IMG/VR virus record: IMGVR_UViG_2913177423_000007 | Direction: 5' to 3' (one strand) | Origin: a virus | Taxonomy: Duplodnaviria; Heunggongvirae; Uroviricota; Caudoviricetes | Length of the DNA: 4,940 nucleotides | Part shown: positions 1 through 4,940 of the stretch, in pieces | Layout: each line of letters opens with the position of its first letter | Position numbering within the stretch: the first letter of the stretch is position 1 | Made by a program: the position numbers and the translations under genes | The notes under the pieces: model-generated | Database searches by the model: none | What the model was told of the DNA's origin: nothing | The model's input: the letters and a program-made list of their open reading frames with translations, nothing else

Positions 1-837
1 GAATTACCGATCCACTACAAAATTGAGCAGACCGAAGACGGCAGGCATTATGTCGCGGGGCTTGGCCTCAGCATGGAGGATACAGAGGAAGGCAAACTGA
101 GCCAGTTCCTGGTTGCCGCTAACCGTATCGCGTTTATTGACCCGGCAAACGGGAATGAAACGCCAATGTTTGTAGCGCAGGGCAACCAGATATTCATGAA
201 CGAAGTGTTCCTGAAGTATCTGACGGCTCCCACCATTACCAGCGGCGGCAATCCGCCGGTATTTTCCCTGACACCGGACGGGCGGTTGACGGCGAAAAAT
301 GCCGATATCAGCGGTAACGTGAATGCGAACTCCGGGACGCTCAACAACGTCACGATAAATGAGAACTGTACGATTAAGGGAATGCTCGAGGCTACTCAGG
401 TCAAAGGTGACTTCGTTAAAGCTGTATCTAAGCCATTCCCGAAAAAAACTGGCTCGTGGGGCAATACGGAAACACCAGGCGGGACGGTTACAGTCACCAT
501 TTACGATGATCATAACTTTGACCGCCAAATCATTATTCCGCCCATTATTTTTAACGGTATGGCGTATGACGATCCGGGGAGCGGTAATAACCCGGGAGGT
601 ACGCGATACACGGGTTATGGTTTTGAAGTTCGCAAAAACGGCGTATTAATCGCATCCAGAGAAACTAAAGGGGCCATTCCCGGTAGTTACAGTGCGGTTA
701 TTGATATGCCGAGTGGTGGTGGTAGCGTCACTCTGGAGTTTAAGATTTTCCAGAAAGGCAATCAGGGCGCAGGTAACATCACAGACTGTACGGTGATTGT
801 GACCAAAAAAGCTGCTTCCGGTATCAGTATCCGTTGA
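1..837 (+). CDS. C-terminal 278 codons of a large tail protein, 5'-truncated by the window edge; most likely the distal part of a J-like host specificity (central tail fibre) protein
   Basis: Frame 1 is open from nt 1 with no stop until TGA at 835-837. The ORF track entry 73..837 is just the first in-frame Met. The protein is Gly/Asn/Thr-rich, like beta-rich fibre distal domains. It sits directly upstream of an Stf homologue, as J does in lambdoid phages. The J assignment rests on synteny and general character, not on a recognised motif. Confidence 0.7.
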
Positions 838-856
838 AATATTTATAACCCCAATA

Positions 857-886
857 CGGGCGCCAGAAATGGCGCCTTTTTTATTT
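857..886 (+). terminator. Rho-independent terminator-like hairpin between the J-like gene and stf
   Basis: GGCGCC (859-864) and GGCGCC (871-876) form a perfect 6-bp GC stem around a 6-nt loop AGAAAT, followed by TTTTTTATTT (877-886). It lies 20 nt after the upstream stop codon. Confidence 0.6.
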
Positions 887-897
887 GTGGAGTGAGT

Positions 898-3273
898 ATG
901 GCAGTACAGATTTCAGGTGTGCTGAAAGATGGTGCGGGAAAACCAATACAGAACTGCACTATTCAACTGAAGGCAAAGCGTAACAGCACCACGGTACTGG
1001 TGAACACGGTGGCCTCTGAAAATCCTGATGAAGCCGGGCGTTACAGCATGGATGTTGAGTATGGCCAGTACAGCGTCACCCTGTTGGTTGAAGGTTTTCC
1101 GCCTTCACATGCCGGGACCATTACCGTCTATGAAGGTTCCAGACCAGGTACGCTGAATGATTTTCTCGGTGCCATGACGGAAGAGGATGTCATGCCGGAG
1201 GCATTGCGTCGTTTTGAGGAAATGGTGGAAGAAGCGGCACGCAACGCCGAAGCCGCCTCTCAGAGCGCAGCGGCGGCAAAGAAATCCGAAACTGCAGCGG
1301 CTTCATCGAAGAACGCGGCGAAAACCTCAGAAACGAATGCAGCTAACAGCGCACAGGCGGCAGCGTCCTCGCAGACTGCATCGGCAAACTCCGCGACAGC
1401 AGCCAAAAAATCAGAAACCAACGCGAAAAACAGCGAGACAGCCGCAAAGACGAGCGAAACCAACGCAAAGTCCAGCCAGACGGCAGCGAAAACCAGCGAA
1501 ACGAATGCCAAAGCCAGTGAAACTGCGGCGAAAAGCAGTCAGGATGCAGCAGCTGAAAGCGAGAGTGCGGCGGCCGGTTCTGCGACTTCAGCAGCCGGAT
1601 CAGCAACTGCTGCGGCTAACAGCCAGAAAGCTGCGAAGACGAGCGAAACTAACGCAAAGTCCAGCCAGACGGCAGCGAAGATCAGCGAAACGAATGCTAA
1701 AGCCAGTGAAACTGCGGCGAAAAGCAGTCAGGATGCAGCGGCCCAAAGCGAGAGTGCCGCAGCTGGTTCTGCAAGTGCGGCTGCTGCTTCTGCCACTGCA
1801 GCAGCCAACAGTCAAAAAGCAGCAAAAACCAGTGAAAACAACGCAAAGGCGAGCGAGACTGCGGCGGCTAACTCGGCGAAAGCATCCGCTGCAAGCCAGA
1901 CGGCTGCAAAAGCAAGTGAAGACGCAGCCAGAGAGTATGCAAGCCAGGCTGCGGAGCCGTATAAACAAGTTTTGCAGCCGCTTCCCGATGTGTGGATACC
2001 GTTTAACGATTCACTGGATATGCTTGCTGGCTTTTCGCCTGGTTATAAGCAAATAACTGTAGGTTATGATGTTATTAAAATGCCATCCGATAAGGTTGTT
2101 AGCTTCAAACGCGCATCAGGTGCAACATACATTAATAAATCAGGAGTATTAACCGTTGCTGAAGTTGACGAACCGCGATTTGAACGAGAAGGTTTGCTGA
2201 TTGAAGGACAAAGAACCAACTATCATCTTAATTCACTTACACCATCTAAGTGGGGAGCTACAACAAGTGTAACTATAACAGAAAGTGGTGTTGATGAGTT
2301 TGGCTTTACTTATGGGCGGTTTCAAATAAAGGACGAAAAAATTGGGACAAATACGACAATGAATATCGCTGCGGTTTCAGGAGGAAGAGGTGTCGATGTT
2401 ACTGGAACTGAAAAGTATGTTACAACATCATGTCGTGTAAAAAGCGATAGTGCTAATATACAATGTCGTATAAGATTTGAAAGATATGACGGGTCCGCAT
2501 ATTTTTATCTGGCAGATGCATATCTTAATATAACAGATATGTCCATTAGAAAAACGGGAGGAGGGGCTGCAAGAATAACCGCCCGAGCGGAGAAAGAATC
2601 TAATGGATGGATTTATTTCGAGGTTACATATCAATCTGAAGCTATTGATAATATGGTTGGCTCTCAGATCCAAATTGCTCCACCTGTTTCACCTGGAACT
2701 TATTTGGGCGGGGAATATTTGGATGTTACGACACCACAATTTGAAGGCGGCTCATGCGCATCATCTTTTATCATTTCCGATACAGTTGCATCAACGCGAG
2801 CAAGCGATATTGTTACATTGCCTTGCAAAAATAACATGACCAGCAAACCTTTAACCTGCATGGTTGAAGTGAATAAAAATTGGTCTATAGCACCAAATTC
2901 CGCGCCTAGAATTTATGATATAACAGGATTTAAAACAAAAGACGACGCTTTTGTTTTTGCATTCAGAAATACAGCAGGTAGTGTAGGAACTCCATATGTT
3001 CAATTTGGTAATCCAATATCATTTCCACCTGGAAATTACCCAAGAAAGATTATCGCTGTATATAGAATAAAAAGCGATGGCAAGTTTCAGGCTGGCTGCA
3101 ATGGGGTTTTATCAACACCAGCATCAACAACGTGGAAGAGTGTTAATGGTGCTACAGGTATAAGGATTGGAGGTCAGACTACAGCCGGCTTACGTCATTT
3201 ATTTGGTCATATCAGGAATTTTAGAATATGGCATAAAGAATTAACCGATGCGCAAATGGGAGAGGTAATATAA
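898..3273 (+). CDS. stf: Side tail fibre protein, 791 aa: lambda Stf-like N-terminal region, Ala/Ser/Thr/Lys-rich repetitive shaft, divergent AT-rich C-terminal distal region
   Basis: The N-terminus MAVQISGVLKDGAGKPIQNCTIQLKAKRNSTTV...GRYSMDVEYGQYSV...GFPPSHAGTITVYE...PGTLNDFL closely matches my recollection of lambda Stf (MAVKISGVLKDGTGKPVQNCTIQLKARRNSTT...). The following KTSETNA(K/R)SS repeats are also as in lambda Stf. ATG at 898 is preferred over the track's GTG at 892 because GGAG at 889-892 gives a 5-nt spacer. Stop is TAA at 3271-3273. Confidence 0.9.
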   Translation: MAVQISGVLKDGAGKPIQNCTIQLKAKRNSTTVLVNTVASENPDEAGRYSMDVEYGQYSVTLLVEGFPPSHAGTITVYEGSRPGTLNDFLGAMTEEDVMPEALRRFEEMVEEAARNAEAASQSAAAAKKSETAAASSKNAAKTSETNAANSAQAAASSQTASANSATAAKKSETNAKNSETAAKTSETNAKSSQTAAKTSETNAKASETAAKSSQDAAAESESAAAGSATSAAGSATAAANSQKAAKTSETNAKSSQTAAKISETNAKASETAAKSSQDAAAQSESAAAGSASAAAASATAAANSQKAAKTSENNAKASETAAANSAKASAASQTAAKASEDAAREYASQAAEPYKQVLQPLPDVWIPFNDSLDMLAGFSPGYKQITVGYDVIKMPSDKVVSFKRASGATYINKSGVLTVAEVDEPRFEREGLLIEGQRTNYHLNSLTPSKWGATTSVTITESGVDEFGFTYGRFQIKDEKIGTNTTMNIAAVSGGRGVDVTGTEKYVTTSCRVKSDSANIQCRIRFERYDGSAYFYLADAYLNITDMSIRKTGGGAARITARAEKESNGWIYFEVTYQSEAIDNMVGSQIQIAPPVSPGTYLGGEYLDVTTPQFEGGSCASSFIISDTVASTRASDIVTLPCKNNMTSKPLTCMVEVNKNWSIAPNSAPRIYDITGFKTKDDAFVFAFRNTAGSVGTPYVQFGNPISFPPGNYPRKIIAVYRIKSDGKFQAGCNGVLSTPASTTWKSVNGATGIRIGGQTTAGLRHLFGHIRNFRIWHKELTDAQMGEVI
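1260..1930 (+). repeat. Low-complexity coding repeat region (the Stf shaft) with roughly 7/14-residue periodicity
   Basis: Translation is dominated by reiterated motifs such as KTSETNAKSSQTAA, KTSETNAKASETAA and KSSQDAAAESESAA. The reverse strand stays open here only because of GCN-rich codons. Confidence 0.8.
1441..1818 (+). repeat. In-frame tandem duplication, 2 x 189 bp (63 codons each): copy 1 at 1441-1629, copy 2 at 1630-1818, with a degenerate partial third copy from 1819 to about 1866
   Basis: Direct alignment in the sequence: gccgcaaagacgagcgaaaccaacgcaaagtccagccagacggcagcgaa... at 1441 against gctgcgaagacgagcgaaactaacgcaaagtccagccagacggcagcgaa... at 1630. The first ~110 nt of each copy are near-identical. 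Differences are mostly synonymous third-position changes. Confidence 0.85.
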
Positions 3274-3554
3274 TGCGAGATTTAATTATCAAATTCACAG
3301 ACAAGGCCGACTTTTCGGCCTTTATGGATAGCATTGGTTATTATGATGACGAGATGATGCAGAACGATGTTCTCATTGATGTAATAGGTGACGTATACAA
3401 AGAAACAGGCGAACTTACTGAAGATGGCGAGCCGGTATGTGTTAAGGAAGACGGATATTTTGTAAACGTGCGCATCATTAATGATTCGCAAATATCGTCA
3501 TTATTCGATGAATACGCGGTTGCTGTTGAGCATCAACTTCGTGGCTGGATGTGA
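3273..3554 (+). CDS. Hypothetical small acidic protein, 93 aa, translationally coupled to stf; function unknown
   Basis: Its ATG at 3273-3275 overlaps the stf stop TAA at 3271-3273 (TAATG). GGGAGAGG at 3258-3265 is a Shine-Dalgarno sequence 7 nt upstream. The protein is Asp/Glu-rich with no predicted transmembrane segment. I recognise no family and see no resemblance to lambda Tfa. Confidence 0.6.
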   Translation: MRDLIIKFTDKADFSAFMDSIGYYDDEMMQNDVLIDVIGDVYKETGELTEDGEPVCVKEDGYFVNVRIINDSQISSLFDEYAVAVEHQLRGWM

Positions 3555-3563
3555 GGAAGAAAA

Positions 3564-4604
3564 ATGGCTACATCGACAGTAATTCCTGATGACATCAAAA
3601 CGCTAAAATCCGATGTTAGCAAATTAAAAAACGATCAAGGAAGCTACGTAACAAAATCATATGTAGACAGCAAAAATGAAACCGTTAATGACTGGTCTGC
3701 TGCATGGTATCAGCAGGTACTGCCAACTAGCGGAGCTATATTTGGGCGAAAACTTCGCTCAACTCACAGGACGGCAGGTGTTGAGGATGCGTATTGCGAA
3801 CTATACCTTAAAAAATGGATAGACAGCCCAGGGAACGCAATGGCGCGCCTTAACCTGAACGATAACGGTGAAAATATTTGCTGGGATTTTACCAACCTTT
3901 ACGGCGGAACAATGATCTTCCCTGGTACTTCAGGTTATCTGAAAATGGGGAACTGTCTCATGTCGTATGGTGTGCGGGGAAGTAACGCGCTTATTAAGTT
4001 TGATAATACAGACACATTACAAATCAAATACGCTAATCATGGGTCAACCATGACATTAAACACACAGGGAACCGCTCACGCTGGCGTAACAACTCGACTA
4101 TGGGGCAATTCTAGCCGTCCGGTTGTTTATGAAGTTGGCGTAGATGAGGCTCTGTATATGTTCTACGCACAGAAAACTACCAGCAATACCTACGAATTAA
4201 CGGTTAACGGCGCGTGCAATGCAAGTGCATTTAATCAAGGCTCTGACCGGGATCTGAAAGACAACATTCAGGTGATCGATAATGCAACTGACCGCATCCG
4301 TAAAATGAACGGCTATACATACACGCTTAAAGAAAACGGTATGCCCTATGCTGGTGTCATTGCACAGGAAGCTCTGGAAGCCATCCCCGAAGCCGTAGGG
4401 TCTATGATGAAATATCCAGACGGTGGGAGTGGATTAGATGGAGAAGAAGGTGAACGGTATTACACTGTAGATTATTCTGGTGTTACTGGCTTGCTTGTTC
4501 AGGTAGCCAGAGAGTCAGACGACAGAATAACAGCACTGGAAGAAGAAAACGCAGAATTAAGACAAAGGTTATCTGCAATTGAGGCGGCGCTTGCGTCTAA
4601 ATAA
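3564..4604 (+). CDS. Short tail fibre/tailspike-like protein, 346 aa, with a C-terminal peptidase S74-type intramolecular chaperone autoproteolytic domain
   Basis: ATG at 3564 has AGGA at 3554-3557 six nt upstream. The C-terminal region reads ...NQG-SDRDLKDNIQVIDNATDRIRKMNGYTYTLKENGMPYAGVIAQEALEAIPEAV...RITALEEENAELRQRLSAIEAALASK. This matches the S-D-x-R-L-K ... GxIAQEλ..λPEAV signature of the chaperone domain of phage K1F endosialidase and T5 L-shaped tail fibre, and ends in a coiled-coil-like tail. Stop is TAA at 4602-4604. Confidence 0.8.
   Translation: MATSTVIPDDIKTLKSDVSKLKNDQGSYVTKSYVDSKNETVNDWSAAWYQQVLPTSGAIFGRKLRSTHRTAGVEDAYCELYLKKWIDSPGNAMARLNLNDNGENICWDFTNLYGGTMIFPGTSGYLKMGNCLMSYGVRGSNALIKFDNTDTLQIKYANHGSTMTLNTQGTAHAGVTTRLWGNSSRPVVYEVGVDEALYMFYAQKTTSNTYELTVNGACNASAFNQGSDRDLKDNIQVIDNATDRIRKMNGYTYTLKENGMPYAGVIAQEALEAIPEAVGSMMKYPDGGSGLDGEEGERYYTVDYSGVTGLLVQVARESDDRITALEEENAELRQRLSAIEAALASK
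4242..4601 (+). other. Predicted S74 intramolecular chaperone domain (residues 227-346), with putative catalytic Ser227 (nt 4242-4244) and Lys232 (nt 4257-4259)
   Basis: SDRDLK is encoded by tct gac cgg gat ctg aaa at 4242-4259, with the Ser-to-Lys spacing of five residues recalled for the endosialidase dyad. The downstream GVIAQEALEAIPEAV block fits the family. Self-cleavage would leave a mature protein of about 226 residues. Confidence 0.65.
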
Positions 4605-4610
4605 TATTAA

Positions 4611-4633
4611 GGGGCCGAGCGCCCCGTTTTATT
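4611..4633 (+). terminator. Rho-independent terminator after the S74-domain fibre gene
   Basis: GGGGC (4611-4615) pairs with GCCCC (4621-4625) around a 5-nt loop CGAGC, followed by GTTTTATT (4626-4633). It starts 7 nt after the stop codon. Confidence 0.6.
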
Positions 4634-4646
4634 GGGTAGGATGAAA

Positions 4647-4940
4647 ATGGATATAACACCTTTCCTTCATGCGCTTTGTGCTGTGGCTGCGCAGCTACTG
4701 ATTGGTCTTTTTACCGGGAACTGGGCTTACGGAGCGATAGCCGGTTGTACGTTCTTCATTGCGCGTGAACACACCCAGGCAGAATATCGCTGGATTGAAA
4801 TGTTCGGGCATGGCAAGCGGATTAACATGCCGTGGTGGGGCGGTTTTGATCCACGCGCGTGGGATGTAGCAAGCCTGATGGATTTTTCTGTGCCGGTGGT
4901 GGCGTGTCTGCTGGTCTGGGTATTTATCCGTTCAACATAA
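4647..4940 (+). CDS. Small hydrophobic protein of about 97 aa, predicted integral membrane protein of unknown function; possible moron or accessory gene
   Basis: ATG at 4647 is preceded by AGGA at 4638-4641 with a 5-nt spacer. An in-frame ATG at 4641 is an alternative; the track's TTG start at 4632 lies inside the terminator T-tract and is unlikely. Hydrophobic stretches ITPFLHALCAVAAQLLIGLF, WAYGAIAGCTFFIA and FSVPVVACLLVWVFI suggest 2-3 transmembrane helices. Stop TAA is at 4938-4940, the last three bases of the window. GC is about 50-60%. Confidence 0.55.
   Translation: MDITPFLHALCAVAAQLLIGLFTGNWAYGAIAGCTFFIAREHTQAEYRWIEMFGHGKRINMPWWGGFDPRAWDVASLMDFSVPVVACLLVWVFIRST

Follow-up and report, generated by a model that had tools for sequence, protein, structure and literature searches.

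The window (the whole stretch of 4,940 nucleotides that was analysed) can, with good probability for the explanation as a whole, be taken as a common modular type of stf locus from a lambdoid E. coli prophage. Its side tail fibre gene begins with an anchor and a shaft that are lambda-like and of normal lambdoid composition, and ends in an AT-rich distal module of 433 amino acids, for which an earlier reading of the sequence alone had estimated more than 400. The step in composition between these parts is real. The whole architecture is that of a known family (phrog_1419) common in E. coli prophages, and it reflects ordinary tail-fibre module swapping.

Table 1. Features of the window
Feature	Position (nt)	Strand	Evidence
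3' end of J (central tail fibre / tip attachment), context only	73..837	+	Pfam Ig_GpJ_C and Phage_Tail_Tip
stf, side tail fibre	892..3273	+	ORF list; phrog_1419; N-termini of relatives
Stf anchor domain, lambda-type, aa 3-133	898..1290	+	PF08400; nucleotide identity to lambda stf; GC3
Ala/Ser-rich repeat shaft, aa 134-360	1291..1971	+	Tandem repeats; amino-acid content; GC
Conserved joint, N-terminal part of distal module, aa 361-448	1972..2234	+	Amino-acid and nucleotide identity to relatives
Hypervariable core of distal module, aa 449-758	2235..3165	+	blastn matches in flanks only; low amino-acid identity
Conserved C-terminal tail of distal module, aa 759-793	3166..3270	+	Amino-acid and nucleotide identity to relatives
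93-aa acidic ORF, phrog_1361	3273..3554	+	phrog match; TAATG overlap with stf
Second, short fibre, 346 aa	3564..4604	+	PF13884; phrog_4563; N-terminal motif
97-aa predicted membrane protein, phrog_1443	4647..4940	+	phrog match, E 1.6e-57

Anchor, shaft and the composition step

The J fragment matches Ig_GpJ_C (E 1e-25) and Phage_Tail_Tip (E 2.4e-18) in Pfam, is 58% identical to the C-terminus of lambda J and has a third-position GC content (GC3) of 0.55. The stf gene lies directly downstream of J, as in lambda (Ur-lambda) and lambda-type Stf loci, and no lom gene is found between the two in the window. The stf reading frame comprises 793 aa when counted from GTG 892; the true start is probably ATG 898 (791 aa), judging by relatives, which start with MAVQISG. 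Both the anchor and the first part of the shaft are lambda-like, as had been supposed from the sequence. Stf aa 3-133 correspond to PF08400, phage_tail_N (Pfam, E 6.6e-67), aa 3-330 share 58% amino-acid identity with lambda orf-401 (aa 1-342), and the anchor DNA is 83% identical to lambda stf. The shaft (GC 0.565) contains 2.3 tandem copies of a 189-nt unit at nt 1429-1866, and among relatives it varies by insertion or deletion of entire repeat blocks.

In 200-nt windows, GC content is 55-59% at nt 1100-2000, 36-42% at nt 2000-3700 and 43-53% beyond. The maximum-likelihood change point is at nt 1960 for all bases and at codon 383 (nt 2038) for third positions; the observed log-likelihood ratio of 28.9 is not reached in any of 1000 permutations of codon order, whose maximum is 9.0. 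GC3 falls from 0.53 in the anchor and 0.49 in the shaft to 0.26 in the distal module (0.51 for Stf aa 1-360 versus 0.26 for aa 361-793), and GC at four-fold degenerate sites is 0.51 before the break versus 0.24 in the module. The lambda stf region has no comparable GC3 step (0.53, then 0.48). The sequence-only reading had placed a GC break inside stf, near the peptide AREYASQAAEPYKQVLQPLPDVWIPFNDSL, which is found at Stf aa 346-375, and had proposed a sliding-window plot of GC and codon usage. All of these measures bear out the break, and the plot confirms the step. The distal value of 32-37% given at that time was right in being low but is slightly too low, having been taken from single 60-nt lines; the mean for nt 1972-3270 is 39.7%. 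The low-GC block likewise exists, but a second change point places its end at about nt 3690, not 3560. GC3 is intermediate in the 93-aa ORF (0.42) and the next gene (0.41), the distal module of Stf being more AT-rich.

It is conceivable that the drop in GC is a mere by-product of amino-acid composition, with no change in evolutionary origin. Ala makes up 36% and Ser 19% of the shaft (GC2 0.68), which inflates GC upstream of the break, so the raw step is exaggerated and is partly an amino-acid effect. However, the step at synonymous sites is independent of amino-acid content, and it is kept at third positions, at four-fold sites and against the permutations. Moreover, the anchor is not rich in Ala and yet has the GC3 typical of the upstream part, and the partners in DNA homology switch exactly at the break. 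Amino-acid content as the sole cause is ruled out by the four-fold sites, and we regard this explanation as very improbable.

The distal module and its allele families

The distal 433 residues have no significant similarity to lambda orf-314 (the Stf C-terminus) or to Tfa, and Pfam reveals no Caudo_TAP domain (Tfa chaperone) in the ORFs of the window. The distal part is thus unlike the Tfa-served C-terminus of lambda Stf, as the first inspection had it; the window lacks both the orf-314 receptor-binding part and Tfa.

The joint at the start of the module carries the motif PLPDVWIPFNDSL ... EPRFEREGLLIEGQRTN, and the GC break falls within it. It shares 66-86% amino-acid identity with five relatives that have divergent alleles (four lambdoid phages and Nonagvirus ESCO3) and 93% nucleotide identity with Tritos and PhiR46_1. 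Residues R69, G74, E78 and N83 are invariant in 63 homologues, and for many remote homologues the joint is the sole shared part. The core has the lowest GC3 (0.25). By blastn it has no match in Tritos or PhiR46_1, though both of its flanks are 90-94% identical there, and its identity to the divergent-allele relatives is 16-73% per 30-residue bin, mostly 20-55%. The tail, which ends in ...LFGHIRNFRIWHKELTDAQMGEVI, shares 56-93% amino-acid identity with all relatives, and is the start of a block of 90-94% nucleotide identity that is common to Tritos, PhiR46_1 and Nonagvirus ESCO3.

Variability is therefore nested, with a hypervariable core inside conserved flanks. Similarity to relatives breaks at about nt 1676-1785 (within the shaft repeats), 1975, 2234, 2920, 3160 and 3607. 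These several positions rule out a single recombination junction, and the one breakpoint initially proposed gives way to the nested arrangement. New specificities would probably arise through recombination in the conserved flanks that replaces the core.

The structural model of the module, a monomer prediction, is confident, compact and all-beta, and resembles solved lectin or carbohydrate-binding-module (CBM) domains. Each chain is predicted from this model to fold alone into a concanavalin-A-like lectin or CBM unit. The NCBIfam model GTA_spike_fiber (NF048003) matches Stf aa 436-637 (E 1.5e-13, 51.7 bits versus a cut-off of 36). The same domain is present in the RcGTA head spike fibre, which binds capsular polysaccharide; unlike that protein, the window carries the domain on a tail fibre, the match covers about 200 of 433 residues, and host and particle are unrelated. 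The ligand of the module is most likely a surface polysaccharide, for example O-antigen or capsule.

The Stf protein had been viewed as an unusual swap, but homologues that are collinear over the full length and share its GC step are common. The 793 positions of phrog_1419 are collinear with Stf, with positions 1-358 corresponding to aa 3-360 (E 6.9e-191) and positions 359-793 to aa 361-793 (E 4.3e-184). The corresponding NCBI protein name is "prophage tail fiber N-terminal domain-containing protein", with a head-spike-fibre domain. The GC step is present in all 14 allele classes (78 prophage loci), and the best collinear relative, in a prophage of E. coli FDAARGOS_536, is 95.2% identical; a search of public assemblies for the exact Stf protein gave no match.

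Phages of the lambdoid, T5-like, Nonagvirus, Drexlerviridae, rV5-like and P2-like groups carry the module behind N-termini that differ widely. Its best phage match is gp22 of the T5-like phage IrisVonRoten, with 76% amino-acid identity over all 433 residues. The corresponding DNA match, which includes the joint, covers nt 1975-2920 of the window at 86.8% identity, and its left edge coincides with the GC break. The core occurs at 99% nucleotide identity or more in 83 E. coli genomes; among isolated phages it is matched at 86-88%, in T5-like phages only, and nt 2921-3158 have no match of at least 80% among isolated phages. The halves of Stf thus point to different lineages, as anticipated, the N-terminal half being lambda-like and the distal half having its best phage match in T5-like IrisVonRoten gp22. 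As for the suggested replacement of the distal part by a foreign module, the mobile module stands, given the T5-like match with its edge at the break, but an unusual one-off event does not. Downstream of the cassette, close relatives have a truncated 3' remnant of tfa, sometimes together with pin. This remnant looks like the footprint of a replaced lambda-type Stf-C/Tfa.

The module probably belongs to a gene pool common to several coliphage lineages, in which the allele of the window is nearest to those of AT-rich, virulent T5-like phages; this closeness would account for its low GC3. The GC3 of the module fits the genome context of T5-like phages (0.24-0.29) and not the lambdoid context (0.49-0.55), which agrees with the lower-GC donor already suspected. 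Because other module alleles have a higher GC3, 0.33-0.39, the pool is not uniformly T5-like. Composition suggests that transfer was from T5-like phages to the prophage.

Alternatively, the module might be native to enterobacterial prophages and have been exported to T5-like and other virulent phages, in which case its low GC3 would reflect gene-specific selection or mutation bias. Since all 14 prophage allele classes carry the GC step, the junction is of long standing and common among lambdoid prophages, which is in keeping with such an origin, as is the contrast between the near-identical copies in E. coli genomes and the identity of just 86-88% to T5-like phages. However, the four-fold GC of the module differs sharply from that of the flanking lambdoid genes (0.51-0.61), whereas the IrisVonRoten module fits the GC3 of its own neighbours. 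Also, the spread of GC3 among prophage alleles (0.27-0.38) would be expected if imported alleles had ameliorated to different degrees, or if the donors had 39-45% GC. Export from prophages is accordingly quite unlikely, and a shared coliphage pool is the preferred source.

The 93-aa ORF and the second fibre

The 93-aa ORF overlaps stf in the sequence TAATG, by which the two are translationally coupled, and it corresponds to phrog_1361 (E 1.7e-43), where its function is given as unknown. It has no match in Pfam or NCBIfam, and all of the 120 matches listed are nameless or are called "hypothetical protein" or "prophage protein". In 80 of 80 viral loci, the ORF lies directly 3' of the fibre gene that bears the module, and a small ORF is also next to the module in T5-like, Warwickvirus, rV5-like, Nonagvirus and P2-like contexts. 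The coupling to the distal part that had been noted therefore holds for position. Co-swapping with this allele does not hold, because the ORF is 86-89% identical whatever the Stf allele and is part of the conserved frame. The structure model of the protein is unusable: it was built from a shallow alignment, in which all sequences are at least 80% identical, and reaches a mean pLDDT of 55.5.

The second fibre has the conserved motif MATSTVIPDDIKTLK at its N-terminus, varies in its middle and ends in an intramolecular chaperone. Its ATG is preceded by a ribosome-binding site, GAGGAAG, and the protein matches phrog_4563 along its full length. The chaperone matches PF13884, Peptidase_S74 (aa 227-278, E 3.4e-14), and is predicted to be self-cleaving, as SDRDLK at aa 227 (from nt 4242) conforms to the Ser...Lys self-cleavage motif. 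In a sequence search of the PDB, the chaperone region gave the one match, a weak one, to the long tail fibre of phage S16 (E 0.0026). IrisVonRoten gp24, swan01 and a P2-like prophage have the N-terminal motif in common with the window, although their middles are unrelated. The module is always accompanied by the 93-aa ORF and usually by the second fibre gene, which phage 21 lacks. The last gene of the cassette in lambdoid phages encodes the 97-aa membrane protein and is downstream in all loci of sufficient length. Its GC3 (0.52) is typical of lambdoid genes, and the phage 21 homologue is annotated with two transmembrane domains.

Of the working models, a two-piece and possibly branched fibre is the most likely. 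The lambda-type anchor would hold Stf on the tail tip, and the Ala/Ser repeat shaft would be joined at about nt 1975 to the portable C-terminal module. The Stf trimer might bear lectin heads plus a putative docking site for the second fibre, with a joint presumably formed by the conserved tail of the module, the 93-aa protein and the N-terminus of the second fibre. Each side fibre would then have two binding specificities, and a Tfa-type chaperone would be unnecessary.

More tentatively, the module, the 93-aa protein and the peptide MATxTVIPxDIxxLK might constitute a portable "branching kit" for any tail-fibre gene (lambda Stf, T5 Ltf, P2 gpH or rV5-like), in which the 93-aa protein represents an undescribed class of joint or assembly factor that replaces Tfa. 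We consider this possible, though the odds are somewhat against it. In the P2-like prophage (L093), a gpH repeat, TATKLKTARKIN.VSFDGS.DI.LT, occurs right before the module and right after the docking motif of the third gene; by its sequence, this arrangement looks like a cassette insertion caught in the act.

It is also possible to assign the 93-aa protein the role of a chaperone, a substitute for Tfa that stays outside the virion, with the distal module as the only receptor-binding tip of Stf and the 346-aa protein as an independent fibre elsewhere on the tail tip. The small ORF occupies the place of tfa in lambda, is translationally coupled to stf and follows the module in every lineage examined, irrespective of the third gene. 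Phage 21, with Stf and a 92-aa ORF but no third gene, suggests that the module may be a terminal head by itself. However, five lineages whose tails are built in completely different ways, namely four kinds of siphovirus and a P2-like myovirus, have kept the N-terminal motif of the third gene alongside the module and the small ORF, which docking on lineage-specific tail parts would hardly account for. The distal half of gpH is on the third protein in the P2-like prophage, as though one fibre had been split by the cassette, and a published model of IrisVonRoten places Gp24 on the proximal fibre (10.1101/2024.09.12.612763). The chaperone assignment as a whole is therefore unlikely, and, as a second fibre gene accompanies the module, the module is probably not the only receptor-binding tip. 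The two-piece fibre remains the preferred model.

Known fibre systems and implications

The closest comparison for a two-piece fibre is IrisVonRoten (Tequintavirus, Bas32, BASEL collection), whose published model has gp24 as a distal fibre attached to gp22, the proximal fibre, which itself ends in a galectin-like domain (10.1101/2024.09.12.612763). As in the window, gp22 ends in the module and is followed by a small ORF (92 aa, 41% identity) in the same position, and the distal fibre starts with a related motif, MVTKTVIPTDITKLK, and ends in an intramolecular chaperone. In contrast, the gp22 anchor is T5-type where that of the window is lambda-type, and no membrane ORF is present downstream. 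Also, gp24 is a "T-shaped" protein of 574 aa with an extra Gp12-like receptor-binding domain, whereas the 346-aa fibre lacks the insert of about 230 aa, and no Gp12-like family is among its Pfam and listed PHROG matches.

The LtfA and LtfB proteins of the T5-like phages DT57C and DT571/2 form branched fibres, in which the proximal protein has its own receptor-binding region and a second-fibre attachment, giving two O-antigen specificities; the joint in DT57C was deduced from likeness to phiEco32 gp14/gp15 (PMC4728585, PMC10713586). The window resembles this system by analogy, as a concept of two fibre proteins from adjacent genes, whereas ltfA and ltfB are not described as having a small ORF between them. 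Lambda-P2 STF chimeras have been engineered by exchanging C-terminal receptor-binding parts on a constant N-terminal anchor (10.1101/2022.09.30.509847). As in mosaic fibres generally, the same module occurs on the gpH N-terminus in the P2-like prophage. Unlike simple swaps of a C-terminal domain with Tfa, the unit here comprises the module, the small ORF and the N-terminus of the second fibre, with a nested hypervariable core.

The biology is that of expected tail-fibre mosaicism and holds no surprise. An identity of 87-88% documents that temperate lambdoid prophages and T5-like phages, which are strictly virulent, have exchanged DNA. If the "branching kit" is true, a single fibre that receives it would come to consist of two pieces and gain an extra glycan-binding head. 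Side-fibre modules set the O-antigen or capsule range of phages and of phage-derived delivery particles. The joint (from nt 1975) and the tail are natural and well-defined fusion points, and a Tfa-independent cassette that occurs on lambda-, T5- and P2-type anchors may be useful for retargeting lambda-based vectors.

Gene layout and composition of the fibre locus

Judged by sequence comparison, the fibre locus of this lambdoid prophage is a real mosaic that is linked at the DNA level to T5-like virulent phages, and the family to which it belongs is common and already catalogued. The stf gene joins an anchor and a repetitive shaft to a distal module, which comprises the C-terminal 433 residues (aa 361-793).

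Genes of the tail-fibre locus
Feature	Position (nt)	Strand	Remark
J, 3' end	73-837	+
stf	892/898-3273	+
93-aa ORF	3273-3554	+
346-aa fibre gene	3564-4604	+
97-aa membrane-protein ORF	4647-4940	+	ORF listing begins at TTG 4632

The mechanical stf ORF begins at GTG 892 (VSMAVQ...), and Stf relatives begin at a Met matching ATG 898 (MAVQISG...); the latter start yields the 791-aa protein of an earlier sequence-only reading. Because the gap between J and stf is only 54 nt (nt 838-891), there is no lom at this position, where lambda and numerous near relatives, among them IdasGreatGrand, PhiR46_1, the FDAARGOS_536 prophage and E. coli C, carry it; Tritos also lacks it. The C-terminal receptor-binding region of J is 58% identical to that of lambda, and the central fibre probably targets a variant receptor, different from lambda's LamB specificity.

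The lambda-like anchor and shaft recognised in the sequence-only reading agree with matches to PF08400 (aa 3-133, E 6.6e-67) and to lambda orf-401 (aa 3-330, 58% identity, E 2e-77). The shaft contains 2.3 copies of a 189-nt (63-aa) unit at nt 1429-1866. Shafts of relatives differ by insertions and deletions of whole blocks, that of IdasGreatGrand being shorter by about 60 aa and that of phage 21 missing more, which suggests that fibre length changes by recombination between shaft repeats.

In 200-nt windows, GC content is 55-59% at nt 1100-2000 versus 36-42% at nt 2000-3700. The maximum-likelihood change point lies at nt 1960 when all bases are used and at nt 2038 with third codon positions, and none of 1000 codon-order permutations came near the observed likelihood ratio. 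Protein composition accounts for part of the raw step, because the shaft is rich in Ala (36%) and Ser (19%) and has a GC2 of 0.68. Synonymous sites also show the step, beyond protein composition: within Stf, GC3 falls from 0.51 to 0.26, and GC at four-fold degenerate sites from 0.51 to 0.24. The composition break noticed earlier is confirmed, and the peptide at which it was placed is found at Stf aa 346-375. Downstream, GC3 is intermediate in the 93-aa ORF (0.42) and the 346-aa fibre gene (0.41), and is back at the lambdoid level in the 97-aa ORF (0.52).

The family phrog_1419 (PHROG, 793 positions) matches the window's Stf end to end. One E. coli prophage is collinear at 95.2% across nt 881-4919, and in 18 complete E. 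coli genomes the match extends over 80% or more of the window. Alleles and GC3 were compared in 78 prophage loci gathered via the 93-aa ORF; these fall into at least 14 module allele classes, all of which show the step (module GC3 0.27-0.38 versus shaft GC3 0.46-0.49). The window's exact core allele (identity of 99% or more) recurs in 83 complete E. coli genomes, among them strains B and C. The junction is therefore an established, recurrent design rather than something special to the window. Many lambdoid phages have full-length, collinear homologues of like composition, a finding that the sequence-only reading had named as counting against its proposal.

Copies of the window's module allele (99.5% nt identity) in two laboratory strains, E. 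coli B (BLR(DE3); locus L091, 3111-6468) and E. coli C (locus L092, 2661-6468), sit in a Qin-like cryptic prophage beside pinQ, ydfK and ynfT. In strain B, stf is cut short by IS3. In E. coli B and C, the second fibre that accompanies the module is a different one of 234 aa, and a tfa 3' remnant comes after.

The distal module and T5-like phages

No significant similarity links the distal 433 residues to lambda orf-314 or Tfa, in line with the sequence-only claim that they are unlike the lambda Stf C-terminus. They match 2576 database proteins at E < 1e-5 and 1425 cluster representatives (50% level) at E < 0.001, and from these matches they are a widespread C-terminal module. Among the matches listed, the module lies at or near the C-terminus and is preceded by 0 to about 1080 residues. 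Isolated phages that carry it include Tequintavirus, Nonagvirus, Drexlerviridae, Dhillonvirus, Vequintavirus and many lambdoids, the best match being gp22 of IrisVonRoten (Tequintavirus; 76% aa identity across all 433 residues), and in one prophage it follows a P2 gpH-type N-terminus. Database matches H135, H112 and H108 (OR849447.1, OR847806.1 and MG065652.1), labelled 'Listeria phage LM 4-14-1', 'Listeria phage LM 4-11-1' and 'Campylobacter phage C11', also contain this coliphage-type module; OR849447.1 matches at 88% nt identity, on par with T5-like coliphages. These records are probably mislabelled or contaminated, and do not reflect true cross-phylum transfer.

Model-based fold comparison of the module lists pentraxins and LamG domains as putative relatives. 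Stf aa 436-637 match the GTA head-spike-fibre domain (NCBIfam), and capsular polysaccharide is the ligand of the RcGTA head spike fibre (PMC10218006). A sequence search with the module detects no solved structure. We therefore infer, on good grounds, that the module binds glycans.

In Tritos and PhiR46_1, the match to the window is 93% as far as nt 2234, then disappears, and resumes at 90-94% from nt 3166 onward. Against five divergent-allele relatives (four lambdoid phages and Nonagvirus ESCO3), protein identity is 66-86% at Stf aa 361-450, mostly 20-55% (range 16-73%) at aa 451-750, and 56-93% at aa 751-793. Instead of the single breakpoint originally envisaged, relatives thus show a nested swap unit, with conserved flanks around a variable core (nt 2235-3165). 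Such a core would be expected of a ligand-binding surface under diversifying selection, and the conserved flanks offer natural sites of homologous recombination. Which fibre gene lies downstream is independent of the module allele: two loci (L076 and L077) have the window's allele (99%) with a different third gene, and most loci have the window's third gene with other module alleles.

Over nt 1975-2920, the window shares 86.8% DNA identity with the gene for the lateral tail fibre of IrisVonRoten, a virulent T5-like phage, and the left edge of this match coincides with the GC break. Among isolated phages, only T5-like ones (IrisVonRoten, mar004NP2, KS_S14, SPLA5b and PMBT29) match the core at 80% nt identity or more. 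Within the core, nt 2921-3158 (~240 nt, Stf aa 677-756) have no match of at least 80% in any isolated-phage record, T5-like included, and occur only in E. coli prophage copies. At 0.26, the module's GC3 is like that of the genes of IrisVonRoten itself (0.24-0.29) and well below the 0.49-0.55 of the adjoining lambdoid genes. Relatives at 95-99% identity have a truncated tfa 3' fragment immediately behind the membrane ORF; in the copies of E. coli B and C, pinQ comes next. Such an arrangement would be the expected leftover if a lambda-type Stf-C/Tfa pair with an invertible segment was overwritten. The core of the earlier proposal, a lambda-type anchor and shaft carrying a module from an AT-rich phage gene pool, is thus supported by the IrisVonRoten match, the T5-like GC3 and the tfa remnant; composition suggests the direction of transfer.

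The small ORF, the second fibre and fibre architecture

The stop codon of stf and the start of the 93-aa ORF overlap (TAATG), and the 346-aa fibre gene begins 9 nt past this ORF, with a GAGGAAG ribosome-binding site ahead. A small-ORF homologue lies directly 3' of the module-bearing fibre gene in all 80 viral loci, and is likewise placed in IrisVonRoten, Warwickvirus swan01, rV5-like JeffSchatz, Nonagvirus ESCO3, phage 21 and a P2-like prophage. Across prophage loci, it is 86-89% identical irrespective of module allele. It is therefore part of the conserved frame, a constant partner that was not swapped in with the window's allele as had been supposed. Family and database searches with the 93-aa protein found no annotated relative, and structure prediction gave an unusable model (pLDDT 55).

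The second fibre, the short product of the third gene, has a predicted Peptidase_S74 self-cleaving chaperone (E 3.4e-14), with SDRDLK at aa 227. Lambdoid, Nonagvirus, T5-like, Warwickvirus and P2-like versions of it share the first 15-20 residues (MATSTVIPDDIKTLK), although their receptor-binding middles are unrelated. A DNA match to IdasGreatGrand (nt 3163-3607) takes in the module tail and the small ORF and breaks off after codon 15 of the third gene. In a P2-like prophage (locus L093, 44-3999; GCA_024165985.1), a fusion of a gpH-type N-terminus to the module is followed by a 92-aa ORF and then by a third gene encoding the MATVTTIPADITNLK motif and a gpH-type distal part, with a Tfa-family gene next. 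The gpH repeat TATKLKTARKIN.VSFDGS.DI.LT of the third protein recurs just ahead of the module in the first gene, and it looks as if the cassette was inserted into a single, intact gpH fibre gene. This third gene is absent from the gene-caller output.

The 97-aa predicted membrane protein (phrog_1443) is conserved and ends the cassette in lambdoids; its phage 21 homologue is annotated with two transmembrane domains. The T5-like, Warwickvirus and rV5-like loci examined have no such ORF behind the cassette, and none is apparent in the Nonagvirus locus. The gene may serve in exclusion or lysogenic conversion.

Perhaps the small protein is merely the module's chaperone and the second fibre attaches elsewhere. 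This main alternative is kept alive by phage 21, which has the module and small ORF without a second fibre, so that the module can be a terminal head alone. A two-piece fibre is the most likely reading, and agrees with the structural model of IrisVonRoten, in which distal Gp24 is attached to proximal Gp22 with its galectin-like C-terminal domain (10.1101/2024.09.12.612763), and with the branched LtfA/LtfB fibres established genetically in DT57C (PMC4728585, PMC10713586). The interpretation first offered is partly supported; the distal part, which it took to be receptor-binding, is probably a lectin head that doubles as a branch point. In such a two-piece fibre, the Stf trimer would terminate in three lectin-like heads, and a conserved joint made up of the module tail, the 93-aa protein and the second fibre's N-terminal peptide would hold that second, self-chaperoned fibre. 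The phage would thereby have two specificities and no Tfa.

Follow-up and report, generated by a model that had tools for sequence, protein, structure and literature searches.

A divergent LamG/ConA-type domain at the C-terminus of a side tail fibre from a lambdoid Escherichia coli prophage

The Stf-like side tail fibre protein of a lambdoid E. coli prophage ends in a divergent beta-sandwich domain of the LamG/ConA type (residues ~638-793), as identified by profile matches among its relatives and by a predicted fold. The protein is built of a lambda-type anchor, an Ala/Ser/Thr/Glu-rich repetitive shaft, a conserved junction and a head of two beta domains, the first of which is related to the RcGTA head-spike fibre. 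We consider it rather probable that this lambdoid Stf, with its GTA-spike-like plus LamG/ConA head, presents the variable LamG lobe as a lectin for surface polysaccharide. The allele escapes the Pfam threshold, and its only annotations are 'prophage tail fiber N-terminal domain-containing protein', its name in complete E. coli genomes where it lies downstream of gpJ, and 'phage tail protein'. The main result is the correction of this annotation gap and reveals no new kind of system.

Results

Gene order and reading frame of the locus

The window, the whole stretch of 4,940 nucleotides analysed (IMG/VR record IMGVR_UViG_2913177423_000007), comes from a lambdoid E. coli prophage, of which it covers the tail-fibre end. 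Its genes follow the order gpJ, stf, a 93-aa gene, a second fibre gene and a membrane protein gene (Table 1). The gpJ annotation is also present in E. coli genomes at the corresponding locus, and the product of the last gene is 89% identical to CPT_21_24 of phage 21, annotated 'putative membrane protein'. The stf open reading frame (892..3273, + strand) encodes 793 aa from the GTG at 892 or 791 aa from the ATG at 898; read from the latter, the N-terminus MAVQISG corresponds to MAVKISG of lambda Stf. Residue numbers given here follow the 793-aa frame, in which nt 2900-3273 encode residues 670-793. The C-terminal end is exactly ...GIRIGGQTTAGLRHLFGHIRNFRIWHKELTDAQMGEVI, in agreement with the first-pass annotation, whose numbering corresponds to the 791-aa form.

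Table 1. Features of the tail-fibre locus and segments of the Stf-like protein
Feature	Coordinates	Strand	Evidence
3' end of gpJ (central tail fibre / tip attachment protein)	73..837	+	Pfam Ig_GpJ_C E 1e-25, Phage_Tail_Tip E 2.4e-18
stf-like side tail fibre gene	898..3273	+	ORF; phrog_1419 'tail protein', end to end, E 0
N-terminal Stf anchor domain, residues 3-133	898..1290	+	Pfam phage_tail_N PF08400 E 6.6e-67
Ala/Ser/Thr/Glu-rich repetitive shaft, residues ~105-356	1204..1959	+	translation, tandem repeats
Highly conserved junction, residues 357-435, LQPLPDVWIPFNDSLDM...EPRFEREGLLIEGQRTN	1960..2196	+	column conservation
Middle beta domain, RcGTA head-spike fibre homologue, residues 436-637	2197..2802	+	NCBIfam NF048003 GTA_spike_fiber
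C-terminal LamG/ConA-like jelly-roll domain, residues 638-793 (~155 residues)	2803..3270	+	Pfam, AF2, Foldseek
Hypervariable LamG core, residues ~644-755, candidate specificity-determining cassette	2820..3158	+	nucleotide comparison, conservation
Conserved Laminin_G_3 signature, last strands and short helix, residues 756-793, GIRIGGQ..G.RHLFGHIRNFRIWHKELTDAQM	3157..3270	+	conservation
Conserved acidic 93-aa protein	3273..3554	+	phrog_1361, function unassigned there; start overlaps stf stop (TAATG)
Second (distal or branch) tail fibre, 346 aa	3564..4604	+	phrog_4563 'tail fiber protein'; Pfam Peptidase_S74 E 3.4e-14
Small membrane protein gene, runs to window end, no fibre part	4632..4940	+	phrog_1443

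Anchor, shaft, junction and middle domain

Both marks of a lambda-type Stf were found, the N-terminal PF08400 anchor and gpJ upstream, and the family profile matched the lambda tail fibre chain 9e7m_Ta (E 2.6e-30). The likeness to lambda Stf/Tfa lies in this shared anchor (PF08400; 9e7m) and in the position after gpJ. The lambda head, in contrast, is wholly different from the GTA-spike-like and LamG domains found here, and where lambda has tfa after stf, the present locus has an unrelated 93-aa gene.

The shaft contains a tandem repeat of 189 nt in 2.3 copies (nt 1429-1866), and homologues vary in length in this region (687 aa vs 793 aa). In the family profile it aligns with the Ala/Ser-rich N-terminal stretch of depolymerase chain 7vz3_A. 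The junction that follows is the most conserved part of the C-terminal region (mean column conservation 0.82), with 65-89% identity even in the most distant homologues; modelled as an AF2 monomer, it was poorly predicted (pLDDT < 50).

The middle domain matched NF048003 (E 1.5e-13, 51.7 bits for a cutoff of 36), residues 436-637 covering profile positions 1-181 of 182, and its AF2 model is all-beta with a pLDDT of ~80-95. The family profile also matched the sequence of the RcGTA fibre protein Rcc01080 (chain 6tb9_F3, E 7.8e-15). This homology extends over Stf residues ~400-637 and not over the LamG domain, and Rcc01080 is a single-copy head decoration whereas Stf is a tail fibre. The RcGTA head-spike fibre, a beta-rich and lectin-like protein, has been shown by experiment to bind capsular polysaccharide (PMC10218006, PMC7296036); residues 2-10 alone of Rcc01080 have been experimentally resolved (PMC7296036). 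The first-pass annotation had overlooked this separate domain of ~200 residues ahead of the LamG domain.

Family assignment of the terminal domain

An earlier reading of the sequence had proposed that Stf ends in a LamG/ConA-like jelly roll. When the whole 793-aa protein was scanned against Pfam, the N-terminal domain alone was returned and no LamG match; the LamG signal became visible only with the terminal domain scanned by itself. This isolated domain matched Laminin_G_3 (PF13385), a family of the ConA-like lectin/glucanase superfamily, with an E-value of 0.0015 and 19.1-19.2 bits, under the gathering cutoff of 27.6 bits, and aligned by its C-terminal half only (profile positions 69-149 of 151). 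Full-length orthologues exceed the cutoff (AKFV33 orf137, 36.2 bits; P0121, 31.1; P0155, 30.1; P0135, 28.2), their alignments spanning profile positions 5-149 of 151, and 31 of the 54 family members match (E <= 0.01). Since these relatives match, the Stf domain belongs to Laminin_G_3 by transitive homology. Many homologues have a precomputed PF13385 match, and one bears the NCBI name 'LamG-like jellyroll fold domain-containing protein'.

Searched against 1.84 billion representative proteins, the isolated domain gave matches at whole-library E-values of 7e-6 to 4e-4, and the proteins matched are bona fide multi-LamG_3 proteins (Pfam Laminin_G_3 scores of 231, 125, 66 and 38 bits). What Stf shares with the family is a predicted beta-sandwich of ~150 residues, a fold like that of LNS/LamG, pentraxin, CBM40 and galectin structures, and the signature ..IRIGG....lFGhIrn.RIW.k.LtdaQ... 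The signature segment has a column conservation of 0.74-0.85 and can be aligned with its counterpart in bona fide Laminin_G_3 repeats of P0279, P0283, P0290 and P0295. Within it, IRIGGQTTAGLRHLFGHIRNFRIWHKELTDAQM lines up with this counterpart in P0279 (231 bits), in P0290 (125 bits) and in P0283 (66 bits), and the C-terminal strand pattern G..F.G.I..vRIy/w...Ls..e is present and reaches profile position 149 of 151. On these alignments, the conserved C-terminal motif is a generic LamG_3 structural signature, common to multi-LamG proteins.

A score of only 19 bits against a cutoff of 27.6, together with a full-length scan free of LamG, could also be read as the chance likeness of a generic beta-rich fibre end that holds no LamG domain. 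This scarcely credible explanation is already contradicted by the orthologues over the cutoff, by the proportion of matching family members, by the direct retrieval of bona fide LamG_3 proteins at E-values down to 7e-6 in so large a library, and by the independent fold prediction described below.

In the PDB, a single-sequence phmmer search with the C-terminal 427 aa gave no match, and the family profile retrieved matches to the N-terminus of lambda Stf and to the RcGTA spike fibre but none to the LamG domain. Solved structures are linked to this domain by comparison with its predicted fold only.

Predicted fold and structural neighbours

Foldseek results for a model of both head domains were ambiguous, and the terminal domain was therefore modelled alone. 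Candidate matches of the two-domain model to botulinum toxin Hc domains were discarded as long, poor superpositions (TM ~0.17, rmsd ~16 Å). The isolated domain was predicted by AF2 with a pLDDT of 82.1 and a pTM of 0.79 as an all-beta structure of about ten strands. In the PDB, the best 50 of 150 Foldseek matches (E <= 0.001) all have the ConA-like lectin fold, with a probability of 1.00; they include CBM40, galectins, PAPP-A LamG, neurexin LNS2 and pentraxins, at E-values of 3e-5 to 3e-4 and TM-scores of 0.47-0.67. Matches in BFVD were likewise ConA-like/LamG jelly rolls (probability 1.00): the first three are homologous coliphage tail fibres, and the other named ones are mostly called ConA-like or LamG-like.

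The first-pass annotation had named a missing profile match and a fold other than a beta-sandwich as grounds for abandoning its proposal. Laminin_G_3 was matched, below the threshold by Stf and above it by orthologues, and a beta-sandwich was predicted as the fold; both results support a LamG/ConA-like end. The extent had been placed at nt 2900-3273; the start moves ~100 nt further upstream, to about residue 638 (nt 2803). The Gly/Asn/Ser/Thr richness described for the preceding residues turned out to be a moderate enrichment (G+N+S+T 31-32% over residues 520-669 and 638-793), while their beta character agrees with the all-beta AF2 models.

The best PDB neighbours are sialic-acid-binding CBM40 modules and galectins (6er3/6er4, 5fra, LEC-6 and galectins -7, -8 and -10), which differ from the Stf domain in sequence (10-16% identity) and resemble it at the fold level only. 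The CBM40 matches have TM-scores of 0.52-0.58, and no Pfam match to CBM40 was found, Laminin_G_3 being the sole family found for the domain. The galectins, at 11-16% identity, are fold neighbours only; the galectin family PF00337 matched neither the domain (E <= 10) nor any of the 54 family members (E <= 0.01). Membership of either family was rejected on this fold-level likeness, and the term 'galectin-like' used for a related fibre (PMC11990801) is therefore a description of fold only.

The ConA-like clan also takes in glucanases and lyases, which raises the idea that the domain is a glycanase or lyase of this fold (GH16-, GH7- or PL-like) degrading polysaccharide. We regard this as very improbable because neither a hydrolase or lyase family in Pfam nor a fold match of that kind was found, the best 50 of 150 PDB fold matches being non-catalytic lectin, CBM or LamG domains. 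In addition, the domain has only ~155 residues, and no ExDxxE-type motif was seen in its sequence.

A hypervariable core bounded by a breakpoint

The lateral tail fibre Gp22 of the Tequintavirus IrisVonRoten (Bas32) shares 76% identity with Stf over the C-terminal 427 aa; identity reaches ~95% across the junction and the middle domain, whereas the LamG cores diverge. At the nucleotide level, similarity to IrisVonRoten amounts to 89.8% over nt 1975-2819, ends at nt 2819 and is back from nt 3159, with none detectable over nt 2820-3158. The comparison shows a hypervariable core with a recombination breakpoint at the edge of the domain. Among homologues whose middle domains are 91-96% identical, this core is 35-54% identical. 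Column conservation falls to 0.41-0.55 over residues 679-755, and strands and loops are almost equally conserved (0.61 vs 0.57); the variability of the LamG domain is thus regional (residues 679-755) and does not single out the loops.

Variability by itself cannot tell whether the ligand is a glycan or a protein. Proteins and steroids are also among the ligands of LamG domains, and LamG/ConA-like domains also make protein-protein contacts. Lambda Stf has classically been linked to OmpC. Recognition of a protein receptor, such as an outer-membrane protein, instead of a glycan would accommodate the hypervariable exchangeable core, as expected for any receptor-binding domain, and the ability of LamG folds to bind proteins. 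We nevertheless judge it decidedly unlikely: sugar-binding modules (CBM40, galectins) are frequent among the closest structural neighbours, the adjoining domain is homologous to a capsule-binding protein (PMC10218006), and O-antigen has been proposed as the primary receptor of the lateral fibres in siphovirus groups carrying such heads (PMC8594841).

Downstream genes and fibre topology

The 93-aa gene was found by tblastn in 181 of the 217 phage records holding the fibre head and lies directly 3' of the homologous fibre gene in all 8 loci inspected. Its product matches no Pfam or NCBIfam family significantly (best Pfam E 0.2), and no Pfam or NCBIfam tail-fibre-assembly family, as expected of a Tfa chaperone, matched this gene directly downstream of stf; a related genome carries a truncated tfa pseudogene only, further downstream. 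The 93-aa protein, which occupies the position of tfa in lambda, is probably an assembly factor or adaptor for the Stf head.

The second fibre has a C-terminal S74 intramolecular chaperone (residues 227-278), and over its first 17 residues it resembles the fibres Gp24 of IrisVonRoten and orf135 of AKFV33. IrisVonRoten has the same order of fibre, ~92-aa protein and S74 fibre; its anchor, in contrast, is of the T5 type and attached through LtfC, whereas the present one is of the lambda Stf type. The distal fibre also differs, being 574 aa long and T-shaped with two receptor-binding domains in IrisVonRoten and 346 aa long here, with likeness between the two limited to the N-terminal ~17 aa and to the S74 region. 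Gp24 has been modelled as a distal branch on the 'proximal' fibre Gp22, whose C-terminal 'galectin-like' domain was described in 2025 as maybe an additional receptor-binding domain (PMC11990801, Fig 12B legend). IrisVonRoten infects O16-expressing K-12, and its O16 recognition is ascribed mainly to the distal T-shaped fibre and not to Gp22 (PMC11990801). A LamG-type fibre end is hence already known from related phage fibres; our survey of the literature on LamG/Laminin_G_3 in phage tail fibres found nothing relevant beyond the BASEL paper.

A comparable two-protein fibre is LtfA/LtfB of the T5-like phages DT57C and DT571/2, in which an S74-chaperone second fibre is thought to be attached to the first (PMC4728585, PMC10713586). 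DT57C LtfA differs by ending in an S74 chaperone domain where Stf ends in the GTA-spike-like and LamG head (PMC4728585). It was rejected as the closest characterised homologue for this S74-chaperone C-terminus (PMC4728585) and because the resolved part of it is limited to the N-terminus (PMC10713586).

Phage 21 has the same Stf type and lacks the second fibre gene, so that its LamG domain would sit at the fibre's distal end and the head would be the only candidate receptor-binding part of its side fibre. The S74 fibre downstream would be an optional extra branch. The description of the domain as a 'distal tip' in the first-pass annotation would suit phage 21 and holds only with qualification for the present locus, where the 93-aa gene and the S74 fibre follow.

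LamG domains commonly mediate protein-protein binding. The terminal domain could be mainly a structural or docking module, binding the 93-aa protein, the conserved N-terminus of the second fibre or both in a branched fibre. The adjacency of the 93-aa gene in the loci inspected and its presence in most head-bearing records, the common ~17 N-terminal residues of the downstream fibres, the modelling of Gp22 as bearer of Gp24 (PMC11990801) and the strong conservation of the last strands of the domain are consistent with such a role. However, the C-terminal motif also occurs in unrelated cellular multi-LamG proteins, and as a generic LamG_3 fold signature its conservation is explained without any partner. 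Outside this motif, the domain varies more than any other part of the head, which would be unexpected for a surface meeting conserved partners; phage 21 retains the domain without a second fibre; and conservation among candidate docking segments is highest in the junction (residues 357-435) and not in the LamG domain. Docking as the main function therefore appears rather unlikely to us.

Discussion

We infer glycan binding by the LamG domain from its predicted fold, the precedent of its family and the hypervariable, recombining core. A receptor-binding role is indirectly favoured by this core, by the neighbouring homologue of a capsule-binding protein, by the O-antigen use proposed for lateral fibres (PMC8594841), by the suggestion made for Gp22 (PMC11990801) and by the fibre head of phage 21; the sub-threshold Pfam score of Stf and the ascription of O16 recognition chiefly to the distal fibre of IrisVonRoten (PMC11990801) speak against the reading. 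If Stf is trimeric like other tail fibres, which we assume, each chain would display its own LamG lobe, and the variable face of this lobe could act as a low-affinity, multivalent lectin for surface polysaccharide. The putative ligand would most likely be O-antigen, or possibly capsule or another glycan. Through such binding the phage would adsorb reversibly in a primary step, as has been proposed for the lateral fibres of siphoviruses, and allelic exchange of the core could retarget the fibre.

More tentatively, both head domains (GTA-spike-like and LamG), the junction before them and the 93-aa gene may form a self-contained, horizontally mobile 'lectin head' cassette in which the core would be a hitherto uncharacterised determinant of O-antigen or capsule specificity and the 93-aa protein, as a new type of assembly factor or adaptor, would replace Tfa. 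Such a head, related to the RcGTA spike, would be common to temperate lambdoid phages and to virulent T5-like, T1-like, Dhillonvirus and rV5-like phages, and conserved recombination arms would flank the core (nt ~2820-3158).

Should the core indeed set glycan specificity, it would represent a compact (~340 nt) swappable cassette between conserved flanks. This would be useful to predict or engineer host range in lambdoid, T5-like and T1-like coliphages, and would help to explain how the side fibres of prophages deal with the diversity of O-antigens.

Stf ends in a divergent Laminin G domain

Scanned as a whole, the Stf protein matched Pfam only through its N-terminal PF08400 domain, with no LamG match, and a single-sequence search of the PDB with its C-terminal part retrieved nothing. 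Scanning of the last 157-161 residues alone revealed a Laminin_G_3 match (PF13385; E 0.0015, 19 bits, below the Pfam cutoff of 27.6 bits), with residues 704-788 covering profile positions 69-149 of 151. The cutoff is exceeded by full-length orthologues that share 36-41% identity over the C-terminal 427 aa, and their matches span almost the whole profile. AKFV33 orf137 reached 36.2 bits (profile positions 5-149) and the homologous fibre proteins P0121, P0155, P0154 and P0135 reached 28-31 bits, while 31 of the 54 aligned fibre-family members matched at E <= 0.01. Part of this was already known: Pfam/NCBI LamG labels exist on orthologues, one homologue is called 'LamG-like jellyroll fold domain-containing protein' by NCBI, and a figure legend from 2025 mentions the domain (PMC11990801).

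When the isolated domain was compared exhaustively by phmmer with 1.84 billion representatives, it retrieved, at E 7e-6 to 4e-4, proteins that are strong multi-copy Laminin_G_3 proteins in Pfam (231, 125, 66 and 38 bits). In one example, IRIGGQ-TTAGLRHLFGHIRNFRIWHKELTDAQMGEV of Stf is aligned with IRIGGMPSNAGNQHLYGALDDIRIYDGVLTQQEVGDL. The first-pass annotation had read a LamG/ConA-like strand in the last residues of the protein, and the sequence that it quoted is the exact end of the ORF. Since the alignments with multi-LamG_3 proteins pass through this motif, it corresponds to the generic LamG_3 C-terminal signature. The terminal domain of Stf is a divergent member of the family.

The AF2 model of residues 367-793 displayed two all-beta domains (446-621 and 641-793), and residues 633-793 modelled alone gave a pLDDT of 82.1 and a pTM of 0.79. 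Foldseek comparison of this single-domain model with the PDB yielded 150 matches at E <= 0.001, and all 50 of those listed have a ConA-like lectin fold (probability 1.00, TM 0.47-0.67), among them CBM40 of sialidases, galectins LEC-6, -7, -8 and -10, the PAPP-A LamG, neurexin LNS2 and pentraxins. In BFVD, the matches were homologous coliphage tail fibres and, after these, viral proteins that mostly bear ConA-like or LamG-like names. Galectins and CBM40 are alike in fold, whereas the Pfam scan of the isolated domain and 54 family members revealed no sequence membership in either group.

Neither of the two outcomes that the first-pass annotation had named as counting against it, no ConA-like or LamG profile hit and a predicted fold other than a beta-sandwich, was seen. 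The assignment of the terminal domain to LamG/ConA-like proteins, in both fold and family, is thus well supported. The Pfam scans of domain and family, the phmmer matches and the Foldseek PDB matches contradict a chance resemblance, which we consider extremely improbable; the Pfam scans and both sets of matches also contradict a glycanase, hardly more credible. The first-pass annotation had placed the domain at nt 2900-3273, corresponding to residues 670-793; it is real, but begins earlier, near residue 638 (nt 2803). The Gly/Asn/Ser/Thr enrichment reported there is moderate (31-32%), and the region is all-beta in the AF2 models.

Domain architecture and gene context

The window belongs to a lambdoid E. 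coli prophage, of which it covers the tail-fibre end. At 92-95% identity, the same gene arrangement recurs in complete E. coli genomes, where the proteins are labelled only 'prophage tail fiber N-terminal domain-containing protein', 'hypothetical protein' and 'tail fiber domain-containing protein'.

Features of the window and of the Stf protein
Feature	Position (nt)	Strand	Product	Remarks
gpJ 3' end	73-837			Ig_GpJ_C and Phage_Tail_Tip (Pfam)
Stf-like ORF	892..3273	+	793 aa	
Shaft tandem repeat	1429-1866	+		189-nt unit, 2.3 copies, 83% matches
GTA-spike-like domain	2197-2802	+	residues 436-637	GTA_spike_fiber (NF048003), 51.7 bits, cutoff 36
LamG domain	2803-3270		residues 638-793	
Acidic ORF	3273..3554	+	93 aa	ATG overlaps stf stop codon (TAATG); phrog_1361, function unknown
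Second fibre	3564..4604	+	346 aa	Peptidase_S74 intramolecular chaperone
Small membrane-protein gene	4632-4940			After second fibre gene; continues to window end

The mechanical ORF call for stf begins at GTG 892. The start is probably ATG 898, because the resulting MAVQISG corresponds to the MAVKISG of lambda Stf (PDB 9e7m), and the protein would then probably count 791 aa, the length used in the first-pass annotation. Only ~55 nt (838-891) lie between gpJ and stf, so that lom is absent from this prophage. An Ail/Lom family gene separates the two in the related E. coli prophage NZ_CP195488 (L004 3729-4328).

The Stf shaft is a repetitive Ala/Ser/Thr/Glu region that contains a tandem repeat, alongside which 21- and 42-nt sub-repeats are found. 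As close homologues have 687 aa versus 793 aa here, the shaft differs in length according to the number of repeat copies. The following junction (residues 357-435) is highly conserved, with a column conservation of 0.82, and poorly predicted as a monomer by AF2. Between junction and LamG domain lies a separate NCBIfam-recognized domain, and Rcc01080, the RcGTA head-spike fibre of Rhodobacter capsulatus, is matched by the fibre-family profile (6tb9_F3 sequence, E 7.8e-15). Rcc01080 is present as one subunit per spike, is beta-rich and 'lectin-like' in prediction, and was seen to bind capsular polysaccharide when assayed as a tagged protein (PMC7296036, PMC10218006). This homology gives Stf two candidate glycan-binding domains in tandem.

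The LamG core is variable and possibly exchanged

The LamG domain is conserved in its N-terminal strand (TRASD.VT.P) and in its last strands and helix (residues 756-790), while residues ~679-755 are, by column conservation, the most variable stretch of the whole Stf head. Homologues that share 91-96% identity with the window in the middle domain retain only 35-54% over residues 638-755. The virulent T5-like phage IrisVonRoten shares 89.8% nucleotide identity over nt 1975-2819, a stretch that takes in junction and GTA-spike-like domain; the similarity is lost after nt 2819, at a sharp breakpoint at the LamG domain start, and is back only at nt 3159-3298. With its divergence bounded by conserved flanks, the LamG core thus behaves like a rapidly diverging cassette open to exchange, which is typical of receptor-binding domains. 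The nucleotide comparison suggests that temperate and virulent phages have recently exchanged fibre-head modules by horizontal transfer.

Beyond the domain family, fold, mosaic variability and gene context established here, a role in adsorption can be proposed. If the fibre is trimeric, every chain would carry a GTA-spike-like and a LamG lobe of its own at the end, and these lobes could serve as multivalent lectins of low affinity that bind a surface polysaccharide, with O-antigen as the likeliest ligand. Primary adsorption through such binding would be reversible, which is also the proposal for the lateral fibres of siphoviruses (PMC8594841), and core exchange would retarget the fibre. We lean towards glycan binding by the LamG domain, as the first-pass annotation did, and hold with moderate confidence the combined statement of a LamG/ConA-like fold and family with glycan binding; recognition of a protein receptor appears improbable.

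A conserved 93-aa protein and an apparently optional second fibre

The same head occurs in 217 phage records (lambdoid, Drexlerviridae, Dhillonvirus, T5-like and rV5-like), and tblastn detected a homologue of the 93-aa protein in 181. At each of the eight loci inspected, which belong to these five groups, the LamG-terminated fibre gene is immediately followed by the 93-aa gene. The product of the latter has no significant match in Pfam or NCBIfam; given its location in place of lambda tfa, it could serve in fibre assembly or as an adaptor. The co-occurrence would also suit a LamG domain serving for docking or structure, which we regard as unlikely: the conserved motif, as a generic fold signature, is present in unrelated proteins, the remainder of the domain is hypervariable, and phage 21 has no second fibre. 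A further, tentative reading is a mobile cassette of 'lectin head plus 93-aa partner', with glycan specificity set by the LamG core.

Phage 21 (OL657228, L006 1944-4585) has an Stf of this type together with the small ORF and a membrane protein 89% identical to that of the window. In SECphi27, a 235-aa S74 protein follows the 93-aa homologue, KarlBarth has two short fibre proteins downstream, and the downstream fibres of AKFV33 and IrisVonRoten have 557-574 aa versus 346 aa in the window. These fibres, from 235 to 574 aa, have only their N-terminal ~17 residues in common. Because downstream content varies and phage 21 has none, the second fibre appears to be an optional add-on, and the S74 gene of the window looks like an inserted module. 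The LamG domain, previously described as the distal tip, would thus end the fibre in phage 21, but a further branch probably exists in the window. This agrees with the BASEL-II model of IrisVonRoten Gp22, 76% identical to the window Stf over the C-terminal 427 aa, as a proximal fibre (PMC11990801). The window fibre is not a canonical pair of the lambda Stf/Tfa kind and, unlike DT57C-type LtfA (PMC4728585), does not end in an S74 chaperone.

Follow-up and report, generated by a model that had tools for sequence, protein, structure and literature searches.

An in-frame tandem duplication of nine heptads in a lambdoid side tail fibre shaft predates the sampled alleles and only rarely changes in copy number

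In phage lambda, residues 102–393 of gpStf form a trimeric proximal coiled coil (PMC12617516). The PCoil of E. coli prophage fibres is trimeric and alpha-helical as well, and it has already been published that PCoil lengths vary among proteins in multiples of seven residues (Ghosh et al., 2012; PMC3368898). The fibre analysed here resembles both. As in the PCoil proteins, an Ala/Ser-rich, low-complexity heptad shaft comes directly after PF08400 (PMC3368898); as in Ur-lambda gpStf, a homologous collar (collar domain, PDB 9e7m/9mgh) is followed by a long, here predicted, coiled-coil shaft, and the gene lies downstream of J (PMC12617516). The distal parts differ. In the PCoil proteins collagen-like domains and PfC come next (PMC3368898), whereas the module here is non-collagen and GTA_spike_fiber-like. 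In lambda there are a hinge, a gp37-like distal domain and Tfa, whereas in the window the fibre ends in another distal part and other genes lie downstream. The duplication of a 63-residue shaft unit, its age, gene conversion between its units and a series of one-, two- and three-copy alleles are not described in PMC3368898, and we found no earlier description of a 63-codon shaft duplication in the literature searched.

The window, a stretch of 4,940 nucleotides of viral DNA (Caudoviricetes; IMG/VR record IMGVR_UViG_2913177423_000007), carries a prophage gene for a side tail fibre (Stf-type) on its forward strand at 898–3273. The 791-aa product is identical to WP_130205076.1 from Escherichia sp. 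E14S1 (exact protein look-up) and is spanned as a whole by a match to phrog_1419. Its residues 1–131 are a PF08400 Phage_tail_N domain (E = 6.6e-67), the collar domain, and residues 1–94 match the N-terminal domain of Ur-lambda Stf (PDB 9e7m, E = 8.5e-49). The 3' end of gene J (tail tip/host specificity; 1–837, + strand), with the C-terminal domains PF09327 and PF12421, lies upstream, the position expected of a lambdoid stf. Homologous loci are annotated in the order gpJ, lom, fibre; unlike in Ur-lambda, no lom gene separates J from stf in the window. Downstream (3273–4604, + strand) are a 93-aa ORF (phrog_1361) and a second fibre of 346 aa with a Peptidase_S74 intramolecular chaperone domain. 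The C-terminal part of the Stf-type protein matches NF048003 (GTA_spike_fiber), and neither Tfa nor a gp37-like Pfam domain was found when forward-strand ORFs of the window were compared with Pfam and PHROGs. Since these lambda-type matches are missing and the C-terminal part and downstream genes are different, the gene joins the N-terminal domain and shaft of the Stf family to another distal module. By analogy with lambda (PMC12617516) and EPclA (PMC3368898), the protein would assemble as a trimer on the tail, as a collar.

Behind the N-terminal domain, residues 114–351 (1237–1950, + strand) make up a heptad-repeat shaft predicted to be an alpha-helical coiled coil, the PCoil or proximal coiled coil of Stf. 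It runs through 34 heptads without interruption. The two core positions of the heptad are taken by Ser (position 3) and Ala (position 7), in 32 of the 34 each. An AF2 monomer model has helices at residues 99–225 and 234–358, with pLDDT mostly 80–90, so that homology, heptad pattern and monomer prediction all point to a coiled coil of the kind found after the N-terminal domain in lambdoid Stf proteins. Open reading frames in alternative frames and on the minus strand over the shaft were judged to be composition artefacts. Unique sequences lie on either side of the shaft repeat, for example the pair GAAGAAGCGGCACGCAACGC ... GAGCCGTATAAA.

Within the shaft, two units of 189 nt (63 codons, nine heptads) follow each other head to tail on the + strand with no spacer, unit 1 at 1429–1617 and unit 2 at 1618–1806. 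Tandem Repeats Finder reports the array at 1429–1866 (period 189, 2.3 copies, 83% matches, 0 indels, score 603), together with periods of 21 and 42 in the shaft. A preliminary description of the window had begun the repeat at 1441, which is the same array with its register shifted by 12 nt; 1429, 1441, 1618 and 1807 are all codon starts in the ORF at 898–3273. The in-frame tandem duplication that it proposed is thus borne out, with 162 of 189 nucleotides (85.7%) and 56 of 63 amino acids identical between the units, and exact identical runs of 41 and 29 nt. Unit 1 has a Gly-rich end, AGSATSAAGS, where the shaft might be flexible. The 27 differences comprise 20 synonymous and seven nonsynonymous changes (Nei-Gojobori). 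They are unevenly spread, much as that description had said: 1441–1550 and 1630–1739 differ at six of 110 positions, and the next 79 nt at 21, with divergence at synonymous sites. What it had called a degenerate third copy holds in part. There is a further match to the start of unit 1 at 1807–1866 (+ strand; 20 codons, NSQKAAKTSENNAKASETAA; 77% identity over 60 nt), and identity falls to background beyond it. This segment is another member of a 14-residue AAKTSETNAK sub-repeat family and looks like flanking homology at the duplication junction, not a decayed full copy.

The shaft has an underlying period of 21 nt, and one might ask whether it holds a true duplication at all, or whether heptad periodicity, together with biased codon usage, yields the 189-nt repeat as a by-product. 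The shaft does consist of similar heptads throughout, in keeping with the 21- and 42-nt periods. However, when the shaft is shifted by any of the 24 remaining multiples of 21, identity averages 49.8 ± 5.6% (maximum 61.9%), against 85.7% at offset 189. The repeat exceeds chance because this offset stands at z = 6.4 over the 21-nt background, and an origin in low complexity or chance was rejected on the same comparison. Lambda-like and short-shaft Stf alleles, moreover, have the same heptad character without a large-period repeat; one of them, a lambda-like shaft whose protein match is 59% identical (conserved N-terminal domain included), has no large tandem repeat. The by-product reading is refuted, and we give it practically no credence.

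The duplication is older than the diversification of all sampled alleles. Between the units, pS is 0.45 (dS ~0.68) and pN 0.05, whereas pS is only ~0.11–0.13 when unit 1 is compared with unit 1, or unit 2 with unit 2, across alleles. Among 35 distinct alleles, unit 1 sequences are 96.0% and unit 2 sequences 95.6% identical between alleles, while unit 1 and unit 2 are 84.7% identical within an allele and 84.5% between alleles. A colinear two-copy layout (751/751 nt in one piece, 93–97% identity) is present in ~1003 of 5426 complete E. coli genomes, and also in E. ruysiae and Escherichia sp. E1V33. The recent origin put forward in the preliminary description is contradicted by these values, as the copies are not near-identical. 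With dN/dS at ~0.07, purifying selection keeps the protein sequence of both units. A scan of species-representative genomes returned little beyond Escherichia, mostly lambda-like contamination. As to origin, the most likely event would be an unequal crossover between two copies of the sub-repeat NSxxAAKTSETNAK (14 residues), which would account for the NSQK found at the start of both unit 2 and the partial segment after it. In its nucleotides the junction has by now lost its clean form.

Gene conversion passes sequence between the units over their central ~135 nt, and both ends stay copy-specific. Across the 35 alleles, the differences fixed between the two units are confined to unit positions 7, 11, 18 and 156–174. 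In the zone between, positions 19–155 (1447–1583 in unit 1 and 1636–1772 in unit 2, both + strand), there are none, and 13 polymorphisms are shared between the units where 4.7 are expected (P = 2.7e-5). A haplotype of seven linked variants, NSQVAAAQ, is found in unit 1 of 19 alleles and in unit 2 of four. Divergence along the unit is uneven because conversion is limited to its middle: pS is 0.23 in codons 1–41 and 0.74 in codons 42–63 (Fisher P = 0.001). Codon composition (two-fold against four-fold sites) was rejected as the sole cause of this 5'/3' gradient, since these values are already scaled to synonymous sites. The stretch of identity followed by divergence, taken earlier as a sign of recency, is thus due to gene conversion. 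Concerted evolution, in which units would be more alike within than between alleles, is not seen among these 35 alleles (the 84.7% and 84.5% given above), and because within-allele identity is no higher, conversion is patchy and not homogenising.

Copy number is nearly constant. About 98% of related genomes or alleles have exactly two copies, and clean unit-step changes occur in a small minority, with one- and three-copy alleles both rare at roughly 1–2%. The preliminary description had proposed that equal copy number in all relatives would speak against active length variation; the few unit-step changes go against such uniformity, and the ~98% come close to it. Its statement that the repeat is a recombination substrate giving 63-residue steps with the frame intact is supported on an evolutionary scale by natural one-copy (L081–L084, L292) and three-copy (L089, L210, L211) alleles with chimeric junction units.

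The one-copy alleles come from five complete chromosome records and from the isolated phage IdasGreatGrand (complete genome); two of the records, H106 and H107, coincide in record length and match coordinates, which leaves four to five chromosomes, and these stem from different countries. In E. coli MSB1_4I, CB209, AVS0655 and FFFEB2, as in the phage, the shaft segment should be 562 nt long, where two copies give 751 nt. At 30 diagnostic sites, L081 and L083 show a single switch from unit 1 to unit 2 states, L084 has unit 1 states throughout, and L082 and L292 carry besides a few off-pattern states at sites polymorphic within a unit. Contraction crossovers map to four positions, at unit coordinates 34–89, 91–101 and 117–137 and in the flank. 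The last is that of L084, where the whole of unit 2 was lost through a crossover between its start and the 1807–1866 segment. The one-copy proteins are 728, 731 (annotated 732), 735 and 738 aa long and end in several different C-terminal modules; identical ones occur on 3–14 contigs each, and three share 90%-identity clusters with two-copy proteins that are 63 aa longer (791, 798 and 801 aa). We rejected the idea that they represent the ancestral state before duplication, since they consist of extant unit 1 and then unit 2 states (a few sites polymorphic within a unit aside), have no private divergence and show four switch points.

In the three-copy alleles L089 (WP_021549278.1), L210 and L211, and in the truncated L209, the middle unit consists of unit 2 positions 1 to ~33 joined to unit 1 positions ~90 to 189, the exact reciprocal of the one-copy chimera. 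The middle units of L210 and L211 have no extra mutations, and the L211 protein occurs on five contigs. Every three-copy allele stems from a contig of a draft assembly or a metagenome; in KOEGE 56 the shaft segment should be 940 nt long. Among IMG/VR contigs, a single one carries three copies and at least 120 carry two. Taking contractions and expansions together, crossovers map to 28–89, 34–89, 34–101, 91–101 and 117–137, all within the zone of conversion. On rare occasions, then, unequal recombination between homologous stretches of the central zone costs an allele exactly one unit or gives it exactly one more. With each such step the shaft would become nine heptads, about 9 nm (63 × 0.15 nm), shorter or longer, and heptad phase and reading frame would be left undisturbed. 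Other shaft indels are of –7 (at three different sites), –14, –28 and –49 aa, each a multiple of seven, the –49 deletion (L161) ending in the 1807–1866 segment. Preservation of heptad phase is not absolute, because L088 has a natural deletion of 41 aa.

Taken as a whole, these observations are most probably explained by an old, stably inherited in-frame duplication of nine heptads, with conversion between the units and rare unit-step recombination. The preliminary description had leaned toward a recent duplication that actively expands and contracts through RecA or slippage, which would give fibre-length heterogeneity within populations and a kind of quasi-contingency. One-, two- and three-copy alleles do all exist, the mutation-free chimeric middle units of L210 and L211 imply very recent events, contraction breakpoints are at least four and independent, and the window's 41- and 29-nt identical runs reach or exceed the shortest homology that RecA-dependent exchange requires in E. 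coli. Against this, a divergence of 14% between the units greatly reduces slippage as well as exchange through RecA; unit 1 sequences cluster together across alleles, as do unit 2 sequences, with an inter-unit dS of ~0.68; and the ~1003 two-copy genomes face only four to five with one copy, just as two-copy contigs prevail in IMG/VR. We therefore think active variation improbable. Nor does the repeat resemble a length switch that is programmed or works at high frequency: where such systems rely on frame-shifting simple repeats, a DGR or Gin/Cin-type inversion, the unit here is 189 nt long, 14% diverged and in frame. No reverse transcriptase or invertase was found among the forward-strand ORFs compared with Pfam (five proteins) and PHROGs (four), and the sole inverted repeat is a weak 19-nt pair (79%).

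The copy-number variants could instead be assembly artefacts, collapsed or over-traversed repeats, two copies being effectively invariant in nature. Many homologous database proteins are labelled partial, a sign that short-read assemblies often break in the fibre gene, and an E. coli genome holds a median of two related loci and up to 10–11. With 62–68 identical nt between units, the middle units of L210 and L211 match an extra loop traversal in an assembly graph, and a collapsed repeat could explain some of the one-copy contigs in short-read drafts. No three-copy allele is among the best 60 complete-genome matches. All of the best 30 (synthetic three-copy query) and best 60 (L211 query) complete E. 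coli matches listed have two copies, in a ranking that is blind to copy number, as joined BLAST pieces give two-copy alleles 100% coverage. One-copy alleles, however, are found in complete chromosomes and in a complete phage genome, with four different breakpoints and several C-terminal modules among them, and the same one-copy protein can recur on as many as 14 contigs. In L089, nine extra sites set the middle unit apart from the allele's own unit 1, so that the middle unit is no simple re-traversal, and collapse of a loop cannot yield the heptad-scale deletions of –7, –28 and –49. An artefact is accordingly very unlikely in our judgement. On the reading of an old and stable duplication, a change in copy number would arise now and then as a side effect of the homology between repeats, while stabilising selection acts on the length of the shaft, since ~98% of alleles retain two copies.

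Structural proteins elsewhere change length in comparable ways: the number of pseudo-repeats varies in the adenovirus fibre shaft, and the phage lambda tape-measure protein gpH has in-frame length mutants. As there, the present shaft changes by whole structural repeats through in-frame duplication or deletion, keeping frame and fold. The folds (triple beta-spiral, tape measure) and repeat units are different, and functional effects are experimentally established in those cases. Mosaic tail fibres of enterobacterial phages, in work attributed to Haggard-Ljungquist (1992) and Sandmeier (1994), reportedly exchange modules at conserved linker or repeat sequences. What passes between phages in those mosaics is receptor-binding modules, whereas here it is the number of units within one shaft that changes. 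In related phages, homology breaks off within the repeat region or at its borders (window positions 1476, 1785, 1429 and 1618), and for this reason we regard shaft repeats as joints for module exchange too.

A repeat can thus be old even where one sequence by itself makes it look fresh, as patchy gene conversion can mimic the signature of a recent duplication. The fibre gene is also a spot where short-read assemblies break or may miscount repeats. One could imagine unit number (one, two or three times nine heptads, ~9 nm per step) as an adaptive knob that sets side-fibre reach relative to the central J fibre and to the thickness of O-antigen or capsule, with conversion keeping the locus competent for recombination, in other words a selected "length-ruler" cassette and not a passive repeat; we consider this unlikely. 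Occasional loss or gain of one copy by recombination is ordinary for repetitive phage fibre genes. Although its practical value is modest, the natural series of shafts with one, two and three units could guide the choice of safe in-frame junctions when Stf chimeras are engineered, and its 63-residue steps provide a tool for relating side-fibre length to adsorption in lambdoid phages.

The side-tail-fibre gene stf (898-3273, plus strand) carries a 189-nt in-frame tandem repeat in the part that encodes the shaft, as the preliminary description had stated. TRF places it at 1429-1866 with a period of 189, 2.3 copies and 0 indels. Unit 1 (1429-1617) and unit 2 (1618-1806) share 85.7% nucleotide and 88.9% amino acid identity, and their 27 differences comprise 20 synonymous and 7 nonsynonymous changes (Nei-Gojobori counting). 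A 21-nt (heptad) period underlies the shaft; over the self-identity at other multiples of 21 (49.8 +/- 5.6%), offset 189 has a z of 6.4 and is therefore a genuine outlier. The degenerate third copy proposed earlier amounts to a 60-nt match of 77% identity after unit 2, not a full copy, and belongs to a 14-residue AAKTSETNAK sub-repeat family. Lambda-like and short-shaft Stf alleles are without any large tandem repeat; the duplication is thus confined to the present shaft lineage.

Residues 114-351 of Stf comprise 34 heptads without interruption, of which 32 have Ser at position 3 and 32 have Ala at position 7. The 63-residue unit equals nine heptads, which would span ~9 nm of coiled coil. The equivalent region of Ur-lambda, gpStf 102-393, is a trimeric proximal coiled coil (PMC12617516), and in PF08400-bearing E. 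coli prophage fibres the same region is the ‘PCoil’ domain (PMC3368898). An AF2 monomer model has helix over aa 99-225 and 234-358, its sole interruption being the Gly-rich AGSATSAAGS with which unit 1 ends (window 1573-1602, Stf aa 226-235); the unit-2 counterpart AGSASAAAAS, with one Gly, remains helical. The interruption could be a flexible point, or merely a fold-back artefact of modeling a monomer.

The duplication had been called recent, a reading that the divergence between its units contradicts. Both units of 42 loci with the colinear two-copy layout were compared, amounting to 35 distinct DNA alleles. Like units compared across alleles are 96.0% (unit 1) and 95.6% (unit 2) identical, whereas unit 1 and unit 2 are 84.7% identical within and 84.5% between alleles. 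By the Nei-Gojobori method, pS between unit 1 and unit 2 is 0.45 (dS 0.68; pN 0.05), against 0.11-0.13 for like units of different alleles. The colinear two-copy layout (751/751 nt, in one piece) occurs at 93-97% identity in ~1003/5426 complete E. coli genomes, and also in E. ruysiae and Escherichia sp. E1V33. Thus, the duplication is older than the diversification of the alleles. Both units are under purifying selection.

Divergence between the units is uneven: the initial 122 nt contain 8 differences and the remaining 67 nt contain 19, and pS is 0.23 for codons 1-41 and 0.74 for codons 42-63 (P = 0.001). Fixed differences across alleles are confined to unit positions 7, 11, 18 and 156-174. 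There are none at positions 19-155, where 13 polymorphisms are common to both units vs 4.7 expected (P = 2.7e-5). Nineteen alleles have the seven-site haplotype NSQVAAAQ in unit 1, and four have it in unit 2 with unit-2-specific sites on either side. Unit 1 of the window has a minority ‘unit-2-like’ haplotype at positions 107-138, and because of this the first 122 nt of its units are the most similar among all alleles (93.4%). The half-identical look of the units thus stems from patchy gene conversion between them, not from recent origin.

Of 120 protein clusters, 8 are single-copy. The isolated phage IdasGreatGrand likewise has one copy. A synthetic one-copy query gave five one-piece 562-nt matches in complete chromosomes, two of these records having identical length and match coordinates. 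Unit-1 and unit-2 states were mapped at 30 diagnostic sites. Loci L081 and L083 show one switch from unit-1 to unit-2 states, and L082 and L292 a like pattern, bar a few sites polymorphic within a unit; switches in one-copy alleles fall at positions 34-89, 91-101 or 117-137. L084 has unit-1 states at all diagnostic sites, with unit 1 entire and unit 2 lost via flanking NSQKAAKTSETNAK homology. The C-terminal modules of the one-copy alleles are of several kinds, and each exact protein is found on 3-14 contigs.

A search for three motifs at ~189-nt spacing recovered three contigs from metagenomes and a single one from IMG/VR, where two-motif matches number at least 120. In all cases the middle unit joins a unit-2 5' end to a unit-1 3' end, i.e., the reciprocal product. 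These contigs are drafts, and an exact chimeric middle unit could also result if a loop in the assembly graph were traversed once too often; the chimera has no extra mutations in L210 and L211 and nine extra differences in L089. No three-copy allele was present among the 60 best complete-genome matches to a three-copy query. Other natural indels are -7 aa (in three different places), -14, -28 and -49 aa. Among complete-genome alleles ~98% are two-copy, and all non-canonical lengths together account for ~1.8%. The proposed mechanism, expansion and contraction of the repeat in 63-residue steps, is supported on an evolutionary scale by the one-copy and reciprocal three-copy chimeric alleles. All natural indels observed are multiples of seven save one: L088 (NZ_AP022298.1) lacks 41 residues of the upstream shaft, which would break the heptad register by one residue.

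The window is the tail-fibre region of a lambdoid prophage. The 3' end of J (1-837; PF09327, PF12421) is followed by a terminator-like hairpin (858-877) with a T-run and by stf, whose 791-aa product has PF08400 at aa 1-131 and matches phrog_1419 over its full length. WP_130205076.1 (Escherichia sp. E14S1) is an exact match of this protein, and residues 1-94 match the Ur-lambda Stf collar domain (PDB 9e7m, E 8.5e-49). No lom lies between J (stop 837) and stf (start 898) in the window; an Ail/Lom gene occupies this interval in L081-L084 and L292. Downstream of stf are a 93-aa ORF (phrog_1361, function not assigned) and a second fibre protein of 346 aa that bears the intramolecular chaperone domain Peptidase_S74, both within 3273-4604, and a small membrane ORF. 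The C-terminal half of Stf (aa 434-635, window 2197-2802) matches NF048003, a GTA head-spike-fibre domain, and not a gp37-like tip, which together with the 93-aa ORF and S74 fibre suggests that two proteins make up a side fibre that lacks Tfa and may be branched.

The majority of the database proteins homologous to Stf (P0001-P0120) are annotated ‘partial’, related loci number a median of 2 and a maximum of 10-11 per E. coli genome, and short-read assemblies are evidently very often broken in this gene. Lambda-type stf also appears on low-coverage contigs in genome assemblies of unrelated taxa, including Leeuwenhoekiella, Shewanella, Oceanobacillus, Pseudomonas and Kitasatospora (L215-L221, L224, L229, L230), at 57-60% identity to the query and with an identical alignment in most; this looks like contamination by phage lambda control DNA. 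Long alternative open frames cross the shaft, namely a 289-aa Arg/Lys-rich ORF (+2 frame, 1187-2056) and three minus-strand ORFs (1260-1968). We rejected them as real genes and regard them as composition artefacts of GC-rich heptad codons. In L086 a minus-strand shaft ORF is annotated ‘hypothetical protein’ by PGAP, and in L188 a frameshift leads into an alternative frame that is read without encountering a stop.

Among forward-strand ORFs compared with Pfam (five proteins) and PHROGs (four), none matched a reverse transcriptase or an invertase, and an inverted-repeat search of the window gave nothing meaningful; programmed diversification is thus excluded. Homology to other phages ends inside the repeat units (mEp460 at 1476, PhiR11_1 at 1785) or begins at their edges (PhiR46_1 at 1429, 2G7b at 1618), and the heptad shaft is therefore also a joint for swapping distal modules; other boundaries lie at 2223-2234, ~90 codons beyond the shaft. 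The 189-nt shaft duplication is a well-behaved example of an already known kind of feature.

Follow-up and report, generated by a model that had tools for sequence, protein, structure and literature searches.

The window analysed here is a stretch of 4,940 nucleotides from a tailed phage, and every feature described in it lies on the plus strand. It begins, as context only, with the 3' end of a J gene (73–837; Pfam Ig_GpJ_C and Phage_Tail_Tip), the central tail fibre or tip attachment protein. A terminator-like hairpin with a T-run (858–887) lies between J and stf, which encodes a side tail fibre of 793 aa (892–3273; Pfam phage_tail_N, E = 6.6e-67; phrog_1419). Next comes the subject of this report, ORF93 (3273–3554), the gene for an acidic 93-aa protein of phrog_1361, followed by fibre2 (3564–4604), which encodes a second, short fibre of 346 aa (Pfam Peptidase_S74, E = 3.4e-14; phrog_4563). 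A second terminator-like hairpin with a T-run (4611–4633) closes the stf-ORF93-fibre2 block; no terminator-like site was found in the interval between stf and ORF93. The window ends with a small membrane-type ORF of unknown function (4632–4940; phrog_1443), whose true start is probably the ATG at 4647. For its homologue in phage 21, the annotation gives a membrane protein with 2 TMDs that starts MDISPLL. This ORF closes the module in both known arrangements, with fibre2 and without it.

Stf is built from an N-terminal anchor (aa 3–133), a shaft of repeats rich in Ala, Ser and Thr, and a lectin-like tip. The shaft coding sequence includes a 189-nt repeat in 2.3 copies (1429–1866). The distal region (aa 394–793; nt 2071–3273), with conserved segments at aa 394–453 and 754–793, is the constant upstream partner of ORF93, and the two share an AT-rich composition, as an earlier note on this DNA had observed: G+C is 0.36–0.42 over positions 2000–3600 versus 0.55–0.60 in the shaft (1100–1900). 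The same note placed ORF93 where a Tfa fibre chaperone would be expected. Indeed, the window contains no Tfa-type ORF, and Pfam Caudo_TAP matches none of its ORFs. In an identical prophage a 35-aa remnant of tfa lies directly behind the module, which fits a replacement of an older tip and its tfa by the module.

ORF93 is a real gene coupled to stf

ORF93 runs for 93 codons from the ATG at 3273 to a TGA ending at 3554. The final A of the stf stop codon (TAA, 3271–3273) is the first base of its start codon (3273–3275), giving the overlap TAATG. A Shine-Dalgarno sequence read directly from the DNA, GGGAGAGG, lies at 3258–3265 within the 3' end of stf, 7 nt upstream of the ATG. The coupling claimed in the earlier note is thus confirmed, and so is the strong acidity of the product, a protein of ~10.7 kDa: 21 Asp and Glu residues against 7 Lys and Arg give a net charge of -14 and a pI of 4.05. 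The family is acidic throughout, with pI values of 4.05–5.29 among 162 pairs of tip and small protein.

The gene is widespread and maintained. Its DNA is found, at 80% identity or more, in 988 of 5426 complete E. coli genomes. A dN/dS of 0.27–0.31, with not one internal stop in 130 copies, marks ORF93 as a genuine gene maintained by purifying selection.

What kind of protein does it encode? All of its residues (1–93) align to positions 1–92 of the 92-position profile of PHROG 1361, a family of unknown function (E = 1.7e-43), and all 37 diverse relatives match the same profile. The family is therefore already in the databases, though with no function assigned. Six residues are invariant across the family (D3, G61, N65, R67, R90 and W92). 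The predicted fold follows the order beta-alpha-alpha-beta-beta-beta-beta-alpha, with a predicted flexible C-terminal tail that bears a conserved R-x-W.

Searches of Pfam, NCBIfam, PADLOC and PDB by sequence and profile returned no informative match and hence no homology to an unrelated family. Nothing in Pfam, Caudo_TAP (PF02413) included, matches ORF93 at E<=1, nothing there matches the 37 family members at E<=0.01, and Peptidase_S74 does not match it. Comparison of folds was likewise uninformative and revealed no likeness to known fibre chaperones. Exhaustive HMM comparison did give matches, in several stretches, to PKD/TPR proteins of 1326–2744 aa; because the matched regions are ordinary PKD/TPR repeats, we judged them to be compositional noise. 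In RefSeq, the homologues of ORF93 in phages IrisVonRoten (gp23) and SelmaRatti (gp22) are labelled 'tail fiber protein' on an unstated basis, which hints at a structural role.

ORF93 accompanies a class of lectin-like tips

The tip of Stf spans ~375 aa and consists of two parts, sub-module A (~aa 436–637) and a LamG-like sub-module B (~aa 640–793), of which the last ~40 residues are conserved. Sub-module A matches the NCBIfam model GTA_spike_fiber, the GTA head-spike-fibre domain (NF048003; aa 436–637, E = 1.5e-13, 51.7 bits against a cut-off of 36). Within sub-module B, Pfam Laminin_G_3 (PF13385, the concanavalin A-like lectin/LamG fold) matches aa 707–788 with E = 2.6e-5; its 24.8 bits fall under the curated cut-off of 27.6. 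Homologous tips with 30–74% identity occur in five phage lineages. The closest studied counterpart is Gp22 of IrisVonRoten (Bas32), 60% identical to Stf over aa 132–793 and 88–100% identical in sub-module A. The BASEL papers describe it as galectin-like from an AlphaFold model, and their homotrimer model of residues 339–796, built without the small protein, is very confident (pLDDT 95.4) (PMC8594841, PMC11990801). The fold therefore shows no visible need for the small protein, which counts against a chaperone role.

The pairing of tip and small gene is strict. A family member lies at the stop codon of a fibre gene with the ~375-aa lectin-like tip in 231 of 232 loci. In a set of 152 loci, 151 members start 0–3 nt from that stop, as do all 80 from a distant uncultured lineage; the one locus that departs from this lies on a contig broken off 211 nt upstream. 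We observe the pair in lambdoid prophages, phage 21, the Drexlerviridae (KarlJaspers, gp36) and the T5-like phages IrisVonRoten, AKFV33, Lindwurm and SelmaRatti. In the rV5-like phage Alma the upstream protein is a 383-aa tip and nothing more. Across phage records, 208 contain the tip and 181 contain the small ORF; the excess cases that we inspected carry a divergent member of 88 aa. Conversely, LtfA of DT571/2 and the LTF of TrudiGerster have neither the lectin-like tip nor the small gene; they are single chains with their own S74 domain. (LtfA/LtfB of DT57C, described in the literature, proved to be a different allele of this S74-bearing, single-chain kind.) The linkage between the ORF93 family and this tip class is thus strict across lineages.

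Such constancy makes it very improbable that ORF93 is an unrelated passenger beside a fibre gene, such as a moron, a regulator or an anti-defence factor. In favour of a passenger stand the lack of an assigned function and the frequency with which anti-defence factors of phages are small and acidic. But a passenger would hardly keep a stop/start overlap with one domain class in at least five unrelated phage backbones, both lytic and temperate. In addition, ORF93 is expressed in a late structural operon, and none of the PADLOC anti-phage defence models matches it at E<=1.

Although the pairing is strict, it is not specific to tip alleles. The ~16 tip alleles are as little as 31% identical to one another, yet their small proteins are 78–100% identical, so the small protein is generic to the tip class rather than allele-specific. 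The window itself combines an L072-type tip with an L001-type small gene. The earlier note is thus supported in part: the gene is coupled to stf, occupies the Tfa position, belongs to the AT-rich tip module and falls in no family of known function. Neither of the outcomes that the note named as refuting was seen, as no unrelated family matches and no otherwise homologous tip module lacks the ORF (231 of 232 loci). The novel cognate chaperone that the note put forward would, however, be neither cognate to this tip allele nor, as a member of PHROG 1361, novel. We also considered whether charge complementarity between tip and small protein might be a general rule and rejected it: the small protein is always acidic, whereas only 60% of tips are net-positive.

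ORF93 persists without the second fibre

fibre2 begins with a conserved N-terminal peptide, MATSTVIPDDIKTLK (nt 3564–3608), followed by a variable body; its Peptidase_S74 domain, an intramolecular chaperone, occupies aa 227–278 (nt 4242–4397). All second fibres bear their own S74 domain. Their N-terminal motif, MATSTVIPxDIxxLK, is common to alleles and phage lineages, while the bodies are swapped among alleles of 346, 234, 221 and 557–586 aa. The last ~40 aa of Stf, ORF93 and the fibre2 N-terminus (~30 aa) form one conserved block with a variable module on either side.

This arrangement invites the idea that ORF93 is a joint: seated on the Stf tip, it would act as a socket for the MATSTVIPxDIxxLK peptide and so create a branched fibre. 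T4 offers an analogy in its hinge proteins gp35 and gp36, which join two fibre segments. The conserved block and the constancy of the fibre2 N-terminus argue for a joint, and the gene lies between two fibre genes in 96 of the 152 loci and in all 80 loci from the uncultured lineage. Divergence of the small protein also tracks that of the neighbouring N-terminus (first 35 aa; rho 0.60–0.68) better than that of the tip (rho 0.26), but these Mantel/co-variation results are weak because ORF93 and the fibre2 N-terminus are physically linked within 300 bp. IrisVonRoten has a homologous three-gene lateral fibre locus, in which Gp23 is 42% identical to ORF93 and Gp24 carries the fibre2 N-terminal motif; it differs in belonging to a virulent siphovirus of the T5-like group and in having, as Gp24, a T-shaped fibre of 574 aa rather than 346. 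The BASEL papers model Gp22 and Gp24 and attach the latter to the former, leaving the joint itself unexplained and giving Gp23 no role (PMC8594841, PMC11990801).

Against a joint stands the fact that 51 of 147 assessable loci, of the phage-21 and rV5-like types, have no second fibre and still keep the small gene intact. It is still under selection there (dN/dS 0.31, versus 0.27 where a second fibre is present). The small gene is thus independent of the second fibre. An adaptor for the downstream fibre, another suggestion of the earlier note, therefore fails as the whole function of ORF93, and we regard the joint as an unlikely explanation.

A proposed Tfa-like partner of the lectin-like tip

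We favour, with moderate confidence, the view that ORF93 is a dedicated partner protein of the lectin-like tip class, most likely a Tfa-like assembly helper. Tfa proteins of the lambda, Mu and P2 type (Mu Gp50/U, P2 G) are likewise encoded directly 3' of a side tail fibre, with translational coupling between the two genes. Like them, ORF93 travels with its fibre tip in a mobile module, and it stands where a helper is expected for a trimeric tip that lacks an intramolecular chaperone. Since this tip has neither an S74 domain nor a Tfa, ORF93 is the only candidate helper.

In other respects the two differ: ORF93 shares neither sequence (Pfam, E<=1) nor fold with Tfa and is half its size (93 aa versus about 175–195), and it accompanies a globular, lectin-like tip rather than one of the lambda/T4 gp37 type. 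The lack of likeness in sequence and fold counts against a Tfa-like role, and so does a further difference. A classical Tfa co-varies with the portion of its fibre tip that binds the receptor, and ORF93, with its rho of 0.26, does not. Peptidase_S74 domains, as in phage K1F endosialidase and T5 pb1/Ltf, perform the same task of folding and trimerising fibre tips, and one is present in the next gene, fibre2. They are, however, self-cleaving C-terminal domains of the fibre itself, whereas ORF93 is a separate protein. T4 gp57A and gp38 are small accessory proteins needed in fibre assembly and provide an analogy for a chaperone; we detected no sequence or structural relation between ORF93 and any of the four T4 proteins.

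How might such a helper work? stf and ORF93 share one mRNA, with translation of ORF93 coupled to the end of stf, so that both proteins are made together. ORF93 would then bind the conserved scaffold of the fresh tip, probably close to its conserved last ~40 residues, and would aid folding or trimerisation to yield an assembly-competent fibre, to which it might remain bound. By reading the conserved frame of the tip domain instead of its variable sugar-binding loops, one small protein would suit many tip alleles. Tip binding, chaperone activity and the site of action on the tip are what we infer from these comparisons.

If ORF93 did remain bound, might that be its real purpose? It could be a stable virion subunit that stays on the lectin-like domain and modulates receptor binding, perhaps as a cap or gate over the sugar-binding site or as a source of negative charge; it would then resemble an adhesin or decoration more closely than it does a folding helper. 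The strict pairing and translational coupling would suit such a subunit, as would the universal strong acidity, the flexible R-x-W tail and the 'tail fiber protein' label in two RefSeq/GenBank records. The small protein went undetected in the virion proteomes of AKFV33 (4 gel bands) and rV5 (19 proteins), but both are shallow and uninformative, and rV5 proper, absent from the DNA matches of the small gene, may lack it. ORF93 also varies far less than the binding loops do, which makes a contribution to specificity unlikely. We consider a virion subunit of this kind quite unlikely.

The pairing has practical importance. Tail-fibre tips set which bacteria a phage attaches to, and engineers now exchange them to give phages and particles derived from phages new targets; without the helper protein of the tip, the exchange often fails. 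The two-gene unit defined here, a lectin-like tip with a ~90-aa acidic partner without assigned function, is present in no fewer than 18% of complete E. coli genomes and in at least five phage lineages, BASEL model phages among them. Should ORF93 prove to be an assembly factor or a joint, it would represent a new class with no relation to Tfa or S74, and moving this O-antigen-type tip would require moving ORF93 alongside. Because it tolerates many tip alleles, ORF93 would then also lend itself to modular fibre design as a convenient invariant component. The conserved block formed by the end of Stf, ORF93 and the start of fibre2 further marks a natural recombination point at which lytic and temperate phages swap receptor-binding modules.

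Finally, the assembly and joint roles could be combined. In a dual-purpose scheme, to which we give rather little credence, ORF93 would help the tip to assemble and then stay as a socket for the N-terminal plug of S74-type short fibres. Such a cross-family 'plug-and-socket' joint would produce branched fibres in siphoviruses and myoviruses alike, and the two receptor-binding modules could be swapped independently on either side of the conserved junction block.

The small gene and its setting

The acidic gene next to stf sits in a compact tail-fibre locus, with all features on the plus strand. The 3' end of J (73-837; Pfam Ig_GpJ_C) is followed by a terminator-like hairpin (858-877) and by stf itself, which encodes a side tail fibre of 793 amino acids (892-3273; Pfam phage_tail_N, E 6.6e-67; phrog_1419). 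Then come the small gene, ORF93 (3273-3554; 93 codons; phrog_1361); fibre2, a second, short fibre gene whose 346-amino acid product carries a Peptidase_S74 intramolecular chaperone domain (3564-4604); a second terminator-like hairpin (4611-4625); and a small membrane-type ORF (4632-4940; phrog_1443, function unknown).

Every descriptive claim made about ORF93 in the earlier note was borne out on rechecking the sequence. In the TAATG overlap, the stf stop codon (TAA, 3271-3273) and the ORF93 start codon (ATG, 3273-3275) have one base in common. The strong Shine-Dalgarno sequence is GGGAGAGG, 7 nt before the ATG, and the high acidity corresponds to 21 acidic versus 7 basic residues (pI 4.05). 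ORF93 is AT-rich like the lectin-like distal region of Stf (the tip, ~375 amino acids): G+C is 0.36-0.42 at ~2000-3600, which covers both, versus 0.55-0.60 in the Stf shaft. Where Tfa would be expected, a Pfam search of the window finds no Tfa-type gene.

ORF93 is a real gene. Its pairwise dN/dS is ~0.27 and none of 130 copies has an internal stop. At ≥80% DNA identity it is found in 988 of the 5426 complete E. coli genomes, a count that is a lower bound for the family. Three complete E. coli chromosomes carry it with 100% DNA identity; the PSS-04 copy lies within a lambda-like prophage adjoining the pao genes. The record of that strain annotates stf as a partial pseudogene, yet an open frame of 814 codons runs uninterrupted up to the small ORF. 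In the 1395-1866 part of the Stf shaft there are 2.3 copies of a 189-nt repeat unit, along with 21/42-nt sub-repeats that encode heptad-like repeats of the 'AAKTSETNAKSSQ' type; long other-frame and opposite-strand ORFs there (e.g. 1187-2056) are by-products of the Ala-rich repeat.

The small gene accompanies one class of fibre tip

Homologues of ORF93 occur in 181 phage genome records. The earlier note had paired the ORF with stf, and this pairing holds across genomes: at 151 of the 152 fetched loci the small gene lies 0-3 nt from the stop of a tip-bearing gene, the one exception being a contig truncated 211 nt upstream. Four unrelated backbones show the same order, namely phage 21 (lambdoid), KarlJaspers (Drexlerviridae), IrisVonRoten (T5-like) and Alma (an rV5-like myovirus). 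In each, the small gene directly follows a protein bearing the last ~375 Stf residues at 40-60% identity, and the downstream genes differ among the loci. The upstream protein in Alma is the tip alone (383 amino acids). A divergent 88-amino acid member occupies the same place in the T5-like phages AKFV33, Lindwurm and SelmaRatti (E 1e-14 to 1e-16), whose tips are only ~30% identical. The layout is repeated in 80 of 80 loci of a distant uncultured lineage. The fibre there combines 'AAKTSETNA' repeats, Stf-like, in its shaft with a tip that ends in '...HIRNFRIWH...'. Tip modules lacking the ORF were what the earlier note would have counted against its proposal; among the surveyed loci we found no homologous module of that kind. 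Set beside this pairing, the reading of ORF93 as an unrelated passenger gene is very improbable.

As the pairing predicts, DT571/2 and TrudiGerster, whose lateral fibres are single chains that lack the tip and carry their own S74 domain, have no small gene. Their LtfA has a fibre2-like part, from residue 2 on, fused in frame at residue ~508, and is a natural single-chain counterpart of the split three-gene arrangement. Several 'Campylobacter phage' records (MG0656xx: C2, C11-C15, A12a and others) and a 'Collinsella sp.' MAG contig (L087) hold high-identity E. coli rV5-like, T5-like or prophage fibre modules; these look like host or bin misassignments.

Family, predicted fold and nature of the tip

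ORF93 matches PHROG 1361 (function unknown) over its full length (E 1.7e-43). Searched as a single sequence and as a 37-member family profile, it gave no informative match in NCBIfam, PADLOC or PDB, and its sole Pfam match, CIS_spike_tip, was non-significant (E 0.2). An HMM search run exhaustively against 1.84 billion representatives returned only 88 relatives; the family is therefore small. A few HMM matches within giant PKD/TPR proteins appear compositional. AlphaFold2 confidently predicts a compact alpha/beta fold (pLDDT 82.7) in the order beta-alpha-alpha-beta-beta-beta-beta-alpha, followed by a disordered C-terminal tail. D3, G61, N65, R67, R90 and W92 are invariant across the family, whose signature is MxDLxLKF ... 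DxIG ... GYH/FVNxR ... PxRVWA.

The tip is conserved at its start (amino acids 394-453) and in its last 40 residues and is hypervariable in between. Residues 436-637 of Stf match the NCBIfam 'phage head spike fiber domain' above cut-off (51.7 bits), and residues 707-788 match Pfam Laminin_G_3, of the concanavalin A-like lectin family, just below it (E 2.6e-5). The homologous Gp22 of IrisVonRoten is described as a proximal fibre with a terminal galectin-like domain, and its residues 339-796 gave a confident homotrimer model (PMC8594841, PMC11990801). Because the lateral fibres of that phage act against the O16 O-antigen (PMC8594841, PMC11990801), a glycan-binding tip is plausible. That the small protein stays in the virion as a subunit and modulates binding is a reading to which we give little weight.

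Recombination and a possible conserved junction

The earlier note suggested a chaperone cognate to the new distal domain. Specificity for this tip allele does not survive comparison of the prophage loci, where the small protein is 78-100% identical over ~16 tip alleles with mutual identity down to 31%. The window itself is a recombinant (about 3196-4604): Stf residues 419-768 are of the type of locus L072 (96-100%), and the L001 (PSS-04 prophage) type takes over with Stf residues 769-793 (100%) and continues through ORF93 (100%) and fibre2 (97%). The breakpoint falls near the end of stf, within its conserved final ~25-40 codons.

Tip sub-module A (amino acids 444-618; 2221-2745) is 88-100% identical, in 25-residue bins, to virulent IrisVonRoten, whereas the LamG-like sub-module B is only 20-56% identical to Gp22. 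This contrast indicates that a lytic siphovirus and a lambdoid prophage recently exchanged one half of a receptor-binding domain. The IrisVonRoten small protein is only 42% identical to ORF93.

The sequence of the small protein correlates best with the last 40 Stf residues (rho 0.66) and with the 35 N-terminal residues encoded by the next gene (rho 0.60), and poorly with the whole tip (rho 0.26), a pattern that physical linkage could also produce. It hints that the small protein, together with the C-terminal strand of Stf on one side and the fibre2 N-terminal peptide on the other, may form a conserved junction block between two variable receptor-binding modules.

Upstream, G+C drops from ~0.55 to 0.40 at a conserved hinge, 'PLPDVWIPFNDSLDM' (~1950-2000), which is probably where the tip module recombined on its upstream side. 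The distant lineage, which also has the shaft-type repeat, carries a fibre with a matching hinge, 'PFPDVWLPLNDDLRLLAGF'.

A possible assembly role

Trimeric fibre tips normally need a chaperone, as with Tfa of lambda, Mu and P2, gp57A and gp38 of T4, and S74 domains. Since this tip has neither an S74 domain nor a Tfa partner, the small gene is the only conserved helper candidate. We favour the reading that its product is the dedicated partner of the lectin-like tip class and most probably a chaperone or assembly helper for it, a role whose chance we put at about even. Made in step with Stf through translational coupling, it would bind the conserved frame of the tip, promote tip folding or trimer assembly and perhaps stay attached afterwards. 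Replacement of an older tip-plus-tfa unit by the module would fit a 35-amino acid 'tail fiber assembly protein' fragment just past the membrane ORF in the PSS-04 prophage (L001 13708-13815), probably a remnant of the displaced tfa.

The helper reading also has weak points. Sequence and fold searches revealed no likeness of the small protein to any known chaperone; the homologous tip, Gp22, yields a confident trimer model without it; and Tfa co-varies with the variable part of the tip, whereas the small protein does not. The small gene resembles tfa in position and inheritance, but its product falls outside Tfa, S74 and other described families by sequence, size and predicted fold. We class it among the fibre accessory genes, as a member of an undescribed family. 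Already known are the PHROGs family ('unknown function') and the homologous three-gene locus, Gp22-Gp23-Gp24, drawn in the BASEL papers (PMC8594841, PMC11990801); the literature we found assigns the gene no role. In itself such a gene is not unexpected. Even so, it is widespread, well delimited and open to direct tests, and it bears on fibre engineering.

The second fibre and the membrane ORF

A second fibre gene follows the small gene in 96 loci of the first survey, as it does in every one of the 80 distant-lineage loci. Its product has a conserved N-terminus and a variable body. The enterobacterial N-terminal motif, M-x-T-x-T-x-IP-x-DI-x-x-LK (window 3564-3608), is common to the 346-amino acid allele of the window, a 234-amino acid allele, the 225-amino acid KarlJaspers allele and T-shaped T5-like alleles of 557-586 amino acids; the peptide T-x-T-x-IP-x-DI-x-x-LK spans lambdoid, Drexlerviridae and T5-like phages (L002, L003, L006, L089, L090, L144-L152). 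All fibre2 alleles tested have a Peptidase_S74 domain, so the second fibre supplies its own folding aid. In the 234-amino acid allele this domain lies at residues 117-173, and the mature form would therefore be only a ~116-amino acid stub.

A joint for the second fibre, possibly on top of a helper role, is an unlikely though not negligible function for the small protein. The earlier note had offered an adaptor for docking this fibre; as the sole role that is untenable, because the second fibre is absent in 51 loci (49 phage-21-type prophages plus Alma and a close rV5-like relative) and in the phage-21 clade purifying selection continues to act on the small gene (dN/dS 0.31). The membrane ORF directly follows the small gene in the 49 prophages, and the Alma record annotates a terminator there.

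With or without fibre2, the membrane-type ORF closes the module (~87-96% conserved), and it may be a gene for lysogenic conversion or exclusion. Its listed start, TTG 4632, is probably wrong and ATG 4647 (MDITPF...) likelier, since the matching codon is the start of the phage 21 homologue. In Lambda_4C10 (L091), three 'mobile element protein' genes are inserted in the stf tip, and the small ORF and membrane ORF downstream are intact.

Follow-up and report, generated by a model that had tools for sequence, protein, structure and literature searches.

A short S74-domain fibre gene downstream of stf as a probable distal subunit of a two-part side tail fibre in a lambdoid phage

The range of E. 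coli strains to which a temperate phage can adsorb is set by its side fibres. In the IMG/VR virus record IMGVR_UViG_2913177423_000007 the side tail fibre gene is followed by a small acidic reading frame and then by a second, compact fibre gene, and the locus raises the question of what this short fibre does and to which part of the virion it is joined. The window, the whole stretch of 4,940 nt that was analysed, is the end of a lambdoid late operon. It opens with the C-terminus of the central fibre J (73-837; Pfam Ig_GpJ_C and Phage_Tail_Tip), followed on the plus strand by stf (892..3273), which encodes the 793-aa side tail fibre Stf (Pfam PF08400 phage_tail_N, E 6.6e-67). Stf consists of a phage_tail_N attachment domain at aa 3-133, an Ala-rich repeat shaft and a galectin/LamG-like distal module (1975..3270, plus strand); phrog_1419 matched its full length and NCBIfam GTA_spike_fiber matched aa 436-637. 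The ATG of the next gene, ORF93 (3273..3554, plus strand; 93-aa acidic protein, phrog_1361), overlaps the stf stop codon (TAATG). The S74 fibre gene (3564..4604, plus strand) has an ATG start nine bases past ORF93, behind its own ribosome-binding site, which was read from the sequence as GAGGAAG (core GAGGA; 3553..3559, plus strand), and it encodes a 346-aa precursor of 38.0 kDa. Directly 3' of this gene are an intrinsic-terminator-like hairpin, GGGGCCGAGCGCCCC (4611-4625), and a T-run (hairpin and T-run together 4611..4633, plus strand), and the window closes with a small membrane-protein gene, ORF102 (4632-4940).

The 346-aa protein ends in an S74 intramolecular chaperone domain, which makes up its last 120 residues (aa 227-346; 4242..4601, plus strand). 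A sequence-only reading of the window had recognized an S74 signature there, and a profile search against Peptidase_S74, set beforehand as the refutation test, bore it out: Pfam PF13884 matched aa 227-278 with E 3.4e-14 and 53.3 bits, against a curated cut-off of 22 bits. The motif SDRDLK lies at aa 227-232 (nt 4242-4259) and GVIAQEALEAIPEAV at aa 264-278 (nt 4353-4397), both where that reading had placed them, and a terminal helix is predicted at aa 304-345. Ser227 (nt 4242-4244) and Lys232 (nt 4257-4259) occupy the catalytic-dyad positions; in an alignment of 44 homologues S227, D228, L231 and K232 were invariant. The family profile also matched trimeric coiled coils in a structure profile search, as well as the chaperone region of S16 gp37 (6f45; E 4.7e-9). 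The S74 fibre gene is real and under purifying selection: dN/dS was 0.09-0.25 in comparisons with six homologues, the S74 domain having the lowest values. A full-length PHROGs family exists (phrog_4563, spanning residues 1-346 of 346), and the RefSeq name for the protein is 'tail fiber domain-containing protein'. The names of longer relatives refer to a 'Pyocin knob' domain, for which the 346-aa protein gave no match in NCBIfam or Pfam.

T5 pb1 and the K1F endosialidase likewise carry a C-terminal chaperone of ~120-133 aa with a Ser...Lys (S+5) dyad and a trimeric coiled coil, and their domain cuts itself N-terminal to the Ser after correct trimer folding, unmasking the tip (PMC4690869). The cut in pb1 is at Thr1263|Ser1264, with Lys1269 acting as general base; the serine departs with the chaperone, and the receptor site is unmasked only post-cleavage (PMC4690869). 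The spacing of Ser227 and Lys232 (S+5) equals that of T5 Ser1264 and Lys1269, and by analogy the bond cleaved in the 346-aa protein would be Gly226|Ser227. A cut at this bond was calculated to give a mature chain of aa 1-226, ~24.9 kDa, and a released domain of 120 aa; the sequence-only estimate of a mature part of about 226 residues and ~24 kDa agrees with this calculation from the pb1 precedent. Whereas pb1 and the K1F protein are single long self-attaching proteins, the S74 fibre here is short and separate. The earlier remark that it has no obvious tail-attachment domain also held, since none was found in the 346-aa protein by Pfam, NCBIfam or PHROGs.

Ahead of the chaperone lies a beta-rich fibre body (aa 37-226; 3672..4241, plus strand; predicted secondary structure), in which aa 41-160 form a variable block and aa ~165-226 a conserved module directly before the predicted cleavage site. 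The variable block is the probable specificity determinant. With the family profile, the conserved module resembled the T4 gp34 repeat (5nxh, 5nxf and 4uxe; E 5e-8 to 9e-8), so that the domain before the cleavage site is gp34-repeat-like and not a pb1 bullet domain or a triple beta-helix. Much of the protein is also found at the ends of longer fibres: aa 7-339 aligned with residues 334-623 of the single-chain lateral fibre of ChristophMerian (Nonagvirus) at 38% identity, aa 84-337 with the C-terminal end of mEp460 Stf, where the homologous tip is fused to Stf, and aa ~150-340 with the tips of T5-like and rV5-like lateral fibres. Because single-chain fibre ends and the gp34/gp37 profiles match, the 346-aa protein is a standard fibre tip with its chaperone, split from the shaft and given an anchor. 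An AlphaFold2 monomer model showed an extended beta-ladder with a mean pLDDT of 64.5, a low quality that is expected for an intertwined trimer, and Foldseek of this model against the PDB gave no match below E 0.02.

The N-terminal anchor, MATSTVIPDDIKTLKSD (aa 1-17; 3564..3614, plus strand), was defined by alignment of homologues and marks a recurrent cassette: Stf distal module, a 92-93-aa ORF93, and a fibre that begins with M-x-T-x-T-x-I-P-x-D-I-x-x-L-K and ends in S74. The trio was present in lambdoid phages, the N15-like plasmid prophage PhiR46_1, Nonagvirus ESCO3, metagenomic Queuovirinae and T5-like phages. Dhillonvirus-type contigs also carry it, sited away from J; the undetected receptor-binding proteins reported for Dhillonvirus (PMC12309495) concern the central spike tip and not this fibre module. 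The linkage between anchor and ORF93 was examined in IMG/VR from both directions. An ORF93 protein-guided scan gave 80 loci, and an anchor-bearing third gene followed in 78 of the 78 with downstream sequence. A scan with the anchor motif only, which ignored ORF93, also gave 80 loci; an ORF93 homologue lay directly upstream in every one of the 79 that had enough upstream DNA to be assessed, with zero stray matches.

Fibre bodies behind the anchor ranged from 227 to 580 aa in the anchor-motif scan. The same anchor precedes proteins of 346 aa, 234 aa, 574 aa (IrisVonRoten Gp24) and 557 aa (AKFV33 ORF135), and in the 234-aa type (IdasGreatGrand) the S74 domain is just 26% identical. A heptad-like helix is predicted after the anchor at aa 9-29, and the length of this helix differs among homologues by 21 or 28 residues, that is, by whole heptads. 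One portion of the anchor region looks like the heptads that are usual in the shafts of single-chain fibres. Because ORF93 and the fibre gene are in frame here, at a spacing of 291 nt, stop-codon readthrough that would join their products was examined; it was rejected, since the spacing is 287 nt in locus L004 and 277 nt in AKFV33 and the frame relation is not conserved.

The Stf distal module starts with QPLPDVW (aa 362, nt 1975), with an invariant hinge, QPLPDVWIPFNDSLDM, at residue 362, and ends in the C-terminal motif GGQT..G.RHLFGH.RN.RIWHK.LTD. In an alignment of seven lineages the module was common to the proximal fibres of very different phages, while their N-terminal halves were lineage-specific. 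By tblastn, 218 phage records matched it, among them lambdoid, T5-like, Nonagvirus, Dhillonvirus, T1-like and rV5-like phages. We propose that the module is a docking platform and possibly an additional receptor-binding domain. A 91-93-aa ORF93 homologue was always found 3' of the distal module, and always between the module and the third gene if the latter was present. The ORF93 product is a 10.7-kDa protein with a pI of 4.05, and the gene had a dN/dS of 0.18-0.34; the AF2 model reached a pLDDT of 85, and no solved structural relative of the model was found.

Phage 21 and ev207 possess the Stf distal module together with a homologue of ORF93 (52% identical); the gene that comes immediately after this homologue encodes a membrane protein, and a third fibre gene is absent there. 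Because these two phages keep ORF93 without the third gene, ORF93 is not simply an adaptor of the third fibre; since the module persists without that fibre, whatever ORF93 does is linked to the Stf distal module itself. It may serve the module as an assembly factor, or it may act as a joint or adaptor. Set beside the presence of ORF93 at all 79 assessable anchor loci, the two phages show a one-way dependence: the third fibre needs the module, whereas the module does not need the third fibre, which is thus an optional add-on.

The composition of the S74 fibre gene had been taken as a sign of internal mosaicism, and the GC values on which this claim was based were essentially right: 60-nt segments contained 33.3% GC at nt 3601-3660, 51.7% at 4081-4140 and 51.7% at 4381-4440, the last having been given as 53%. 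The argument drawn from them was not significant. Windows of 60 nt across the gene had an SD of 0.067 against a binomial expectation of 0.064, and 31% of codon shuffles reached the observed spread (p = 0.31). As this is the spread expected by chance, GC alone says nothing about mosaicism. Comparison with relatives nevertheless indicated that the mosaicism itself, as block-wise recombination at the locus, is real. The region nt 881-3623 was 96.5% identical to IMG/VR prophage L079, which then has a different, 234-aa third gene, and nt 3166-4919 was 92-94% identical to prophages L002, L022 and L091, whose Stf variable region is unrelated. Within the S74 fibre gene, aa 121-140 showed 68% DNA identity to L002 between flanks of 98-100%, and aa 41-100 were 43-58% identical to a second allele group, the same group being 87% identical in the aa 121-140 block. 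The Stf distal module has conserved ends and a variable middle at ~nt 2234-3166, with recombination breakpoints near 2234 and 3166. Recombination breakpoints also frame the stretch from the Stf C-terminus through ORF93 to the anchor (nt 3166-3623) as the sole constant segment, the pattern expected if Stf C-terminus, ORF93 and anchor must fit one another.

Similar to lambda, stf lies after J and encodes the same N-terminal phage_tail_N domain. The locus differs from lambda in having no Tfa and no gp37-like tip; the distal half consists of the galectin/LamG-like module, ORF93 and the S74 fibre, and neither ORF93 nor the 346-aa protein gave a Tfa-family match in Pfam, PHROGs or NCBIfam. The sequence-only reading had called the arrangement non-canonical. 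This is correct relative to lambda only: ~10% of complete E. coli genomes and many phage genera have the arrangement, and descriptions of it exist for IrisVonRoten and AKFV33.

The two-component architecture was noted for AKFV33 in 2012 (PMC3326045) and modelled for IrisVonRoten in 2025 (PMC11990801). IrisVonRoten (Bas32, Tequintavirus) is the closest described case, with the same three-gene order and tight coupling in Gp22/Gp23/Gp24 (PMC11990801). The C-terminal galectin-like module of Gp22 shares 76.5% identity with the Stf distal module over 432 aa, the identity between Gp23 and ORF93 is 42%, and Gp24 starts with MVTKTVIPTDITKLK, the same anchor, and has a C-terminal S74 chaperone domain. 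The distal fibres differ in their bodies: Gp24 is a 574-aa, 'T-shaped' protein with a Gp12-like RBD1 and a T5-like RBD2, whereas the protein of the window has 346 aa and a single simpler body. Beyond the anchor, just the S74 region of the two proteins aligned (27%), and no Gp12-like family match was found in the 346-aa protein by Pfam, PHROGs or NCBIfam. The proximal fibres differ in their attachment domain, which is T5-type in IrisVonRoten and lambda phage_tail_N here. In the 2025 AlphaFold-Multimer models Gp24 is attached to Gp22, and the galectin-like domain protrudes from the Gp22 C-terminus (PMC11990801); the published support that this lends to docking at the present locus is in silico and comes from a 574-aa relative whose similarity is confined to the anchor and an S74 region of 27% identity.

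The trio recurs on the backbone of the virulent T5-like phage AKFV33 as ltpA (ORF137), the small ORF136 and ltpB (ORF135) (PMC3326045). ORF137 is 37% identical to the Stf distal module, and ORF135 starts with MTTYTNIPQDITKLK, the same anchor, and continues into a different body in a protein of 557 aa. Mass spectrometry of AKFV33 virions detected ORF137 but not ORF136 or ORF135 in the four gel bands analysed (PMC3326045). Compared with the distal fibres of these phages, the 346-aa protein is short and has a single body, and the backbone in which it is found is lambda-type.

The same principle, an S74 fibre without a tail-binding domain that is borne by a first fibre, is seen in DT57C LtfA/LtfB and phiEco32 gp14/gp15, and LtfB depends on LtfA by genetics (PMC4728585, PMC10713586). 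No ORF93-like gene separates the fibre genes in these phages, and LtfA bears its own S74 domain, not a galectin-like end. The docking peptide of phiEco32 gp15 and DT57C LtfB was considered as a homologue of the anchor and rejected, as the gp15 N-terminus (MARELMPKSGIMMPHVV...) is unrelated; phiEco32 gp14 was likewise unrelated to Stf on sequence comparison. The branched-fibre system of DT57C and phiEco32 is thus an analogue rather than a relative.

We consider it probable (roughly 0.7) that the side tail fibre has two parts and that the 346-aa protein is its distal or branch subunit, S74-folded, self-cleaved and docked on Stf. Three copies would fold into a trimeric fibre, with their C-terminal S74 domains as the template. 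After correct trimer formation, Lys232 would activate Ser227 for cleavage of the Gly226|Ser227 bond; the 120-aa chaperone would leave, and a fibre of ~25 kDa per chain would remain with its tip exposed. Docking would be through the ~17-residue anchor and the short coiled coil, which would insert at the far end of Stf into a joint built from the conserved Stf C-terminus and probably ORF93. Two binding activities would thereby come together on each side fibre, one in the galectin/LamG-like Stf domain and one in the tip of the S74 fibre. Autocleavage, virion incorporation and the docking site are what we infer for this protein. Docking to the module is supported by the strict linkage, by the constant segment at nt 3166-3623 and by the published IrisVonRoten model. 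The sequence-only reading had named the Stf distal region or the ORF93 product as plausible partners, and the association gained support from the anchor scan and from the retention of the trio down to ~40% identity of the third protein and 39-49% of ORF93. The targets are likely surface glycans such as the O-antigen, by analogy with IrisVonRoten, which overcomes the O16 O-antigen, and with T5-type lateral fibres, which bind O-antigen (PMC11990801, PMC4690869).

The 346-aa protein might instead be an independent short fibre bound directly to the tail tip or baseplate, through J or a collar protein. In favour of this, its gene has a ribosome-binding site of its own and specifies a separate polypeptide, and separate long and short fibres exist in some phages (PMC11990801). 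The anchor, however, is common to phages with unrelated tail tips (lambda-like, T5-like, 9g-like and Dhillonvirus-type), which makes direct tail-tip attachment unlikely. Such phages share only the Stf distal module and ORF93, and the anchor was joined to ORF93 at 79 of 79 loci. A relic is still less probable, and in our judgement very improbable: the gene would be what remains, at the 3' end, of an ancestral single-chain stf into which the galectin-like module and ORF93 had been inserted, and its product would be non-functional in the virion. Its alignment with the single-chain ChristophMerian fibre (aa 7-339 with 334-623) would fit such an origin, as would truncated or frameshifted copies in some prophages (189-aa and 90-aa ORFs). 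A remnant would not be expected to keep its 346-aa frame intact in hundreds of genomes, nor to show the dN/dS of 0.09-0.25, with the S74 domain most constrained and the catalytic residues invariant. The start and anchor are moreover conserved across lineages before at least four different fibre bodies, and virulent phages with compact genomes retain the gene.

The sequence-only reading had placed the gene 'in place of Tfa', and its product could accordingly be pictured as a Tfa substitute that acts in trans as a folding chaperone for Stf. The gene does sit 3' of stf, where lambda has tfa, no Tfa homologue was found, and the annotation in phage ESCO3 is 'endosialidase chaperone'. Known S74 domains, on the other hand, act in cis on the fibre directly upstream (PMC4690869), and here the domain comes after 226 residues of fibre. 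The same Stf module and ORF93 are present in phage 21 and ev207, which have no such gene; the module is therefore independent of the third fibre, which rules out the S74 protein as a Tfa replacement for Stf. The placement 'in place of Tfa' did not stand, and we give a trans-acting chaperone next to no credence.

Returning to a distal subunit docked on Stf, a more specific reading of the connection is that the Stf C-terminal ~35 residues, ORF93 and the 17-residue anchor form a dedicated three-part mechanical joint, with ORF93 as a new fibre-to-fibre connector. We put this forward tentatively, as a possibility that is rather doubtful at present. If it were true, any anchor-bearing fibre (227-580 aa) would plug onto any proximal fibre, across at least five unrelated lineages, and where the third gene is absent ORF93 would also serve the galectin-like domain as a cap or assembly factor.

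The three-gene fibre cassette is widespread, exchangeable and already described in other coliphages, and the S74 fibre itself is not new. ORF93 and the S74 fibre gene matched at least 80% coverage in 520 of 5,426 complete E. coli genomes, with a weaker match in 1,076, and at least 80% of the whole window was found in eighteen genomes; E. coli 21AR0173 and PSS-04 are examples of strains whose prophage has precisely the arrangement seen here. The cassette is thus present in roughly one in ten complete E. coli genomes, and it is shared with virulent T5-like, 9g-like and Dhillonvirus-type phages. Its constant linker of Stf C-terminus, ORF93 and anchor, lying between variable blocks, is a natural plug-and-play site for host-range engineering, and it would explain the movement of receptor-binding tips among unrelated phages.

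Comparison of the window (881-3623) with two IMG/VR prophage loci, L079 and L080, revealed a switch of the third fibre gene at a defined point. The side tail fibre gene (stf) and ORF93, which encodes a conserved 93-aa protein, were 96.5% identical to the window in one prophage, and its third gene was of an unrelated 234-aa type. Departure from the window occurred at nt ~3623, exactly after the anchor, the conserved N-terminus of the third fibre protein; this switch point marks the anchor as a recombination joint.

Upstream, no lom gene was present between J and stf in the window, where the gap is only 54 nt (838-891), whereas in the close relatives IdasGreatGrand and PhiR46_1 this interval is occupied by a lom gene of 600 nt. 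The Ala-rich stf shaft contains a 189-nt tandem duplication (1429-1866; 2.3 copies, 83% match) as well as 21/42-nt sub-repeats. Repeat copy number varies among relatives, with one unit fewer in IdasGreatGrand.

Several GenBank records (MG0656xx) titled 'Campylobacter phage' (C12, C2, C11, A140 and others) have rV5-like or coliphage-like fibre modules with 38-47% identity to these E. coli proteins. These records may be mislabelled or contaminated.

A small conserved membrane-protein gene (phrog_1443; 4632-4940, likely start ATG 4647) was always found downstream of the fibre module, with or without the third fibre gene. The phage 21 homologue is annotated as a putative membrane protein with two TMDs, and the gene could be of moron or exclusion type. 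The classic lambdoid phages 21 (2223-4864 of its locus) and ev207 (1924-4880) share both the Stf distal module and ORF93 with the window; the third fibre gene is absent, and the membrane-protein gene starts 12 nt past ORF93. This arrangement represents a natural 'minus' variant, usable as a control.

Follow-up and report, generated by a model that had tools for sequence, protein, structure and literature searches.

A conserved gene for a predicted three-helix membrane protein ends an alternative lambdoid fibre block

The DNA analysed here, a 4,940-nucleotide stretch of a caudoviral genome (IMG/VR record IMGVR_UViG_2913177423_000007, hereafter the window), ends in a small gene directly downstream of its tail fibre genes. 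The original prediction for this locus held that the gene encodes a small membrane protein, that a terminator closing the fibre operon insulates it, and that it is a moron that might act in superinfection exclusion, receptor masking or another function of benefit to the host. The locus therefore raises the question of whether the gene is a self-contained moron or a member of the late fibre module, and of what its product might do at the membrane. The features of the window are as follows.

858 to 885, plus strand: intrinsic terminator between J and stf, within the late operon (8-bp stem, then TTTTTTATTT; -15.1 kcal/mol)
898 to 3273, plus strand: side tail fibre gene (stf-like), first gene of the fibre block, with an N-terminal phage_tail_N domain (PF08400, E 6.6e-67)
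3273 to 3554, plus strand: gene for a 93-aa protein of PHROG 1361, annotated as unknown function (phrog_1361, E 1.7e-43); its start overlaps the stf stop
3564 to 4604, plus strand: gene for a 346-aa short tail fibre with a C-terminal Peptidase_S74 domain (PF13884, E 3.4e-14; phrog_4563)
4611 to 4633, plus strand: terminator-like hairpin and T-run, from a scan (stem energy -8.7 kcal/mol)
4637 to 4640, plus strand: AGGA, likely ribosome-binding site, 6 nt upstream of ATG 4647, from the sequence and from relatives that have AAGGAGG there
4647 to 4940, plus strand: PHROG 1443 gene, 97 codons and TAA, from the open reading frame list, the sequence and a profile match

The open reading frame at 4647-4940 is a conserved protein-coding gene and a member of PHROG 1443. 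Its product matched phrog_1443 with an E value of 1.3e-57, residues 1-95 aligning with positions 1-95 of the 97 in the profile, and its TAA, at 4938-4940, forms the final bases of the window. Among three in-frame start candidates (TTG 4632, ATG 4641 and ATG 4647), ATG 4647 was assigned as the start because the frame read from it begins MDITP, in agreement with the M-D-(I/L)-(S/T)-P found at homologue N-termini, and because the start region of the phage 21 homologue, AAGGAGG-N5-ATGGAT, agrees with it as well. The product was 87-98% identical to lambdoid phage and prophage copies that occupy the same position downstream of the fibre genes. It differed from them chiefly in the last codons (...FIRST in place of ...LLVNRG or ...LLIR), as a result of a mosaic joint about 20 nt upstream of the stop. 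The lambdoid copies were under purifying selection, with dN/dS of 0.1-0.3. Homologues of the product formed 566 clusters at 90% identity and 436 at 50%; all of the latter were stand-alone proteins of about 58-146 amino acids, with no fusion to a known domain among them.

PHROG 1443 is annotated in its database as "unknown function", and elsewhere its members are labelled "putative membrane protein" (CPT_21_24 of phage 21) or FIG00639861 (RAST). The product had no match in Pfam, NCBIfam or PADLOC, a profile search of PDB sequences returned none at E <= 10, and no relative was found in BFVD at E < 0.8. A Pfam scan of 47 distant members returned scattered noise only. Literature searches under "phrog_1443" found nothing, and the family was not found in the literature on lambdoid morons and exclusion or in that on intramolecular chaperones combined with transmembrane proteins.

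The hydropathy of the 97-residue protein peaked at residues 3-24 and 74-95, and residues from about 26 to 39 were moderately hydrophobic (19-residue means about 1.0-1.2). The AlphaFold2 model contained helices at residues 4-23, 26-53 and 74-96 (mean pLDDT 94), three in all, in line with the two or three transmembrane helices first proposed. Across 333 homologues, Lys and Arg together averaged 0.37 in the N-terminal tail, 0.34 in the turn, 4.83 in the loop and 1.71 in the C-terminal tail, and these counts indicate a predicted N-in, C-out topology. The predicted periplasmic parts comprise only a 2-residue turn and a tail of 2-7 residues, and this predicted near-absence of periplasmic exposure argues against receptor masking by the protein. 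The family shares a near-invariant motif, R40-E41-x-x-Q-A-E-Y-R-W-I ... G-x-R-x-N-M-P-W-W-G-G-F-D-x-R-x-W, and its near-invariant polar residues are R40, E41, Q44, E46, R58, W72, D79 and H8. The predicted topology would place this motif, as well as H8 and D79, on the cytoplasmic side of the membrane. The membrane-protein gene first proposed directly after the fibre genes is thus genuine: its reading frame is conserved under selection and three helices are predicted for its product, the two points on which that proposal could have failed, and the homology search that it called for placed the gene in a widespread conserved family.

The protein resembles class I holins such as lambda S and P2 Y in its length of about 100 residues, its three hydrophobic helices and its late expression, and one distant member gave a weak match to Phage_holin_8 (E 0.0036). 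A role as a holin, an antiholin or another regulator of lysis timing is nevertheless highly improbable. Unlike class I holins, the protein has no charged C-terminal tail, its chain ending 2-7 residues past helix 3, and its predicted N-in, C-out orientation is the reverse of that of lambda S. Its polar loop is conserved far beyond what holins display, and there was no significant match to a Pfam holin. The gene also lies outside the lysis cassette, among fibre and tail genes; an endolysin gene was never adjacent, and HP1-like prophages carry their lysis genes (CHAP, M15 endolysin) elsewhere. The holin reading was rejected on the C-terminal tail, the orientation and the genomic context.

An alternative lambdoid fibre block, in the order stf, the gene for the 93-aa protein and usually an S74 short fibre gene, ends with the PHROG 1443 gene. 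The 93-aa protein had no Pfam match and was 52% identical to CPT_21_23 of phage 21, whose gene is immediately upstream of the PHROG 1443 gene in that phage. Lambda has a different stf/tfa module, with no room for the PHROG 1443 gene; thus, the gene appears to co-vary with the fibre module and not to insert by itself. Examination of the region beyond the window, likewise proposed at the outset, showed that in E. coli prophages the next gene downstream is DinI-like and on the opposite strand, with host DNA beyond it. No further rightward gene separates the PHROG 1443 gene from the variable cargo (sitABCD, a DNA invertase gene, the DinI-like gene) and the end of the prophage.

Of 5426 complete E. 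coli genomes, 1886 carried the gene; the median copy number was 2 and the maximum 7. The carriers of the gene were mostly temperate phages or prophages. The genome scan used an alignment of closer members, the very distant ones being too divergent. In the virulent HC6 group the gene has decayed to a 51-aa remnant, and intact copies were found in two large phages that are probably virulent, Aeromonas phage PS1 (about 237 kb) and Cobetia phage Carin-5 (155 kb). In Carin-5, phiHAP-1 and HP1-like prophages, the homologue lies within the tail gene cluster, where it abuts or overlaps the gene before it and is followed by further tail genes; in phiHAP-1 and the HP1-like prophages of Leclercia and Aeromonas, its start abuts or overlaps the stop of a fibre or chaperone gene. 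The protein was about 60% identical across phages with different tail types, namely lambdoid, HP1/P2-like and P22-like.

The base composition of the gene had been read as a contrast with an AT-rich fibre module. That contrast was confirmed for the fibre cassettes: GC content was 52% in the PHROG 1443 frame, 45% in the S74 fibre gene, 41% in the 93-aa gene and 39% in the C-terminal half of stf. It does not extend to the phage backbone, as J has 50% and the N-terminal half of stf 55%. The gene is close to the backbone in GC, and the AT-rich fibre cassettes would be the deviant part.

The terminator-like hairpin proposed upstream of the gene is present. Its stem-loop, at 4611-4625, reads GGGGC-CGAGC-GCCCC, with five GC pairs and a 5-nt loop, and is followed by GTTTTATT. 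The site at 4611-4633 thus has the GC-rich stem-loop directly before a U-run that is typical of intrinsic terminators, and it is a putative terminator, albeit a weak one at -8.7 kcal/mol. By itself the hairpin is not statistically exceptional: within 3200-4940, three terminator-like sites were observed, compared with 1.4 +/- 1.1 in shuffled sequences, and the local fold gave z = -0.85. In a comparison set of 80 related lambdoid loci, the hairpin was kept in 35, always with the 346-aa fibre variant or a remnant of it. About 40 of the 80 close relatives had a 234-aa S74 fibre in place of the 346-aa variant; these relatives and phage 21 lacked the hairpin and had an AAGGAGG Shine-Dalgarno sequence 11-12 nt after the preceding stop. 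Homology of the window to phage 21 and its relatives begins at 4638, immediately downstream of the hairpin, which assigns the hairpin to the cassette of the 346-aa S74 fibre upstream.

These findings do not support a hairpin that closes the fibre operon, since the stronger terminator after J (-15.1 kcal/mol) is itself inside the same operon and an internal hairpin therefore marks no operon end. Nor do they support insulation of the gene. Only 13 nt separate the T-run from ATG 4647, and no sigma-70-like promoter was found upstream of the frame in the window or in two relatives, in agreement with the first reading of the sequence, in which no clear promoter was seen. With so short a gap and no detected promoter, the gene would be transcribed only as part of the late operon, by polymerase that reads through the hairpin; the hairpin is weak and is absent from about half of the relatives.

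Transcription of this kind bears on the proposal that the gene is a moron of the classical type, or one for lysogenic conversion, that is active while the prophage is repressed and benefits the host by exclusion, by masking a receptor or by improving the fitness of the envelope. Membrane-protein morons abound in the genomes of lambdoid phages (PMC6969025), and the proposal is consistent with the position of the gene as the last rightward one before variable cargo and the prophage end, with its enrichment in temperate phages and multiple copies in E. coli, and with a GC content unlike that of the adjoining fibre cassettes. However, a moron is an insert with a promoter and a terminator of its own. 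Here a sigma-70-like promoter was neither found nor given room, and in L086, the closest complete prophage, there was no terminator-like site between the end of the gene and the convergent DinI-like gene. The hairpin is part of the upstream cassette and missing in half of the relatives, the GC content is close to that of the backbone, the gene is embedded in tail operons of other phage types, and intact copies persist in PS1 and Carin-5, which are probably virulent. We consider a classical moron rather unlikely. Instead, the gene behaves as the final gene of the late operon, travelling with fibre cassettes. As no promoter of its own was detected and transcription with the late operon is expected, the protein is presumably made alongside the fibres, during infection or after induction; in the lysogen it would be expressed, if at all, only by leakage.

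A second candidate role is that of a partner of S74-type fibres. An S74 open reading frame ended within 100 nt upstream of the PHROG 1443 gene in 75 of the 80 lambdoid loci, across both fibre variants, and such a frame was likewise directly upstream in HP1-like prophages of Aeromonas and Leclercia, a Desulfovibrio prophage, the virulent phage HC6 and Carin-5. The Peptidase_S74 domain is a self-cleaving intramolecular chaperone. The conserved loop, predicted to face the cytoplasm, could dock the S74 domain or its released fragment at the membrane, aiding trimerisation, maturation or disposal of the fragment. Consistent with such a partnership, the start codons of PHROG 1443 genes abut or overlap the fibre stop in HP1-like prophages, and the prediction has the conserved surface facing the cytoplasm, in which fibres fold. 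Against it, S74 domains are self-sufficient chaperones, and the S74 subtype was found in at least 519 phage records compared with 73 that contain the gene, so that most S74 fibres do without it; a universal accessory to S74 fibres was ruled out on these counts. Phage 21 and its relatives have no S74 fibre and still keep an intact, constrained copy, the copies of Comamonas, phiHAP-1 and Pantoea are preceded by non-S74 genes, and there is no fibre gene near the chromosomal homologues. The remaining upstream neighbours of the gene encode a fibre, a tail protein or a DUF4376 chaperone, DUF4376 proteins being fibre chaperones (PMC7289586). A dedicated partnership with the S74 fibre is unlikely.

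A broader form of this proposal is very doubtful. It describes an ancient three-helix family, shared by bacteria and phages, whose motif binds the S74 domain so that fibre trimerisation or cleavage takes place on the inner membrane. In eukaryotic MYRF transcription factors an S74 domain is followed by a membrane anchor, and an inner-membrane site for the phage domain would be the split-gene counterpart of that layout. If the protein is a partner of the S74 fibre, fibre maturation would gain a membrane step.

Homologues are not confined to phages. Intact stand-alone copies were found in non-phage contexts on the chromosomes of Aeromonas and Sphingomonas. Synteny was conserved in Aeromonas, where a pirin-family frame lay directly upstream of the homologue in four of five loci; the Sphingomonas homologues had housekeeping genes as neighbours, and stand-alone copies were spread across the Sphingomonadaceae. 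A search seeded with the sphingomonad-type protein P0145 yielded 763 homologue clusters. Frames resembling KdsA or KdsB were near the gene in three to four alphaproteobacterial loci, and the Aeromonas homologue had two genes for lipid A acyltransferases and one for a RIO1-like kinase close by, on the opposite strand. A link to LPS or Kdo, as a KdoH1-like subunit, was dropped as chance, since two complete Sphingomonas genomes had unrelated neighbours and other loci had ligA, cyclophilin or cytidine deaminase genes adjoining.

The chromosomal copies raise the possibility of a captured cellular membrane factor, with a housekeeping role at the cytoplasmic face of the membrane (for example, as a modulator of an enzyme, protease or transporter in the membrane), that phages use to condition the envelope late in infection. 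The stand-alone copies beside housekeeping genes, in Aeromonas with conserved synteny and in the Sphingomonadaceae, fit this possibility, as do the 763 clusters and a near-invariant polar motif that would be unusual for a mere membrane plug. It is nonetheless on the unlikely side: no cellular neighbour is conserved, there is no recognisable catalytic fold and 97 residues are few for an enzyme, and the tight linkage to phage fibre modules is left unexplained.

We tentatively favour a different reading, to which we give a probability of roughly 0.3, namely that the protein is a late inner-membrane accessory or exclusion protein with a cytoplasm-facing motif that guards the cell and its progeny at the envelope. 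The gene would be transcribed with the late genes, in the window by antiterminated read-through of the weak hairpin and in about half of the relatives from a position 11-12 nt after the preceding gene, behind a strong Shine-Dalgarno sequence. The protein would insert into the inner membrane, where its cytoplasm-facing or intramembrane surface may act on a conserved host or phage component, rather than on one particular receptor of the outer membrane. This would shield the cell that makes the protein, and the progeny of that cell, at the envelope, the most plausible effect being that secondary DNA entry is blocked (superinfection exclusion) through intramembrane contacts. The gene would be inherited together with the fibre cassettes.

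Several observations touch on an exclusion-type role. The mostly temperate carriers, the multiple copies in E. coli and the decay in the virulent HC6 group are consistent with it, as is the position next to receptor-binding genes, which is also that of cor in phi80 and N15 and of llp in T5. On the other side, a protein with so little predicted periplasmic exposure would have difficulty in stopping the tip of an arriving tail, and the protein is about 60% identical in lambdoid, HP1/P2-like and P22-like phages, for whose different tails a shared DNA-entry route is not expected. The intact chromosomal homologues in non-phage contexts point to a general cellular activity, and late-only expression would confer no immunity on the lysogen. 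Comparison with characterised exclusion proteins revealed no sequence similarity and no specific fold match.

The gene has partial counterparts among known systems. It resembles cor (phi80, N15, HK022) and llp (T5) as a gene for a small envelope protein adjoining receptor-binding or fibre genes. Cor and Llp are lipoproteins of the outer membrane and act against a single receptor, FhuA. In contrast, the PHROG 1443 protein is predicted to be polytopic in the inner membrane and to extend hardly at all into the periplasm, and it does not change along with the neighbouring fibres; no sequence similarity to Cor or Llp was detected. As a small phage-encoded protein of the inner membrane it also resembles T4 Imm, HK97 gp15 and P22 SieA. 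The genes for gp15 and SieA lie within or beside late structural genes and are expressed from the prophage, that for gp15 from its own moron promoter. For the PHROG 1443 gene, by contrast, no promoter was found, and its family also has cellular orthologues. No homology to Imm, gp15 or SieA (the last described in PMC10883804) was found.

Similar to the genes for lambda Tfa, T4 gp38 and the DUF4376 protein V22 gp27 (PMC7289586), the PHROG 1443 gene directly follows a fibre gene and is often translationally coupled to it. Those chaperones are soluble, whereas the PHROG 1443 protein is a predicted integral membrane protein, with three hydrophobic helices filling most of the chain and no Pfam domain of the Tfa, gp38 or DUF4376 type. 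Where a fibre chaperone gene is present, the PHROG 1443 gene comes after it.

Collectively, these results correct the annotation of the locus, from an insulated moron to a late-operon gene of the fibre module. A hairpin within an antiterminated late operon is not to be taken as an operon boundary. About one in three complete E. coli genomes carries the gene, as do phages with several kinds of tail, but it lacks both a name and a Pfam family. If its product serves in exclusion or conditions the envelope, it would bear on competition among prophages and on the success of phage therapy against lysogens.

The window represented the distal part of a lambdoid late operon, in which every gene lay on the + strand.

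Gene layout of the window
1-837, + strand: C-terminus of J, the tail-tip protein, with Phage_Tail_Tip and Ig_GpJ_C domains
858-885, + strand: strong intrinsic terminator in the J/stf gap (hairpin 858-877; 8-bp stem, -15.1 kcal/mol, then six Ts and ATTT)
898-3273, + strand: side tail fibre (stf) with a phage_tail_N domain
3273-3554, + strand: 93-aa PHROG 1361 protein, with a PHROG match and without a Pfam match
3564-4604, + strand: 346-aa short fibre with a C-terminal Peptidase_S74 (S74) domain, the self-cleaving "chaperone of endosialidase"
4611-4940, + strand: region of the original prediction, a hairpin followed by a small membrane gene

The lom gene, found between J and stf in many relatives, was absent. 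An Ala/Ser/Thr/Glu-rich tandem array within stf (1395-1866; period 189 nt, 2.3 copies, 83% matches, sub-periods of 42 and 21 nt) accounted for the strong AT skew at 1200-1950 and likely forms a shaft region of variable length.

The small membrane ORF contained three in-frame starts and, as predicted, ended with the TAA that closes the window. ATG 4647 was taken as the true start because homologues open with MD(I/L)(S/T)P and phage 21 carries AAGGAGG-N5-ATGGAT at the equivalent site. Hydropathy analysis identified two strongly hydrophobic segments with a moderate one between them, and AlphaFold2 modeling from a 31-sequence alignment (mean pLDDT 94) placed helices at residues 4-23, 26-53 and 74-96, in agreement with the two to three transmembrane helices proposed for this small protein; the TMHMM result of the phage 21 annotators differs, with two helices. 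The protein gave a full-length match to PHROG 1443 ("unknown function"; E 1.3e-57) and no match in Pfam, NCBIfam or PADLOC. A word-indexed search recovered 566 homologue clusters and an exhaustive profile search 436 at 50% identity, with lengths of about 58-146 residues and no fusions to other domains. Copies were present in 1886 of 5426 complete E. coli genomes (median 2, up to 7 places per genome), labelled "hypothetical protein" in every case, and in at least 73 phage records (Escherichia, Aeromonas, Halomonas, Cobetia, Salmonella). Pairwise dN/dS among lambdoid copies was 0.1-0.3, and the proposed homology search thus confirmed conservation of the coding sequence. A mosaic joint lay inside the 3' end of the gene (about 4919-4940): DNA homology of most relatives stopped about 20 nt ahead of the stop codon, and the C-termini differed (...VFIRST, ...LLVNRG, ...LLIR, ...MLIR). 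This ORF is a real gene under constraint, in a large uncharacterised family.

The original prediction placed this gene at the moron position, insulated by a terminator that closes the fibre operon. A terminator-like hairpin does precede it, with five pairs, all GC, at 4611-4625, followed by GTTTTATT. However, this hairpin is weak (-8.7 kcal/mol), and the much stronger terminator after J already lies inside the same operon. As predicted, no promoter above chance level was detected upstream of the gene in the window or in the two relatives scanned, and the gap from the end of the T-run (4633) to the start codon is too short to hold one. No promoter was found between the J terminator and stf either, even though stf comes after that terminator. 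Since no promoter follows the hairpin, the gene can be transcribed only through it in the present arrangement. In lambdoid phages, Q antiterminates late transcription, which passes through such terminators, and we infer that the gene is co-expressed late with the fibres.

Among 80 close viral loci, the hairpin was present in 35, every time with the 346-aa fibre or its remnant, while about 40 carried a 234-aa fibre variant, without the hairpin and with AAGGAGG within an 11-nt gap. DNA homology with phage 21, mEp460 and others opened at 4638, just past the hairpin, and in phage 21 a 92-aa PHROG 1361 gene is followed by AAGGAGGAAATA and then the ATG of the homologue. Because the hairpin is tied to one fibre variant, it is cargo of that cassette, not an insulator of the membrane gene. 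The GC content of the gene (52%) fell within the predicted 50-60% and above that of the fibre cassettes (39-45%), but resembled that of J (50%) and the N-terminal half of stf (55%); the GC outliers are the cassettes. With no promoter of its own and a place at the end of the late fibre block, the gene is unlikely to be a moron expressed in the lysogen.

Linkage to fibre genes, and to S74 fibres above all, was the strongest pattern. Six S74 domains served to build an HMM, with which ORFs ending within 100 nt upstream of the membrane gene were scored. An S74 ORF was found at this position in 75 of 80 lambdoid loci. In lambdoid relatives, one slot holds either of two short S74 fibres, the 346-aa form of the window and the 234-aa form (4286-4990 in relative L160), which has an S74 domain of its own; both begin with MATSTVIP, but their bodies and S74 variants differ. 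Cassettes appear to be exchanged here, with a conserved N-terminal adaptor on one side and the conserved membrane gene on the downstream side. The PHROG 1361 gene, whose ATG overlaps the stf stop codon, was always located after stf and before the S74 fibre or membrane gene; its product shares 52% identity with CPT_21_23 of phage 21 and probably serves as an accessory or chaperone of the fibres. In Pantoea and Comamonas, the membrane gene is preceded by longer relatives (phrog_18574, 171-188 aa). Lambda, whose stf/tfa module is different, has no space for the gene. Given this recurrent adjacency to fibre and tail genes and the different module of lambda, the gene is the conserved last member of the fibre block, not a free-standing insert.

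The window indeed ends before any downstream partner, but relatives indicate that nothing is missing. In complete prophages, a convergent DinI-like gene comes next, followed by host genes, and in free phages there is variable cargo on the opposite strand, for example a DNA invertase or sitABCD. In phage 21, the latter operon, which encodes an iron/manganese transporter (L002, 5397-8846), adjoins the homologue on its downstream side and exemplifies this cargo region opening right past the membrane gene.

Outside lambdoids, homologues about 40-60% identical directly followed an S74 fibre in five settings. In HP1/P2-like prophages of Aeromonas media and Leclercia adecarboxylata, the homologue start abutted the fibre stop, and three further late-block genes followed, one matching the HP1_ORF34 family. 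The homologue lay directly 3' of the fibre in a Desulfovibrio prophage, and behind it, between tail-spike genes, in Cobetia phage Carin-5. In the HC6 group it was reduced to a remnant, and the family appears to be decaying there; in Escherichia phage HC6, which looks virulent from its gene content, and five similar records, this unannotated 51-aa ORF (...ANIPWWGGFDWRAWDLPSLLD; L079, 3965-4120) sits right behind an 859-aa S74 tail fibre. Other homologues followed a tail-fibre assembly gene (phiHAP-1), fibre or tail proteins (Leclercia, Chelativorans), a giant J and a 72-aa ORF (Comamonas), or, in Pantoea, proteins with DUF4376, which has been shown to identify fibre chaperones (PMC7289586). The Comamonas testosteroni prophage (L005, 7766-9521) has a J of 2520 aa and, after the homologue, three same-strand small ORFs (125, 99 and 183 aa) without Pfam matches; this different local gene set might hold functional partners.

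The pairing in lambdoid and other settings would fit a docking partner for S74 domains. However, this S74 subtype occurred in at least 519 phage records, many of them large phages with rV5-, T5- or T4-sized genomes, versus 73 for the membrane gene; the phage 21 copy is constrained though no S74 fibre is present, and the homologue in jumbo Aeromonas phage PS1 follows a terminase-like protein. Thus, most S74 fibres do without the membrane protein, and such a docking role is quite unlikely.

Close relatives shared the invariant stretch AREHTQAEYRWI...FGxGKRxNMPWWGGFDxRxW together with D2, H8, Q16, C34, D79, P83 and C87. Family-wide, E41 and W72 were invariant and H8, G29, R40, Q44, A45, E46 and P83 nearly so. 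Mean Lys+Arg content in 333 homologues was 0.37 for the N-tail, 0.34 for the helix 1-2 turn, 4.83 for loop 40-73 and 1.71 for the C-tail. By the positive-inside rule, and assuming three spanning helices, these counts predict a cytoplasmic N-terminus and conserved loop, so that the functional surface would face the cytoplasm and periplasmic exposure would be limited to two turn residues and a very short tail.

Homologues were also found on cellular chromosomes. At five Aeromonas loci (L004, L013, L015, L016, L018; three species), a pirin-family ORF lay directly upstream in four and one downstream ORF family was common to all; A. rivipollensis, the sole locus with called genes, had housekeeping neighbours only, the orthologue being convergent with genes for a RIO1-like kinase and two lipid A acyltransferases. 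Two complete Sphingomonas genomes carried a lone homologue amid unrelated housekeeping genes, and a search seeded with the sphingomonad-type member P0145 recovered 763 clusters. Upstream neighbours in other alphaproteobacteria (ligA, kdsA, cyclophilin, cytidine deaminase) had no common theme. With kdsA/kdsB-like ORFs adjoining some alphaproteobacterial copies, a link to LPS/Kdo metabolism was considered and found unsupported. These stand-alone homologues in varied housekeeping contexts argue for a general target of the protein at the membrane, rather than a single phage receptor. That the phage gene is a captured cellular membrane modulator is unlikely, and a role in regulating lysis is very improbable.

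Collectively, these data show a conserved coding gene for a predicted polytopic membrane protein, lacking its own promoter and inherited with fibre modules. Our best guess, with a probability of about 0.3, is an inner-membrane accessory, produced in the phage-making cell, that would shield that cell and its progeny at the envelope, most plausibly through intramembrane contacts that hinder secondary DNA entry. The predicted feature is real and accurately described, but structurally it is the tail end of a late fibre block, not an insulated moron. The gene adds one more member to a family that is very common, catalogued and entirely uncharacterised. Its significance lies at the level of that family more than of this window, given how widely the family occurs, the invariant motif and the repeated association with self-cleaving fibres.
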